In this document: positions 1 to 64,000 of the stretch, in pieces | Layout: every line of letters begins with the position of its first letter | Numbering within the stretch: the stretch's first letter is position 1 | Translations under genes and position numbers: made by a program | DNA from: Dehalococcoidia bacterium | GTDB lineage: Bacteria; Chloroflexota; Dehalococcoidia; Bin125 | Assembly: GCA_963555985.3 (NCBI GenBank) | Contig: OY820591.1 | Span: 3,072,001 to 3,136,000 of the forward strand | Direction of reading: 5' to 3' | DNA length: 64,000 bases | The notes under the pieces: model-generated | The model's database searches: none | Told to the model about the DNA's origin: nothing | What the model saw: the letters and a program-made list of their open reading frames with translations, nothing else

Positions 1-380
1 TGCTCGCCCTGCATCAGCGGACCCAGGATCTCCAGGTATTCCCGCATATGGCGGACGACGTTGCCGAAGTCCAACCCCCACGAGTCTTGGATCACGATCT
101 GATGCGACAGCCCCAAGCCAAGCGTGAAGCGTCCCCCGGCAGCCGCGTTGACCGCCAGCGCCTGCTGCGCCATCGCCACCGGATGCCGTGTGTAGGTTGG
201 GATCACATAGGTGCCCAACTCGATCTCGGTCGTCTCGCCCGCTGCAAGCGCCAGCACAGTCATCGCGTCATGCCCCATCGAAGGCAGAAACGCGCCTGCA
301 AATCCATCCGCTTCCAGCTGCTGCACCGACCCAAGCTTGTCGGCCAGAGTCTGGCCCGACGGCGGAGCAATGATCCGCAT
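1..380 (-). CDS. LLM-class (probably F420-dependent) oxidoreductase, 5' part; runs off window edge
   Basis: Not in ORF track. Manual translation MRIIAPPSG...DAMTVLALAAGETTEIELGTYVIPTYTRHPVAMAQQALAVNAAAGGRFTLGLGLSH...; GGAG RBS before ATG at 380. Confidence 0.85.
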   Translation of the reverse strand, partial: MRIIAPPSGQTLADKLGSVQQLEADGFAGAFLPSMGHDAMTVLALAAGETTEIELGTYVIPTYTRHPVAMAQQALAVNAAAGGRFTLGLGLSHQIVIQDSWGLDFGNVVRHMREYLEILGPLMQGE

Positions 381-491
381 GGTCAACTCCTTTACGAGCT
401 CTCAATTCGTCCGTTGCCAATCGCAGTATCGCGCACTCAACTCGTTACCCTGCCCGCGACGCGAATCACCCAACCCGAAAGGAACCCCCAA

Positions 492-1391
492 ATGGCATCG
501 GCTGAATTGCAGAAGGTCCTGGCGCTGATGGCGGAACGCCCCCTCGGCGCAGGCAACCCCACACTCGAGGAAATGCGAGCCGGAATGGAGGCGGGCGCCT
601 TCCCCGCCACCGAAGCCGCGACCGTCACCCCCGTTGACGCCAACGGCGTCCCCGGCGAATGGGTCACCGTGCCCGAATCCGACCCCAACCGGCGCTTGCT
701 CTACGTCCACGGCGGCGGCTACGTGATCGGTTCGGCCCTCACCCATCGCCGGCTCTGCGAGGACATCGCCCGCGCCGGCGGCTGCGCCGTGCTCAACCTC
801 GACTACCGGCTCGCACCCGAGCACCCCTTCCCCGCCGCCGTCGAGGACGCGATTGAGGGTCTGAAGTTCATCCAAGCCAATGGTCCGGACGGTGCAGGCG
901 CGGCCGACGCCACCTTCGTCGCCGGTGACTCGGCCGGCGGCGGACTGACGATCGCCACACTGCTCACGGCGCGAGCTCAGGGCGTCGACCAGCCCAACGC
1001 CGCGGTCGGCATCTCCGCCTGGACCGACCTCGCCATCACCGGCGAGACCATCCAGACCCGCGCCAGTGTGGATCCGCTGATCAGCGACCCGTCAATGGTC
1101 AGCGGCATGGCCCAGACCTACCTGGGCGACGCCGACGCCGATGACCCGCTCGCCTCGCCGCTCTACGCCGACTACGCTGGTCTGCCCCCGCTGCTGCTTC
1201 AGGTCGGCGACCACGAAGTCTTGCTCTCCGACACCACCCGCGTGACCGAGAAGGCTCGCGCCGCCGGCGTCGACGTCACCGAAGAAGTCTGGGACGAGAT
1301 GTTCCACGTCTGGCACCAATTCGCCCCCATGCTCCCCGAAGGCCAGCAGGCCATCGAGCGCATCGGCGAGTTCATCAACCAACACGCCTGA
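492..1391 (+). CDS. alpha/beta hydrolase (HSL family esterase), copy 1
   Basis: HGGG oxyanion motif, GDSAG nucleophile, MFHVW His region; start moved to ATG 492 (AGGA RBS, aligns with paralogs). Confidence 0.93.
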   Translation: MASAELQKVLALMAERPLGAGNPTLEEMRAGMEAGAFPATEAATVTPVDANGVPGEWVTVPESDPNRRLLYVHGGGYVIGSALTHRRLCEDIARAGGCAVLNLDYRLAPEHPFPAAVEDAIEGLKFIQANGPDGAGAADATFVAGDSAGGGLTIATLLTARAQGVDQPNAAVGISAWTDLAITGETIQTRASVDPLISDPSMVSGMAQTYLGDADADDPLASPLYADYAGLPPLLLQVGDHEVLLSDTTRVTEKARAAGVDVTEEVWDEMFHVWHQFAPMLPEGQQAIERIGEFINQHA

Positions 1392-1430
1392 CGTCCCAAT
1401 CTGACGACGCGGCGCGAATGGAGTCGGAAG

Positions 1431-2330
1431 ATGGCATCGGCGGAGCTTGAGCAGGTACTGGAGCTGATCGCGAACCGGCCGGCCATCGAGGGCAATCCCA
1501 CGCTCGAGCAGATGCGGGCGAATATGGAAGCGCATGCCTTCCCCGCGACTGACGCTGCCACCGTGACGCCGGTTGAGGCGAACGGCGTGCCGGGCGAGTG
1601 GGTGACAGTGGCCGAATCAGACCCGAACCGGCGCGTGCTCTACTTCCACGGCGGCGGGTATGTGTTCGGCTCACCGATCACGCATCGGCGGCTCTGTGAA
1701 GACATCGCTCGGGCAGGCGGGTGCGCAGTCCTCAATCTCAACTACCGGCTCGCCCCCGAGCATCCCTTTCCGGCCGCCGTCGACGACGCCATTGAGGGAC
1801 TCAAGTTCATCAGGGCGAACGGGCCGGAAGGCGAGGGCGCGCCCGAATCGACGTTCGTCGCCGGGGACTCGGCCGGCGGCGGACTAACGCTCGCCACTCT
1901 GCTGGCAGCGCGCGACCAGGGTGTCGATCAGCCCAATGCTGCCATCGCGATCTCCGCCTGGACCGACCTGGCGATCACGGGCGAATCGGTTATCTCGCTC
2001 GCCGACGGCGATCCGCAAAAGAGCAGCGTGCCGATGCTTGAGAACCTAGCCGTTCAATATCTCGGTGGCGCCGACGCCGACAACCCGCTCGCCTCCCCGC
2101 TCTACGCGGACTACGCCGCTCTGCCGCCGCTGCTGCTCCAGGTCGGCGGCGCCGAGATGTTGCTCTCCGACACGACCAGAGCCGCAGAACGCGCCCGGCT
2201 GGCCGGCGTCGACGTAGTGGAAGAAGTCTGGGACGAGATGTTCCACGTCTGGCACCTCTACGCACCGATCTTGCCCGAAGGTCGGGAGGCCATCAACCGC
2301 ATCGGCGAGTTCATCAACCAGCACGCCTAG
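1431..2330 (+). CDS. alpha/beta hydrolase (HSL family esterase), copy 2
   Basis: HGGG, GDSAG, MFHVW motifs; closely similar to copy 1. Confidence 0.93.
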   Translation: MASAELEQVLELIANRPAIEGNPTLEQMRANMEAHAFPATDAATVTPVEANGVPGEWVTVAESDPNRRVLYFHGGGYVFGSPITHRRLCEDIARAGGCAVLNLNYRLAPEHPFPAAVDDAIEGLKFIRANGPEGEGAPESTFVAGDSAGGGLTLATLLAARDQGVDQPNAAIAISAWTDLAITGESVISLADGDPQKSSVPMLENLAVQYLGGADADNPLASPLYADYAALPPLLLQVGGAEMLLSDTTRAAERARLAGVDVVEEVWDEMFHVWHLYAPILPEGREAINRIGEFINQHA

Positions 2331-2363
2331 ACAAACCACCACCCAGCGAAACGGAGCCAAACC

Positions 2364-3284
2364 ATGCCCTCAGTCGAGTACCAACAAGTCGTCGAAGCAA
2401 TGCGAGCCAACGCCGACAGCATGATCAGCGAGGGGCTGACGCTCGAAGAGCAACGTGTGGCGATGGAAGAGGGATTTGTCTTCCCGCTCCCGGACGATCT
2501 CACCCTCACATCCGTGGACGCCAACGGCGTCCCCGGCGAGTGGACCGTACTGCCCGATTCCGATCCCAACCGTCGCCTGCTCTACGTCCACGGCGGCGGC
2601 TACGTGCTCGGCTCGATCAAGACCCACCGCCGCCTCGTCTCCGACATCTGCCGCGCCGCCGGCTGCGTCGCGCTCAGCCTCGACTACCGGCTCGCGCCGG
2701 AGCATCCTTTCCCCGCCGCTGTGGACGACGCGATCGCAGGCCTGGAATACATCTGGGCGAACGGTCCTGATGGCCCCAGCGAGGCCGAGACCGTCTTCGT
2801 CGGCGGCGACTCCGCCGGTGGCGGCCTCACGCTCGCCACCTTGGTCGCCGCCCGCGAGCGCGGCGTGCGAATGCCCACCGGCGGAATTGGGCTGTCCGCC
2901 TGGGCCGATCTGGCTGCCGGCCCGGAGGAACTGTCGGCGTTCGGACTCGATGATCCGACCATCCCCGACAACACCGTCGCGATCACCGCCTCGCAGGAGT
3001 GGGCGGCCATGTACGCCGGCGACGCCGATCGCACCGATCCACTAATCTCGCCGATCTTCGCCGACTACACCGGCATCCCGCCGATGCTGCTCCAGGCCGG
3101 AGCCGTCGAGATGATCTGTCGCGACACCGAGCGAGTCGCCGCCCGCGCCCGCGAAGCCGGCGTGGAGGTGACCGAAGAGGCCTGGGACGACATGTTCCAC
3201 GTCTGGCAAGCCTTCGCCCCCATGCTCCCTGAAGGCCAGCAGGCCATTGACCGGATCGGCGAATGGATCCGGGCGCACGCATAG
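2364..3284 (+). CDS. alpha/beta hydrolase (HSL family esterase), copy 3
   Basis: HGGG, GDSAG, MFHVW motifs. Confidence 0.93.
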   Translation: MPSVEYQQVVEAMRANADSMISEGLTLEEQRVAMEEGFVFPLPDDLTLTSVDANGVPGEWTVLPDSDPNRRLLYVHGGGYVLGSIKTHRRLVSDICRAAGCVALSLDYRLAPEHPFPAAVDDAIAGLEYIWANGPDGPSEAETVFVGGDSAGGGLTLATLVAARERGVRMPTGGIGLSAWADLAAGPEELSAFGLDDPTIPDNTVAITASQEWAAMYAGDADRTDPLISPIFADYTGIPPMLLQAGAVEMICRDTERVAARAREAGVEVTEEAWDDMFHVWQAFAPMLPEGQQAIDRIGEWIRAHA

Positions 3285-3309
3285 AGAGATTTGCCGTAAA
3301 TCAAAGTTC

Positions 3310-3425
3310 CGTCATACCCGCGCTTGTCGCGGAGCCTGTCCCCGCGAAGGCGGGGATCACTCGCCGTTATCTGCACCGTCGTCGCCAGCACTGCGAGATT
3401 GCCGCGGCGGAGCTCGGCAATGACG
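3310..3425. repeat. CGTC-type REP-like palindromic doublet carrying a 23-bp AGCCTG-hairpin insert
   Basis: CGTCATACCCGCG...GGCAATGACG; aligns with 20239-20331 except for inserted AGCCTGTCCCCGCGAAGGCGGGG. Confidence 0.85.
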
Positions 3426-3463
3426 AAAAAACGACCTACGCGAAGCTCTCCAGGAGCAACACG

Positions 3464-4366
3464 ATGCCATCACCCGAACTCGAACAAGTCCTCACCCTCA
3501 TCGCCGAACGCGCCGCCTCAGTCCAGATCACCGAACTGACCGACATGCGTGCGCTCGCGGAGTCCTACGCTTTCCCGCCCACCGACGCCGCGACGATCAC
3601 CCCGGTCAACGCCGGAGGCGTACCCGGCGAATGGGTCACCATCGCCGAATCGGATCCGAAACGCCGGCTGCTCTACGTCCACGGCGGCGGTTACATCCTG
3701 GGCTCGCCCCTGATCTACCGACGCCTCTGCGAAGGCATCGCCAAGTCCGGCCGCTGCGCCGTGCTCAACCTCGACTACCGGCTCGCGCCTGAGCATCCCT
3801 TCCCGGCCGCAGTCGAGGACGCATTGAAGGGGTTGACCTTCATCCAAGTCAACGGACCCGGCGGTACGACCGCCGCTGATGCGGTCTTCGTCGCGGGAGA
3901 CTCCGCCGGCGGCGGACTCACGCTCGCCACTCTGCTCGCCGCCCGCGAGCGCGGACTCCCTACTCCCACCGGCGCAATCGCGATCTCCGCCTGGACCGAC
4001 CTCGCCCAAACCGGCGACTCCATCCACACCCGCGCCGACTCCGATCCGCTCCTGACCGACGCCGCCGTGCTCGACGGAGCCGCTATGGCCTATCTCGGCG
4101 AACAGTCGCCCGACCATCCCTGGGCCTCACCTCTACACGGAGACTTGGCCGGCTTACCGCCCCTGCTCCTACAAGTCGGCGACCGCGAGATCCTGCTCGA
4201 CGACACCCGCCGCTTCGCCGCCAAAGCCCGCGAAGCCGGAGTCGAAGTCACCGAAGAAGTCTGGCCCGACATGTTCCACGTCTGGCACGACTTCGCCCCC
4301 ATCCTCCCCGAAGCCCAAGAGGCGGTAGAACGGATCGGAGAGTGGATCACAGATCGCGCGAGATAA
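3464..4366 (+). CDS. alpha/beta hydrolase (HSL family esterase), copy 4
   Basis: HGGG, GDSAG, MFHVW; start at ATG 3464 after AGGAG. Confidence 0.93.
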   Translation: MPSPELEQVLTLIAERAASVQITELTDMRALAESYAFPPTDAATITPVNAGGVPGEWVTIAESDPKRRLLYVHGGGYILGSPLIYRRLCEGIAKSGRCAVLNLDYRLAPEHPFPAAVEDALKGLTFIQVNGPGGTTAADAVFVAGDSAGGGLTLATLLAARERGLPTPTGAIAISAWTDLAQTGDSIHTRADSDPLLTDAAVLDGAAMAYLGEQSPDHPWASPLHGDLAGLPPLLLQVGDREILLDDTRRFAAKAREAGVEVTEEVWPDMFHVWHDFAPILPEAQEAVERIGEWITDRAR

Positions 4367-4471
4367 CAAATCTGTCGACTTGACCTCTTGTAGTATGCTT
4401 GTTCGCAGACTAGGCTCCATTGCAGAGGTTCGATCAGCCGGGGGCTTCGTCGCCGCATGTCCAGGAGAGAC

Positions 4472-5353
4472 ATGATGTCAACCGAACAGCAGCCGTACGC
4501 CGATGGCGCGTTGTCGGAACGGGCGCACACTGCGAGTCTGGCCGAGACTGAACAGTCGGCATTGAATTGGCAGCGCACACTCAACGACAGCGGCGCAGCG
4601 CGGAAGCCCTTGGGCAAAATTCACCACGGCGACTGCATTGAGGTAATGCGCGACTTGCCGGCGGAGTCGATTCGCGTGGTCGTGACCTCACCGCCCTACA
4701 ACATCAAGAACAGCACCGGCAACGGCCTCAAGAACGGCAACGGCGGCAAGTGGCCAACAGCCGCACTCCAGCAGGGCTACCGCGACCACGACGACGCCAT
4801 GCCGCACGACGAGTACGTCGCCTGGCAACGCGAATGCCTCAGCGAGATGATGCGCCTGCTGCGTCCCGACGGCGCGATCTTCTACAACCACAAATGGCGC
4901 GTCCAAAACGGCCTACTCCAGGATCGCGCCGACATCGTCGACGGTTTCCCTGTCCGCCAGATCTTGATCTGGCAGCGCGCCGGCGGCATCAACTTCAACC
5001 CCGGCTACTTCCTCCCCAACTACGAGGTCATCTACCTCATCGCCAAGCCCGACTTCCGCCTCGCCCCCAAAGCCAACGCCGCCGGCTGCGTCTGGCGCAT
5101 CACCCAGGAGAGCGGCAACCCGCACCCCGCCCCCTTCCCGATCGAACTGGCCTCCCGCTGCATCGAGTCGGTGGGCGCAGGGCCGGTACTAGACCCGTTC
5201 ATAGGCTCGGGCACGACCGCGATCGCAGCTGAGAGAGCCGGTCTGGAGTGGGTCGGGGTTGAGCAGTCGTCCGAGTACGTGGCAATGGCCGAAGAACGCC
5301 TCGCACGTTGGCGGAACGGGCTGTGCTCAGAGCCCTCTCCGATGATGAATTGA
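4472..5353 (+). CDS. site-specific DNA methyltransferase (N4/N6 family, beta motif order)
   Basis: IHHGDC, TSPPY catalytic motif, HPAPFP, LDPFIGSGTT SAM-binding motif; AGGAG RBS. Confidence 0.9.
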   Translation: MMSTEQQPYADGALSERAHTASLAETEQSALNWQRTLNDSGAARKPLGKIHHGDCIEVMRDLPAESIRVVVTSPPYNIKNSTGNGLKNGNGGKWPTAALQQGYRDHDDAMPHDEYVAWQRECLSEMMRLLRPDGAIFYNHKWRVQNGLLQDRADIVDGFPVRQILIWQRAGGINFNPGYFLPNYEVIYLIAKPDFRLAPKANAAGCVWRITQESGNPHPAPFPIELASRCIESVGAGPVLDPFIGSGTTAIAAERAGLEWVGVEQSSEYVAMAEERLARWRNGLCSEPSPMMN

Positions 5354-5383
5354 ATGCTCGCCTGCTAGAACGCTTGCTGCTCG

Positions 5384-5590
5384 TCCACGCCTGGTACGAT
5401 TTCGCGCCCATCCTGCCAGAAGAGACCTGCGCGTAATCTCAAATTCCGTCATTCCCGCGCAGGCGGGAATCCATCCGGCTATCTGCTCAGCAAGCACGAA
5501 AACTGATCGACTCCCGGCGATCAATGATGTACGCGCAGGTCTCCGGAAGCAGTGGAATGGATCGGTGAGTGGATTGGAGAACACTGCCGA
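5384..5590 (+). pseudogene. fragments of the 3' end of a fifth esterase gene, split by a repeat-containing insertion
   Basis: 5384-5422 encodes HAWYDFAPILPE and 5546-5575 encodes EAVEWIGEWI, matching HVWHDFAPILPE...EAVERIGEWI of copy 4. Confidence 0.7.
5447..5472. repeat. CGTC-type REP hairpin
   Basis: CGTCATTCCCGCGCAGGCGGGAATCC (ATTCCCGC/GCGGGAAT stem). Confidence 0.85.
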
Positions 5591-5630
5591 ATTGGAGCGC
5601 TTGACAAGCTTGGGCAAACCTTGCAAGATC

Positions 5631-5692
5631 GCAGGTGCGGGCCTTGCGCCTGCCAAACGCCCCCGTCGTCCGGTGCATCCGCTGCGCCCTAC
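5631..5692. repeat. degenerate GTAG-type REP-like inverted pair
   Basis: GCAGGTGCGGGCCTTGCGCCTGCC ... GGTGCATCCGCTGCGCCCTAC (reverse complement begins GTAGGGCG). Confidence 0.4.
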
Positions 5693-5866
5693 GGCGGGGC
5701 CTTCATTTCTTATCAAAGATTCTCAGTCCCTAAGCAACAGGAAATCTTTGCAACATCGTCGTTTCCGTCATTCCAGGCTTAACCGCCTTGTATACCGTCG
5801 AGTCCGCGATCTGACGCGCTACATCTCCATCTGATCACATCCCCTTACGGCTAGCGGAGAAGATGC

Positions 5867-6463
5867 TCACGACGTCCCCCGCCGCGCGTCGAGCCGCCAG
5901 GCAATCTCTTGCTCCTGCTCACGGTACGCCCGCTCGCGCCGCAGTTCGGGCGATTCGAACATGTCAGGTTGATCGAGCTTCCGCTCGCGCATCAGCCGCT
6001 GCACAAGCTGCTCCTGAGATTCCAACGCGCCATCGGCGCGAATGTGGACAACATCAACGCCGGCGGCATCCAACGTTCGCCCCAGCAGAATGCCCCGGTG
6101 GCAGGAGAGCGGATCAGCTTCGGCGCACATCAGCGCAGTCGGCGTGCGCTCGGCGTCTGCGACGGCGCGGTGCAACGCTTCGGAGAACGCGGGCTGAGCA
6201 GCGACGCGGGCATACACCACCCGACCCTCCGCATAGCAGGCCGGATCGGTCGGCCTGGCCCCAAGCGCCACTCCTGCGAATTGATAGGCAAGACCATGCC
6301 GTCGCAGCAGCGCCTCCAGCGCCTCTCGATTGAACCAGGTCGTATAGGCGCTGTAGGGCTGCGCCCGCACGTCGATTATCAGCCCGATGCAGTGCTGCAA
6401 GAGCAGTGCGACAAATGCGTCAGGCTGGTGGTTCGAGTGTCCGACGGTATAGACGCGCGGCAT
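5867..6463 (-). CDS. DUF488 domain-containing protein
   Basis: YTVGHSN, IDVRAQPYS, ALMCAEADPLSCHR motifs. Confidence 0.85.
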   Translation of the reverse strand: MPRVYTVGHSNHQPDAFVALLLQHCIGLIIDVRAQPYSAYTTWFNREALEALLRRHGLAYQFAGVALGARPTDPACYAEGRVVYARVAAQPAFSEALHRAVADAERTPTALMCAEADPLSCHRGILLGRTLDAAGVDVVHIRADGALESQEQLVQRLMRERKLDQPDMFESPELRRERAYREQEQEIAWRLDARRGTS

Positions 6464-6478
6464 CGGCGTTCATTCGCG

Positions 6479-7840
6479 CTACGGATAGAACAGCTTCTGC
6501 GCCGCCTTGCGCAACTCGCCCCGAAAGTCCGGATGCGCCACCGCGATCAGCTCCTCCGCTCGCTGACGCACCGTCTTCCCCAGCAACCGCGCGATCCCGT
6601 ACTCCGTCACCACCGTATCGGCGATGTCACGCGGCACCGTGACGATCTGGCCGGGGTCGAACTGGGCCATGATCGTCGAGATCGTGCCGTCGCGGTTGGT
6701 CGAGGGCAGCACGGTGACCGAGCGGCCCTTCGGCGCGAGGTAAGCGCCCAAGGCGAAGGCCAGGTGACCTCCGACGCCTGCGTAGACCCGCGGGCCGATC
6801 GTGTGCACCCCGAGCTGACCGCTCAGATCGGCCGTCAGCGCCCCATTAATCGCGACGATGTTCTCGTTGCGCGCAATCTGCCGAGGATCGAGCAGATATT
6901 CAATCGAGTACGTCTCAAACGCGGGGTTGCGATGCACCGTGGCGATCTCGTCGGGCGTGTTGCCGATCACCGTCGCGACGAACTTGTCCGGATGCGTCTT
7001 GGAGTACTTGCCCGTGATGATGCCCCGCTCGACCAGCGGGACCAGTCCCTCGGTCGTGAGCTCGGCGAAGTAGGAGAGATTCTCCCGCTCGTCGAACGCG
7101 CCCAACCGCGCCAGCGCGCCCGAGTGCGAGCCGACGCCGACCTGGATCGTGTCGCCGTCCTGGACGAGCTGCGACACGTAGTGAGTGAGGCCGAGGTCGA
7201 CCTGATTCGGCTCGGGGAACTCAAGGTTGACCATGACCGGCGTGTCGGCCGGCACGAAGCAATCGATCTCGGAGACGTGCAGCCAGGAGTCGCCGAAGGT
7301 CTCGACCACGTGGTCGTTGACCTCCGCGATCACCGTCTTGGCTCGCTTGGCCGAGGTCACACCGTCCCAGACCGAGCTGCCCAGCGAAACGAAGCCAGCT
7401 TCGTTCGGCGGAGTCGTGCGAATCTGCAGCACGTCAATCGGCCAGGCTTCGTCCTCGCGGCCTGCGTCCCAGGCCTTGTGAATGCCGACCAACCAGTACG
7501 GGTGGTAGTCGGCGATGCCGGCATTGACGGCATCGCGGTCGAACAGCGTACCGAACTGCGGCGCGACGCTGAACGCCGACATCATCTCTTCAGTGAACCA
7601 GCCGGCATCGGGCACGACGATGCCGCGCACCTCAACGCCCTCAAGTTCGTCGCTGCGAGCGACCAGCGCTTGCAGGATCGGCAGCGAAGCGTGTCCCGGC
7701 GGAATCCAGAGGTGATCGCCCGAGTTGAACATTCCGGCGGCCATCTCAGGCGTGGCTAGCCGTTCGGCGTACACGTCGCGCCAGTTGATCGCGGGATCGA
7801 AGCGAGTAGTGCCGGGTCGGAGATACGAAGACATGCTCAT
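6479..7840 (-). CDS. acetyl-CoA hydrolase / 4-hydroxybutyrate CoA-transferase family protein
   Basis: DGDTIQVGVG, ADLSGQ, YAGVGG, ADTVVTEYGIARL, IAVAHPDFR; GGAG RBS before ATG 7840. Confidence 0.88.
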   Translation of the reverse strand: MSMSSYLRPGTTRFDPAINWRDVYAERLATPEMAAGMFNSGDHLWIPPGHASLPILQALVARSDELEGVEVRGIVVPDAGWFTEEMMSAFSVAPQFGTLFDRDAVNAGIADYHPYWLVGIHKAWDAGREDEAWPIDVLQIRTTPPNEAGFVSLGSSVWDGVTSAKRAKTVIAEVNDHVVETFGDSWLHVSEIDCFVPADTPVMVNLEFPEPNQVDLGLTHYVSQLVQDGDTIQVGVGSHSGALARLGAFDERENLSYFAELTTEGLVPLVERGIITGKYSKTHPDKFVATVIGNTPDEIATVHRNPAFETYSIEYLLDPRQIARNENIVAINGALTADLSGQLGVHTIGPRVYAGVGGHLAFALGAYLAPKGRSVTVLPSTNRDGTISTIMAQFDPGQIVTVPRDIADTVVTEYGIARLLGKTVRQRAEELIAVAHPDFRGELRKAAQKLFYP

Positions 7841-7946
7841 CGGCGTGCTCCAGGTTTGCTGCTTAAGCCCGTTCATCGGCTCAGCGGGAGGTTAGACTCG
7901 GACACAAAGGTACCGAACAACTGCGATCAGGCAGAGGAGGCTCAGC

Positions 7947-9137
7947 ATGGCGACCGACGGACGGATGGATTTCGGCATTTTCATGGCTCCCTTTCACCGC
8001 GTCGGCGAGAATCCCTCGCTGGCGATGCACCGTGATCTGGAGTTGCTGGAGTGGCTCGACCAACTCGGCTACGACGAGGCCTGGATCGGCGAGCATCACT
8101 CCGCCGGTTGGGAGCTGATCGCTTCGCCCGAGGTCTTCATCGCCGCCGCCGCCGAGCGCACCCGCAACATCCGCCTCGGTACGGGCGTGGTCAGCCTGCC
8201 CTACCACCACCCGCTCATGGTTGTGGATCGCATGATCCAGCTCGACCACATGACCCGCGGCCGCGCGATGATGGGCGTCGGCCCCGGCGCGCTCTCCTCC
8301 GACGCGCGGATGATGGGCATCGATCCGCTCTACCAGCGTCAGCGCATGGACGAGTCGCTGGAAGCGATCCTCGCGCTGCTCAAGCAGGACGGGCCGGTCA
8401 ACATCGAGCGCGACTGGTTCGAACTCGTTGACGCGCGGCTGCAAGTGTCGCCTTACACGAAGCCGCATTTCGAGATGGCGGTCGCCAGTACCGTTTCCCC
8501 CTCCGGACGCCAGATCGCGGGCAAGTACGGGATCGGGATGCTCAGCATCGGGGTCTATCTGCCCGAGGGGCGCAGCAACCTCGAGGGCCAGTGGCTTGAG
8601 GTTGAGGAGGCCGCCGAGCGTCACGGGCAAGAGGTCGACCGCAACAAGTGGCGCATGGTCTTGCCGATGTACATCGCCGAGACGCGCGAGCAGGCCTTCA
8701 ACGAATGCCGCGAGGGCTGGCGCGCCTGGCAGCTCGACTACTTCCGCGACACCTTGCAGGCATTCGTCCCCGGTATGGCGGAAACGCCGGAGGGCGCCGT
8801 CGAGTCGGGCGGCGCGATCATCGGCACGCCTGACGACGCGATCAACGCCATCGAGATCCTGCAAGAGAACTCGGGCGGTTTCGGCGGTCTGATGATGCTC
8901 GCCCACGAGTGGGCCAACCGCGAGGGCATCCGCCGCTCCTACGAGCTCTTCGCCCGCTACGTCGCCCCCCGCTTCCAGGGCCAGCTCGGCTCGATCGAGG
9001 GCACACAGCAGTGGGTCGCCGCCGGCGGCGGCGCAGTCTCCTTCAGCCGCAACGACGTCCTGGCGAAGGCGTTCCAGGATGCCGGCCAAGAGGTGCCGGA
9101 GTTCTTGCAAGCTCCAGCGGAGGCGGCGTCGGACTAA
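7947..9137 (+). CDS. LLM-class flavin-dependent monooxygenase (limonene monooxygenase-like)
   Basis: FGIFMAPFH, WIGEHHSAGWE, GTGVVSLPYHHP, GVGPGALSSD. Confidence 0.9.
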   Translation: MATDGRMDFGIFMAPFHRVGENPSLAMHRDLELLEWLDQLGYDEAWIGEHHSAGWELIASPEVFIAAAAERTRNIRLGTGVVSLPYHHPLMVVDRMIQLDHMTRGRAMMGVGPGALSSDARMMGIDPLYQRQRMDESLEAILALLKQDGPVNIERDWFELVDARLQVSPYTKPHFEMAVASTVSPSGRQIAGKYGIGMLSIGVYLPEGRSNLEGQWLEVEEAAERHGQEVDRNKWRMVLPMYIAETREQAFNECREGWRAWQLDYFRDTLQAFVPGMAETPEGAVESGGAIIGTPDDAINAIEILQENSGGFGGLMMLAHEWANREGIRRSYELFARYVAPRFQGQLGSIEGTQQWVAAGGGAVSFSRNDVLAKAFQDAGQEVPEFLQAPAEAASD

Positions 9138-9201
9138 GGCTTGTTCCGATCGACGCGCCGGCGTCGGCTTCTGCCTGCACCGGGGATGCTGCGGGGCTGT
9201 G

Positions 9202-11103
9202 TTAGCGGGCCGCAATCGTGATGGTGTAGGAGCCGCCAGGGGCGCTGTATCCGCGGACTTCCAGGTAGTAGACGCCCGAGGCGGGGGCTTCCCAATCGAT
9301 GCGTGAGGCCAGTGAGTCTGCGTGATCGTCGTTGAATGCCAACTCCTGCCCGGCGGCGTCGTACAACGTGATGACCGAATCTTCCAGCGTGTCGAGAGTG
9401 ACGTCGATCTGGTAGGACTGTCCCTGCTCAGCTTCGAACGCGAAGTAATCGCTGTCGTCGGCGTATTCGAGTGCGCCTGGCAGCGCCTCGCCGACTGTGG
9501 CAGCGGTGGCGTCAGCGGTTGAATCGCCATGGTCGTCGACGATGTCGGAGAGGCTGACGGTCAGGGTGTAGGAGCCGGAGCCGTAGCCGGTGACCTGCGC
9601 GTAGTGCGAGCCCGACGCGGAGGCCCTCCAGACGATGCGCGAGGCCAGTGAGTCTGCGTAATCGTCGTTGTAGGCCAGTTCCCAGCCGGCGGCGTCGTAC
9701 AACGTGATGACCGAATCTTCCAGCGTGTCGAGGGTGACGTCGATCTGGTAGGACTGTCCCTGCTCAGCTTCGAACGTGAAGTAATCGCTGTCGTCGGCGT
9801 ATTCGAGTGCACCTGGCAGCGCCTCGCCGACTGTGGCAGGGGTGGCGTCGGCGGTTGAATCGCCATGGTCGTCGACGATGTCGGAGAGGCTGATGGTCAG
9901 GGCGTAGGAGCCGGAGCCGTAGCCGCTGACCTGCACGTAATGCGAGCCCGAGGCGGAGGCCCTCCAGACGATGCGAGAGGCGAGCGAATCGATCTGGTCG
10001 TCGTTGTAGGTCAGTTCCCAGCCGTCGGCGTCGAACAGGGTGAGGATCGAGTCGTCCAGCGTGTCGAGGGTGACATCGATCTGATAGAACTGGCCTTGTT
10101 CAGCCTCGAACACGAAGAGGTTCCGGTCGCTCTCGTCTGCGAGCGTGCCCTGGGCGGCCTGGCCAACGGTCAAGACAACGGCCTGCTCGAAATTGAGTGA
10201 AGCTTCCGATTCAACGGATGTCGCCTCAACTGCATCGGACTCAGCAGTGACCAGGCTCGGAACGCAGGTCAAGAGGCCGATGACCATGGTCTCGCTCGCG
10301 TCTGAGTCTTCCTCAGCGTCGATCACGGCAGCCCAGTCGCTGTCGGCCGCCCACTCTTGCAGGCAGGCAACCTCGTCTTCGCTCAGATCTTCCAGCTCAG
10401 CGCCGAACCCGCTCAGTACGACGGTCAGAAGGTAGTTCGGGATGCAGTTGAAGAAGTCCGCGAGGAACGCGGCCAGTACGGACTGGTCGTTGGCGTCGTT
10501 CATCGCGGCGGCGAGCAGGGCGGCCGGATCGAGGTCCGCGATCGACTCGTTCAGGCAGGACAGCTCGCTCTCGCTCAACTCCACATCAACGCCTTCCAGC
10601 AATCCTGCGATGATGCTGGCGAGGAAGAGGGCGCGGGCGGTCTCGGGCGCGAGACAGGCGAATGCGGTTACTTCCCACTGCTGCGGGTTGTCCTCGCTGA
10701 GGACGGGTCGGCGGAGGGCTGATTCGAGCTGATCTGCGCCCAGCTCGCTGCGGAGACACGACTGCTCGGAGTCGGTGAGGGTGTCGAATACTTCCTGCCA
10801 CAGGGTGTCGCGATTGATCTCGAGTTCGGCGACGACAGCGGTTGGCTCCTGCGTGGACTGCTCAGCCGGTCGTCCGGAGGTCTCGGTCGTCGCGGATTGT
10901 TGGGCAGCGGATTGCTGGGCAGCGGGTTGGGCGTCGGCGGTCTCGGCGGCCGTTTGCTGGTCGGCCGTTTGCTGGGCGGCCGTTTGCGAATCGGCCGCTT
11001 CGGGCGCTGATGGCGGGTCGTCGCCGCAAGCGCTCAGGACGAACGCGACGGCGAACGCGAGGAGCAGAACAGGCGCGAGCGAGGGGAATCGAGCGACAGT
11101 CAT
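9202..11103 (-). CDS. acidic lipoprotein with three C-terminal PPC (pre-peptidase C-terminal)-like domains
   Basis: Lipobox LSAC; Gln/Ala linker; three repeats DYFxFEAEQGQSYQIDVTLDTLEDSVITLYD...NDD...GSYTL. Confidence 0.8.
   Translation of the reverse strand: MTVARFPSLAPVLLLAFAVAFVLSACGDDPPSAPEAADSQTAAQQTADQQTAAETADAQPAAQQSAAQQSATTETSGRPAEQSTQEPTAVVAELEINRDTLWQEVFDTLTDSEQSCLRSELGADQLESALRRPVLSEDNPQQWEVTAFACLAPETARALFLASIIAGLLEGVDVELSESELSCLNESIADLDPAALLAAAMNDANDQSVLAAFLADFFNCIPNYLLTVVLSGFGAELEDLSEDEVACLQEWAADSDWAAVIDAEEDSDASETMVIGLLTCVPSLVTAESDAVEATSVESEASLNFEQAVVLTVGQAAQGTLADESDRNLFVFEAEQGQFYQIDVTLDTLDDSILTLFDADGWELTYNDDQIDSLASRIVWRASASGSHYVQVSGYGSGSYALTISLSDIVDDHGDSTADATPATVGEALPGALEYADDSDYFTFEAEQGQSYQIDVTLDTLEDSVITLYDAAGWELAYNDDYADSLASRIVWRASASGSHYAQVTGYGSGSYTLTVSLSDIVDDHGDSTADATAATVGEALPGALEYADDSDYFAFEAEQGQSYQIDVTLDTLEDSVITLYDAAGQELAFNDDHADSLASRIDWEAPASGVYYLEVRGYSAPGGSYTITIAAR
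9290..10110. repeat. intragenic tandem repeat, 336-bp period
   Basis: GAATCGCCATGGTCGTCGACGATGTCGGAGAGGCTGA at 9521 and 9857; units nearly identical. Confidence 0.85.
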
Positions 11104-11248
11104 TCGGCGGCCCTCTCAGAGTGCGCTGATCGGAGAACGCGCCTCAATGTTCTTGCTCGGCCGGATCGGATGAAGCCGGCCCACCACCCCATGGTAGTCA
11201 GCAGACATGCCGGTGGCAGATTCGGGGCTCGAGGCTGCCCGGGAATGC

Positions 11249-11947
11249 TCACCACAGCAACGAGTCGCCAAGCTCCCGTAGTTGGCGGCGGTGGTGCTGC
11301 GCGTCGGGCATGACGCTCTCGACGAGGGCCCAGTATTTGGGGCTGTGATCCGGCTGAATCAGGTGGCAGAGCTCGTGCACCACGACGTAGTCGATGATTT
11401 CAGGCGGGGCGAAGATCAAGCGCCAGTTGAAGCTGAGCGTGCCTCTGGATGAGGCGCTGCCCCAGCGGGTCTTCTGATTGCGAATCTGGAGGCGCTTCGG
11501 TTGTACGCCGACAATCGGCGACCAGTGTTCGACTTGGGCGGTGAAGTGGTCGCGAGCGTACTCGCGCAGCCAAGCTTCGGCATACGCGGCGCGTTCCGGT
11601 TTCGAGACATCGACCCGGAAGCGCTCGCCGTCGAACTGAAACGGGGCCAGACTGGCCTCAACCGGATAGCGAACGCCAAGCAGCGGCAGCAAGCCGCCTT
11701 CACCCAACTGGGATCGCAAACCGATCGGGCGCGCGCTGTCCAGATGCGACGCGATCCAGTCGGCTCGCTGCGCCACGAACTCTGCAATCTGCTGTTGCGG
11801 CGTTCGCGCCGGCGCGAGCACGCGAACCCGGTCACCCTCGATCGAGATCGTGACGTTCTTGCGGCGGCGCGGGCTGCGGTGCAACTCGTAGCTAATCCGG
11901 CGACCGTTGACGGTCGCCTGGCGTTCGCTCGGACGGCCGCAGGGCAC
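11249..11947 (-). CDS. M48/YgjP (DUF45) family metal-dependent hydrolase
   Basis: QKTRWGS, LSFNWRL, YVVVHELCH (HExxH), HSPKYW. Confidence 0.88.
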   Translation of the reverse strand: MPCGRPSERQATVNGRRISYELHRSPRRRKNVTISIEGDRVRVLAPARTPQQQIAEFVAQRADWIASHLDSARPIGLRSQLGEGGLLPLLGVRYPVEASLAPFQFDGERFRVDVSKPERAAYAEAWLREYARDHFTAQVEHWSPIVGVQPKRLQIRNQKTRWGSASSRGTLSFNWRLIFAPPEIIDYVVVHELCHLIQPDHSPKYWALVESVMPDAQHHRRQLRELGDSLLW

Positions 11948-11949
11948 GG

Positions 11950-13242
11950 TCAGGTCCCGTTGGCAGCGCGGCTGAAGGCGGTACCCAGCCGCTCGGCGGC
12001 ATCCGGGAGCTGCTCAGCAGGCGGCCAGCTATAGGAGAGACGGAGCGACTCGCCGTCGTCGCCGGGATCGCGGCGGGGGTAGAAGTTGTGGCCGGAGGGG
12101 AAGGTGAGACCGTCTTCGGCGGCGATGTCGCGCACTGAGTCGGCGGTTAGGCCCTGGCGGAGCTTGAGCCAGAGAAAGAAGCCGCCGCTGGGAGCAGCGA
12201 GATCGAAGTAGGGCTCGCCGTAGGGATCGAGCGCCTCGATCAGGGTTTGGGCCTTGAGCGCGTAGAGGCTGCGCATCCGGTCGGCGTGCTCGCGGAAATC
12301 GCCGCGCACCATGTATTCGTGGAGCATTCGGTGCAGGAGGGGGCTGTTGCCCATGTCGAAGCGAGCGGGCACCATCGCCTGGATCCAGTCCGGCCGGGCC
12401 TGGACCCAGCCGACCCGCAGGCCGGTCGCGATCACCTTCGAGAAGGTGCCTACAGTGAGCACGCCCCAGCCGTCGGTCAGTTCCGAGAGTGTGGGCGGAG
12501 GCGGTGCGTCGAAGTAGAGCTCCGAGTAGGCGTGATCCTCCATCAGCAGGATCTGCCGGCGGGCCGCAAGCTCGATCAGGTCGAGCCGCCGTTCCAGCGT
12601 CATCGTCAGACCGGTCGGATTGTGGAAGGTGGGCTGGGTATAGATCAGCTTGACTCGCTCGCCCTCAGCTTCGAGCCGGTTGATGGTGGATTCGAGTTCG
12701 TCCAGGCGAATGCCCTCGTCGTCCATGCCAACGCCGACCACGTTGGCCTGCTTGCCCCGAATCGTGCGCAGCGAACCAGCGAAGGTGGGGATTTCGGTGA
12801 TCACGACATCGCCCGGATCGAGGAAGGAGGCGCAGATCGACTCGATCGCGCCGGCGGCGCCGTTGGTGAGCAGGTACCAGTCGGCATTGGGCTGGGCGGG
12901 ATGGTTGCGAGCGAAGTAGCGGGCCATCTCGTCGCGCAGCGGTTCGAAGCCCTGCGCGCCGCCGTAGACCAGTGCGGCGTCGCCCGGTTGCTCCAGAACC
13001 CGGCCGATCGCGGCCAGCAACTGCTCGCGCGGCTGGGTCTCGGCATCGGGAATGCCCGCGCCGAGCGAGATCGGCGGCCTCCCGCTGACCGGCGCTCGGC
13101 CCGAGAGGCCCCACTCGGTCATGTTGCCGGCGGTCATGCCGCGTGTCGAGATACTCGTGCCGAGCAGCGAAGGGAAGCTCTCCCAGGCCTCGCGCGCCGC
13201 TTCCACGGCGCGGCTATTGAGCGGGGCGGTCGGATTGGGCAT
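11950..13242 (-). CDS. PLP-dependent aminotransferase (class I/II, ARO8/MocR-like)
   Basis: PTFHNPTG, EDHAYSEL, GTFSKVIATGLRVGW, GGFFLW; AGGAG RBS before ATG 13242. Confidence 0.88.
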   Translation of the reverse strand: MPNPTAPLNSRAVEAAREAWESFPSLLGTSISTRGMTAGNMTEWGLSGRAPVSGRPPISLGAGIPDAETQPREQLLAAIGRVLEQPGDAALVYGGAQGFEPLRDEMARYFARNHPAQPNADWYLLTNGAAGAIESICASFLDPGDVVITEIPTFAGSLRTIRGKQANVVGVGMDDEGIRLDELESTINRLEAEGERVKLIYTQPTFHNPTGLTMTLERRLDLIELAARRQILLMEDHAYSELYFDAPPPPTLSELTDGWGVLTVGTFSKVIATGLRVGWVQARPDWIQAMVPARFDMGNSPLLHRMLHEYMVRGDFREHADRMRSLYALKAQTLIEALDPYGEPYFDLAAPSGGFFLWLKLRQGLTADSVRDIAAEDGLTFPSGHNFYPRRDPGDDGESLRLSYSWPPAEQLPDAAERLGTAFSRAANGT

Positions 13243-13681
13243 GTGGATCTCCTGCACTGGAGCGTCTGCGGCAACCAACTCAGCTTAGGGGAGGTTCCAG
13301 GCAAGCTATGAATGGCGAAATTGGGAGTGTTGCGACGGTCTCCACTGGGCGGATGGAAGAATTTTTGGGCGGACGAGGCGAATTTTGCGGCTGTGGGCGG
13401 GGAATTGGGCGTCAGGTAGTCCGGATTTGTCCAGAAAAGTTCCGATTCGGCGGGATTTGGGGCTGTTTGGAGCGGAATTGCGAGTGTGGATCCGGGTTTG
13501 TCTCGCTTTGTCCAGGTGGGCGGCGGCGGTCATGGCGGGTTCCGTTGGCGGTGGGCGCGGGAGTGAGTGCGGTTGATCGTATACGGACGGGCGTTCTGTG
13601 GCGGATCCGGGTTCTGGGCGGGATGTTGCGGGGGGCACAGTTGGGTTGGAGGCGGCGATTTCGCGGGGTGGGTGGGGCGGA

Positions 13682-13752
13682 CCCCCTCTGTCCCCCGCCT
13701 TCGCGGGGGCAGGCTCTACGTGACCTCTCCCCCCGCAGAGGGGGGAGAGGGG
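13682..13752. repeat. CTCTCCCC-type palindromic repeat with AGCCTG module (reverse orientation)
   Basis: Reverse complement is nearly identical to 55453-55524. Confidence 0.8.
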
Positions 13753-13780
13753 AGCTCGCGGCGAGTGATCCCCGCCTACG

Positions 13781-13913
13781 GAGAGCTTTGCAACATCCCC
13801 GATCTGAGCGTTTCGTCATTCTTGCAAACGCGAGAATCCACGTCTCACTCGATACGCCGCATGGATTCCCGCGTTCGCGGGAATGACGGAAACGGGGGTT
13901 TTGCAACGGCCTC
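13781..13913. mobile_element. MITE-like element with GAGxxxTTGCAA terminal inverted repeats
   Basis: Ends GAGAGCTTTGCAACA / TTTTGCAACGGCCTC; flanked by CCTACG / CCTGCG near-duplication; contains an internal CGTC repeat doublet. Confidence 0.7.
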
Positions 13914-14031
13914 CCTGCGCGGGGACAGGCTCGGCAGTGCGGGAGGAGGGGGGAATGGATTCGGCGCATCTCCCCGCAGTGCAGGGGGAGGAGAGGGGAT
14001 AGTGGAGGAGTATCCCTTGTAGGATCGCGCT

Positions 14032-15054
14032 ATGGCACAGGACATTCAGCTCGGCGTGCTCGACCAGATCCCGATCCGCTCAGGCGGTACCGCAGCCACC
14101 GCGATCTCGGAGACCTTCAAACTCGCCGAGACCTGCGACCGTCTCGGCTTTTCGCGCTACTGGCTCGCCGAGCATCACAACGCCGGCTCGCTCGCCTGCG
14201 CCTCGCCCGAGCTGTTGATCCCTCAGGTCGCCGCCCACACCGAGCGAATCCGGGTCGGTTCGGGCGGGATCATGCTGCCCCACTACAGCTCGCTCAAAGT
14301 GGCCGAGAATTTTCGCACGATCACGACTCAGTTCCCCGGACGGATCGATCTCGGGGTCGGACGCGCCCCCGGCTCCGACGGACGCACCGCGCGGGCGCTC
14401 GTGCATGGTCCGGGGGCGCTGGGAATCGACCACTTCCCCGAGCAGCTGCTCGACCTCTACGGCTGGCTGGCGGACGACCTGCCGCCTGACCATCCCTACC
14501 GCGACGTGCGCGCGGCTCCGCCCGACGCGCCGATGCCCGAGCTGTGGCTGCTGGGATCGTCGCACTACGGCGGACACGTTGCCGCCGAGTTGGGCTGGTC
14601 GCACTGCTTCGCCCACTTCATCTCGCCCGAAGGCGGCGAACAGGTGGTGCGCAAGTACCGGCAGCGATTCCAGCCCTCACCCGTCAGTTCGGAGCCGCGC
14701 GCTTCGTTGGGCGTCTCGGTCACGGTTGCGCCCACCAGCGAAGAGGCGGAGCAGCTCTGCTGGAGCCGCTGGTGCTGGCGGATCAAGGGCAACCGAGGCA
14801 TGAGAGGCGGCATCCCCTCGGTCGAGGAAGCGCTCAACTTCCCCTACACCCAGCCGGAGTTGGACTACCTCGGCTACATGCAGGGACGCAGTATCCACGG
14901 CAGCCCCGAGCGGGTGCGGGAGAAGCTGGAACAGCTTGCAGCGACCTACGATGTGGACGAGTTCATCGTACTCACGATCACCTACGACTTTGAGTCGCGA
15001 GTGCGCTCGTACGAGTTGCTGGCGGAAGAGTTTGGGATGCTGTCCGGGAACTAG
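14032..15054 (+). CDS. LLM-class flavin-dependent oxidoreductase (luciferase family, group 1 type)
   Basis: YWLAEHH, RVGSGGIMLPHYSSLKVAENF, IDLGVGRAPG, WLLGSS. Confidence 0.9.
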   Translation: MAQDIQLGVLDQIPIRSGGTAATAISETFKLAETCDRLGFSRYWLAEHHNAGSLACASPELLIPQVAAHTERIRVGSGGIMLPHYSSLKVAENFRTITTQFPGRIDLGVGRAPGSDGRTARALVHGPGALGIDHFPEQLLDLYGWLADDLPPDHPYRDVRAAPPDAPMPELWLLGSSHYGGHVAAELGWSHCFAHFISPEGGEQVVRKYRQRFQPSPVSSEPRASLGVSVTVAPTSEEAEQLCWSRWCWRIKGNRGMRGGIPSVEEALNFPYTQPELDYLGYMQGRSIHGSPERVREKLEQLAATYDVDEFIVLTITYDFESRVRSYELLAEEFGMLSGN

Positions 15055-15175
15055 CAATCTTCTCTTCCCCGTTCGAGGTCTATGCGTTCGACCGTTTTCG
15101 GCGTCCCAACACCGCACAAAGCGGTAGAATGGCTGAGCCGGAAATACGCCGTGCGAGCGGCCAAGAGGAGGACGG

Positions 15176-15466
15176 ATGCGGGACGCGGAAACTCCAACCC
15201 CCACCCGCCGGTCTGCTGAAGAGACTGCCCGCTTGGGTGACGAGCTCTATGAGAGCGAGATCCGGCAGCAGGTGGAGGCGGAGCACCAGGGCGAGGTGGT
15301 CGCCATAGATGTGGACAGCGGCAGCTGGGCGATTGGCGACAACGTGATCGCGGCGTCGGAGCGCCTGCGCGCGCAGAGCCCGGACGCGGTTGACGTTTGG
15401 CTGCTTCGAGTGGGACACCGGGCGCTGCATCACTTTGGCGGACGTCCTCTGCGGAGCGTCGAGTGA
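15176..15466 (+). CDS. small hypothetical protein (DUF5678-like, type usually paired with a retropepsin-like protease)
   Basis: GAGGAGG RBS; GDELYE...GEVVAIDVDSG...WLLRVG pattern. Confidence 0.65.
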   Translation: MRDAETPTPTRRSAEETARLGDELYESEIRQQVEAEHQGEVVAIDVDSGSWAIGDNVIAASERLRAQSPDAVDVWLLRVGHRALHHFGGRPLRSVE

Positions 15467-15549
15467 TCGCAGGCGCAGTGAACGCCGCGTACGAACCCGT
15501 CGTGCCGCTGACCATGACTCCGGCATTGGCGACGGAGTTGAGCTCGTAG
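15463..15549 (+). pseudogene. internally deleted remnant of a clan AA aspartic protease-like gene
   Basis: GTGA overlap with the upstream stop; reads MIAGAVNAAYEPVVPLT-MTPALATELSS*, with no DTG catalytic motif. Confidence 0.55.
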
Positions 15550-15556
15550 AGACTTC

Positions 15557-16978
15557 CTAACCCAGCCCAGCCGTATCCAGCTGATGTAGACGCAACATCT
15601 CCGCTACTACTGATCGCACTCGCTCGAAATCCGAAGGTTTCCGTCCCTCGAACACCACGGTCAGATACGGCGTCGTGTTCGACGCTCGAATGATTGCCCA
15701 GGCGCCCTCCGCGACGCTTGACAGGTCAATCCGCGCCCCGTCGATCTCGTTCACCGGCCAACGCTCGCGCGCATAGGCGGTGATCCAGTCGACCATCTCG
15801 AACTTGCGCTCATCGGCGCAGGCGATCTTGATCTCCGGTGAGATTTCGTAGCTCGGAATCCGCCCGATCCGCTCGTCCAACGACCCGCGCGAGGCGAGCT
15901 GCGCGATTCGGCAGGCGGTGCGCACGGCGTCGTCGGTGATGTGGGGCGGATCGTCGATTTGGTGAAAGTAGTGCGTGCTCGCTTCGCCGCCGAAGGCGAT
16001 CTGGTTGCGTTGCATCGCGTGTTTGCCCAGCGAGTGCCCCACCGGTCCGAAGATCGCCCGTCCGCCCTGCTGATGGATCGCGTCGATCACCGCTTGGGAG
16101 GTCTTGACGTCGATGTGAATGTCCGAGTTGGGACGGCGTTCGAGCCAGTCGCAGGCGAGCAAGGCCAGCACCGCGTCGGGCGCGACCCGGACTCCGCGCC
16201 CGTCGACCAGACCGATCCGGTCTCCGTCGCCGTCGAAGGCGAAACCGAGATCAGCTCCCACTGCGGAGACAAATGCGGCAAGTTGGCTCATGTTCTCCGC
16301 GTGCTGCGGATCGGCGGCGTGCGTGGGATTGGGGTCGTTCAGGTCGTCGTTGATCGCCTGCACCTCAGCCCCGCAAGCCCGCAACGCCCGCGCCGCCGTC
16401 AACGATGTCACCCCATTACCCGGATCAACGACAATGCGCAGCGGACGGGCGAGCGGGTAAGTCTTGGCCAGTGATGCGACGTACTGAGGGATCGGGTCCC
16501 AGTTCTGGATGCGGCCGCGCTCGTACGGTACCGCCGAGATTCCACGCTCGATTCGGAGGCCAATCTCCCGGATCAACTCGGGCAGGACCGGCGTTCCCCC
16601 CGGCTCAAGCAGCTTGATCCCGTTGTCGGCGGGTGGATTGTGGGAAGCGGTGATCGCGATCCCGCCCGTCGCGCGTTCGCCGCTCAGCTCCGCCGCCGCC
16701 CAATAGACCAGCGGCGAGGGCGCGCGCCGAATATCAACGACCTCGACTCTGGCTTCACGCAGACCGCTGCTGGCCGCCTTCTTGAGACTTGGCGTGGTGT
16801 GGCGCTGATCTCCGCCGATCACGGCGCGATCCGTGTCCCAACGCTCGCGCAGCAGCTCTCCGTAGGTTCGCGCGATGGCGTGCGCGAGCTCAGGCGTGAG
16901 CTGCGCGTTGTCGCCTGCGGCGCGACCGCGAATGTCGTAGGCGCGAAAGATCGTCCAGGGCACGGAAATCGGCTTCAT
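15557..16978 (-). CDS. phosphomannomutase/phosphoglucomutase, copy 1
   Basis: FRAYDIRG, TASHNP, FDGDGDR, FGGEASTH, RASNT. Confidence 0.9.
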   Translation of the reverse strand: MKPISVPWTIFRAYDIRGRAAGDNAQLTPELAHAIARTYGELLRERWDTDRAVIGGDQRHTTPSLKKAASSGLREARVEVVDIRRAPSPLVYWAAAELSGERATGGIAITASHNPPADNGIKLLEPGGTPVLPELIREIGLRIERGISAVPYERGRIQNWDPIPQYVASLAKTYPLARPLRIVVDPGNGVTSLTAARALRACGAEVQAINDDLNDPNPTHAADPQHAENMSQLAAFVSAVGADLGFAFDGDGDRIGLVDGRGVRVAPDAVLALLACDWLERRPNSDIHIDVKTSQAVIDAIHQQGGRAIFGPVGHSLGKHAMQRNQIAFGGEASTHYFHQIDDPPHITDDAVRTACRIAQLASRGSLDERIGRIPSYEISPEIKIACADERKFEMVDWITAYARERWPVNEIDGARIDLSSVAEGAWAIIRASNTTPYLTVVFEGRKPSDFERVRSVVAEMLRLHQLDTAGLG

Positions 16979-17023
16979 GGTTGTCTAGGCTACGCCCGCG
17001 AGGGCTTTGACGAACGGGAGGCG

Positions 17024-17704
17024 ATGGTGGAGTCGATCGATCAGGAACGCGCACTCTTCCGCTTCCTCAGCAAATCCGCCCGCAAGGGCGAACTGGCGGA
17101 GCGCAACGGCGCGCTGGCGCGTTTCGGACCTGATGCGGGCGAGGTTGACCTGGACACGGTTGCAACGGCAATGCAGGCGCGGATCGAGTCGATCTACGAG
17201 GATGCACCACCGCTCTCGCTGCTGCTGACGGACGCAAATGCGGAGCAGTTGGCCTCGATCCGCGCCTACGACTGGGTGCCGGTCGGCATCTACGTCTTCG
17301 GCCTGCCCGCTACCAAGACCCGCTCCGGCACCGCCGAGAGCACCGCGCACCGCAATCTCAAGGAGTGGGTCGCCGCCAACCCCGAACGGGTCGGAGCGCC
17401 CAGCCGAGCCTGGGCCATCACCGAGCGCTGGTTCCCCTCCGGCGACGAGTCGGATGTGGCGTTTCTGACCGAGAATGAGGCGCTGGTGGTGGAGGTACGC
17501 CCGTCTGGGGCGCACGAGCACGAGTTGAGGCAAGCCGTGTTCGCGCTGGTCAAGTTCCGCGCGGTGATCGAGGCGGAATCGCTGTTGATGGGCATCGAGG
17601 ATTCGGTGCGGGTAATGCTGGTCACGCCCGATGCGGTTTCGGAGACCGTGACCGCATTGGCCGAGCAGTTGTCGGTTGAGGTGCTGATTGCAGGGCCGCA
17701 CTAG
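17024..17704 (+). CDS. hypothetical protein with PD-(D/E)XK nuclease-like C-terminus
   Basis: GGGAGG RBS; ESTAHRNLKEWV...PSGDESDV...VVEVR...VKFRA pattern. Confidence 0.55.
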   Translation: MVESIDQERALFRFLSKSARKGELAERNGALARFGPDAGEVDLDTVATAMQARIESIYEDAPPLSLLLTDANAEQLASIRAYDWVPVGIYVFGLPATKTRSGTAESTAHRNLKEWVAANPERVGAPSRAWAITERWFPSGDESDVAFLTENEALVVEVRPSGAHEHELRQAVFALVKFRAVIEAESLLMGIEDSVRVMLVTPDAVSETVTALAEQLSVEVLIAGPH

Positions 17705-19152
17705 TCGATCCACTGCGGCCCGATCAGTGGCGGCGCACTGATCTGTTCGATTGCTCCGACTTCGGAATAGCGCTCTAAGACTTCGAGCAACTCCTCGCTC
17801 AGGCGTTGGTAGGACGCTTCATCATCCGTCTCAAAACGAAGACTCAGCGCCGGCGCCGTGTTCGACGGACGCGCGTGAACCCAGCCGTCCGCGAACGTGA
17901 TCCGCGCTCCATCGGAGCGATCGATCTTCGTGTGTGCCCGCTTGGCGAAGTGATCGCCGATTGCGTCCGCGATTGCCGCCTTGCGCTGATCGGGGCAAGG
18001 CAGGCGCAGTTCCGGCGAGATCGGACGGGCGCGGATCTCGGCGAAGTGCTCGGCCAGCGAGCGCCCGCTGCGAGCGAGCAAGTCGGTCAGGGCGCAGGCC
18101 GCATAGACGCCGTCGTCGAGCCAGGGATACCGTTCGCCTGCTCGATATTCGGGGCCAAAGATGATGTGTCCGCTGGTCTCGCCGCCGAACGCGATCCGTT
18201 CCGCTCGCATCCGCCGCCGCGCGAAGGAGTAGCCCGTGCGCTCGAAGAGCGGCTGTCCGCCATGCCGCGAGATGTACTCGGCAGCGCTCGTCGAAGTCTT
18301 GCGATCCAGCAGAATCGCCGCTCCCGGCTCGTGCTCAAGCAGCGGACGCGCCAGCAGGGCGCTCAGCCAATCCGCCTCATAGCGCCGCCCCAGATGATCG
18401 AGCACGCCGATCCGATCCCCGTCCCCGTCCCAGGCGATGCCGCAGTCGAGCCCGAGCCTGCGCACGGCGCGGGCGAGCGGTTGCGTCGTTTGCGGGTCTT
18501 GCGGATCGGCGTGGTGATTGGGCGCGCCTGCGCGCGGGATCGTATGTAGGGCATGGACGCTCGCGCCGGCGCTCTGAAGCGCGCGCGCTCCCGTCAGACA
18601 GGGTGCCCCATTGCCCGGATCAACGCCGACGCGAAGCCCGCCCGCCTCCCCGAAGCGGTCGGCCAGCATCTCCAGATAGGGAGACAGGGCGTCAACCTCT
18701 GTTCGTTCGCCCCGAACTGCGAGCTGTTCCGCCCCGACCGCCCCAGCCAAGTCCGCGACTGCCGCGATCTCGTCCGGCAAGAGCGGGGCTGCCTCTGCCC
18801 CAATCAGCTTGAACCCGTTGAACTCCGGCGGATTGTGACTGGCCGTCACCACCAGCCCGCCCCCCGCCCCAAGCCGATCAACCGTCCAGCCCACAACCGG
18901 AGTCGGCGCAAGCCCTACCGCATACACATCAAGACCAGCGCCCAGCGCCCCCTCAAGCGCCGCCGCATAGAGCATTGGCGACGTAGCCCGAGTGTCGTGC
19001 CCAATCACAACAGTCTGAGCGCCCAGCCGACGCACCCACTGAGCAAACGCCGCCCCAATCCGCCAGGCGCCCGCTTCGTCAATCTCCGCCGGAGCCAGTC
19101 CGCGAATGTCATAAGCCCGAAAGATGTGGCGCGGAAGCTGAGCGGAAGCCAT
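17701..19152 (-). CDS. phosphomannomutase/phosphoglucomutase, copy 2
   Basis: FRAYDIRG, TASHNP, WDGDGDR, FGGETSGH, RPSNT. Confidence 0.9.
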   Translation of the reverse strand: MASAQLPRHIFRAYDIRGLAPAEIDEAGAWRIGAAFAQWVRRLGAQTVVIGHDTRATSPMLYAAALEGALGAGLDVYAVGLAPTPVVGWTVDRLGAGGGLVVTASHNPPEFNGFKLIGAEAAPLLPDEIAAVADLAGAVGAEQLAVRGERTEVDALSPYLEMLADRFGEAGGLRVGVDPGNGAPCLTGARALQSAGASVHALHTIPRAGAPNHHADPQDPQTTQPLARAVRRLGLDCGIAWDGDGDRIGVLDHLGRRYEADWLSALLARPLLEHEPGAAILLDRKTSTSAAEYISRHGGQPLFERTGYSFARRRMRAERIAFGGETSGHIIFGPEYRAGERYPWLDDGVYAACALTDLLARSGRSLAEHFAEIRARPISPELRLPCPDQRKAAIADAIGDHFAKRAHTKIDRSDGARITFADGWVHARPSNTAPALSLRFETDDEASYQRLSEELLEVLERYSEVGAIEQISAPPLIGPQWID

Positions 19153-19259
19153 ACTCCCACTCTACGAAGAAGCACCGGAACAACGGACAGGTGACCGAGA
19201 CCGTCGCCAGCCGACCGCCGCCAACGGCTACGCTTCGCCTGTATGAACGGAGACCCGAC

Positions 19260-20228
19260 ATGGCTTCAATCGAAGCAATGACCACTGCCGCGACCGCCTT
19301 CGTCGCCAGTCTTGACGATCAGCAGCGCGCCAAGACCGTCTACGACTACCTCGATGGCGAGCGCATCTTCTGGTACTACCCGCCCACCAACCGCCACGGG
19401 CTGCCGCTGCGCGACATGACCGCATCCCAGCGCGAACTCGCCTACGAACTCATGCGCGCCGGACTCTCGGAACGAGCCGCGCGTCAGGCCGAGCAGATCA
19501 TTGACCTCGAAATCATCCTCGGCGAGATCGAGACCGGCGCGGGCATCAAGACCTTCGTGCGCGACCCGGAGCTCTACTACTGGACCATCTTCGGCGACCC
19601 CGCCGGTACCGACACGCCCTGGGGTTGGCGCGTCGAGGGGCATCACATCTCGCTCAACTACAGCCTCTGGGATAACCAACTGCTCTCGATCACCCCGTTC
19701 TTCTTCGGCTCCAACCCGGCCGAAGTGCGGCACGGGCCGCAGCAGGGACTGCGCATCCTCGATCAGCGCGAAGACCTCGCCTACGAGCTGATGCGCGCGC
19801 TCGACGGGGAACAAGCCGAGCAAGCCACCATCTATCCCGAAGCGCCCTGGGACATCCTCACCTTCAACGCCTCCCGCGCCGTCTTGCCCGCCTACCAGGG
19901 ACTCCCGGCCGCCGAGATGGACGCCGATCAGCAGGCATTGCTGCGCCGCCTGGTTGATCTCTACGTCGATCAGGCCGCGCCCGAACTCGCCGCCGACCGC
20001 CGCGCCAAGATCGCCGCCGCCGGCTTCGATGGTATGCACTGGGCCTGGGCCGGACCCGTCGCCGACGGCGAGCCGCATTACTATCGGATTCACGGCGGCG
20101 ATTTCGTCGTCGAATTCGACAACCGCCAGAACGGCGCCAACCACATCCACTCAGTCTGGCGCGATGTGGAGAACGACTTCGCCAACGACGTCCTCGGCGA
20201 GCACCTGCTCCTCTACCACGTGCTCTAG
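19260..20228 (+). CDS. DUF3500 domain-containing protein
   Basis: WGWRVEGHHISLN, TPFFFGSNP, YYRIHG, NHIHSVWRD. Confidence 0.88.
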   Translation: MASIEAMTTAATAFVASLDDQQRAKTVYDYLDGERIFWYYPPTNRHGLPLRDMTASQRELAYELMRAGLSERAARQAEQIIDLEIILGEIETGAGIKTFVRDPELYYWTIFGDPAGTDTPWGWRVEGHHISLNYSLWDNQLLSITPFFFGSNPAEVRHGPQQGLRILDQREDLAYELMRALDGEQAEQATIYPEAPWDILTFNASRAVLPAYQGLPAAEMDADQQALLRRLVDLYVDQAAPELAADRRAKIAAAGFDGMHWAWAGPVADGEPHYYRIHGGDFVVEFDNRQNGANHIHSVWRDVENDFANDVLGEHLLLYHVL

Positions 20229-20238
20229 CCGCTCATGC

Positions 20239-20331
20239 CGTCATACCCGCGCTTGCCGCGGGCATTTCGCCGCGTTCTGCACCCTCGTCGCCAGCACATC
20301 GAGATTGCCGCGGCGGAGCGCGGCAATGACG
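20239..20331. repeat. CGTC-type REP-like palindromic doublet (no insert)
   Basis: CGTCATACCCGCGCTTGCCGCGGG...GAGATTGCCGCGGCGGAGCGCGGCAATGACG. Confidence 0.85.
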
Positions 20332-20360
20332 GAGATAGACATCCTGGAGGGAAGTAGGGA

Positions 20361-20702
20361 ATGTTCCACTACGAACGCGAGAGCCGAACCCCCCACTCGG
20401 AGTGCTACCTGATCGAAAATGAGACGGGCAGCCGCGCCCGCGTCGACCTCCACTTCGCGCCGCCGCTGGTCTACGCCACCCTCTGCGTGCCCGAAGCCTG
20501 GGCCGAAGAGGACATCCAGGACGTGATCGTGGACATTGACGATCGGCTCGCCAGCACCGCCGAGCCACTCCGCGAAGACCTGATCGTCACGGTCTGGCGC
20601 GGAGTCGAAGTCGGCGTCTATTCACAGGAAGAACCCGGAGAGCGCGACGGCGCGGCGTCGGACGGCCTCTCCGCCGATGCGTTGGGAGTCTTGAATGGCT
20701 GA
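20361..20702 (+). CDS. hypothetical protein
   Basis: Typical codon usage, purine-rich RBS, stop overlaps next start; ERESRTPHSE...RVDLHF. Confidence 0.7.
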   Translation: MFHYERESRTPHSECYLIENETGSRARVDLHFAPPLVYATLCVPEAWAEEDIQDVIVDIDDRLASTAEPLREDLIVTVWRGVEVGVYSQEEPGERDGAASDGLSADALGVLNG

Positions 20703-21114
20703 CGAGGCGACACCGGGCGTTGAGAACGAGCGCGAAGTCGCCGACGCGCTCTCACTCCTGTTCGACGGACACGTCGATCAGATGATGCCGCCGGAGGAGA
20801 TCGGCGAGTTCCACGACTTCATCCGCGAAGAGGCGCTGATGCGCCGACGCTTCGCCGTCTCCTTTCGGCTCGAATGCCGCTGTCTCGCCTGGATCGGCTA
20901 CTCGCTCGCCAACGTCGTCACCCACGAGGACGGAATCGAGTTCAACGCCCGCCCAATGCAGACCTACGTCCCCGATCACGAACCCGACGTCGAACACCCC
21001 GAAGGCGCCACCGAAGACCCGCCCGAACAGTTCCTCGAATGGCCGATCTGGCCGCTCGAGATCTACCAGGACGAGCTGGAAGAGGAAGAAGACGAAGACT
21101 GGGACGAGGAATGA
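20695..21114 (+). CDS. acidic hypothetical protein
   Basis: Overlaps both neighbours (operon-like); typical codon usage. Confidence 0.65.
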   Translation: MADEATPGVENEREVADALSLLFDGHVDQMMPPEEIGEFHDFIREEALMRRRFAVSFRLECRCLAWIGYSLANVVTHEDGIEFNARPMQTYVPDHEPDVEHPEGATEDPPEQFLEWPIWPLEIYQDELEEEEDEDWDEE

Positions 21115-21842
21115 GCGCAGCCAACAGCCGCTTCGCCGCTGTCTTCTTCGACTTGGACGGTACCCTCGTCAGCGAACGGATCGGCGTCCGCGAAGCCCGA
21201 ACCGCCGTCGCTGCGCGCATGATCGAACTCGGCGTCTGGGATCGCCCTGCCGACGCCTTCGCCGATCTGGTCGAAGCCACAATCCAGGACATCCTCCACG
21301 ACAACGACTGGCACTGGCCGCCTTGGCTCAGCTCGGAAGAGTGGCTGCGGCGCACCCTGGCCGCCGGAGAAGTCGAGCTCTACGGCGACGAACTGACCGA
21401 GCTGAGCCGGCTCTACCGCAAGCAGCGCATCGCCCGCGCCGCCGCGATCGCCGGCTGGCAGGCAGCGTTGGAGGCCGCCCGAGCGCACGGCCCAATCGGC
21501 GTGATCACCAACTTCTCCGACGGCGAGATGCAGCGCGACAAGATCGCCTCCGCCGGCCTGGCCGGACAGTTCGACGGCGTCTTCATCTCCGGCGAAGTCG
21601 GCATCGCCAAGCCCGAACCGGGCATCTTCGAGCACGCCTGCCAAGCGTTCGGCGTGCCAATGAGCGATTGCGTCCACATCGGCAACTCCGTCATCTCCGA
21701 CGTCGACGGCGCCCTCGCCGCCGGCATGACCGCCGTCCTGGTCGAAGAGGACGATCGCGAACGTCCCCAAGACCTCAACGGAGAGGTCGTCTGGTGCGAG
21801 GATCTATACGCGGTAGCGGGGTGGCTCGGGGTTGAGGGGTGA
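21111..21842 (+). CDS. HAD-family hydrolase
   Basis: FDLDGTL motif I, ITN, KPEPGIF, HIGNSVISD; ATGA overlap at 21111. Confidence 0.9.
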   Translation: MSAANSRFAAVFFDLDGTLVSERIGVREARTAVAARMIELGVWDRPADAFADLVEATIQDILHDNDWHWPPWLSSEEWLRRTLAAGEVELYGDELTELSRLYRKQRIARAAAIAGWQAALEAARAHGPIGVITNFSDGEMQRDKIASAGLAGQFDGVFISGEVGIAKPEPGIFEHACQAFGVPMSDCVHIGNSVISDVDGALAAGMTAVLVEEDDRERPQDLNGEVVWCEDLYAVAGWLGVEG

Positions 21843-22180
21843 GCGAAGATCGTCCGCGGCCGTGGGAGGGCCTCACGATTAGCGAGAGCGGGCTGCAAAA
21901 GATCAACCAGCGAGGCTACACCCTTGATGATGCAGAGGCCGTGCATGAACGCGATCCGTTCTGGGCCTGGCAAGAAGAAGGCGAGTACGTGGACGGGAGT
22001 GGCCACCTGGTCCGAACAAAGCCGCGCTGGCGCATGGTCGGTCGCGGGCCAAGAGGCGTGATCTTGTCGGTGGTCATTGAATTGCCAGGGGCAAGCGGAA
22101 CATCGGAGGTGGTATCGATCTTCGAGGCGTCGGCTCAGGATCAGGTTCGCTACGCTCTGTGGAGAAGGAGAAGGCGATGA
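21839..22180 (+). CDS. putative BrnT/RelE-like toxin
   Basis: KINQRGYTLDDAEAV...RWRMVGR...LSVVIE...VVSIFEAS..D.VRY layout; codon usage differs from flanks. Confidence 0.55.
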   Translation: MSEDRPRPWEGLTISESGLQKINQRGYTLDDAEAVHERDPFWAWQEEGEYVDGSGHLVRTKPRWRMVGRGPRGVILSVVIELPGASGTSEVVSIFEASAQDQVRYALWRRRRR

Positions 22181-22491
22181 CGGACTCTAGGCAAGCGTGG
22201 CTTGAGTCCCTCGATCCTCGCGTGCGTGCGGATGTTGAAGCTGAAATCGCGTTCTATGAAAACCCGGACAACTACGAACTAGTCGATTTCGATGACGATT
22301 GGGAACCGCCCAAAGAAGGCGGTATGGGACTGACAGTTGAGTTCAGCAGCGAGGAGATCAGAACGCTCTCGAAGGCATTCGGAGCGTCGGTGGAGATGTT
22401 CGAGATCATGCACGACACGCTCATGGAGCGAGCGCAGGTAATCCTGGCCGAGCGCGGCGATCCCGAGTCCGAGACCGTCGCGGCGGACTGA
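22177..22491 (+). CDS. putative acidic antitoxin
   Basis: ATGA overlap with putative toxin; acidic N-terminus, beta-helix-helix-like C-terminus (LTVEFSSEEIRTLSKA). Confidence 0.5.
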   Translation: MTDSRQAWLESLDPRVRADVEAEIAFYENPDNYELVDFDDDWEPPKEGGMGLTVEFSSEEIRTLSKAFGASVEMFEIMHDTLMERAQVILAERGDPESETVAAD

Positions 22492-22504
22492 TCGCCGACC
22501 CGGC

Positions 22505-23872
22505 TTACTGCCCTTCGATGATCTCGACGAGACCGCGGCTAAAGCTTTGGGCGTCTCCCTCGCCGGCGATTAGGGCATTGAGCGCGATCGCGAACGGATC
22601 GTCGGGACCGAGCGCTTGCACGAACGACTGCGCAATCTGGATCAACGCGGCCGAGGTGAGCAGGCGGGTTTCCAACTGGATGTTGCGGCCCAGACCGGCG
22701 AAAGCGTCGATCGAGAACGCCTCTCCCCACGCCTTGCGCAGCGCCATCACGGTCAGGTAGGACTGCGTCTGCGGAGCATCGGTGATAGAGAACGCGAGCT
22801 CGCCGCTGAGCAGTGCGGAGAGCACGGGGAAGCCGAGTCCGACCGTGCCGAGGACGGGCGCTTCGTCGGAGACGACTGATTGCATCGACTCCAAGGCCAA
22901 GAGCGCCGTGTTCGCGTTGAGCGTGAGGATGGCCCCGACCTGGTGCTCGGCCAGGGCGGCAGCGATCGTGGCTGGGCGATCCGGCTCGTCGCTGATGTTG
23001 AGCGTATGCACGTCGCCCGTCCAGGCCGAGGCCAAGCCCTCGCAGCGCTCGGTCAGGCCGATGTTGACGGTTTCGTGAATGATGCAGAGCAGATCGCCTT
23101 CCACGCCCAGGTCGGCGAATGCGCGCGCGGCGGCGCGTCCCAACCCCGGTTCGTCCAGCGAGATGTGAGTGGAGATGCCGCGCACGAGGCTGCCGGAATT
23201 GAACGTGATCACGGCCACGCCCGCTTTCGAGGCTTCCTGGAGCGCCGGCACGACGGCCTCGGGATCGGCGATCGTGCTGGCGATGGCTTCCGCGCCGTCG
23301 GCGACGCATTGACGGATGGCGGCGGCCTGCTCGGGTCCGGTTTCGTTCATCGAGCCGCGCAGCCGCACGCCGAGCTGCTGCGCCGCAGTCAGTGCGCCGT
23401 TGTAGGCCGTCTGCCAGAAGAAGTCGTCCGGCGTGCCGTGCGTGACGAAGCAGAACAGCGTGTCGGGAGCGTGCTGTTCGGGCGAGGTGGAGGGCGTGTG
23501 GAAGCGGTAAGGGCCGAGCTCGCCGATGCCTGGATGAACCGCCGCAGCCGACGCAGAACCCACACCGACCGCGCTGCTGCTGTGCCACACATCGAGCTCG
23601 CGCTCCGCCGGCAGGAATCGGCGATCGGGAGTAGCCGTCATCCACTCCCCGGCCGCGTCGCGCGACTGCACCGACACTTCAATCCGCTCGTCCGCCCGCT
23701 CGCGCACGAGCACCCGAACCTGCGTCGTCCCGTCCGCATCTTCGGAGCGGGCGCTCTCCATCGGCAGCAAACCGGACAGCAGCACAGCGGCGACAGCCGC
23801 CGCCGTGAGCACGAAGCCAACGGCAATGCCCGCGAAGAAGCTGCGGCGCGGTAGACGAGCGTGCGGAGTCAT
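22505..23872 (-). CDS. membrane-anchored sugar-type substrate-binding protein with an extra N-terminal domain, copy 1
   Basis: N-terminal TM; VTHGTPDDFFW, VITFNSG, CIIHE...GLTERC, QSYL. Confidence 0.75.
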   Translation of the reverse strand: MTPHARLPRRSFFAGIAVGFVLTAAAVAAVLLSGLLPMESARSEDADGTTQVRVLVRERADERIEVSVQSRDAAGEWMTATPDRRFLPAERELDVWHSSSAVGVGSASAAAVHPGIGELGPYRFHTPSTSPEQHAPDTLFCFVTHGTPDDFFWQTAYNGALTAAQQLGVRLRGSMNETGPEQAAAIRQCVADGAEAIASTIADPEAVVPALQEASKAGVAVITFNSGSLVRGISTHISLDEPGLGRAAARAFADLGVEGDLLCIIHETVNIGLTERCEGLASAWTGDVHTLNISDEPDRPATIAAALAEHQVGAILTLNANTALLALESMQSVVSDEAPVLGTVGLGFPVLSALLSGELAFSITDAPQTQSYLTVMALRKAWGEAFSIDAFAGLGRNIQLETRLLTSAALIQIAQSFVQALGPDDPFAIALNALIAGEGDAQSFSRGLVEIIEGQ

Positions 23873-23977
23873 ATCGAGCCTCAGGCAATCCGGCGGACTG
23901 GGACGGCCTCGCAACGAACGGCGACCGCGCAGTCAACGCCGGATCAGAATAAGGCCAAGCATCGCCCGCGACGGCGC

Positions 23978-25285
23978 CTACTTGTTCGGATCGTGCCGCT
24001 CGATCGCCGCCTCCAGTGCCGCGATATAGGTCGGCAGCACCTCCCGGAACTGCCCGCTGAGGCGCGTCAGAATCGCGTCCACGTCCTTTTTCAGCACGAC
24101 CTGCGGAGCGAGCGCGATGTCTCTTGTGCCGGAGATCAGGCCGTCGTCGTTGAAGGGCAAGCCGTGGACGAGCAGCATCAAGGGCACGATGAGGTGTCCC
24201 TGACTCTGGGGTTGATCCCAGATGCTGAAGGCGACCACGCCGTGGTAGAGGAGAGCGGGCAGGTCGGGGAAGCTGGAGCCGATCGCGCCGAGCACGATGT
24301 CGTCGCGGCCGGCGAGCGCTTCGGCGGCGAGGAAAGTGGTGTTGGCGTTCAGAGTGAGCACTCCCGCGTGGCCTGTGGCGGCGGCGCGGATCGCAGCGAT
24401 TTTGTCGGCCTCAGCCGAGATGTTGTAGACCTCAACTGCGCCGTCGTGATCGGCTTCGAGCGCGGCGCAACGTTCCTCCAGCCCGATGTTGGCGCGTTCG
24501 TGAATGACGCAGAGCAGGCTGCCGTCCACGTTCAGGCTGGCGAACTGTTCGGCTGCGATCTGGCCGGCGCGAGTTTCGTCGATGGCGAGATGCATCACCG
24601 AGCGAACGCTGGGCGCGTCGTAGCGGCCGGAATTGAAGGTCACGATTCGGGTCGGGTTACCGTCGGCCAGGGCGAGCGCGGGGCGGAGCGTCTCGATGTC
24701 GGCCAGGGTCGTGGCGACTACGGCTGCATCGTCTTCAATGCACTCGCGAATCGCGTCGGCTTGGTCGCCGCTTTCTTCGTGCAGCGACGCGCGCAGTTGG
24801 ATACCGAGTTGGAGCGCTGAGGTAGAGGCGGCGTCGTAGACGACGCGCCAGAAGAGATCGTCTTCCGTACCGTGGGTCACCAGGCAGAAGAGCGTGTCGG
24901 GAGTGACCGGGCGGGTGGCGGTCAGACCCTCGCGGTAGCTGAAGGGTCCGAGTTGGTGGGGCTGCTGGAAGCGATTGATGGGGGCGTCGCGCAGCAGGGA
25001 CAAGGAGAGCGGGCTGCTCGCGCGCCAGACGCCCGGTTCGCTGTCGGCGGCGAGGAAGCGGGCTGCGGGCAATTCGCGCTCGCCCCAGCCGGCGTCGGAG
25101 CGCTGCTGGAGTCCGACTTCGACTCGCCCGTCTTCCAGCGGTCGGGCGACCACGCGGACGTCGCCATCGTCGCTATTGGCAGCCCAGAGCACGCCGAGCG
25201 TGACCGCACCGATCAGGATGCCGGCGCAGACCAGCAGAAGTGAATGGATGCCGCGGGGGGGGGGAGAAAACGAAGAGCGAGACAT
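23978..25285 (-). CDS. membrane-anchored sugar-type substrate-binding protein with an extra N-terminal domain, copy 2
   Basis: N-terminal TM; VTHGTEDDLFW, IVTFNSG, CVIHE...GLEERC, DQPQSQG. Confidence 0.75.
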   Translation of the reverse strand: MSRSSFSPPPRGIHSLLLVCAGILIGAVTLGVLWAANSDDGDVRVVARPLEDGRVEVGLQQRSDAGWGERELPAARFLAADSEPGVWRASSPLSLSLLRDAPINRFQQPHQLGPFSYREGLTATRPVTPDTLFCLVTHGTEDDLFWRVVYDAASTSALQLGIQLRASLHEESGDQADAIRECIEDDAAVVATTLADIETLRPALALADGNPTRIVTFNSGRYDAPSVRSVMHLAIDETRAGQIAAEQFASLNVDGSLLCVIHERANIGLEERCAALEADHDGAVEVYNISAEADKIAAIRAAATGHAGVLTLNANTTFLAAEALAGRDDIVLGAIGSSFPDLPALLYHGVVAFSIWDQPQSQGHLIVPLMLLVHGLPFNDDGLISGTRDIALAPQVVLKKDVDAILTRLSGQFREVLPTYIAALEAAIERHDPNK

Positions 25286-25430
25286 GCTTGGGATCCTTGC
25301 GGGGTGGGCGGCTACCAGAAACGTTGCGAACGCCGCGCGGATGCTAACCCGCCACTACAGCGAAACTGCTCGACGAACGATACAGATTTTCTTCATTCAG
25401 CGCAGGTTGAATTCCAGTTGCGGGCGTCGG

Positions 25431-26387
25431 TCAGGATTTGCGCGCGACGGCGCGTTTGGACGCTGCGACGACCGCTTCGGCGGTCAGACCGTACTGATCC
25501 AGCAGCGCCCCCCACGGACCCGACTGGCCGAACGTGTCGTGGACGCCGACCTGTTCCATCGGCGCGGGGCAATGCAGCGCGAGCGTCCGCGCGACCCCCG
25601 ATCCCAGCCCGCCGATCACGTTGTGCTCCTCGGCGCAGACGATCGCGCCGGTCTCTTGCGCAGCGTGGAGAATGGCGTCCTCATCCAGGGGCTTGAGCGT
25701 GGCCAGATTCAGAACCCGCGCCTCGATCCCCTCCTCAGCCAGCGCATCAGCCGCGCGCAGCGTCGGTTCGAGCATCAGCCCGCACGCGATCAGCGTCACG
25801 TCCGCACCGTCGCGGAGTTGGTCAGCCTTGCCCAACTCAAAGCGCGCGCCCTCCGTGTAGACGACGGGCAGCTTGGGCCGCCCGACGCGGATGTACCAGG
25901 GCTGCTCGTCTTCGGCAGCAGCCAGTAGCGCCGAGCGCGCTTCTACTACGTCCGCAGGCACAACCACGTTCATGCCGGGCAGCGAGGTCATCAGCGCCAA
26001 GTCTTCGATCGCCTGCGCCGACGCGCCGTCCTCACCCACCGAAACGCCCCCGTGCGAGGCGACCAGCTTGACGTTCATCCGCTGCTGCGCGATCTGAACG
26101 CGAATCTGGTCGAAGCAGTGGCCGGGCATGAAGACCGCAAAGGAGGCCGCGTAGACGGTCTTGCCGGTCGCCGCCAGTCCGGCCGCGATGCTGATCATGT
26201 TGGCTTCCGCAGCGCCGACCGTGAACCAGCGCTCAGGGAACTCGGAGGCCAGCTTGTTGCCGCCGGTGGAGGCGGAGAGATCGGCGTCCAGTGCGACGAT
26301 GTCCTTGCCCGCGCGGGCGAGTTCGAGCAGGGTTGGCCCGTAGGCTTCGCGGGTTGCGGCGGGCGGCTGGACGGCTTGAGTGGTCAT
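25431..26387 (-). CDS. transketolase, C-terminal subunit
   Basis: ATREAYG, DADLSAST, GVSVGEDGASAQ, EEHNVIGGLG, DTFGQSG. Confidence 0.92.
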   Translation of the reverse strand: MTTQAVQPPAATREAYGPTLLELARAGKDIVALDADLSASTGGNKLASEFPERWFTVGAAEANMISIAAGLAATGKTVYAASFAVFMPGHCFDQIRVQIAQQRMNVKLVASHGGVSVGEDGASAQAIEDLALMTSLPGMNVVVPADVVEARSALLAAAEDEQPWYIRVGRPKLPVVYTEGARFELGKADQLRDGADVTLIACGLMLEPTLRAADALAEEGIEARVLNLATLKPLDEDAILHAAQETGAIVCAEEHNVIGGLGSGVARTLALHCPAPMEQVGVHDTFGQSGPWGALLDQYGLTAEAVVAASKRAVARKS

Positions 26388-27274
26388 CAGGCGCTCCCCC
26401 TGCCGGCATGGTGATTCGCGCTGCGCTTGAGGCCAGCCGCGATCTCCGTAAGCGCTTGCTCAAGCTGTTCGTCCGACGGCCCCTTGCCATGCCAAGCCGC
26501 CGGATTGCTCGCCATAAAGGAGACGCCCTTGCCCTTGACCGTCTCCGCGATCACGACCTGCGGCGCGCCAACGGTGTCGCGGGCGGTCGTGAGCGCCTCG
26601 CAGACCGCCGAAACATCATGCCCGTCCACATCATGCACGCCCCAACCGAACGCAGCCCACTTCTCGGCTACCGGATCCAGGCGCATGATCTCGTCACCGG
26701 GGCCGTCGTTCTGGAAATGATTGCGATCGACCACAGCTGTGATCCGGTCCAGGCCGAAGTGAGTGGCCGACATCGCCGCTTCCCAGTTCTGACCCTCGTT
26801 CAGTTCCCCGTCGCCGAGCACGCAGAAGACGTTCGCGTCAGTCCCGTTGAGGCGATGGCCCAGCGCCAGACCGACGGAGAACGACAGCCCCATGCCCAGC
26901 GCCCCGCCCGACATCTCCACGCCGGCCGGTCGCCCCCGCACCACGTGTCCCTGCAAGGGGCTGCCGAGGCTGCGGAAGCCGGACAGCAGCTCCGGCTCGA
27001 AGTAACCGGCCTCAGCCAGGGTCGCGTAGACCACCGGCGTCGCGTGGCCTTTGCTGAGGATGATCCGGTCGCGTTCGGGCCAATCGGGATGCTGCGGATC
27101 GTGCCTGGCCACGCCGCCGAAATAGAGGGCTGCGAAAATCTCCACCGCCGAGAGCGAACCGCCCGGATGCCCGGACTGGGCGGCATGAGTCATCGAGACG
27201 ATGTGGGCGCGAACGCGCTTGCAAATCTCTTCGAGTTGCGCGTGGTCGCTGACGGGCGCTGGGGAGTCGGCCAT
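26387..27274 (-). CDS. transketolase, N-terminal subunit
   Basis: SGHPGGSLS, DRIILSKGH, GDGELNEG...N TPP motif, TVKGKG, WHG. Confidence 0.92.
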   Translation of the reverse strand: MADSPAPVSDHAQLEEICKRVRAHIVSMTHAAQSGHPGGSLSAVEIFAALYFGGVARHDPQHPDWPERDRIILSKGHATPVVYATLAEAGYFEPELLSGFRSLGSPLQGHVVRGRPAGVEMSGGALGMGLSFSVGLALGHRLNGTDANVFCVLGDGELNEGQNWEAAMSATHFGLDRITAVVDRNHFQNDGPGDEIMRLDPVAEKWAAFGWGVHDVDGHDVSAVCEALTTARDTVGAPQVVIAETVKGKGVSFMASNPAAWHGKGPSDEQLEQALTEIAAGLKRSANHHAGRGSA

Positions 27275-27356
27275 GGGCGAGCAGGTTCCGGGGCTGTGAA
27301 AACGGGTGCGGAATTTATGCTAGTGGCGCACACTGACTGCGGATAGGCGAAGATCG

Positions 27357-27926
27357 TTGCGGTTGTTTACTGAAGCCATATTGCCCGCAGCGGCGTTATC
27401 GGAAGCCGCTCAAGCGAGCGAAGACTTGCGGCGCGAGTTGGGCGCGACGGCGGACGCCGTGCGCTGGGTGCGTCCCGAGGCGGTGCATCTCACCCTGCGC
27501 TTCCTGGGTGAGATCGACGAACAGCGAACGCCCGCAATTCGGGCCGCCATGACCCAAGCTGCGTCGGCGACGGGGCCGATCTCGCTACAAGTGAGCAGCC
27601 CCGGCGTCTTCGGAGGCCGGCGTCCGCGCGTGCTCTGGGTCGGGCTCGACGGAGAGCTGGATCGTCTGAACCGCTTGGCCGAACGACTGGACGAAGCGCT
27701 GACCGACGCCGGGTTCGAGCCCAGACAAGGCGCGTTTCGCCCCCATGTCACGCTGGGCCGGGTCCGGCGCGGCGCCTCCCGCAGCGAGCTCGCCCAGATC
27801 GCCAGGACGGTGGCGAACGCGCCGCCGCTCGAGGCCGAGACGGTCGTGACCGGAATCGGACTGGTGCAGTCTCAATTGACGCCGACAGGCGCGAACTACC
27901 GCCGCCTGGCAGTGCTGGAGTTGTAG
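27357..27926 (+). CDS. thpR: RNA 2',3'-cyclic phosphodiesterase (2H family)
   Basis: MRLF start; two HxT motifs (HLTLRFLG, PHVTLGR). Confidence 0.88.
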   Translation: MRLFTEAILPAAALSEAAQASEDLRRELGATADAVRWVRPEAVHLTLRFLGEIDEQRTPAIRAAMTQAASATGPISLQVSSPGVFGGRRPRVLWVGLDGELDRLNRLAERLDEALTDAGFEPRQGAFRPHVTLGRVRRGASRSELAQIARTVANAPPLEAETVVTGIGLVQSQLTPTGANYRRLAVLEL

Positions 27927-27962
27927 GATGGAATTGGCTCGTACAGATAGAGGGAGGCGGCG

Positions 27963-28220
27963 ATGCAGAGCAGCTTGATCTCGAAGATCGAGAAGGCCCG
28001 GATCTACGCCGAGCAAGCCGATCGATTTCATCTCACCGCGTTGTCTTGCGAGGTGCGCGGGGACTCGACCACTCACATCGTGACGTTGGGCGAGGACGGC
28101 TGGGGTTGTGATTGCTTCTTTTTCCAGGACGCGGGCACCTGCTCGCACGTGATGGCGATTGAGCGCCACTTCGAGCGCTATCTGCCTGAGATCTACCGCC
28201 CGGTCGTGGTCAGCGCCTAA
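27963..28220 (+). CDS. small SWIM-type zinc-finger protein
   Basis: GGGAGG RBS; CDC...CSH pattern. Confidence 0.7.
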   Translation: MQSSLISKIEKARIYAEQADRFHLTALSCEVRGDSTTHIVTLGEDGWGCDCFFFQDAGTCSHVMAIERHFERYLPEIYRPVVVSA

Positions 28221-28222
28221 GC

Positions 28223-29230
28223 TCAGCGGCGCCGGTTCCAGGCCTCGGCGCGCTGATTGAAGATCTCCGCATCGGCGCGCCATTCGGGATAGCCGATCTG
28301 TCCGTTGTCGGTAAGCCAGTCAATCCGTTCGTCGATGCAGGAGCGAAGCGCATCCGCGCCGGCGGGGAGCACGAAGCCGCCCCGTTCGACCGCAGGATCG
28401 AGCGCGGTCACCAGGAAACGTCCGTCTGAAACGTAGGCTGCATCGCTGTTCCCGATCTCACCGCGAGCGAATGCGTCGATCCGGCCCTCGGCGAGCGCAT
28501 TGAGATACGCCTCCTCGTCAGTACCGAGATAGAGCACCTGAGGACTGCTGTCGTCGGCCGGCAGCAGGCGGGTGCGTTCGGCCAGCAGCGCAGACTGTTC
28601 AGCGGCGTCAATCCGGTAACGCTCGCTGCCGTCCGCGACGATTTGGCCATCGGCAGTGTCGATCCGAACACCGGCCCTGAGCACTCCTTCATCGTCGGCC
28701 AACCCGCTCAGCTGGAGGAGACGGGCTTCGCCGGTCGTACCCCGCACAGCGCCCACGCGGTGTTGCGCGTTGAGGTCGTCGTGACTACGGATCCGTTCGG
28801 CGTCCTCAGCGCGAATCAGTAAGGACTGGCGAAAGCTGATATGTCCGCTCGTGAAGGCGACGACAGTGCGGCCGGAGGCGTCGCGAGTGCGGCTCTCGAG
28901 GATCGTGATCCCTCCCCCAGCCATGTCATAGTCGGGTCCCGCAGGCGCGAGCCAGATCCCAGGCCAGACATCGATCGGAATGCGCTCGAAGCCAAGCCGG
29001 GTATGCTCCATCGCTTCGAGCGCCGTCAACAAATCCGCCTCGTAGCCGAGATGACGCTGATAGCCGGCGGCGTTCGGGTCGCTCTCGGCGCTGTAGCTGA
29101 CCGGCTCGAAGGACGCGAAGAACCCATAGCGGAGGAGCGTCTCTTCATCCGCGCAGGGGCGCGGGTCCTGAGCGCCGCAGGCAACGAAGACGAAGAGCGC
29201 AGCGCCGCAGAGCAAGCTGAAGCGGATCAC
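28223..29230 (-). CDS. amino-acid-type ABC substrate-binding lipoprotein
   Basis: Lipobox FVAC; GYEADLL, GGITILESR, VRGTTGE, GRIDAFARG; start overlaps fabF stop. Confidence 0.7.
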   Translation of the reverse strand: MIRFSLLCGAALFVFVACGAQDPRPCADEETLLRYGFFASFEPVSYSAESDPNAAGYQRHLGYEADLLTALEAMEHTRLGFERIPIDVWPGIWLAPAGPDYDMAGGGITILESRTRDASGRTVVAFTSGHISFRQSLLIRAEDAERIRSHDDLNAQHRVGAVRGTTGEARLLQLSGLADDEGVLRAGVRIDTADGQIVADGSERYRIDAAEQSALLAERTRLLPADDSSPQVLYLGTDEEAYLNALAEGRIDAFARGEIGNSDAAYVSDGRFLVTALDPAVERGGFVLPAGADALRSCIDERIDWLTDNGQIGYPEWRADAEIFNQRAEAWNRRR

Positions 29231-30492
29231 TGGACGCGGCGGAACACCAGGCAGGCATTTTGCCCGCCGAACCCGAATGAGTTCTTGAGCACCGTATTCA
29301 CCGTCGCCGCTCGCGCGACGTTCGGCACGTAGTCGAGATCGCAATCCGGATCCGGGGTCGTGTAGTTGATCGTGGGATGGATGCGACCGTCCGTGATCGC
29401 GCGCACCGCAGCGATCGATTCCAGGCCTCCCGCGCCGCCGAAGACATGCCCGATCATCGACTTGGTCGACGAGATCGGCACATGATGCGCGGCTTCGCCC
29501 AGCGCCTGCTTGATTGCCCGCGTCTCCGAGGCGTCGTTCAGCGGCGTCGAAGTCCCATGCGCGTTCACGTAATCGATCTCCTCAGGCGCGATTCCGGCAT
29601 CCTCGATCGCCCAGTTGATCGCCCGCACCGGCCCTGCGCCGTCGGCATCGGGCATCACCAGATGATGCGCATCGGCGGACGATCCAAAGCCCGCGATCTC
29701 CACCTCGTAGTCCACCCCCCGCGCGCGGGCGGAGGCTTCCGATTCGAGCACGATGATGCCCGCGCCCTCGCCGGGTACGAACCCGTCGCGATCCGCGTCG
29801 AACGGTCTGGACGCGGCGGTCGGATCCTCATTCTTGGTCGTGAGCGCCCGCATCACCGCGAACCCGCCCAGCCCCAGCTGGCAGAACCCCGCCTCGGTGC
29901 CGCCGCTGATCACGATGTCCGCCTGACCATTGCGAATCACGTTGACCGCATCGCCCAGCGCCTGCGTGCCGGCGGCGCAGGCCGTGACCACGGTCGTGTT
30001 GTAGCCCAGCAACCCGAACTGCATCGCAATGTTCGCCGCCGCCATATTCGGCAGCACCTTGGGCAGGAAGAGTGGATCCAGCCGCATCCCCCCGCGCTCA
30101 AAGAGCGTCCCCGCCGTCTTCTGGATTTCGGGGTAGCCGCCCGCTCCGTTGCCCAGCACCACCCCGATCCGGCTGCGATCGAGTGAATCGAGGTCGAGCT
30201 TCGCGTCCTCAATCGCTTCTCGTGCGGCCGCGACTGCGAACTGCGTGAAGCGGGCCATCCGCCGCGCCGACTTGCGATCCATAAAGTCGCGCGCTTCAAA
30301 GTCGCGGATCTCAGCCCCGATCGTGCAGCTGAAACCGCTCACATCGAAGTTCTCGATCGGGACCACCGCGCTGTCGCCGTTGAGCACGTGATTCCAGAAC
30401 AGGTCAACGCCCGGCCCATAGGCCGACATGGCGCCTATGCCGGTGATGACGACGCGGGGCCGATCAGATGGCGACTGAGCTGGCGTAGTCAT
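29227..30492 (-). CDS. fabF: beta-ketoacyl-ACP synthase II
   Basis: TACAAG (Cys), NAHGTST (His), KSMIGH (His), NSFGFGG. Confidence 0.95.
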   Translation of the reverse strand: MTTPAQSPSDRPRVVITGIGAMSAYGPGVDLFWNHVLNGDSAVVPIENFDVSGFSCTIGAEIRDFEARDFMDRKSARRMARFTQFAVAAAREAIEDAKLDLDSLDRSRIGVVLGNGAGGYPEIQKTAGTLFERGGMRLDPLFLPKVLPNMAAANIAMQFGLLGYNTTVVTACAAGTQALGDAVNVIRNGQADIVISGGTEAGFCQLGLGGFAVMRALTTKNEDPTAASRPFDADRDGFVPGEGAGIIVLESEASARARGVDYEVEIAGFGSSADAHHLVMPDADGAGPVRAINWAIEDAGIAPEEIDYVNAHGTSTPLNDASETRAIKQALGEAAHHVPISSTKSMIGHVFGGAGGLESIAAVRAITDGRIHPTINYTTPDPDCDLDYVPNVARAATVNTVLKNSFGFGGQNACLVFRRVQ

Positions 30493-31973
30493 TGCGTGGG
30501 ATCCTGGGCTGGCTCAATGATAGGCAGGTTCGGATCGAGCTCCTGGTTGGGCGCGCGCAGATCGGCAGCCAGCGAGAGCGAACCGAGCGCCAGGATGAGA
30601 TCTCCGGGCTGCGCCAGTTCCAGCGCTCCCGCGAGCGCATCGGCGGGCTCCGGCGCGACGTAAACCGATCCCTCCCAGCCCGCAAACGCCGCCGCTACCT
30701 GCTCCGCGCTGCGCGCGCGGGGATGATCGGAGCGCGTTGCGAAGACGGCTTGGGCGCGGGGTCGAATCGCTCCCGACATCGTGTCCAGCGCCTTGTCTCC
30801 GAGCGCCCCAAAGATGACCAATAACCGTTGGTGCGGGAAGTACTGATCGCAAGCGTCAAGCGCCCGCTCTACCGACTCGGCATTGTGCGCGCCGTCGATC
30901 ACAATGCGCGGCAGCGGCTCACGCTCCACGCCCGCCGGCGGCGTCCAACTCTCGGGTAACGGCAGCTCTTCCAAACGACCGGGCCAGTCAACCGTCGCCA
31001 GACCCCGATGCAGCGCCTCGCTCGAGATTTCCAGACCGCTCGCGGCGAGCTGATCAATCGTCGCAACCGCCGTGATCGCATTGTCAAGCTGATGCTCGCC
31101 CAGCAGCGGCAGCAGATAGAGCGAATGCGGCGACTCGGTCGGTCGCGGCTGACTGCGTTCCACCCGGAACCACTGACCCCACGGTTCGACTCCGGCACTC
31201 GTCCAGCGGTAGCGCTCCGCCACATCAACCAGTGGGATCGGCAGATCGTCGGCGACATCGCGGACAACCGCAGCCGCCCGCGGCCGTCGCTGCGGAGCAA
31301 GCACGGCGGCATGGGTGCCGGCCGTCAGAATCCCCGCCTTCTCGCCTGCGATCTGCGTAATCTTCTTGCCCAGGATGTCCGTGTGCTCATAGGAGAGCGA
31401 GGTAATCACGGCAGCGTCTTTCTCGCCGAACACATTCGTCGAATCCAGCCGTCCGCCAAGTCCGACCTCGACAACCTGGACATCCACCTGATGCTGCCGA
31501 AAGGCGTGGAAGGCAAGCGCGGTCAGAATCTCAAAGGTGCTGACATGGCCGGGATCGTCGGCGAGCTCGGCAGCCACGACCGGCTGCAATTCCGAGCAGA
31601 GCCGCGCGAACTCCTGATCGGGCAAGGGCGCGCCGAGAATCCGAATTCGCTCCGCAAAACTGTGCAGATGCGGACTCGTGAACAATCCTGTCCGATATCC
31701 CGCCTCACGCAGCACCGACTCGATCATCGCGGCGGTGGAGCCTTTGCCTTTTGAGCCGGCCACATGCACCGTGCGCCGTCCGTGCTGCGGTTCGTCCAGC
31801 CGGCGCAGCAGCGAGCGAATCCGATCCAGCGCGAAGTCGGGCTTCGAGCGGCGCGGTCCCGAGCCGCGCTCGAAATCGGCGTGACTCATCAGCCAAGCCG
31901 CCGCCGACTCGTAGCCGGCAAACCGTGCAGCTCTTGGCTGTTCGACTTCGCTGGAATGATCGGTATCGCCCAT
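30489..31973 (-). CDS. folC: folylpolyglutamate synthase / dihydrofolate synthase
   Basis: HVAGSKGKGST, FTSPHL, EVGLGGRLDSTN, WPGRLE, DGAHN; exact start uncertain. Confidence 0.92.
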   Translation of the reverse strand: MGDTDHSSEVEQPRAARFAGYESAAAWLMSHADFERGSGPRRSKPDFALDRIRSLLRRLDEPQHGRRTVHVAGSKGKGSTAAMIESVLREAGYRTGLFTSPHLHSFAERIRILGAPLPDQEFARLCSELQPVVAAELADDPGHVSTFEILTALAFHAFRQHQVDVQVVEVGLGGRLDSTNVFGEKDAAVITSLSYEHTDILGKKITQIAGEKAGILTAGTHAAVLAPQRRPRAAAVVRDVADDLPIPLVDVAERYRWTSAGVEPWGQWFRVERSQPRPTESPHSLYLLPLLGEHQLDNAITAVATIDQLAASGLEISSEALHRGLATVDWPGRLEELPLPESWTPPAGVEREPLPRIVIDGAHNAESVERALDACDQYFPHQRLLVIFGALGDKALDTMSGAIRPRAQAVFATRSDHPRARSAEQVAAAFAGWEGSVYVAPEPADALAGALELAQPGDLILALGSLSLAADLRAPNQELDPNLPIIEPAQDPTQ

Positions 31974-32125
31974 GGACAGCCCGCCTTCGTCTGGATTTGA
32001 TGCACGCAACTTGCGCGCTGATCCCATCGTAAGCGACAGGGCGGGCTTGATCAGCGCGAATAAGGCTGCAACGATCCAATCTGAGCGGGCGCGGCATCGG
32101 TCAGACCATTGCTCGGAGGCACAAC

Positions 32126-33100
32126 ATGGCGCAGACACTGCCTGAAGCGCTGAGTGACATCTGGCCAGAGAAACGGATTGAGGACGGCTTGCTCACGGTC
32201 GTGGAAGCGATCGCGGCCGGCGCCGCCCGCGTAGACGGCCTCACCCGCCGCGCAGCGCTCGCCGGCGTGCTCGGCGACACCGGCGAGACCAACGTCCAGG
32301 GCGAGATCGTGCAGGTGCTCGACGCCGCCGGCACCGACGCCTTCGTCGAATCCCTGCGCGACTGCGGCGCGGTCGCGGCCCTGGCCTGCGAAGAACTCGA
32401 AGATCCCGTCTTCGTCTCCGACGCCGAAGATCACCGCTATCTCGCGCTCTTCGATCCGGTCGACGGCTCCAGCAACATCGACGTCGCCGTCACGATCGGC
32501 TCGATCTTCGCGATCTACCGCCGCCCGGACGCGAGCGCCGTCACTGAGGCGTCGCTGCTCCGCCCCGGCCGCGAACAGGCGGCGGCGGTCTACGTCGTTT
32601 ACGGATCGAGCACGGTCATGGTCACCGCGACGCAGGTGGACGGAACCGGCCGCGTGGACGGCTTCACGCTCGATCCCGAATCCGGTCAGTTCCTGCACAG
32701 CCACGACGACATTCGCATCCCCACCAAGTGCGCCGCCTACAGCGTCAACGAGGGCAACTCGGGCAACTGGCACGCGCCGATGCAGGCGGCGGTGGCCGAA
32801 CTCCGCGCCGACTACGGACTGCGCTACGTCGGATCGTTGGTGGCCGACTTTCACCGCGACCTGCTCAAGGGCGGCATTTTCCTCTACCCGGGCGACGTCA
32901 AGAGTCCCGCCGGCAAGCTGCGACTGGGCTACGAAGCGAATCCGCTCTGCTACGTCGCCGAGCAAGCCGGCGGCGCAGGCAGCACCGGAAACGAACGCAT
33001 CCTGGACGTACAGCCCGAACTGCTGCATCAGCGCACACCGCTGATCGTGGGCAACGCCGATGTGGTCGAACGAGTCGTCGCCCGTCTCGCCGACGGCTAA
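32126..33100 (+). CDS. fbp: fructose-1,6-bisphosphatase class 1
   Basis: FDPVDGSSNID, RYVGSLVADFHR, GKLRLGYEANP, LHQRTP. Confidence 0.92.
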   Translation: MAQTLPEALSDIWPEKRIEDGLLTVVEAIAAGAARVDGLTRRAALAGVLGDTGETNVQGEIVQVLDAAGTDAFVESLRDCGAVAALACEELEDPVFVSDAEDHRYLALFDPVDGSSNIDVAVTIGSIFAIYRRPDASAVTEASLLRPGREQAAAVYVVYGSSTVMVTATQVDGTGRVDGFTLDPESGQFLHSHDDIRIPTKCAAYSVNEGNSGNWHAPMQAAVAELRADYGLRYVGSLVADFHRDLLKGGIFLYPGDVKSPAGKLRLGYEANPLCYVAEQAGGAGSTGNERILDVQPELLHQRTPLIVGNADVVERVVARLADG

Positions 33101-33156
33101 GCGCTCCAATCTGCCAGAGTGATCCCAAACCGACCAACCCGAAGGAGCCAACCGAG

Positions 33157-34191
33157 ATGAGCAACGAACTGCACGAAACCGCGCGCGCCCTGGTCGCGCC
33201 GGGCAAGGGCATCCTCGCCGCCGACGAAAGCAGCCCCACGATCAAGCGCCGCTTCGACACGATCGGCCTCGAATCGACCGCCGACAACCGCCGCGACTGG
33301 CGCCAACTGCTCTTCACCTCCGAGGGCATCGGCGACTGGATCTCGGGCGTGATCCTGTTTGAGGAAACGTTGGCGCAAGACTCCTCCGACGGTCGCCCGC
33401 TCGTGGACGTGCTGACCTCGAACGGGGTGATCCCGGGCGTCAAGGTTGACAAGGGCGCAAAAGACCTCGCCGGTTCACCCGAGGAGAAGGTGACCGAAGG
33501 TCTCGACGGAATGCGCGAACGGCTGGCGCTGTACCGCGAGCAGGGCGCGCGCTTCACCAAGTGGCGCGCCGTGATCGCGATTGGCGAGGGCATTCCCACG
33601 GCTTACTGCCTCAATGTGAACGCGCACGCGCTGGCCCGCTTCGCTGCGCTGTCGCAGGAGGCGGGGTTGGTACCGATCGTTGAGCCGGAAGTGCTGATGG
33701 ACGGGACTCACGACATCGCCGCCTGCGCTGAAGCCACCGAAGCCGCCCTGCGTGCAACCTACGCCGCGCTCGCGATCCAGCAGGTCGATCTGCCCGGCAC
33801 GCTGCTGAAGCCCAACATGGTGCTCTCGGGTAAGAGCGCGTCCGACCGCGCTCCCGCCGAAGTCGTCGCCTCCGAGACCCTGCGCGTCTTCAAGAACTCG
33901 GTACCCGCCGCCGTCCCGGGCTGCGTCTTCCTCTCCGGCGGTCAGAGCGATGAAGAAGCCACGGTCAACCTGGACGCGATCAACCGCGCCGCAGCCGCAT
34001 CCGGCGCGCCCTGGCAGCTCAGCTTCTCCTACGGTCGAGGCTTGCAGGCGACTCCGCTCTCGACTTGGGGCGGGAATCCGGAGAATGTCGGTGCCGCCCA
34101 AGCCGCCTTCCAGCAGCGGGCGCGTCTGACCAGCGCTGCGCGCAAAGGCGAGTACTCGCCGGAGCTGGCGTCGGCGGCTGCGGCGAGCTAG
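33157..34191 (+). CDS. fructose-bisphosphate aldolase class I (eukaryote-like type)
   Basis: GILAADES, KWRAVI, VPIVEPE, LLKPNMV (Schiff-base Lys), FLSGGQS, FSYGRG; AAGGAG RBS. Confidence 0.93.
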   Translation: MSNELHETARALVAPGKGILAADESSPTIKRRFDTIGLESTADNRRDWRQLLFTSEGIGDWISGVILFEETLAQDSSDGRPLVDVLTSNGVIPGVKVDKGAKDLAGSPEEKVTEGLDGMRERLALYREQGARFTKWRAVIAIGEGIPTAYCLNVNAHALARFAALSQEAGLVPIVEPEVLMDGTHDIAACAEATEAALRATYAALAIQQVDLPGTLLKPNMVLSGKSASDRAPAEVVASETLRVFKNSVPAAVPGCVFLSGGQSDEEATVNLDAINRAAAASGAPWQLSFSYGRGLQATPLSTWGGNPENVGAAQAAFQQRARLTSAARKGEYSPELASAAAAS

Positions 34192-34568
34192 GGCCTGTTC
34201 ACACAACTACAAGCTCGGTCGGCCCGCACGCGCGCTGGTCTCGAGGCCGGGCCTCGGCGGTCCCTTCCCCGCCCTCTGCAACCGAGCCGAAACCGGGTAT
34301 GCTCAGAACATATACACGCACGAATCCAATCGGAGACCGCTGTGTCCCGTGAACGCCTCGCTCCAAACCTGGACGCTGCTGGACATGCCCGGATTCTCCT
34401 GGAAAAAATCCGCCCGAATCGGGATGAATCCAGACGGATCTGGACAAATCTGGACAAATCCAGACCCGCGAACGCACGATCCTCAGCGCTCGCCGGGAGA
34501 TCCGCTCAATCCCTCCGAAATTCTCCCGCCAAACAGCGCCGACACACTTCGCGCAGTCTGAACACGTC
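34192..34568. mobile_element. non-autonomous IS5/IS701-like element (MITE) flanked by CTAG
   Basis: CTAG|GGCCTGTTCACA ... TCTGAACACGTC|CTAG: imperfect terminal inverted repeats with CTAG on both sides; no transposase. Confidence 0.65.
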
Positions 34569-34582
34569 CTAGGCGGCGATTC

Positions 34583-34615
34583 CGTCATTCTTGCGGAGGG
34601 GGCAGAGATATGACG
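34583..34615. repeat. degenerate CGTC-type repeat
   Basis: CGTCATTCTTGC...GCAGAGATATGACG. Confidence 0.6.
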
Positions 34616-34632
34616 GAGATCGGTCCATCGAC

Positions 34633-35265
34633 ATGCCCCACCGACTCCTGATCGCGACCGGCAACCAGGGCAAACTGCGCGAGTTCCGCGCCCTCTTCGA
34701 TGCACTTGAGGACGCCGGCGACTGGCGGCTCGTCAGCCCGTCCGAGGTGGGACTCGCAGGCTTTGAGGTGGTCGAAGACGGCGACACCTACGCCGCCAAC
34801 GCCGGCCGCAAGGCGCGCGCCTACGCCAACGCCGCCGGATTACCTGCGCTGGCCGATGATTCGGGGCTCGAAGTCGATGCGCTTGACGGCGCGCCCGGTC
34901 TGTACAGCGCTCGGTATGCTGGTGAAGACGCCGACGACGCAGCCAATCGCGCCAAGCTGTTGGACGCGCTGCACGGCGTCGCCGCTGAGCAGCGTTCCGC
35001 GCGTTTCCGCTGCATCATCGGGATCGCCTTCCCCTACACCACCAACGTGCGTCTGGGCGAAGGCGTAGTGGAAGGACGAATCGCGGTGGACGAACGCGGC
35101 GAGCTCGGCTTCGGCTACGACCCGCTCTTCGAGTTGCCCGACGGACGCCGCATGGCCGAACTCTCGACCGCTGAGAAGAATCGGATCAGCCACCGCGCAC
35201 GAGCACTCGCCGACGCCCGCTGGGCGCTCAACTCGCTCGCCAAGACGCTGGACGCCACTGGATAA
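34633..35265 (+). CDS. rdgB: non-canonical purine NTP pyrophosphatase (RdgB/HAM1)
   Basis: ATGNQGK, ADDSGL, GAPGLYSAR, GFGYDP, KNRISHR. Confidence 0.93.
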   Translation: MPHRLLIATGNQGKLREFRALFDALEDAGDWRLVSPSEVGLAGFEVVEDGDTYAANAGRKARAYANAAGLPALADDSGLEVDALDGAPGLYSARYAGEDADDAANRAKLLDALHGVAAEQRSARFRCIIGIAFPYTTNVRLGEGVVEGRIAVDERGELGFGYDPLFELPDGRRMAELSTAEKNRISHRARALADARWALNSLAKTLDATG

Positions 35266-35270
35266 CCGCC

Positions 35271-36308
35271 ATGTCCGAGACCGTCTCGCTGACCCCCGCC
35301 GACACGCCCCTCGATACGCTTGGGCGCCGCTTCGCCGATCTCCGCGTTTCCGTCACCGACCGCTGCAACTTCCGCTGCCCCTACTGCATGCCCCGCGAGA
35401 TCTTCGGACCCGGCTACGAATTCCTGCCCCGCTCTGCGATCCTCAGCTTCGAAGAGATCGTGCGCGTCTCGCGCATCTTCGGCCGGCTCGGTCTGCGCAA
35501 GCTGCGCCTGACCGGCGGCGAACCGACCGTCCGCGCACAACTGCCCACGCTGGTCGCCATGCTGCGCCAGGCCCTGCCCAACGTCGATCTGGCCCTCACC
35601 ACCAACGGAACCCGCCTCACATCGCTCGCCGGACCGCTCCGCGATGCAGGCCTCGATCGCGTCACGGTCAGCCTCGACTCGATCGACCCCGACATCTGCC
35701 GCGAGATGAACGGTGTCGATTTCCCCATGGAGCGAGTCCTGGCCGGAATCGACGCCGCAGCCGAGGCCGGACTCGCGCCGGTCAAGATCAACGCCGTCGT
35801 CAAACGCGGCGTCAACGACGAGGGCATCGCCGATCTGGCCCGCCACTTCCGCGGCAGCGGACACATCGTGCGTTTCATCGAATTCATGGATGTCGGCGCG
35901 ACCAACGGCTGGCGCTTGGACGACGTGGTCTCGGGACGCGAGATCGTCGAACGGCTCAGCGCCGACCTGCCGCTCGAGCCGGTTGACCCCTCCTACCGGG
36001 GCGAAGTCGCTCGCCGCTGGCGCTGGAGCGACGGCAGCGGCGAGATCGGCGTGATCACCTCAGTCACGCAACCCTTCTGCGGCGACTGCACCCGCGCCCG
36101 GCTCTCAGCCGAGGGCCAGCTCTACACCTGCCTCTTCGCCGCTATCGGCAAAGACCTCCGCGCCCCCCTCCGCAGCGGAGCCTCCGACGACGAACTCTAC
36201 GCCCGCATCAGCGGCATCTGGCGAGACCGCGAAGATCGCTACTCCGAACTCCGCAGCGCCGCCACCGCCGACCTGCCCAAAGTAGAAATGTCGCACATTG
36301 GCGGATGA
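35271..36308 (+). CDS. moaA: GTP 3',8-cyclase
   Basis: CNFRCPYC radical-SAM motif, [14 protein letters not shown]...C, C-terminal MSHIGG. Confidence 0.95.
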
Positions 36309-36804
36309 CGCCCCAACCGCTCCAGCCCGGACCGAACTGAGTCACGTAGACGCCGCCGGCCGCGCGCGCATGGTCGACGTCGGCGCCAAAGCTGTCACCG
36401 AACGCCGCGCCGTCGCCGAAGGCCGCGTCCTCATGCAGCCCGAAACCCTCGAATTGATCCGCAACGCCGCCCTCAAAAAGGGCGATGTCCTAGTCACCGC
36501 CGAACTCGCCGGCGTCATGGCCGCCAAGCGCACCCACGAGCTGATCCCGCTCTGCCATCCGCTCGCGCTCACCCACATCGGCGTAGAGCTGGAACTGCTC
36601 AACGACCCACCCGCTGTCGGCATCAGAGCCACCGTCCGCTGCTCCGGCCAAACCGGAGTCGAAATGGAGGCCCTCACCGCCGTCAGCGTCGCCGCCCTCA
36701 CCGTCTACGACATGGCCAAAGCCGTCGATCGCGGAATGAGAATCGAAGCCATCCGCCTCCGAGAAAAAGACGGAGGCCGCTCCGGCTCGATCCGCCTGGA
36801 ATAG
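36298..36804 (+). CDS. moaC: cyclic pyranopterin monophosphate synthase
   Basis: [33 protein letters not shown]. Confidence 0.95.
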
Positions 36805-36862
36805 AGGCCCGCACACTTGCACAGCGAGCGCGAGCAAACACTCCCGCCAGACCAGCGCCGAT

Positions 36863-37222
36863 TCAGGACAACAGCGGCTCCAACTGATTCACGAAGCGCT
36901 CAACTTGATCGAGGTCATCGCCGATCGCCTCAGCCGACAGCCAACCCTCGTAGAAGTTGGTGTGGAGCGCGCCCGCCTCATTGAAGAGGGTGCGCAACTC
37001 ACGCCGCCCCGTCTCCTCAACCAGGCGATCTACCGTCTCATACAGCTGCCGATGCCCTTGATGACGCCAGCCCCGACTCTCGGCAACTGCCTTCACCATC
37101 TGCGCCGCCGCGCCCCATCCCTTCTCCGACGCCTGCAAGAGCTCATCGTCCGCGAGGTAGACACGAGCCTTGGCCAGAAAAACTTGAGCCGTCTCACTGT
37201 GGTAATCCGTGCGAGTCGTCAT
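36863..37222 (-). CDS. PaREP1/HEPN-like small protein
   Basis: LQASEKGWGAAA, GWRHQGH, LHTNFYE; GGGAG RBS. Confidence 0.75.
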   Translation of the reverse strand: MTTRTDYHSETAQVFLAKARVYLADDELLQASEKGWGAAAQMVKAVAESRGWRHQGHRQLYETVDRLVEETGRRELRTLFNEAGALHTNFYEGWLSAEAIGDDLDQVERFVNQLEPLLS

Positions 37223-37245
37223 GGCTCCCAGCATAGCCAATGCTC

Positions 37246-37300
37246 CGTCATACCCGCGCTCCACCGCGGGTATGACGGAAATCTAGGCGGAGGTATGACG
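37246..37300. repeat. CGTC-type repeat
   Basis: CGTCATACCCGCG-CTCCAC-CGCGGGTATGACG perfect hairpin plus a second GGTATGACG half. Confidence 0.8.
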
Positions 37301-37313
37301 GATCCCAAGGCCC

Positions 37314-38213
37314 TCACACCGCCCCAAACACCAACCCCCGCCACTCGTCCTCCGACCGCTCCCCCAGCAGCTCCAACCCCCGATCACGAAACGCCTCGAC
37401 GACCTCATCCCGCCGACGCTCAATCAACCCGCTCGTAATCAGGCGGCCGCCCGGCGACAACGACCCCACAAGCCCGTCCGCCAGACCTTGCAACAAGTCC
37501 GCCGTCAGATTCGCAACCACCAGCTCAAACCGTTCCCCAACCGGAATCGACAGCTCCCGTACCTCGATCCGCTCCGCGAGCCGGTTCCGCCGAGCCGTAT
37601 CCTGTGCCGCCTCTACCGCCAACGGATCAATATCCGTCGCAACTACCGAGGATGCCCCGAGCTTCGCCGCCGCAACCGCCAGAATCCCACTTCCCGTACC
37701 CACATCCAGCACGCTCATCCCGTCCTTCACCGTCTCTGCCAGCAGCGCCAGGCAGAGCCGCGTGCTCTGATGCAAGCCCGTGCCGAAGGCCAGGCCCGGA
37801 GCAAGCTCGATCACGATCTCACCGTTCTTGGGCCGGTAGTCGACATGCGGCGGACGCACCACGATCACCCGCCGACCGGGAATCCGCACCAACTCAAAGT
37901 GCTCGTGCCAGGCCGTTCGCCAATTGCGCTGGGGCAAGCTCTCCGCACGCGCCTGCGGCGGAGACTCGCTCCACAGATCATCGAGCGCCGCAGCAAGCCG
38001 AGGCGCAATCTGCGACCAGCGCTGGGGCGGCAGATAGGCGATCACTTGCGCCGTCTCAGTCCTCTGATCATGGCCCGGCCACGGCTCTTCTACCGGCTCC
38101 GCTACGTCCCACTCGACGACCGAGTTGAATACGCCCGCGATCTCGAACGCTGCGATCGCACGTTCCACATCGGCGGCGGGTACAGCGACAGAGGCGCGGA
38201 CAAGTCGAGCCAT
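37314..38213 (-). CDS. prmA: 50S ribosomal protein L11 methyltransferase
   Basis: PGLAFGTGLHQST, LDVGTGSGILA, VVANL; downstream of dnaJ. Confidence 0.92.
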   Translation of the reverse strand: MARLVRASVAVPAADVERAIAAFEIAGVFNSVVEWDVAEPVEEPWPGHDQRTETAQVIAYLPPQRWSQIAPRLAAALDDLWSESPPQARAESLPQRNWRTAWHEHFELVRIPGRRVIVVRPPHVDYRPKNGEIVIELAPGLAFGTGLHQSTRLCLALLAETVKDGMSVLDVGTGSGILAVAAAKLGASSVVATDIDPLAVEAAQDTARRNRLAERIEVRELSIPVGERFELVVANLTADLLQGLADGLVGSLSPGGRLITSGLIERRRDEVVEAFRDRGLELLGERSEDEWRGLVFGAV

Positions 38214-38227
38214 GATCGTCGGCGAGC

Positions 38228-39358
38228 TTAGTTACTGAACGCCCCGCGAATGCGCGAGAACATCCCGCCGCCCTTGCCGTTGGCGGCGCTCGGGTCATCC
38301 AGCACTTCCGCCAACTGCTCAAACAGTTCGCGCTGCTCCGAAGACAGTTTGTCGGGAATCTGCACCGCCACCAACACGCGCAAGTCGCCGCGACCGCGGC
38401 CGCGCAGGTGCGGCACGCCCTGTCCGCGCAGCCGGAACTCGCGCCCGTGCTGCGTCGCCGGCGGCACATCCAGTGGCTGCCGTCCGCCCTCCAACGAGGG
38501 AATCTCCACCTCGGTCCCCAGCGCCGCCTGGGCCACATTCAGACGCAGTGGCAGCACCAGGTCGTCGCCGTCGCGCTCGAAGAGCTCATGCGGCTTGACC
38601 CGTAGATCGACGTAGAGGTTGCCCGCTGGCCCGCCGCGCATCCCCGCGTCGCCCTCGCCCGAGAGCCGCATCTGCGCGCCGTCGCTGACCCCGGCGGGAA
38701 TGTTCACCTTCAGCCGCCGGTTGCGTTGCTCGCGCCCGACGCCGCCGCAAGCGTTGCAGGGATGCTCGATCACCGAGCCTTCACCCTCGCAGGCCTCGCA
38801 GGGCGCGACATTGACGAACCGCCCAAACACATTGCGCTGCACCCGCCGCACTTCGCCCGTCCCATCGCAGACCACACAGGGCGCGCGCTGCGTACCCGGT
38901 TCCGCTCCCCCGCCCCCGCAGACCGTGCAGTGCTCCAACCGCGACGCCCGAATCTCCTGCTCCGCGCCAAACACCGCTTCCTCGAAGTCGAGCTCGATCT
39001 GGATCCGCAAATCGCCGCCCCGAACCGGTCCCGCCGCCCGCCGCCCGCCGAAGAAGGCGTCGAAGATGTCGCCGAAACCGCCGAAGTCGAACCCCTCGAA
39101 GCCGCCGCCCTGGGCAAAGTCGGCCGTCGAGCCGTAGCGGTCGTACTTCGCTCGCTTCTCCGGATCCGACAGCACCTCATACGCCGCCGCAATCCGCTTG
39201 AACTGAGTCTCGGCAGCCGCCTTCTCGGACTCCTCCGTCACCCGGTCGGGGTGATGCTCCATCGCCAATTTGCGAAAGGAGCGCCGAATATCGTCCTGGG
39301 AAGCGGCGCGCTCAACACCAAGAATCTCGTAGAAGTCGTCGGAGGTCGTGTTGGCCAT
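38228..39358 (-). CDS. dnaJ: chaperone DnaJ
   Basis: HPD J-domain, G/F region, four CxxCxGxG repeats. Confidence 0.96.
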   Translation of the reverse strand: MANTTSDDFYEILGVERAASQDDIRRSFRKLAMEHHPDRVTEESEKAAAETQFKRIAAAYEVLSDPEKRAKYDRYGSTADFAQGGGFEGFDFGGFGDIFDAFFGGRRAAGPVRGGDLRIQIELDFEEAVFGAEQEIRASRLEHCTVCGGGGAEPGTQRAPCVVCDGTGEVRRVQRNVFGRFVNVAPCEACEGEGSVIEHPCNACGGVGREQRNRRLKVNIPAGVSDGAQMRLSGEGDAGMRGGPAGNLYVDLRVKPHELFERDGDDLVLPLRLNVAQAALGTEVEIPSLEGGRQPLDVPPATQHGREFRLRGQGVPHLRGRGRGDLRVLVAVQIPDKLSSEQRELFEQLAEVLDDPSAANGKGGGMFSRIRGAFSN

Positions 39359-39489
39359 GGGGATGCAGTCAGGTCCGGTCAGTCGAGTCTAGGGCGCACA
39401 GATACCTCTAAGGTACCGCGAGTCAGTCAGCGAGCGGGATAAGCGAGTGAGCAGAGCGGGAGAATCAATTCCTGCATCCGCCATATCTC

Positions 39490-39560
39490 CGTCATTCCCA
39501 CCTAATGTCCCTCCGTCATACCCGCGCTTGCCGCGGGTATCTCGATGTGAGCGGCATGAC
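39490..39560. repeat. CGTC-type repeat cluster
   Basis: CGTCATACCCGCGCTTGCCGCGGGTATCTCGATGTGAGC, identical to 54828-54866. Confidence 0.85.
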
Positions 39561-39647
39561 AGTCGCGCTTGGGCCAAGCGATGCGGGGTGGAGATCAACG
39601 AGGACAGAATAGTGTGAATAGGTGCTATAGCGGGAAGGACTGATCCC

Positions 39648-40022
39648 ATGAGCGGCCACCACCCCTGGAGCGAGATCGCCAAGAAATTCTCGCCCGAACA
39701 GCGGCGCAGGATTGACGCCATCAAGCGCGAGCTGTTGGCTGAGCTGCCCTTACACGAATTGCGCCAGGCCCGCGCTCTGACCCAGCAAGACGTGGCTGAG
39801 ACACTCAACGTCAACCAACCGGCCGTGGCCAAGCTGGAACAGCGCGCGGATATCTACGTCTCCAGCCTGCGCAACTACATCGAAGCCGCCGGCGGACGCC
39901 TGAAGATCATCGCTGAATTCCCGGAGGGCGATGTCGCCATCACCAACTTTGCCAGCGTCGGAGACGACGGCGAGCCGTCGGCGGAACATCAGCCAACAAG
40001 CGCGAGCAGCGACGCGCCTTAG
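39648..40022 (+). CDS. XRE-family HTH protein (HigA-like antitoxin)
   Basis: [45 protein letters not shown]. Confidence 0.85.
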
Positions 40023-41914
40023 ACCTCCCGGAACTCCCCCTCCACCGTGTCATCGTCGACCGGAGGCTCCCCCGCGCCCGGCTCGCCGGACGCCTGCTGC
40101 TGACCGTAGACCCGCTCGCCGACCTTCATCAGGGTCGTGTTCAGATCGTCCAGCGCGCTCTGGATCGGCGCCGTGTCCAAGTCTTCGCTTTCGAGCGCCG
40201 TGCGTACGGCGGCGATCTTCGCGGTCAACTCTTCCTTCAGCTCGTCGTCGAGCTTGTCTTCGTTCTCGCGCATCACCTTTTCCGCCTCGTAGGCGGTCGT
40301 GTCGGCGCGATTGCGGACTTCGGCTGCTTCGCGGCGCTGCTTGTCTTCCTCGGCGTGCTCTTCGGCGTCGCGCTGCATCTGCTCGATCTCGTCGTCCGAG
40401 AGACCGCTCGCCGCCTGAATCGTGATCCGCTGCTCCTTACCGGTGCCCTTGTCCTGCGCGCCGACGTTGAGAATCCCGTTGGCGTCGATGTCGAACGTCA
40501 CCTCGATCTGCGGCATCCCGCGCGGAGCGGGCAGAATCCCGTCGAGGATGAAGCGGCCCAGCGACTTGTTGCCGCCCGCGATCTCACGCTCGCCCTGGAG
40601 CACGTGAATCTCCACCTGCGACTGGTTGTCGGCCGCGGTCGAGAACACCTGGCTCTTGGACGTGGGAATCGTCGTGTTGCGCGGAATCAACGGAGTCGAG
40701 ACCCCGCCCAGCGTCTCGATTCCGAGCGTCAGCGGGGTCACATCGAGCAGCAACACGTCCTTCACTTCGCCCCGCAGCACGCCCGCCTGGATCGCCGCGC
40801 CCAGCGCGACCACCTCGTCCGGGTTCACGCCCCGGTGGGGTTCCTTGTTGAAGAACTGCTCCACCTTCTGCTGCACCAGCGGCATTCGTGTCTGACCGCC
40901 GACCAACACCACCTCGTCGACCTGGTCGCGCGTGATCCCCGCGTCGTCCAGCGCCTTGCGGCAGGGCGCGAGCGTGCGGTCGACCAGCTCTAGCACCAGC
41001 TGCTCAAGCGTGGCTCGGGTCAGCGTGTGCGTGAAGTGCTTCGGACCCGAAGCGTCGGCGGTGATATAGGGCAGGTTGATCTCGGTCGATTGCGTCGTGC
41101 TCAGTTCGACCTTGGCTCGTTCCGCCGCCTCCTTCAGCCGCTGCAACGCCATCCGATCCTGCGACAGATCAATCGCCTGCTCCTTGCGGAAGGTGTCGAC
41201 CAGGTGATCCATCAAGCGCTGGTCGAAGTCATCGCCGCCGAGGAACGTGTCGCCGTTGGTCGAGCGCACCTGGAAGGTACCCTCGCCCAGTTCGAGGATC
41301 GAGATGTCGAATGTGCCCCCGCCCAAGTCGTAGACGGCGATGTAGTGGTCGTCCTGCTTCTCCAACCCGTACGCCAGCGAGGCGGCAGTGGGCTCGTTGA
41401 TGATCCGCAGCACGTTCAGTCCGGCGATCCGGCCCGCGTCCTTGGTCGCGTTGCGCTGCGAGTCGTCGAAATAGGCCGGAACCGTGATCACCGCCTCCGA
41501 AATCGTCTCGCCCAGGTACGCCTCTGCGTCCGCCTTGAGCTTCTGCAAGACCATCGCCGACACCTCGGGCGGCGAGTAGGAGCGGTCTCCCATATGCACC
41601 CAGGCGTCGCCGTTTTCCGCTCCCTCAACCCGATAGGGGAGCAACTGCGTCGCGTTGCGCACGACCGGATCGGCGTAGCGCCGACCCATCAGCCGCTTGA
41701 CGCTGAAGAGCGTGTCCTCTGGATTGGTCACGGCTTGACGCTTGGCCGCCGTACCCACAATCCGCTCACCGGTCTTGGTCATCGCCACCACCGACGGCGT
41801 CGTCCGGTTCCCTTCCTGATTCGGGATCACCGTCGGCTCGCCGCCTTCCATCACCGCGACCACCGAGTTGGTCGTGCCCAGGTCGATCCCAATCACGCGG
41901 CTGTTGTTGGCCAT
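40019..41914 (-). CDS. dnaK: chaperone DnaK
   Basis: [44 protein letters not shown]. Confidence 0.98.
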
Positions 41915-41934
41915 CGTGCGAACTCCTTGATTCC

Positions 41935-42525
41935 TTACTCGTCGTCGTTCGAGGGAGCGTCGCCGGCCGGACTGACCTGGCCGTTGCCGACCATCACCTG
42001 AGTCGCGCGCAAGACGCGCCCGCTCACGGTGTAGCCGGTGCGCAGCACGGCGACGATTTCGTTGTGTTCGCCGGGGAGTTGTCCCACGGCTTCATGCAGG
42101 TTGGGGTCGAAGCGCTCGCCCTCGGTCTCGATCGGCAGCACGCGCTGTTTCAGCAGTAGACCCTGCAACTTTGTCTGAATCGCCACCACGCCTGCGCGCC
42201 AGGCATCCGACTCACCTGAATCGTCGGCCACGGCGCGCTCAAAGTCGTCGGCCAAGTCCAGCAAATCCAGCAGGATCCCCTGCTGCCGACGCTGCACTTG
42301 ATCGCGCACATCCTGCGCCGAGCGGCGCTTGAGGTTCTCGTAGTCGGCCTGCGCCCGCTGCCAACCGGCCAGGTTGCGCGCCGCCTCCTCGCGCGCTTGC
42401 ACGAGCTCAACCTCCGCCGCCTCCGGTGCGTCCGCCTCACCGTTCACGATGTCGTCTTCGCCCAATTCGTCCGGAACGCCCGTCGGAGCGTCACTTGCAG
42501 GGGTATCGGCTTGATCATCGCTCAT
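41935..42525 (-). CDS. grpE: nucleotide exchange factor GrpE
   Basis: [23 protein letters not shown]...RVLR. Confidence 0.93.
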
Positions 42526-43580
42526 GCGTTGGCTCCGTAGACGGTGTCCATCAACTCCTCCAACAGGTGCGAGTAGAAGCGCGCCGCCGCGATCGAGCGC
42601 ATGTAATTCATCCGTGTCGGCCCAATCACGCCCACATAGCCGGGCGCGCCGTCATCGCCGTCGTGTAACCCATAGGGCGCAATCACGAGCGAGCAATCCT
42701 GCAAGATCTCGCTCGGGTGATCCTCGCCGATCAACACGCTCATCCCCGTCTCGGCGCCGTGTTCGATCACTGTCGCCGGTACCAGCTCCTCCACCGCCCG
42801 CCGATCCACCAACTCGATCAGCTCCAGCGAGCGATCCGGCTCAGTCTGAAACTCCGGCTGCGCGATCATCCCGCCCAGACCGGAAATGCTCGGCACCGCC
42901 GCGCGCTGCACATCGTGATCGAGCACGCGAGCGAGCGCCGCCAGTACAAAGCGCTCGTCTTCGTCCGGCGCCGTCTCCGCCGCCGAACGCACCTCGTCTG
43001 CGCTCTGACCCCGAAACTCCCCGCTAATCCGCGCCGCCAAATCCGACAGCTCGTCCGCCTCCAACGGTTGTCGCAGCGGCATCAACTGCCGAATCAAGCG
43101 AGCCTCCTGTACCACCACAATCATCAGCGCGAGCAGATCGTTCAGCGAGATCAGCTCCATCTGCCGCACCCGCAACCGTCGCGGTCGCGGCGGAGCGACG
43201 ATCGCCAACAGGCCCAGCGACTGCCCCAGCACGGTCGCCGCCAGACCCACCCATTCGTCCACCGCCGGAGCGGCCTGGTAAAACTGGTGCCGCAGACTCG
43301 CCTGTTCCGCAATCCCCAGCTCCACATGACCCATCAGCGACTCCACGAAATGCCGGTAGCCACGATTCGAGGGCACCCGGCCCGCCGACGTATGCGGATG
43401 AGTCAGATAGCCCGCCTCCTCGAGCGCGTGCATCTCATGCCGAATCGTCGCCGCAGAGGCGGGCAGCGCGTACTTCTCGACCACATGCCGGGAGGCGACC
43501 GGCGTCGCGGTCTCGATGTAGTCCTGGACGACCAGTTGGAGTATGCCCGCGCGGCGGTCGGACAGAGGCTCCCGAGGCAT
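42522..43580 (-). CDS. hrcA: heat-inducible transcription repressor
   Basis: SAATIRHEM, HTSAGRVPS, GVIGPTRMNY. Confidence 0.95.
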   Translation of the reverse strand: MPREPLSDRRAGILQLVVQDYIETATPVASRHVVEKYALPASAATIRHEMHALEEAGYLTHPHTSAGRVPSNRGYRHFVESLMGHVELGIAEQASLRHQFYQAAPAVDEWVGLAATVLGQSLGLLAIVAPPRPRRLRVRQMELISLNDLLALMIVVVQEARLIRQLMPLRQPLEADELSDLAARISGEFRGQSADEVRSAAETAPDEDERFVLAALARVLDHDVQRAAVPSISGLGGMIAQPEFQTEPDRSLELIELVDRRAVEELVPATVIEHGAETGMSVLIGEDHPSEILQDCSLVIAPYGLHDGDDGAPGYVGVIGPTRMNYMRSIAAARFYSHLLEELMDTVYGANA

Positions 43581-43625
43581 CACAGCTCCGCTCTGCTGAT
43601 AACGTTCAGCGTCAATTCATCAGTT

Positions 43626-43652
43626 CTGGCACTCTCACAGTGAGAGTGCTAA
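43626..43652 (-). promoter_or_regulatory. CIRCE operator
   Basis: Minus strand TTAGCACTC-N9-GAGTGCCAG vs consensus TTAGCACTC-N9-GAGTGCTAA, directly upstream of hrcA. Confidence 0.93.
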
Positions 43653-43659
43653 CGAGGCG

Positions 43660-43688
43660 ATCCTATCAGCCCCAAGCGAGCACGGCAA
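43660..43688 (-). promoter_or_regulatory. sigma70-type promoter of the hrcA operon
   Basis: TTGCCG-17 nt-TAGGAT, ending 7 nt before CIRCE. Confidence 0.65.
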
Positions 43689-43776
43689 TCGCCGCCGCGC
43701 CTCCTCAGAGCGCTCACGCAACAGAAATCCGCCCGCTGCGTCACCTGTGATACCTATCTATGGGAACTCTGAACAA

Positions 43777-43846
43777 CTCTCCCCCCGCACCGCGAGGGGC
43801 GATGTCACGCAGCCTGCCCCAGCGTAGGCAGGGGTGACAGAGGGGG
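43777..43846. repeat. CTCTCCCC-type repeat with AGCCTG module
   Basis: CTCTCCCCCCGCACCGCGAGGGGCGATGTCACGC[AGCCTGCCCCAGCGTAGGCAGGGG]TGACAGAGGGGG. Confidence 0.75.
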
Positions 43847-43870
43847 TCCCGACAAGCGGAGAGCACACCC

Positions 43871-45097
43871 ATGACCACACCGAGCACGACCGAAGACACA
43901 GAACGCCGCCGCGTCGTGATCACCGGCCTCGGCGCAATCACCGCAGCCGGCCCCACAACCGCAGACCTCTGGCGCGCCCTCTGCGAAGCAACCGTCCACA
44001 CCGCCCCGCTCACTGCCTTCGATCCGCCCCGGCCAGCCGCCGCCGGACAGATCCCCAACTACGCCGGACCAGCCGGCGTTCCCGCCTGGCTGCTGCAACG
44101 CATGGATCGCGCCTCCCAACTCGCGCTCGACGCCGCAATCCAGGCCGTCGAAGACGCCCGCATCGTCTTTAGCCAGGCCAACGCCCACGCCGTCGGCGCG
44201 ATCACCGGTACCGCCCACCCAGGTGTGGGAGCAAGCTGGGCCGCGCTCGGCTCCGGTCTTGCCGGCGTCTCCGTCGGCCTCGACATCGCCGGACCCGTCT
44301 TCACCATCTCCGCCGGCGGCGCATCCGGCCTAGCCGCTGTTGTGACCGCTACCCAATTGATCCGCAACGGAGTCATCCGCGCGGCGCTCGCGATCGGCGC
44401 TGAAGCCCCGCTCCGAGCCGAAGTCTGGAACCAGTACGAGGCCGCCGGCCTGCTCGATCCGACTGACGATCCTCAAGCCCAGCGCCCCTTCGACGCCCGC
44501 CGTCAAGGACTCGTCCTCGGTGAAGGAGCCGCAGCGCTGATGCTCGAAGACCGCCAACTCGCCACCCAGCGCGGAGTCGACATCTACGCCGAAATCGGCG
44601 GCGAAGCGATGAGCGCCGGCCCGATCGGCGACGGCCAAGCCCCAACCGACGTCGAAATCGCTCGCAGAGCCATCGGCGAAGCGCTCCTCAGCGGCGAAGT
44701 CGCCCCGGGCGACATCGATGTCGTCGTCAGCGCTGGCATCGGTACCCCCAAGGGCGACCCCCGCGAAACCGACCTGCTTGAGCGCTCCTTCGGTCGCCGC
44801 GTGCTCGACATGTATGTCACCGCGCCCACTCCAAACATCGGCTACACCATCGGCGCAGCCGGCGCGCTCAACGCCGTCGCCACCGCCAAAGTCGTCGCCG
44901 AGCGCCAAATCTTCCCCCACGCCACCTACGCCGAGCCGGACATCGAGTGCGGCCTCGACATCGCCAAACGCCTCTACCAAGACCGCATCGTCGGGGCCGT
45001 CACCACCGCCCACGGAAGCCACGGCCAAAACGTCGCCCTCGCCCTCCTCCCCCACATCCCCGAACCAGGCGACGAATTGCCCGTGCTCATCAACTAG
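43871..45097 (+). CDS. beta-ketoacyl synthase-like protein lacking catalytic residues
   Basis: RRVVITGLG, RPFDARRQGLVLGEGAA present; catalytic motifs read SAGGASG, SAGIGT, PNIGY. Confidence 0.8.
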   Translation: MTTPSTTEDTERRRVVITGLGAITAAGPTTADLWRALCEATVHTAPLTAFDPPRPAAAGQIPNYAGPAGVPAWLLQRMDRASQLALDAAIQAVEDARIVFSQANAHAVGAITGTAHPGVGASWAALGSGLAGVSVGLDIAGPVFTISAGGASGLAAVVTATQLIRNGVIRAALAIGAEAPLRAEVWNQYEAAGLLDPTDDPQAQRPFDARRQGLVLGEGAAALMLEDRQLATQRGVDIYAEIGGEAMSAGPIGDGQAPTDVEIARRAIGEALLSGEVAPGDIDVVVSAGIGTPKGDPRETDLLERSFGRRVLDMYVTAPTPNIGYTIGAAGALNAVATAKVVAERQIFPHATYAEPDIECGLDIAKRLYQDRIVGAVTTAHGSHGQNVALALLPHIPEPGDELPVLIN

Positions 45098-45145
45098 AGC
45101 TTCATCCCTCACACCGGCACACCCGTCACACCTGCGCCCCCTCCG

Positions 45146-46162
45146 TCATTCCCGCGAAGGCGGGAAGGTGGGTTCACATTGCAACTGCAACAACTGCCGA
45201 CCGAAGACTTCGGCCGGGGAGAGGTAGTCGAGGCACTGGCGGGGGGTGTTGTTGTACAACTGCAGCACTTCGATCAAACGCGCGAGGCTGAGTTGGGCGA
45301 GGTCGAGCCGGCGCGGCAGGACCCGGCGCAGGCGTCCGATCGCATTCTCGATCCCGCCCTTCTGCCAGGGCGCGTAGGGGTCGCAGAAGAAGGTCTCCAC
45401 GCCCAGCCGGTGCAGTTCGTAGTGGCGGGCGAACTCGGTCCCGTTGTCGAACGCGACCGTGCGCCGCAGGGCGGGCGGCCAGGCGCGGAGCAGGCTGAGC
45501 AGCAGGCGCGCGACCGGAGCGGCCGCCTTGCCCGCCACGGGCAAGCCCACGAGCAGCCGCGAGGAGCGCTCGTGCAGCATCAGCAGGAGCGGACCGCCGC
45601 GCCCGAAGAGCATCAGGTCGGCCTCCCAGTGACCGGCTTCGAGCCGCCCGGCGGCCGCCGCCGGGCGCTCGCTCAGGGGCCGCCGCAGTTGGATGCGCTC
45701 GACCGAACTGCCGCCTTTGCGCCCGCGCCAACCGCGTTTCGCCTTGCGCCGCGGCAGATACTGGCGCCAACCGCCGCCGCGGCCGGGCTTGGCCCGCGAG
45801 GCTTGGGCGTAGATGAAGCGATAGATGCTCTCGTGCGAGATCACCGGCGCGCCCGCCTCGCGCGCCAGCCGGCCTGCGACCTGTTGCGGCGAGAGCCCGC
45901 GGGCCAACTCGCGCAGCACCCGCGCGCGCAGCTGATCGTCGCGTTCCAGCCGCGAACCGCGCCAGCGCCGCGCCTGGGCCTGTTGCTGGGCGTAGTCGGG
46001 ACGGTAGCCGTCGCGCGCCGTGTTGCGTTTCAGCTCTCGAGCAATCGTCGATGGCGAGCGATCCAGAGCTGCAGCGATCTGCCGGATCGAGCGCCCCTCG
46101 GCCTGTAAGCGGGCAACCGCGCATCGCTCCGCCAGGTCCAACTGCGTGTACTGCGCGCCCAT
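45146..46162 (-). CDS. IS30-family transposase
   Basis: HTH SIRQIAAALDRSPSTIARELKRN, ISHESIY, GHWEAD, DNGTEF, PWQKGGIEN. Confidence 0.95.
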   Translation of the reverse strand: MGAQYTQLDLAERCAVARLQAEGRSIRQIAAALDRSPSTIARELKRNTARDGYRPDYAQQQAQARRWRGSRLERDDQLRARVLRELARGLSPQQVAGRLAREAGAPVISHESIYRFIYAQASRAKPGRGGGWRQYLPRRKAKRGWRGRKGGSSVERIQLRRPLSERPAAAAGRLEAGHWEADLMLFGRGGPLLLMLHERSSRLLVGLPVAGKAAAPVARLLLSLLRAWPPALRRTVAFDNGTEFARHYELHRLGVETFFCDPYAPWQKGGIENAIGRLRRVLPRRLDLAQLSLARLIEVLQLYNNTPRQCLDYLSPAEVFGRQLLQLQCEPTFPPSRE

Positions 46163-46206
46163 GGGCTCACCTCAATCATCTGTCGCACTTCGTCTGTGAG
46201 ACTAGG
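45167..46206 (-). mobile_element. IS30-family insertion sequence inserted in a CGTC repeat
   Basis: Imperfect IRs TCACATTGCAACTGCAACA / TCACAGACGAAGTGCGACA; GAA repeated on both sides; flanks rejoin to CGTCATTCCCGCGAAGGCGGGAATC. Ends uncertain by 1-2 bp. Confidence 0.85.
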
Positions 46207-46279
46207 GAATCTCGAAGCACCCAATCAACCCAACCGGACCAGACCTTCGACGGACCCCGATCCTCCCATCGCAGATCCC

Positions 46280-46326
46280 CTCTCCCCCCGCACCGCGTGG
46301 GGAGATGTCCCAGAGGGACAGAGGGG
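46280..46326. repeat. CTCTCCCC-type repeat (no insert)
   Basis: CTCTCCCCCCGCACCGCGTGGGGAGATGTCCCAGAGGGACAGAGGGG. Confidence 0.75.
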
Positions 46327-46414
46327 AGCCCAGCCATCGGCGATAGCCTGACCAAGAAGTCAAGAGCCGCGCACAGACACAGCTGCACAAGCGTGGGTGA
46401 AGAGGATCGACCCG

Positions 46415-47341
46415 ATGATCGACACGGTGAACTACGGACGTCTGAGCGAGGGCCTGCTGATCTACCAGATCGCTATGCAGCGCTTCATTGCCCGAACGCT
46501 GCGAACCGCCAACAACGGGGCAGGAGACTGGTTCCGTGATCTGGCCCTCACGTCGCTCAAGGGCGATCGGCTCAAGAACTTGGAGCGAAATTTGACGGAA
46601 ACTGACGACGGATCCAATCCAGAGCAGCTACTAGACGCCAGCCATTTTCCAGAGGTAATCGATGCCAACTGGGAATTGTTCAGGGGTGCTTTCAAAGATC
46701 GCAACCAGGTAAAGAGTCAGACCCGACGGATCAGAAAATGGCGGCCGCCCTGGGCGCACCCGTCTGACAAGACAACAGGAGAATTGACGAATGCCAATGT
46801 GGATGAACGACTGGAGACATGCCAGCTCGTAGTGGGAAGGTTCGACTCCGAGGCCGCAAAGCGGCTTGAGACCTTGCGGACGCGCACGAACGCTGATGCA
46901 GACGCGGCAGCATCGAACTCCATGGCAGGCGACGAATCGACTTCGCCGGTGACAGACAATAGTGAAGTCGATCCAGAACTGGATGCACGGATTGAACAGT
47001 GGAGAGCCGAGCACGCAGAAAAAGTCAAGCGACTGCGTCGGAAGTTTCGGCTGTATCAGCAAGCGGCGGCAAGGAAAGCAGCCCTGAGTGTGGCTGAAAG
47101 GGCGCTCGCAGATGCAGAGTCGGACTTGTATGAGGATGTTCAGGAGGAGTGGAGTGAAGCGCATTCCTTCCAGTGGGACGACTGCTTGGCAGGTCTACTC
47201 CAAGCGACCTTCGATGCAGGCTATCCGCGTGGACACCTTGTCGAGGACTATGGCAACGGCAGTGGAACCATCCAGTTTGACGTATCCGAGAGAGACTTGA
47301 GATTCGACATAGAAATCAAAATTGAGCTCCGAGACGGGTGA
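46415..47341 (+). CDS. Swt1-like HEPN domain protein with coiled-coil C-terminus
   Basis: LLDASHFPEVIDANWELF...RKWRPPWAH (Rx4H); lower GC than flanks. Confidence 0.6.
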   Translation: MIDTVNYGRLSEGLLIYQIAMQRFIARTLRTANNGAGDWFRDLALTSLKGDRLKNLERNLTETDDGSNPEQLLDASHFPEVIDANWELFRGAFKDRNQVKSQTRRIRKWRPPWAHPSDKTTGELTNANVDERLETCQLVVGRFDSEAAKRLETLRTRTNADADAAASNSMAGDESTSPVTDNSEVDPELDARIEQWRAEHAEKVKRLRRKFRLYQQAAARKAALSVAERALADAESDLYEDVQEEWSEAHSFQWDDCLAGLLQATFDAGYPRGHLVEDYGNGSGTIQFDVSERDLRFDIEIKIELRDG

Positions 47342-47348
47342 AGCCGCC

Positions 47349-47609
47349 ATGACCCAATACCCCGCCCTGCTTGACGGCGGCGAAGGCGCCTACGGCGTGG
47401 CGTTCCCCGATTTGCCCGGCATCGCCGCCATGGGCCGCACCGTCGACGAAGCGCTCGCCAACGCCGCCGAAGCCCTGCGTGATTACGCGCTGGAAACCGA
47501 GCGCGACGGCGACGACCTCATACCGCCCAGCGCAGCGCACACCCTCCGCATCCCCAGCGGCAACCAGTTGGTGTTCATCCCCCTCGCTCCCACCCCCGCC
47601 CAGACCTGA
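47349..47609 (+). CDS. hicB: HicB-family antitoxin
   Basis: YGVAFPDLPG..AMGRTVDEALANAAEAL...IPPPS. Confidence 0.85.
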   Translation: MTQYPALLDGGEGAYGVAFPDLPGIAAMGRTVDEALANAAEALRDYALETERDGDDLIPPSAAHTLRIPSGNQLVFIPLAPTPAQT

Positions 47610-47656
47610 CCCAACCCAAACAGCCCCCTAATCTGGCGATAGAGGAGCACCCCCTC

Positions 47657-48313
47657 ATGGACATCGCCTGGTACGGTCACGCCGCCTTCCGACTGCGCGG
47701 ACGCGAAGCCGCCGTCGTCATGGACCCCTGCCCGCTCGAACAGACCGGCTTCAAACTCAACTTCCCCAGCGCCGATATCGTCACCATCTCCCGCACCGCC
47801 GACGCCGCTCACAACTGGTTCGACGGCGTCGAACTCGCCCCGGGCGGCTACCAGGGACCTCTTGACGCCCCCGGCGAATACGAGATCAAGCGCGTCCTCG
47901 CTACCGGCGTCAACACTCCCGGCCCCGACGGCGCCCGCAACGTTGCCTTCGTCATCACCATCGACGAAGTAATCGTCGCCCACCTCGGCGACCTCCGAGA
48001 CATGCCCACGCGCGCAGCGCTCGACGAGTTGCAGCGCGCCCATGTCTGCCTACTCCCCATCGGCGGCGCCGGACGCCATCTCTCACCCGCCGCCGCCGCT
48101 ACCGTCGCTACCGCTATCGGTGCCCGCCTGATCATCCCCATGCTCTACCAACCCGAAGGCGCAGAACTCGATACCGGCCTCGAACGCCTCGGTGCCTTCA
48201 CCCAAGAAATGGGCGTCTCGATCGATCCGCCCACCGACAACCACATCAACGTCACCCCCTCCAACCTCCCCGCCGCCGCCACCGTCGCCCCCCTCCTGGC
48301 CAGAGGATCCTAA
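47657..48313 (+). CDS. MBL-fold hydrolase-like protein with degenerate metal motif
   Basis: WYGHAAF, MDP, PGEYEI, HLGDL, LLPIGG, IIPMLY; GAGGAG RBS. Confidence 0.8.
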   Translation: MDIAWYGHAAFRLRGREAAVVMDPCPLEQTGFKLNFPSADIVTISRTADAAHNWFDGVELAPGGYQGPLDAPGEYEIKRVLATGVNTPGPDGARNVAFVITIDEVIVAHLGDLRDMPTRAALDELQRAHVCLLPIGGAGRHLSPAAAATVATAIGARLIIPMLYQPEGAELDTGLERLGAFTQEMGVSIDPPTDNHINVTPSNLPAAATVAPLLARGS

Positions 48314-48320
48314 ACCACGA

Positions 48321-48460
48321 TCTCCCCCTTGAGAGCCTGTCCCCGCGCAGGCGGGGAGGGAGATGCCGCAGGCAGAGGGGGTGAAGACGCCGCAGCCCTC
48401 TCTGCCACGCCACGTCTCACTCCCTCTGTCACGTAGAGCCTGCCCCCTACGAAGGCGCAG
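48321..48460. repeat. CTCTCCCC-type repeat cluster with AGCCTG modules
   Basis: TCTCCCCCTTGAG[AGCCTGTCCCCGCGCAGGCGGGG]AGGGAGATGCCGCAGGCAGAGGGGG and a second degenerate module near 48437. Confidence 0.7.
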
Positions 48461-48527
48461 CCTCAGAGAAGCAGCACCCACCCCGATAGCCTGTGCCCAA
48501 ACATGAACTCCCCAGGAAGAGACCCCC

Positions 48528-50432
48528 ATGCCCCAACAGTCGCAGCCTGAGCACGAGGTCGTCATCCAGCGCAACCGACGCATCCCCATGCGCGACGGTG
48601 TGGGGCTGGCGACTGATGTGTACCTGCCCGCCCGCAACGGCGAAGCGGTCGCGGGACCCTGGCCCACCCTGCTCACCCGCACTCCCTACGACAAGCTCGG
48701 TTTCGCCGCCGACGCCGAGTGGTGGGCGCGGCGCGGCTATGCCCGCATCATCCAGGACGTGCGCGGACGCTTCGCCAGCGAGGGCGACTTCTACCTGCTC
48801 AAGAACGAGGCCGAGGACGGCTACGACACGATCGAATGGCTCGCCCAACAGCCCTGGTCCGACGGCAAGGTCGGCACGATCGGCACTTCCTACATGGGCT
48901 GGGTCCAGAGCGCCGCCGCAACCCAAAACCCGCCTCATCTCGCCGCGATGTGGGTCAACCAGGGCGCGTTCAACGGCCTCACTTCGTCCCTCCGCCAGGG
49001 CGGAGCGCTGGAACTGCGCTGGCTCGCCTGGGCCTTCTGGAACGCCCCTGTCTCGCCCGAAGCTGCACAAAATCCTGCGCTCTACGCCGCCCTCGATCAA
49101 GCAGCCGTCGACCTGCGCGGCTGGCTCAACCGGCTGCCCTGGAAACCGGGCGCCACCCCGCTCGCGCTCACTCAGGACTACGAGCGCTGGGCGATCGACC
49201 TGCTCACCCAAGCCCGCGAGGACGACTGGCTCTGGCAACTGCCCTCAATGAACTTCGAGAAGTTCGTCGAGCAGACCGCCGACGTGCCCACGGTCTACTC
49301 CGGCGGCTGGTACGACAGCTACACCCGCGCCACGACCGAATCGTTCGCCGCCTTCGCCGCCGCCAAGTCGTCGCCCCAGTACCTCGTGATGGGTCCCTGG
49401 ACCCACGGCGAAGTCACTCTCGACCGCACCTGGTCGGGAGACGTCGATCTCGGCCCCAACGCGCCCACCAGCGGCAACCTGTCCAAAAGCGTCATTCACC
49501 ATCGACTCCAGTTCTTCGACCACGCCCTCAAGGGTCTCGACTCCGGCTGGGGCGAGGTCGCGCCCGTGCAGATCTTCGTCATGGGCGGCGGCAGCGGCCG
49601 CAAGATCGTCTCCGGCCGCATGGATCACGGCGGCGAGTGGCGCGACGAGCAGGAATGGCCGCTCGCCCGCGCCGAGACGGTCTCCTGGTATCTGCACCGC
49701 GACGGCAGCTTGCAAAGCGAAGCCGCGGGCGAGGACGGCGGCTCCTCCAGTTACCTATTCGACCCCAACGATCCAGTTCCCTCGATCTCGGCCAACGTCT
49801 CCTCCCTGCGCGAATACGCGCCCGAAGACCCGACCCTCAGGCAGCAGATCTGGCCGCCCACCCAACGCTCGCGCGAATTGATCATGCCGGGAGGCGCAGA
49901 CCAGCGCACCCGTCCCGACGTCATGGGCGCGGAACCGCCCTACCTCCCCACCGCCGCTCGAGGCGACGTGCTCTCCTTCCGCAGCGAACCGCTGGCCGAG
50001 GATGTCGAGGTCACCGGACCCGTCACCGTCCGCCTCTACGTCTCCACCGACGCCCCCGACACCGATTTCACCGCCGCCTTGCTCGACTGCTATCCCCCCA
50101 ACCCCGACTACCCCGAGGGCTACCATCTCCGCCTGACCGACAGCATCAAGCGCCTCCGCTTCCGCAACGGCTTCGACCACGAGCAGCTGGTTGCACCGGG
50201 GGAGATCGTCGAGGTCTCAATCGAGCTCTACCCGACCAGCAACCGCTTCGCCGCCGGCCATCAAATCGGCCTCGAACTCAGCAGCTCCAACTACCCCCGC
50301 TTCGACATCAACCCCAACACCGGAGAACCCATCGGCCAAGAAACCCACCGCCGCTCCGCCCTCAACACCATCCACCACAACCACGAACACCCCAGCCGCC
50401 TCGAACTCTCCGCAATCCCCGCACTAGACTGA
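48528..50432 (+). CDS. CocE/NonD family hydrolase
   Basis: MRDGVGL, RTPYDK, QDVRGRFASEG, GTSYMG nucleophile, GWYD, GPWTH, SSSNYPRFD. Confidence 0.93.
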   Translation: MPQQSQPEHEVVIQRNRRIPMRDGVGLATDVYLPARNGEAVAGPWPTLLTRTPYDKLGFAADAEWWARRGYARIIQDVRGRFASEGDFYLLKNEAEDGYDTIEWLAQQPWSDGKVGTIGTSYMGWVQSAAATQNPPHLAAMWVNQGAFNGLTSSLRQGGALELRWLAWAFWNAPVSPEAAQNPALYAALDQAAVDLRGWLNRLPWKPGATPLALTQDYERWAIDLLTQAREDDWLWQLPSMNFEKFVEQTADVPTVYSGGWYDSYTRATTESFAAFAAAKSSPQYLVMGPWTHGEVTLDRTWSGDVDLGPNAPTSGNLSKSVIHHRLQFFDHALKGLDSGWGEVAPVQIFVMGGGSGRKIVSGRMDHGGEWRDEQEWPLARAETVSWYLHRDGSLQSEAAGEDGGSSSYLFDPNDPVPSISANVSSLREYAPEDPTLRQQIWPPTQRSRELIMPGGADQRTRPDVMGAEPPYLPTAARGDVLSFRSEPLAEDVEVTGPVTVRLYVSTDAPDTDFTAALLDCYPPNPDYPEGYHLRLTDSIKRLRFRNGFDHEQLVAPGEIVEVSIELYPTSNRFAAGHQIGLELSSSNYPRFDINPNTGEPIGQETHRRSALNTIHHNHEHPSRLELSAIPALD

Positions 50433-50463
50433 GTGCGCCCTTTCCCACGAACCGCCACGCTCG

Positions 50464-50492
50464 TTGACAAGGCCCATCAAGCCCGATAAGGT
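50464..50492 (+). promoter_or_regulatory. sigma70-type promoter upstream of the NYN gene
   Basis: TTGACA-17 nt-TAAGGT. Confidence 0.65.
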
Positions 50493-50496
50493 GAGC

Positions 50497-50570
50497 GCAC
50501 CCCCCCTACCGGCTAGATGGTAGGGTCGAGGCCGCCGCACGACGGCGGCCTCTGTCTTTCCACAGGGTGC
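50497..50570 (+). ncRNA. putative structured leader / small RNA upstream of the NYN nuclease
   Basis: Stems CCCTACC/GGTAGGG and GAGGCCGCCG/CGGCGGCCTC followed by TGTCTTTC; closing stem GCACCC/GGGTGC. Confidence 0.5.
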
Positions 50571-50573
50571 ATA

Positions 50574-51203
50574 GTGATCACGAACGTCTACATTGACGGC
50601 TTCAATCTCTACTACCGCGCACTCAAAGACTCTCCTTTCAGATGGCTCGATCCGCGCAAACTGACGGAAGCGCTGTTCCCGCAAGACGAGATCAGACGGA
50701 TCTCCTACTTCACTGCCAACCTCCTTCCCCGCGTGGCAAACCCGGGCCAGACGCGCCGGCAGCAAACCTACTTGCGTGCGCTCAACACCTTGCCGGGACT
50801 TGAAATTCACTACGGATCGTTTCGCTCCGGCATCAAGCGTCGCCCGCTAGCGCAGCCGATACGGGGCATGCCGACCCACGTCGAGATCCTTGACTCGGAA
50901 GAGAAGGGTACAGACGTCAACCTGGCTACCCGCCTGCTGGTGGATGGGTTCAGGAGTGAATACGAGCAGGCCGTCGTCATCTCGAACGATGCCGATTTCG
51001 CCGCTGCAATGCGGTACGTGAAAGACGATCTTGGCTTGCGGGTCGTGCTCGTCAACCCCGACCGACACCGCAACAGCCCCAAGCAGTTGGCCGATGCAGC
51101 AACCTATGTGAAGAGACTCTGGAAGAGCCACCTGCGCCAAAGCCAGTTCCCGCCGACACTGACCGACCAAAAGGGCACCATCACCAAACCACAGGGCTGG
51201 TAA
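50574..51203 (+). CDS. NYN domain (PIN-fold) protein
   Basis: YIDGFNLYY, EEKGTDVNLA, ISNDADF. Confidence 0.9.
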   Translation: MITNVYIDGFNLYYRALKDSPFRWLDPRKLTEALFPQDEIRRISYFTANLLPRVANPGQTRRQQTYLRALNTLPGLEIHYGSFRSGIKRRPLAQPIRGMPTHVEILDSEEKGTDVNLATRLLVDGFRSEYEQAVVISNDADFAAAMRYVKDDLGLRVVLVNPDRHRNSPKQLADAATYVKRLWKSHLRQSQFPPTLTDQKGTITKPQGW

Positions 51204-51315
51204 TACGACCGAGAACGCGAGTACCGCCCGGAGTTGTCGGATTCCCCCGGCCCAATCATTGCTGCGTTCCGTCTCGGCAATCTCGAGGCGCAGACGAGGA
51301 CAGCGCCGCACATGG

Positions 51316-51346
51316 CGTCGTACTCGCGGCAAGCGCAGGTACGACG
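51316..51346. repeat. degenerate CGTC-type hairpin
   Basis: CGTCGTACTCGCGGCAAGCGCAGGTACGACG. Confidence 0.6.
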
Positions 51347-51411
51347 GAAACCTAGCGCCCGCCAATCTGCACAGACCCGAAGACCCAACACGCCCTGAGT
51401 ATCATGGGGAC

Positions 51412-51846
51412 ATGACTGAGATTCGATCAGGCGCAGATCTGGAACGAGCCGTCGCACGAGCCGGCGAGGCGCTCGGGTTGGACGTTGAGACCCAGGTCGT
51501 CATGGGCGACCGCATCTGGGGACCGCGACGCCGCGTCGACGTGGTACTCAGCAAGCCGGATTCTGAGCGCATGATCGGAATCGACTGTAAATTTCAGCGA
51601 GTCGGCGGGAGCGCCGAGGAGAAGATTCCGCTGACTGTGGAGGACATAGAAGACTGGCCAATCCGGGGAATCGTGGTGCTCCACGGAGAAGGCTTCTCAC
51701 GGGACTTCAAGCCATTTCTAAAAGGTCGCGGGCGGATCGTCGAATTCAAGCGGCTCCTGGAATGGTTGCGCTTCTACTTCCGACTGCCACGCGAGCAGGC
51801 AGAACAAGCGGAGATGCTGCTCAACAGAGAACTTCAGGCTGTCTGA
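51412..51846 (+). CDS. small PD-(D/E)XK nuclease, putative restriction endonuclease
   Basis: VDVVL...IDCKFQRVGGSAEEKIP; adjacent to a Dam-type methyltransferase. Confidence 0.75.
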   Translation: MTEIRSGADLERAVARAGEALGLDVETQVVMGDRIWGPRRRVDVVLSKPDSERMIGIDCKFQRVGGSAEEKIPLTVEDIEDWPIRGIVVLHGEGFSRDFKPFLKGRGRIVEFKRLLEWLRFYFRLPREQAEQAEMLLNRELQAV

Positions 51847-52664
51847 ATCAAATACTCCGACACAACCCCCCGACCACTCACATCCGCATTAATCGCCCGG
51901 CGAGCCGCAACCTCCGACATCTCAAACGCGCCACCCGCGTACAGACCCGCCACCGCCGGGTGACCCGAATTCGACAGCGTCACCGCCGCCCCCCGGCGCG
52001 CCAGCCGAGCGGCCGTCGCCGCCAACCGGCGCTGCTCCTCCGCCCCGAACTCCGACTTCGTATACGCCGTGAAATTCGCCGTCTCGCTCAGCGGCACATA
52101 CGGCGGATCGAAATACACAAAATCGCCCGACCCTGCCTCGCTTGGCGCCTCGGCGAAATCCGACACCCGCAACTCAACCCCTTGCAGCGCCTCCGACACC
52201 GCCCGCAAATTCGCCTCGGCGCAGATCGTCGGATTCGTGTAGCGGCCGTGAGGAACGTTGAACTCGCCCCGGCTGTTCACCCGATACAGCCCGTTGAAGC
52301 AGGTCTTGTTCAGAAAAATCATCCGCGCCGCCAGACCGACCTCGCAGGTCAGACGCTTGCGCCGAATCGCGTAGTAATAGTCGGCGCGGACGGGGCTGGC
52401 GCGGTACTTGCGCTGGTGGATATTGAGGACGTGGATCAGCTCCTCAACGTTGTCCCGCACCTGCCGCCAAGTGACGATCAGCTCCTCGTTGCTATCCGAG
52501 AGCACAGCGCGTTGAAAACGCCCCTCGTTCCGCAGCGCGAAGAACAGCGCCCCGCCGCCCAGAAACGGCTCGTAATAGGTCGCAATCCGCTCCGGCGCAG
52601 CCTCAAGCAGCTTCGGCAGCAGCGCCGTCTTACCGCCCGCCCACTTCAGAAACGGACGCGCCAT
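51834..52664 (-). CDS. dam: DNA adenine methyltransferase (Dam/D12 class)
   Basis: PFLKWAGGK, EPFLGGGA, CFNGLYRVN, FNVP, DPPY, LSNS. Confidence 0.92.
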   Translation of the reverse strand: MARPFLKWAGGKTALLPKLLEAAPERIATYYEPFLGGGALFFALRNEGRFQRAVLSDSNEELIVTWRQVRDNVEELIHVLNIHQRKYRASPVRADYYYAIRRKRLTCEVGLAARMIFLNKTCFNGLYRVNSRGEFNVPHGRYTNPTICAEANLRAVSEALQGVELRVSDFAEAPSEAGSGDFVYFDPPYVPLSETANFTAYTKSEFGAEEQRRLAATAARLARRGAAVTLSNSGHPAVAGLYAGGAFEMSEVAARRAINADVSGRGVVSEYLIQTA

Positions 52665-52665
52665 C

Positions 52666-53232
52666 TCAACCGCCCGCCTGCGCCATTGCGCGCTCAATCG
52701 CACGATCAATCCGCGTCATCAACAACTCCGCCCGCGACTCGAACATGTGCCGAACCCAATCGATCCGCCAGCGCTGGTCAAGCGACAGCAGGCCCTCAGC
52801 CAACGCCGTCTCTACCTCGTCCTCATCCTCGATTCGCACCTCGCCGTCGGGAAAGATGATCGCATCGAGCAGCAGATCGTGAAACTCCACACGCTCGCCG
52901 TCGCAGATCACGCGGTCGATCACGTCGAGCCGATAGACCCGCAAACTCCCGTCAGGCCGGTGCAAGCGATACGCGCCATAAGGCAGATGCGGCCACCAGA
53001 CTCCCCAACTCGTAAACCCGCTCGCACCCGGATAGCGCGCCATCGCCAGCGGATCCGCATCCGCAACCCAGCGCCCCACGATCAGCTCCGGGCTGACCAG
53101 CCAGCGTTCGAGAGGGAACTCCTTGATCCCGCCGTCAAGCGCGACTTTGCGCTCCATCAGGCGTCCGGGGGGCGCAACCAGCGCGGGCGCCGCCGGGCTT
53201 GCGGAGGGCAAGGTATCGATGCTCTCGCTCAT
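52666..53232 (-). CDS. DUF402-like domain protein
   Basis: YRLDVID...FHDLLLDAII.PDG..IEDEDE pattern. Confidence 0.65.
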   Translation of the reverse strand: MSESIDTLPSASPAAPALVAPPGRLMERKVALDGGIKEFPLERWLVSPELIVGRWVADADPLAMARYPGASGFTSWGVWWPHLPYGAYRLHRPDGSLRVYRLDVIDRVICDGERVEFHDLLLDAIIFPDGEVRIEDEDEVETALAEGLLSLDQRWRIDWVRHMFESRAELLMTRIDRAIERAMAQAGG

Positions 53233-53388
53233 GCGCGCAGGGTAACCGCGCAATGACAGAAATGGCGGCGTGCGGTCGTGTGGCGCTATGTCTGATCGTG
53301 ATACATTGGCTGACGGGTTTGGTGGGGTGTTCCCGTCTCGCTCGTTGGACTTGAGGATGCTTGTCCGCCGTGGCTGTGAGCCTGCTGA

Positions 53389-54705
<1,317 letters not shown>

Positions 54706-54741
54706 AGCCAACCCTCGAACCACTTCCCCTCCCCCTACTTC

Positions 54742-54866
54742 CGTCATACCCGCGCCCCGTCGCGGAGCCTACCCCTGGCCTGAACAGGGGTATCTCGCCG
54801 TGGCCAGCACCCAACTCCAAAAGGCTCCGTCATACCCGCGCTTGCCGCGGGTATCTCGATGTGAGC
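54742..54866. repeat. two CGTC-type repeats, the first with an AGCCT module
   Basis: CGTCATACCCGCG...CGCGG[AGCCTACCCCTGGCCTGAACAGGG]GTATCTCG and CGTCATACCCGCGCTTGCCGCGGGTATCTCG. Confidence 0.85.
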
Positions 54867-54979
54867 ACTACCAACCACCCCAAACCGACAACCACAACAC
54901 ACCCAACCAACTTGCAAACCGAACATCCATCCAGATAAGCTCAAGAGTCCTTCATTCCCCAAGAAAGGAACACCCCGCC

Positions 54980-55360
54980 ATGCCCTTCCCCCACACCTAC
55001 CAATCCTCCATGACCGGCGTCGGCCAACTCGCCCACTCCGACGAAGCCGGACACGTCCGCATCAAAGCGCTCGCCCTCCTCATCCGCGAACTCTCCCCCT
55101 CCAACGCCAAGACCCGCGAGATCCACCACGCCCTCGACATCCCACCCCACCCCGAACCCGCGCCCAAACCCCAAGCCAACCACTCCCCCCGCCTGCCCGA
55201 AGCTCCGCTCACCGCCGAGCAGAAGAAGGACTTCCACCTCCACCCGGACCAGGACGAGTTCTTCAAAGCCTACGAAAGGATCGACGCCATCATGCGCGGT
55301 GAAGATGTACCCCTCAGCGAGGACGAGCAAAGCGCCGAAGAAGAGGAAGAGCCGCAGTAA
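54980..55360 (+). CDS. hypothetical protein
   Basis: AAAGGAA RBS, candidate promoter upstream (TTGCAA...TAAGCT), T-run downstream. Confidence 0.55.
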   Translation: MPFPHTYQSSMTGVGQLAHSDEAGHVRIKALALLIRELSPSNAKTREIHHALDIPPHPEPAPKPQANHSPRLPEAPLTAEQKKDFHLHPDQDEFFKAYERIDAIMRGEDVPLSEDEQSAEEEEEPQ

Positions 55361-55452
55361 TCCCCCGACCGCAAGCGGCGACCCCCTCGTTTTTTTCTCA
55401 CAGCCCCGTCAGGCCGCGAACCGCGACCACCCAGTCCCTACCGTGCCTTAAA

Positions 55453-55524
55453 CCCTCTCCCCCCTCTGCGGGGGGAGAGGTCCCGTAGAGCCTGCCCCCG
55501 CGAAGGCGGGGGACAGAGGGGGGG
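55453..55524. repeat. CTCTCCCC-type repeat with AGCCTG module
   Basis: CCCTCTCCCCCCTCTGCGGGGGGAGAGGTCCCGTAG[AGCCTGCCCCCGCGAAGGCGGGG]GACAGAGGGG. Confidence 0.8.
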
Positions 55525-55582
55525 CTACTCACCTATCCACCAACATTCCCCGCCTAGACTGCGCAAAGAGCAAAGTGCAGAC

Positions 55583-56116
55583 ATGTCCGAAACCGTCATC
55601 TCCATCCTCGTCACCCTCCACGTCTTCGCCGTCGCCGTCTGGCTGGGCGGACAGATCGTTACCGCCGCCTGCGTCGTCCCCGCCCTTCGCGCCGTTGGCG
55701 ACCGCACGCTTTGGCTCGATGCGCTTGAAGGCTTTACCCAGCGCTTCGGGCGGGTGGGGATCGCCGCGATGCTCATCATCGTGATCACCGGCGGCGCAAT
55801 GGTCGATCCCCGCCTCGACCAGGCCCAAAACTTCGGCGACGGCTTCTACGACGCTCGCTGGGGCATCATCTTCGTCGTCAAAATGGCGCTCTGGGCGGTC
55901 ATGATCGCCCTAATCGGGCTGCACCAATTCGTGTTCGGCCCGCGCCAACTCGAATTGGCGCGTGAGACCGCGAACGCCGAGCAAGACACGCCCGAGCTGC
56001 GCCGTGTGCGTCTGCTCACGATCGCGCTCTCGATTCTGGGGCTGCTCTTCACGCTCGCGGTCGCAGGCGCGGGAGCCTTCCTCGGCAACCACAACTTCTC
56101 GATGAACGCCGCCTGA
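55583..56116 (+). CDS. CopD-like membrane protein
   Basis: LHVFAVAVWLGG, ITG, K followed by H in a TM helix; four hydrophobic segments. Confidence 0.7.
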   Translation: MSETVISILVTLHVFAVAVWLGGQIVTAACVVPALRAVGDRTLWLDALEGFTQRFGRVGIAAMLIIVITGGAMVDPRLDQAQNFGDGFYDARWGIIFVVKMALWAVMIALIGLHQFVFGPRQLELARETANAEQDTPELRRVRLLTIALSILGLLFTLAVAGAGAFLGNHNFSMNAA

Positions 56117-57060
56117 TGACGCAACTCAGCCTCCGCGCTGGCTTGGCCGCAATCGCTCTCGCTCTGGCCTGCCTGCTCTGGAGCGGCACGCACAGTCCGG
56201 CATCGGCCCAGGTCGAGACCGTCACGGCGCGCATCGCCGTGCGGGCGGCCTCGCCCCAGGTGCTCGAACTCTGCCTCGATCTGGGCGAACCGGCGGAACG
56301 TCTCTGCCCCGAGCAGCGCCGCTTCGCCCATGCCGGAGTCCCGCTCCAGCGTTGGTATCAGTCGGAGCGAGTCTGGATCGATGCGCAAAGCGCGGCCCGG
56401 ATCCGGGTGCGCCGAATCCGCGAAGATCGGATTGAGTTCGCGCTGCTGCTCGAGACAGCGGGCGAGCGGGAGTTGCTGACGCCGGCTCAGCGTTACCTCA
56501 CTCCCAGCCGCCTGAGAACAGGACGTTGGGTGCGCAGCTCCCCGGTCGAGCTCGTCTTGCTGGCGCCCGCCGCTCCGATTCCGGCAATTCCGGGAGCAGG
56601 CGTACCGGAAGGCGCGCCGGCGCTCGAACTGGGCCGGCGCGCGACCAACTTCTCGCTGCCCAGCCTGGACGACGAAACGGAACTGATCGAATTCGCCGAC
56701 TATTACCTGCGCACCCCCAACGCCGTCACCGTGATCATCTTCTGGAGCTCCTGGAGTCCGAACGATTCGATCACACTCACAGCGCTCAACCAAATCCAGA
56801 GCGAGCAGAACAACGTGCGCGTGCTCGGCGTCAACATCTACGACCAGCCAGGCGACGCGCGAGCCCTCGCCAACTGGCTCGAACTCGAATTCACAAACGT
56901 CCGCGACGCCACCGGCGGAGTCGCAGCCCACTACCTCATCGGCGGCCTGCCGGAGCTGTACTTCGTGGATGCGCGGGGGATCTATCGCGCGCTCGTGCAG
57001 GGAGCCGCGCCGACGGAGATGATTCAGGCGGCGATCGATCAGACGGCGGCTGCGCGCTGA
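56116..57060 (+). CDS. secreted TlpA/redoxin-fold protein without CxxC, with two N-terminal repeat domains
   Basis: Signal peptide; ATNFSLPSLD, IFWSSWSPND, VLGVN, GLPELYFVD. Confidence 0.75.
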   Translation: MTQLSLRAGLAAIALALACLLWSGTHSPASAQVETVTARIAVRAASPQVLELCLDLGEPAERLCPEQRRFAHAGVPLQRWYQSERVWIDAQSAARIRVRRIREDRIEFALLLETAGERELLTPAQRYLTPSRLRTGRWVRSSPVELVLLAPAAPIPAIPGAGVPEGAPALELGRRATNFSLPSLDDETELIEFADYYLRTPNAVTVIIFWSSWSPNDSITLTALNQIQSEQNNVRVLGVNIYDQPGDARALANWLELEFTNVRDATGGVAAHYLIGGLPELYFVDARGIYRALVQGAAPTEMIQAAIDQTAAAR

Positions 57061-57156
57061 GGAGGCCTCTGCAAAACTCTCCCGTCGCGGCAATGACGGA
57101 TCACGCGAACAGGCTCTAACCTCTCAGAGACAGCAATCAGCGGAGGGAGCAACGAG

Positions 57157-58047
57157 ATGCCCGAATACGAAGACATCCTCTACGAAACCAAGGGACGCCT
57201 GGGCATTGTCACGCTCAACCGCCCCGAGAAGATGAACGCGCTCAGCCACCGCCTGCGCTCGGAACTCTTCGACGCGCTCAAGGAGGCCGAGAACGACGAC
57301 GGCGTGCATGTCGTGATCATTCGCGGCGCGGGACGCACCTTCTCGGCCGGCTATGACATCACCCCGGTCCCCAACCTGTCCGAGTCGGAGTACCTCGACC
57401 TCCGCTCCGGTCTGCCCGACGTGGGCCCAATTCATCCCGGTCAGGGTCAGTGGCCCCAGCATCTGCTCTCCGGCTACTGGCAGATCTGGGAACTGGCCAA
57501 GCCCGTCATCGCCCAGGTCCACGGCTACGCGCTCGCTGGCGGCTCCGAACTGGCCTCGATGTGCGACCTGATGTACGTCGCCGAGGATGCGATCATCGGC
57601 TACCCGCCCGTGCGCGCCATGACGACGGTGGACATTCTCTACCACCCCTGGCACATGGGAATGCGCAAGGCCCGCGAGCTCTGCTACACCGGCGACTCGG
57701 TGACGGGGCTGGAGGCGGTCGAGCTGGGCTGGGCCAACCGCGCCTTCCCAGTCGACCAACTCGCCGAAGAGACCGAGCGCATGGGCGAGCGAATCGCCAA
57801 CATCGCCCCGGACATGGTGATGATGTCCAAGCGCGGCCTCAACCGCGCCTACGAGGTGATGGGCTTCCGCACCGCCCTCCAGGTCGGCGCGGACATCCAG
57901 GCCCTCTCCACCTTCCGCAAGTCCGCCGGCGAGTTCGGCCGCATCGCCCAGCAAAAGGGCCTCAAAGCCGCCCTCGACTGGCGCGACGGCCCCTTCCAGG
58001 ACTACGGCGCCTCCCGCACCCGTCCCTCAGCGCCGAAGAACGCCTAG
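57157..58047 (+). CDS. enoyl-CoA hydratase/isomerase family protein
   Basis: TLNRPEKMNAL, FSAGYD, KPVIAQVHGYALAGG. Confidence 0.92.
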   Translation: MPEYEDILYETKGRLGIVTLNRPEKMNALSHRLRSELFDALKEAENDDGVHVVIIRGAGRTFSAGYDITPVPNLSESEYLDLRSGLPDVGPIHPGQGQWPQHLLSGYWQIWELAKPVIAQVHGYALAGGSELASMCDLMYVAEDAIIGYPPVRAMTTVDILYHPWHMGMRKARELCYTGDSVTGLEAVELGWANRAFPVDQLAEETERMGERIANIAPDMVMMSKRGLNRAYEVMGFRTALQVGADIQALSTFRKSAGEFGRIAQQKGLKAALDWRDGPFQDYGASRTRPSAPKNA

Positions 58048-58054
58048 CGCAATG

Positions 58055-58126
58055 CTCTCCCCCCGCACTGCGGGGGGAGATGCCCCAAAGAGCCTGCCCC
58101 CGCGAAGGCGGGGGGGCAGAGGGGGG
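58055..58126. repeat. CTCTCCCC-type repeat with AGCCTG module
   Basis: Same layout as 46280 plus inserted AGCCTGCCCCCGCGAAGGCGGGG. Confidence 0.8.
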
Positions 58127-58180
58127 TCCGGCCCAACGCCCACCAAACACGCCTGCCACTCCCCGTCATTCCCGCGAAGG

Positions 58181-58344
58181 GAGGCCTTTGCAAAATCCCC
58201 ATATCCGTGATTCCTGCGCAGGCAGGAATCACGAAGCAACCAAGTGTGAAACCACTCCCAATCTGGTCGTACCACCGACCTCAGATTGCGCGATCCGCTC
58301 CTCCGAGGCAGCAGTCGCACGAGCTGGACTTTCGCAAAAGCCTC
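58181..58344. mobile_element. MITE with GAGGCCTTTGCAAAA terminal inverted repeats and 6-bp target duplication
   Basis: CGAAGG|GAGGCCTTTGCAAAA ... TTTCGCAAAAGCCTC|CGAAGG; homologous to 63002-63189. Confidence 0.85.
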
Positions 58345-58482
58345 CGAAGGCGGGGAGCTAGGGTGAGGGGAGACCCCGCACCCCCCAATTCCACCTAACT
58401 CGATACTGAGTTAGGATACCCAGCGTGCCCGATGCGCCCTCGCACGGGCGGGCGCGATCCAGAGGACGAACGACGAGCGAAT

Positions 58483-59100
58483 ATGCCCAGCAACAGCGGA
58501 ATCCCTCAGTCCTTCGGCATCCTGATGACCTTCATCCTGCTGGCGGCAGGCGTCTTTGCGCTAGTCGGCTTCGCCGTCTACAAAGGCGCCGACCGCAACG
58601 TGGTTGAAGCCAAAGCACACTCCGAAGAAGCCGCCGTCGAGGGCTGGGAAACCGGCCTCTTCTGCGTCGAAGCGGGTCAGGAAGACGACCCCGCGCTCTC
58701 GGAGACGACCTTCGCGCCCGAAACCTGCGCCGCGCAGAGACAGTTCACAATCGAAGAACTCGACGCAGAAGCGGAAGCGGCGGCGGCCTACGACGCCTCA
58801 GCCGCCAGGGGCGCGGAACTCTACGTCGCCAACGGCTGCCAGGTCTGTCACGGAGACCTGGGTGAGGGCATCGTCGGCCCCACCATTGCCCAGACCGGTC
58901 TCGACATCAGAGGCGTACTGGAGCAGTACCGCAACCCGCGCGGGATCATGCAGCGCTTCTGGCCCGAAGACGTGACCCCCGAGAACGTCGCCGACATCTG
59001 GACTTGGCTGCAATCCCTACCCGCCGTCGAAGAACTGATCGATCCCAACAGCGACGCCCTGGGTCACGAGAACTACGGTCAGTGGGCCACTGCTGAGTAG
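58483..59100 (+). CDS. membrane-anchored c-type cytochrome
   Basis: N-terminal TM, CQVCH heme motif, GP, downstream Met (RGIM). Confidence 0.85.
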   Translation: MPSNSGIPQSFGILMTFILLAAGVFALVGFAVYKGADRNVVEAKAHSEEAAVEGWETGLFCVEAGQEDDPALSETTFAPETCAAQRQFTIEELDAEAEAAAAYDASAARGAELYVANGCQVCHGDLGEGIVGPTIAQTGLDIRGVLEQYRNPRGIMQRFWPEDVTPENVADIWTWLQSLPAVEELIDPNSDALGHENYGQWATAE

Positions 59101-59247
59101 CGCCGAGCCCCTACCCCCCCCTCGTCCTGTTCCGCCATTCCTGCACTTTGCCAAGCGCTGAACAAGCCGGACCCCTCTCCTCCCGCTCTCTGTGTGCGGC
59201 GAACTCAACGCACACTATCCTCAAAGCGTGAAAGGGTGGATGGTGCA

Positions 59248-59556
59248 ATGGCCGAACTCGGGATTCCGCGACGAGGTATTGATCGCTTGCCCCTGATCAG
59301 GCTGTTTCAGCGTGACGGATTCGCGGAGGACGTAGCGGAAGAAACGGCGACAGAGATCACCACCATCGTCACCGACCAGACGGACGGTCATCTCACGAAT
59401 GATCAGATGACCCCCTACATGGAGCGGATCGCCAAGTGGATCGCGGAATCCGAAGCGCGGCAGCAAGAGTTCGTGATCAAAGCGATGGGCATCAGTATCG
59501 CGTTCCTCTCGATCGAACTCGCCATCTTTGGCACTGTCATTGCCTTGGTCGGTTGA
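59248..59556 (+). CDS. small membrane-tailed protein (DUF1640-like)
   Basis: LFQRDGFAEDVAEE helix, short coiled coil, C-terminal TM. Confidence 0.5.
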   Translation: MAELGIPRRGIDRLPLIRLFQRDGFAEDVAEETATEITTIVTDQTDGHLTNDQMTPYMERIAKWIAESEARQQEFVIKAMGISIAFLSIELAIFGTVIALVG

Positions 59557-59630
59557 ACCGGACGTGCTGACCCCGATCACCTCTCAGCTCGTATCCGCCC
59601 CATACAAGGGGCGTACGCAAGGAGTTCGCC

Positions 59631-60389
59631 ATGGGCCACTACGAATCCCCTGAAGACGCTTACTCGGCCTTCTTCGAACGCTTCAACGCCAAAGACGCCC
59701 AAGGCTGGGCGGGAGTCATGTCCTATCCGCATGTGCGGGTCTCGGCAGCCACCATCTCTCCGAACATCAAGAACACACCTGAGGAGTTCGAGTCCGCGGC
59801 CTCATGGGAACCCGTTGAGCGCGCCGGTTGGGCCCGGACGCAGCCCATCACGCCGCGCGTCGTGCACCATTCGTCCGACAAGGTCCACTTCGCCGGCGGC
59901 TGGACTCGATTCCGTGCCGACGGCTCCGCCATCAGCCGGAATCGGGTCCTGTACGTTGCGACCGAGATGGACGACGGCTGGGGCATCCAGGCGAGATTTG
60001 GAATCGAGGGCTGCCTCGAGGGCGAGGACGCCAGCGAATCGAATCAGGCGGCGATGGCGCTCATCGACCGCATGATGACCACACTCGCGGCCGGCGAAGT
60101 CGATGCCTGGCTGGATTGCTTCCACTACCCCAATGTCATCGTCTTCGCCCCTGGCCAACTGGAGTACTACGAGACGCGTGAGGCAGTGGATCAGGCGTAT
60201 CGAGAGTATGCCAGCGCCGCCATACCGATCTCGCACGACTCACGGATCACGGCAACGGGACCGAGAGCCGCGCTGGTCGAACAGTCGATCACGCAGGGCG
60301 GCGACTACTTCGAGCAGTCGTTCCTGATCGTCGAACGCGACGGAGTCTGGGCCGCGTCGGCGGTCTCGGCCGTGCGGCCCGACGGGTAA
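59631..60389 (+). CDS. hypothetical protein with two NTF2/SnoaL-like halves, copy 1
   Basis: AAGGAG RBS; FFERFNAKD...YPH...KVH...TRFRADG...GWGI; second half repeats the pattern. Confidence 0.7.
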   Translation: MGHYESPEDAYSAFFERFNAKDAQGWAGVMSYPHVRVSAATISPNIKNTPEEFESAASWEPVERAGWARTQPITPRVVHHSSDKVHFAGGWTRFRADGSAISRNRVLYVATEMDDGWGIQARFGIEGCLEGEDASESNQAAMALIDRMMTTLAAGEVDAWLDCFHYPNVIVFAPGQLEYYETREAVDQAYREYASAAIPISHDSRITATGPRAALVEQSITQGGDYFEQSFLIVERDGVWAASAVSAVRPDG

Positions 60390-60399
60390 GGAGCATTCA

Positions 60400-61173
60400 G
60401 TGGGGCGCTACGAATCGCCCGAGGCAGCCTACTTCGCATTCCTCGAGACCTTCAACGCTCGAAACGCCCACGGCTGGGCCGGCGTTAACTCCTGGCCCCA
60501 CGCGCGCGTCTCCGCCGCCGCTCCCGACAGTTCCGTGCATTGGCGTCCGCCGACTCGCGTGTTCGCCGATGCGGAAGAGTACCTGTCGGCTCCGCTCTGG
60601 GACGAACTGGAGGCGACGGGCTGGGTTCGCAGCGAATCCTCGCCGCCGCGAGTGGTGCAGTCGTCCTCGATCAAGGCGCACATCGCCGGCGGCTGGACTC
60701 GCTACGACGCAGACGGCAAAGCGATGGCGTCGAACCGGATCGTCTACGTCGCCACCAAGACAGCGGAAGGTTGGGGTCTGCAAGCGCAGCTCAAGACCGA
60801 CAGCTTCGTTGCAGGAGTGAACTATGCCGCTGAGGAGCAGGCAGCGCTCAACGCCGTGGAATCGGCGCTGGCTCTGCTGGGCGCGCGCGAAGTCGACGCC
60901 TATGCCAAAGCGCTCGCCTATCCGTTCACGCTCGTCGGTCCGCCGGGCGTCGTGATCCAGATCGGCGCCGCAGAGGAGATGGCTGCTGCAATGCGAAGTG
61001 TCGGCGATGATCAACTCGATGCGCCGCCGGGCTCGGCGCGGATCGTGAACTGCGGACGCAGCGGTGCGAACGTCACGTTCAGCGTGGAGCGGGACGGGGC
61101 GGTGCAGGAGGCGTTGGCGTTGGTAGGGATACGCAACGGAGCCTGGCAGCTGCTGGCGATTTCGGGGATGTGA
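60400..61173 (+). CDS. hypothetical protein with two NTF2/SnoaL-like halves, copy 2
   Basis: AAGGAG RBS; MGRYESPE vs MGHYESPE, clearly paralogous to the upstream gene. Confidence 0.7.
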   Translation: MGRYESPEAAYFAFLETFNARNAHGWAGVNSWPHARVSAAAPDSSVHWRPPTRVFADAEEYLSAPLWDELEATGWVRSESSPPRVVQSSSIKAHIAGGWTRYDADGKAMASNRIVYVATKTAEGWGLQAQLKTDSFVAGVNYAAEEQAALNAVESALALLGAREVDAYAKALAYPFTLVGPPGVVIQIGAAEEMAAAMRSVGDDQLDAPPGSARIVNCGRSGANVTFSVERDGAVQEALALVGIRNGAWQLLAISGM

Positions 61174-61243
61174 GCGGTTTATCTGCTATGCGACTGAGGG
61201 GGTGGACTTGATGCACTTGCCAGGACTGCGTGGTGCGATGGTT

Positions 61244-62938
61244 CTAGGGCGACGAGAACGTCCAGCCACCCTCGCCGATATTGCGCGTGGTCGAGGTGAA
61301 GGCGACCAGACCCAGTTCGGTATTGAACTCGGCTTGGACGATGCTTTGCTCGAAGCGGCCGTTCTCGCCGCTGAGGTCAAGGGTGATGCTGAAGCCGTAA
61401 ATTTCGCCAATGCCGATGTCTTCGACCAGCAGCTCGGCTGCTTCTTTGCGCAGCAACTCGGCAACGACCGCGTGCAAAGCGTCCTCGGGCGCAATCCCGG
61501 CCCGCTCGAAGGTCAGCCGATAACTGATACCGCTCGCGTCCTCGCTGCGTTCGAGCCAGGCTCCGTCAAGCAGGGCGTGCAGCGGAGTGAGGTTGATTCG
61601 CCCCTCGTCTGCGAGAAATTCGTCCACCGTCCGATTGCGCGAGCCGATCAGAGCCAGATCGGTGGGTACCCATTGAGCAGCGCCCGTGTCCGGGTCGTCG
61701 GCCTCCGAGAGCCAGAGGCCGTCTCGTGTCCAGAGGAAGCGGAAGCTCACCCCTTCGTCCAGCACCGTCGCGGTCTCGAACTTGCCCTGCGAGAGCGAGC
61801 GCAAGATGAGCGTGTCGGCGCGGCGCGCTTCGCCCGCGATCATCGCCTCGATCGTGATCTCCAGAGCGAGCGCGTCGGCCTCGGCGAACCAGGCCTCGAC
61901 GAGCGCCAGCTGAGCCTCGGGCGTGAATGCGTCCGCATCCGGCTGGGCCGCATCCTCGCCGTTGGTAACGGGGCCGCCCATCAACTCCAGCACCGAGGGA
62001 TCAACCAGCGGTTCGGGTACGGGGAATTCCAAGGGCTGGTTCCACCGAAGCAAGCGCGTGCTGGAGCGGACCTGCGATTCAGCGCCGGATTCAGGGTCGG
62101 CGACGGTGAGATCGGAGTCAATCAGCAGGGGGGCGCCGGAGTCGCGGTCGATCACCATGATCATGCGCAATGCAACAAATTCGACGCCGCTGTCCGGCAA
62201 GCCCAGAGTGCTATTCGCGAGCTCGTCGGTGGCCGCCGTCATCGCTTCCGGGTCGATCTCGCAGTCGAGCATCCAGACGGGGCGGCCCTCGTAGGTGTCT
62301 TCGCGCACTTCGCCGTTCGCCGCGTCGAGACAATCGAACGAGGCCGCGAGTTGCTCCGGATCGGTGATCGAAGCCGGATCGAAGCCGGTCGTGCCGAGCA
62401 GGGCGGCGATGTCGAGACCCGCAACCGCGCCGAAGTCGACCCAGCCCTCGAACTGTTCCATCGAGAGATAGGCGCCGTCCTCAGAGAGCAGTAGCTGCAT
62501 TTCGTCGTCGCCGAGCATGGCCGCCAACTCTTCGGGCAATTCGACCTGAACCCAGATCGTGAGCGGCTCAACTTGCAGCGCGACATTGGTCACAGTGTTG
62601 AAGTCGATGAAGTCGGATTCGAGCTCGACCTCGACGCTGAGTTCGACTGTGGAGAGCTCGGCCGTCCACGCCTCCAGAGCGGCGCGGGCGGCGGCGTTGG
62701 CGCTGTCGGGGGCTGGCTGGGCTTGCGCTTGCTCGGTCTGGTTCGCCTGTGCGTCCTGTTGAACCTGCGCCTGCTGTTGCGGTCGGGGCTGGGGCTGCGC
62801 TGCAGTTTGGGCTTGAGTTTGTTGTTGGACGGTTTCTGTGGATTGGGGTTGGACAGCCTCATTGTCGCCACTGCACGCGATCACGAGAGCCGCTGCGAGC
62901 AGGGCAAGCGGCCGGAGCAGTTTCGACAGGATGCGCAT
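61244..62938 (-). CDS. acidic lipoprotein, possibly LppX/LprAFG (LolA-like) fold
   Basis: Lipobox VIAC, Gln-rich linker, beta-rich domains, WNQPLEFPVP. Confidence 0.6.
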   Translation of the reverse strand: MRILSKLLRPLALLAAALVIACSGDNEAVQPQSTETVQQQTQAQTAAQPQPRPQQQAQVQQDAQANQTEQAQAQPAPDSANAAARAALEAWTAELSTVELSVEVELESDFIDFNTVTNVALQVEPLTIWVQVELPEELAAMLGDDEMQLLLSEDGAYLSMEQFEGWVDFGAVAGLDIAALLGTTGFDPASITDPEQLAASFDCLDAANGEVREDTYEGRPVWMLDCEIDPEAMTAATDELANSTLGLPDSGVEFVALRMIMVIDRDSGAPLLIDSDLTVADPESGAESQVRSSTRLLRWNQPLEFPVPEPLVDPSVLELMGGPVTNGEDAAQPDADAFTPEAQLALVEAWFAEADALALEITIEAMIAGEARRADTLILRSLSQGKFETATVLDEGVSFRFLWTRDGLWLSEADDPDTGAAQWVPTDLALIGSRNRTVDEFLADEGRINLTPLHALLDGAWLERSEDASGISYRLTFERAGIAPEDALHAVVAELLRKEAAELLVEDIGIGEIYGFSITLDLSGENGRFEQSIVQAEFNTELGLVAFTSTTRNIGEGGWTFSSP

Positions 62939-63001
62939 GGGAACCTTCTCCGCTACCAGATATGTACTGAGCATAAGCGGAGAGAGCGATCCCCTCCTTC
63001 G

Positions 63002-63189
63002 GAGGCCTTTGCAAAATCTCCATGTCCGTCATTCCCGCGCAGCCTGCCCCTGGCCTGAACAGGGGGCGGGAATCACGAAGCAACCAAGTCCGAAGCCACC
63101 TCCACAGCTGGCCGTACCACCGACCTCGCATCGCGCGATCCGCTCCCCCAAGCTCCAACGCGCCCACAAGAGACTTTCGCAAACGCCTC
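63002..63189. mobile_element. MITE, second copy, with 6-bp target duplication
   Basis: CCTTCG|GAGGCCTTTGCAAAA ... TTTCGCAAACGCCTC|CCTTCG; carries an extra AGCCTG module relative to the 58181 copy. Confidence 0.85.
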
Positions 63190-63256
63190 CCTTCGCGGGG
63201 ACAGGCTCCGCGGCGAGCGCGGGTATGGCGATGTTGGGAACGGGTGAGGGGCGCGC

Positions 63257-63631
63257 TCAGCCGTAACCCAACTCGCGCTGGACCCGTTTCGGCAAACCCT
63301 TCGCCACCAGGCGGTGGCTGTCTTCGATCAATTCTTCGATCTCGTCTTCGGGCATATCGCCGCCGAGATCTATTGAGATCCAGTGCTGCTTGCTCAGGTA
63401 CGCCGGGCTGCTGACCGCTTCGTACTGTTGGTGGAGGACGGGCGTGAGTTCCGGCTCGACTTTGATGCTGATGGCGGCAGTCTCGCGATCGGTGGTGCCG
63501 CCTCCCAGGAAGCAGAAGATTTTGCCTTTGCCGCCTTCGCCGATCTTGTAGACCAGATCGTCTTCCCAAGGCGTGTCGGGCCAAGCGCCGGGCAGGTTGG
63601 CGCAAATAGCTGCTGCGTCGTCACGATGCAT
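63257..63631 (-). CDS. MmcQ/YjbR family protein
   Basis: KIF, PAYLSKQHWISI, LIEDSHRLV. Confidence 0.88.
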   Translation of the reverse strand: MHRDDAAAICANLPGAWPDTPWEDDLVYKIGEGGKGKIFCFLGGGTTDRETAAISIKVEPELTPVLHQQYEAVSSPAYLSKQHWISIDLGGDMPEDEIEELIEDSHRLVAKGLPKRVQRELGYG

Positions 63632-63634
63632 GGA

Positions 63635-64000
63635 CTAGCTCGATTCTGCGCTGAGGAAGCGGCGGGGAACGTCTCGCATCATCAGGTCGATGGTCTCTTG
63701 CGCTACGCCGTCGGCGATGAGCGCGGGGATGGCGGTGGTGGTCAGAAAGAGGTAACGAGTCGGATGGTCGCGCGGGATTTCCGGGCGCGCCGCGTAGTCG
63801 TGACCGAGCATCAGCTTGTCCGCCCAGCCGCGCTTGATCAGCTCTTTGACGGTCGCGTTGCGGGCCACCCAGTTGGGGCGCTCGACGCCGGTTTCGGGGC
63901 CGGGATAGCGATCCATCGAGATGTAGACGCCGGTATTGAGCAAGTCTTCGATGTAGTCGGCGTTGACGGTATCGGCGGTGTGACCGATGCAGATCCGATC
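63635..64000 (-). CDS. phosphotriesterase-family protein, 3' part (starts outside window)
   Basis: DRICIGHTAD...YISMDRY...LMLGHD...PRRFL. Confidence 0.8.
   Translation of the reverse strand, partial: DRICIGHTADTVNADYIEDLLNTGVYISMDRYPGPETGVERPNWVARNATVKELIKRGWADKLMLGHDYAARPEIPRDHPTRYLFLTTTAIPALIADGVAQETIDLMMRDVPRRFLSAESS

Follow-up and report, generated by a model that had tools for sequence, protein, structure and literature searches.

In a stretch of 64,000 nucleotides of DNA from a Dehalococcoidia bacterium, hereafter the window, we describe a 740-base cassette at positions 50464-51203 that joins a promoter, a predicted RNA of ~60 bases with two hairpins and a terminator, and the gene for an NYN-type nuclease. 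The cassette suggests an undescribed RNA-plus-nuclease module that resembles toxin-antitoxin (TA) systems. We favor a type III-like reading, in which the RNA acts in trans on the NYN nuclease, most likely as its inhibitor, and place about half of our confidence in it. In the following, we present the anatomy and conservation of the cassette, RNA units that occur without the nuclease gene, and distant homologs on plasmids and phages, and weigh the other explanations along the way.

Anatomy of the cassette

The initial annotation of this DNA had proposed a TTGACA-17-TAAGGT promoter, two hairpins of 7 bp and 10 bp, the latter perfect and with a T-rich tail, and limits at 50464 and 51203. The promoter lies where it had been placed, with a weak -10 box; both hairpins are evident in the sequence and in the fold; and the limits are exactly the points at which conservation switches on and off in an alignment of 81 regions (Table 1). 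When the window was scanned for promoters, no site was returned; the promoter of the cassette goes uncounted because TAAGGT matches the -10 consensus at three of six positions only. Across the family, this hexamer aligns with an extended -10 element of the form TGGTAnnnT.

Table 1. Features of the cassette and of its neighborhood in the window
Feature	Position	Strand	Remarks
CocE/S15-type hydrolase gene	48528..50432	+	Pfam Peptidase_S15 and PepX_C; upstream, outside the module
-35 box TTGACA	50464..50469	+	read from the sequence; conservation across the family (81 sequences) starts exactly here
-10 box TAAGGT	50487..50492	+	17-nt spacer; weak, 3/6 consensus matches, without TG extension
Predicted small RNA, ~62 nt	50499..50560	+	both ends predicted
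Hairpin 1, 7-bp CCCTACC/GGTAGGG	50504..50525	+	50504-50510 pairs with 50519-50525; 8-nt apex
Hairpin 2 (terminator stem), perfect 10-bp, GC-rich	50528..50552	+	50528-50537 pairs with 50543-50552; 5-nt loop
T-rich tail TGTCTTTC	50553..50560	+	directly 3' of hairpin 2; terminator scan
Shine-Dalgarno-like AGGGTG	50564..50569	+	4 nt 5' of the start codon
NYN-domain nuclease gene, 209 aa, GTG start, HEC-09 family	50574..51203	+	Pfam, PADLOC, AF2, Foldseek
PD-(D/E)XK nuclease ORF	51259..51846	+	likely start ATG 51412; Pfam PDDEXK_11, E = 2.2e-17; outside the module
D12-class N6-adenine DNA methyltransferase gene	51834..52709	-	Pfam MethyltransfD12, E = 2e-58; PADLOC type II methyltransferase; outside the module

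We infer the ends of the small RNA from the sequence, with the 5' end at an invariant A, 7 nt past the -10 box, and the 3' end in the T-rich tail. Its two hairpins are separated by a two-base spacer, and the second one, together with the tail, was reported by a terminator scan, so that transcription is predicted to terminate here. Folding of 50494-50580 gives three helices with an energy of -46.9 kcal/mol (z = -4.34), a stability that none of 200 shuffles reached. The third helix is a possible outer stem between GCACCC (50497-50502) and the complementary GGGTGC (50565-50570), which the initial annotation had seen as closing over the ribosome-binding site; this stem is present in the window, but it is specific to it, as only 29.6% of the alignment cells are paired in the 78 distinct leaders. 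The leader of the window is without direct repeats, and a covariance model of the leader gives a single match there. tRNA genes, which were sought for comparison with the RNA, are absent from the window.

The NYN protein

The longest open reading frame opens at ATG 50517, within hairpin 1; homology puts the start at GTG 50574, and an equivalent start is found in 18 of 21 aligned homologs. The resulting length of 209 residues is that of most database relatives, and the alignment to the HEC-09 profile, which opens at residue 5, agrees with this start. On the basis of its sequence, the gene product belongs to the NYN nucleases: its sole Pfam match is to NYN (PF01936; E = 2.3e-11) and exceeds the curated cutoff of 24.2 bits with a score of 44.8, and the PADLOC profile HEC-09 matches over its full length, residues 5-209 aligning with positions 6-202 out of 203 in the profile (E = 4.7e-38). 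Five acidic residues (D8, E110, D114, D139 and D141) do not vary among 109 diverse relatives, in agreement with the intact acidic motifs that had been noted at the outset, and the same holds for the C-terminal P206...W209.

For structural comparison, we used an AF2 model that was computed from these 109 diverse sequences and has a pLDDT of 97.3; a model from 21 close sequences, with a pLDDT of 57.6, was set aside. The top PDB folds in Foldseek are 2qip and the NYN domains of MARF1. The model predicts a PIN-like fold with a conserved acidic pocket, an agreement at the level of the fold rather than a residue-by-residue mapping onto the catalytic aspartates of MARF1. A sequence search of the PDB with the family profile returned only a chance match to a serpin (E = 0.77). 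The family comprises 5484 clusters at 50% identity (E <= 1e-3). Genes of the HEC-09 type are annotated merely as 'NYN domain-containing protein', and their RNA carries no annotation.

Conservation across related loci

A scan of species-representative genomes yielded 211 places that encode relatives, of which the best 80 were analyzed. They stem mostly from metagenome-assembled genomes of Dehalococcoidia and other Chloroflexota, and their proteins are 71-76% identical to that of the window. The lack of a conserved structure upstream of homologs had been named as an outcome that would refute the initial annotation; such a structure is present in 80/80 loci, a count that overstates the case as these loci are not independent, and the ~110 nt upstream of the gene hold the promoter, the two hairpins, the T-tract and the Shine-Dalgarno sequence in the same arrangement as in the window. 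Regular expressions find TTGAC[AGT] in 58/81 leaders, the extended -10 element in 57/81 and a Shine-Dalgarno-like word, mostly GGGAG in the relatives, in 66/81 (the expression missed the window's own), while a tail resembling CTCTGTCTT follows in 81/81. The start codon is TTG in 75 of the 80 loci, GTG in two, CTG in two and another in one, and most loci carry an in-frame TAG two codons upstream of it, so that there is no longer reading frame.

To delimit the conserved region, we aligned 81 regions, spanning -300 to +900 and taken from the window and the 80 related loci. The -35 box (50464) marks the onset of conservation and the stop codon (51203) its end, and the flanks are unrelated. Mean pairwise identity is 0.884 in the RNA core, even with its variable loop included, versus 0.31-0.35 in the flanks; at codon positions 1, 2 and 3, it is 0.854, 0.906 and 0.569, respectively. 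The loop of hairpin 2 is variable, with a pairwise identity of 0.43. Judged by these identities, the RNA core is constrained like codon positions 1 and 2, which points to strong purifying selection. Given these limits of conservation and the unrelated flanks, the cassette is therefore an autonomous unit.

The same alignment settles the simplest explanation for the hairpin, namely that it terminates transcription of the upstream cocE-like gene and that everything else is coincidence. Hairpin 2 does lie 96 nt past the cocE stop codon with no other terminator-like site in between, but the leader accompanies the NYN gene in all 80 other loci, whatever unrelated sequence lies upstream. The outcome in which the hairpin serves cocE alone thus did not occur, and we consider this reading refuted, with a probability close to nil.

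The initial annotation had further located the module next to a restriction-modification-like (RM-like) pair. In the window, such a pair is indeed there, the D12 methyltransferase gene being convergent with the PD-(D/E)XK nuclease reading frame, and the cassette and the pair lie in a stretch of slightly lower GC content (0.61-0.62 versus about 0.66). It is, however, not a conserved neighbor: the PD-(D/E)XK nuclease does not recur beside NYN in related loci, and the flanks are as dissimilar as stated above. Likewise, embedding in an Hma (helicase-methylase-ATPase) system is absent in the window, where the neighbors are the CocE-type hydrolase, the PD-(D/E)XK nuclease and the D12 methyltransferase. 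Recurrent neighbors in the related loci are a TraG/TrwB-like coupling protein (24 cases), a Replic_Relax protein (20) and a PAPS-reductase-like protein (15), and a large serine recombinase is encoded just 3' of NYN in 21 of 81 loci. At least nine genomes hold two to three copies each among the 80 loci. Since recombinase, coupling and Replic_Relax genes recur in this way, many copies appear to travel on integrative or conjugative elements.

This mobility raises the question of whether the hairpins work as DNA, say as a site at which the elements that carry them recombine or transpose. The multiple copies, the sharp boundaries and the nearby recombinase would be expected of such a site, yet we regard this as very improbable: the recombinase is found in no more than the 21 loci just mentioned, and no matching repeat marks the other end of the cassette. 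Moreover, all 100 units that we found, including those without a nuclease gene, have one orientation relative to NYN, and distant homologs (see below) swap the sequence and yet keep a hairpin and a U-tract, which is a signature at the level of RNA.

Structure of the RNA

The RNAalifold consensus of the family consists of the two static hairpins alone. In hairpin 2, 95.9% of the cells are paired, and four of the ten pairs show compensatory changes. The seven core pairs of hairpin 1 are each kept in at least 80/81 sequences, and all changes are one-sided, with no compensatory change within the 81 sequences; a U-G wobble is retained in 73/81, where the window has C-G. Counted over the whole structure, pairs that are changed on both sides are not above shuffles (163/500 reach the value). 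The covariation that the initial annotation had proposed to test upstream of NYN homologs is accordingly found in hairpin 2, but neither in hairpin 1 nor in the structure as a whole. The high sequence conservation of hairpin 1 suggests that it is recognized in a sequence-specific manner, and leaves little room for covariation.

The mutually exclusive terminator and antiterminator pairings of a riboswitch or attenuator were not found: the consensus fold of the 81 leaders contains no conserved antiterminator pairing, and a shifted version of the outer stem, with 4 bp, does not exceed shuffles (120/500 reach its value).

Rfam 15 scans of the window and of a typical relative (L013) gave no relevant family up to E = 10, and those of eight plasmid loci gave nothing up to E = 1 besides the RNAI genes of the replicons. 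Sub-threshold matches to miRNA, RNAI and CRISPR-DR families were judged to be due to chance. The motif of AbiF, a system to which we return below, is one of the Rfam families.

RNA units without a nuclease gene

Running the leader covariance model over the window and the 80 loci, we recovered the 81 expected copies and 18 extra ones on the same strand; a regular expression added one further unit (L017) and missed one divergent copy. Altogether, there are 19 extra promoter-RNA-terminator units in 18/80 loci, none of them on the opposite strand. Fourteen stand in tandem, 100-250 nt upstream of the NYN-linked unit and each with its own promoter, while one sits 1.4 kb upstream and four sit downstream of NYN. 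For at least 12/19, similarity ends straight after the T-tract, and six are followed by the next TTGAC box 5-37 nt further on. Short unrelated reading frames come after the extra units, and no NYN frame; only four units (L073, L004, L028 and L058) retain remnants of a Shine-Dalgarno sequence and a start. With scores of 59.8-104.6 bits, the extra units bracket the copy in the window (70.1 bits). A unit that persists with promoter and terminator but without a gene behaves as a small RNA gene and not as a leader, and by this sequence-level reasoning the RNA looks like a stand-alone small RNA gene.

These units bear on the main rival explanation, a purely cis-acting 5' leader, which might be a constitutive attenuator, a stabilizer of the mRNA 5' end or a site for autoregulation by the NYN protein. 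Under this explanation, a dangerous nuclease would be kept low; the terminated short RNA would arise as a side effect, and duplication would have left the orphan copies behind. It agrees with the position of the RNA, which in 81/81 is immediately 5' of NYN and on its strand; a weak start codon behind a terminator would suit tight repression, and the four units with Shine-Dalgarno and start remnants look as truncated gene copies would. A model for the autoregulatory variant is Regnase-1, which cuts a stem-loop in its own mRNA; RNases of the MARF1/Regnase type share the catalytic fold with the NYN protein described here, but are eukaryotic, multidomain and without a dedicated small RNA gene. We nevertheless consider a cis-acting leader unlikely. 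An attenuator should always be found in cis to the frame that it regulates, whereas at least 12 of the extra units keep promoter, hairpins and T-tract with nothing beyond and score as well as the window's copy. In addition, the conserved antiterminator is missing, the outer stem and the 4-bp stem fare as described above, and the tandem hairpin units before a single terminator on an Escherichia coli plasmid (see below) would be unusual for an attenuator. As the RNA is identical in sequence to the leader of the mRNA, sequence alone cannot separate a role in cis from one in trans.

Distant homologs on plasmids and phages

With tblastn, we found homologs of 27-41% identity on 447 plasmid records (207 from Klebsiella, 57 from Xanthomonas, 46 from Escherichia and the remainder from others) and in three phage records. 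From these 450 records, we read 18 upstream regions by hand, 17 from plasmids and one from a prophage record, with protein identities of 27-42%. In 14/18, one or more structured hairpins are followed by a strong intrinsic terminator, a gap of 20-40 nt and the NYN start, which is often GTG or TTG in the distant homologs, while the RNA sequences differ. The Leptospira homolog has the same base of the hairpin 1 stem as the window, and the Granulicella homolog has two hairpins of unrelated sequence. Klebsiella, Pseudomonas, Marinobacter and Xanthomonas have a hairpin in common, with a conserved 8-nt loop and a covarying stem. Phaeobacter has one hairpin, and this type recurs on a 4.6-kb E. coli plasmid (CP057030.1) as a tandem array with a period of 33 nt, comprising 2.6 copies at 96% and further degenerate ones directly 5' of a canonical terminator and NYN. 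Read as sequence, this succession of array, terminator and NYN is the textbook type III layout.

Other upstream regions are built differently. In Thiothrix, an HTH reading frame overlaps the NYN start by 4 nt, as in type II TA systems, and in Paenarthrobacter, NYN follows a HEPN gene in an operon, both without an RNA leader. The gap before NYN in a Mycobacterium prophage is unstructured (z = -0.36), and a Mycobacterium plasmid has an RHH reading frame together with a hairpin alone. When the phage records were searched for phage-borne mimics of the RNA, the E. coli array matched nothing, and the Klebsiella-type RNA matched one record that itself bears NYN; the collection contained no orphan phage copy.

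Comparison with known systems

Type III TA systems are defined by a toxin of the ToxN/AbiQ fold, an upstream RNA, a terminator and tandem repeats that the toxin processes. To our knowledge, all classical type III toxins share the ToxN fold, and few families of RNA antitoxins are known. The cassette resembles ToxIN, CptIN and TenpIN in that a single promoter is followed, all on the same strand, by a structured RNA, then an intrinsic terminator and finally a ribonuclease gene. The RNA lies directly upstream of the nuclease gene behind one promoter in 81/81, and the terminator between the RNA and the reading frame is predicted from a conserved stem with compensatory changes. Further points of likeness are that more RNA than protein is expected from the design, that the genes occur on plasmids and other mobile elements, and that the E. 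coli plasmid homolog has the tandem hairpin array with its 33-nt period. The differences concern the protein, which has an NYN (PIN-like) fold and not that of ToxN/AbiQ, as seen from its only Pfam match and its Foldseek neighbors, and the RNA, which forms a single unit between promoter and terminator, both in the window and in close relatives, and not an array that has to be cut by the toxin. Tandem direct repeats are absent in the window, and a second complete unit is present in 14/80 relatives. Formally, the module is therefore outside the known type III families, since its fold differs and the window is without a repeat array; the likeness is one of layout only.

Searches of the full-text literature outside subscription journals revealed no link of NYN proteins to type III systems or to an RNA antitoxin; one article merely lists an NYN gene in a table (PMC10441182). 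HEC-09, which is of the same protein family as the NYN protein of the window and has MARF1 NYN domains as structural neighbors in common with it, has been described as a single-gene, Hma-embedded, NYN/MARF1-like defence candidate; cloned with its native upstream region in E. coli, it gave no defence against the phages tested, and the portion of the preprint available to us mentions neither an RNA nor toxicity (bioRxiv 10.1101/2024.01.29.577857). While HEC-09 is treated there as a single gene within Hma, the NYN gene of the window is not part of an Hma system and has an RNA upstream. An inhibitor RNA on the cloned native upstream region could explain why the clone showed neither defence nor reported toxicity.

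The listing of the family as a defence candidate is also relevant to another explanation, in which the RNA supports the nuclease instead of inhibiting it, as its scaffold, activator or specificity subunit or as a sensor or decoy for an invader factor, and the cassette is an RNA-dependent defence system rather than a TA module. The RM-like pair that adjoins the cassette in the window would fit this, and the conservation of the RNA far past the needs of its stems, including the retained wobble, points to specific recognition by a protein, as in any ribonucleoprotein. We rate this as improbable: the predicted RNA excess, the weak start, the RNA-only units and the multi-hairpin array suit a neutralizing sponge better than a stoichiometric cofactor, and the HEC-09 clone with its native upstream region did not protect E. 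coli from the tested phages.

[quoted passage not shown] It shares with our cassette a non-ToxN, RNase-like protein, toxic in the case of AbiF, with a conserved and structured non-coding RNA upstream of it. AbiF is, however, Abi_2/HEPN-like, whereas the protein here is an NYN protein, and the RNAs differ, with none here in Rfam.

Proposed mechanism

For the cassette, seen as a self-contained module of two components, we propose the following course of events. A sigma-70-type promoter would drive an RNA of ~60 nt, consisting of a short 5' tail, the sequence-conserved hairpin 1, and hairpin 2 with its U-rich tail. Hairpin 2 and the tail would act as an intrinsic terminator at which most transcripts end, and a minority would read through into the NYN frame, to be poorly translated from its GTG or TTG start. 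With most transcripts terminated and a weak start, the RNA would therefore far outnumber the NYN protein. The small RNA would then act in trans on this protein, which it would most likely bind and inhibit in the manner of a type III RNA antitoxin. Once transcription stops, through loss of the element or shut-off by a phage, the RNA would decay and a presumably toxic nuclease would be set free.

The initial annotation had left a choice between a type III-like and an attenuator-controlled NYN module. The RNA units without a reading frame and the E. coli array favor the type III-like half of this proposal, while the stem that was to close the ribosome-binding site did not hold up in the relatives. 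Several points run counter to a type III-like reading: HEC-09, the one family member tested so far, was without phage defence in E. coli, only one RNA unit is present in the window, and the protein has an NYN fold; in addition, covariation is modest, the -10 box of the window is weak, and three of the 18 distant homologs are leaderless.

Implications

Looking beyond the window, we tentatively put forward, with somewhat more doubt than confidence, that HEC-09-type NYN proteins and their upstream small RNAs make up a large, phylum-spanning and unrecognized class of RNA antitoxins and RNases, amounting to a fourth superfamily of type III TA systems with no structural relationship to the others. 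If this is true, the RNA classes diversified along with the NYN clades: Dehalococcoidia and Leptospira would have the single-unit class and small E. coli plasmids the array of tandem hairpins, and plasmids of Klebsiella, Pseudomonas and Xanthomonas would carry the hairpin whose loop is conserved. The modules would then serve to keep plasmids and integrative elements stable, or to abort infection by phages upon the shut-off of transcription, and the extra RNA-only genes would be buffers or anti-addiction devices. A second, unrelated nuclease fold with dedicated RNAs would mean that the principle of an RNA sponge and an RNase behind a leaky terminator arose repeatedly.

Neighbours of the NYN cassette

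Upstream of the NYN cassette and its cocE-like neighbour, GC content is low around an ORF of 314 aa, beside which lies an IS30-family transposase gene (see table). The ORF gave a weak, sub-threshold match to Swt1-like HEPN domains (E = 1.9e-4) and a weak match to the PADLOC model PDC-M34B; it may be a further RNase-type defence gene. The hairpin that follows the MBL-fold gene matched miRNA models only below threshold (E = 0.018) and is probably just a terminator-like stem.

Downstream, the PD-(D/E)XK nuclease ORF shares its last bases with the 3' end of the D12 methyltransferase ORF, which converges on it. The nuclease ORF is listed from the TTG at 51259; its true start is probably the ATG at 51412. 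Further along, the 5' ends of a DUF402-domain ORF and of an ORF on the opposite strand, which to judge by its sequence is presumably adenylosuccinate synthetase-like, overlap by about 100 nt. Probably one of these two ORFs in fact begins further downstream than listed.

Features around the NYN cassette and at two plasmid-borne NYN loci
Feature	Sequence	Position	Strand
IS30-family transposase, adjoining the 314-aa ORF	window	45146-46162	-
314-aa ORF, low-GC patch (0.58-0.60)	window	46397-47341	+
Hairpin between MBL-fold and cocE-like genes	window	48352-48438	+
13-nt overlap of nuclease and methyltransferase ORFs	window	51834-51846	
DUF402-domain ORF	window	52666-53493	-
ORF, presumably adenylosuccinate synthetase-like	window	53395-54705	+
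Tandem array of 33-nt hairpin units, then canonical terminator, 5' of NYN	L081 (CP057030.1)	about 566-720	
HTH-domain ORF, 4-nt overlap with NYN start	L085 (Thiothrix plasmid)	242-604	

Putative RNA and protein partners of NYN genes on plasmids

An NYN gene is also present on small (about 4.6 kb) mobilisable plasmids of E. coli, Klebsiella and Salmonella (matches H9-H24, L081 type). In L081, the single plasmid of this type that was inspected, NYN is preceded by a hairpin array and terminator, a region over which the record carries no annotation.

A second class of RNA precedes the NYN coding sequence on plasmids of Klebsiella, Pseudomonas, Marinobacter and Xanthomonas. Here a strong terminator comes after a hairpin whose 8-nt loop is conserved (L086, L089, L091, L092, L087, L096, L088); the stem sequence varies from genus to genus, and one 5.3-kb Klebsiella plasmid carries two such units.

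At the NYN locus of the Thiothrix plasmid, which is without a structured RNA, the gene overlaps an HTH-domain ORF. In this plasmid, the toxin family seems to be paired with a protein antitoxin, in a type II-like arrangement. The label given to NYN homologues in some plasmid records (H38, H78, H79) looks like a propagated misannotation, because these homologues have a PIN-like nuclease fold.

Probable mobile-element setting in Dehalococcoidia

Among the best 80 of 211 loci encoding NYN relatives, several genomes carry two to three NYN cassettes. Many of the Dehalococcoidia cassettes have genes for a relaxase, a T4 coupling protein and a PAPS-reductase-like protein on one side and a large serine recombinase gene on the other. 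This arrangement suggests that these cassettes belong to related integrative elements that may also be conjugative.
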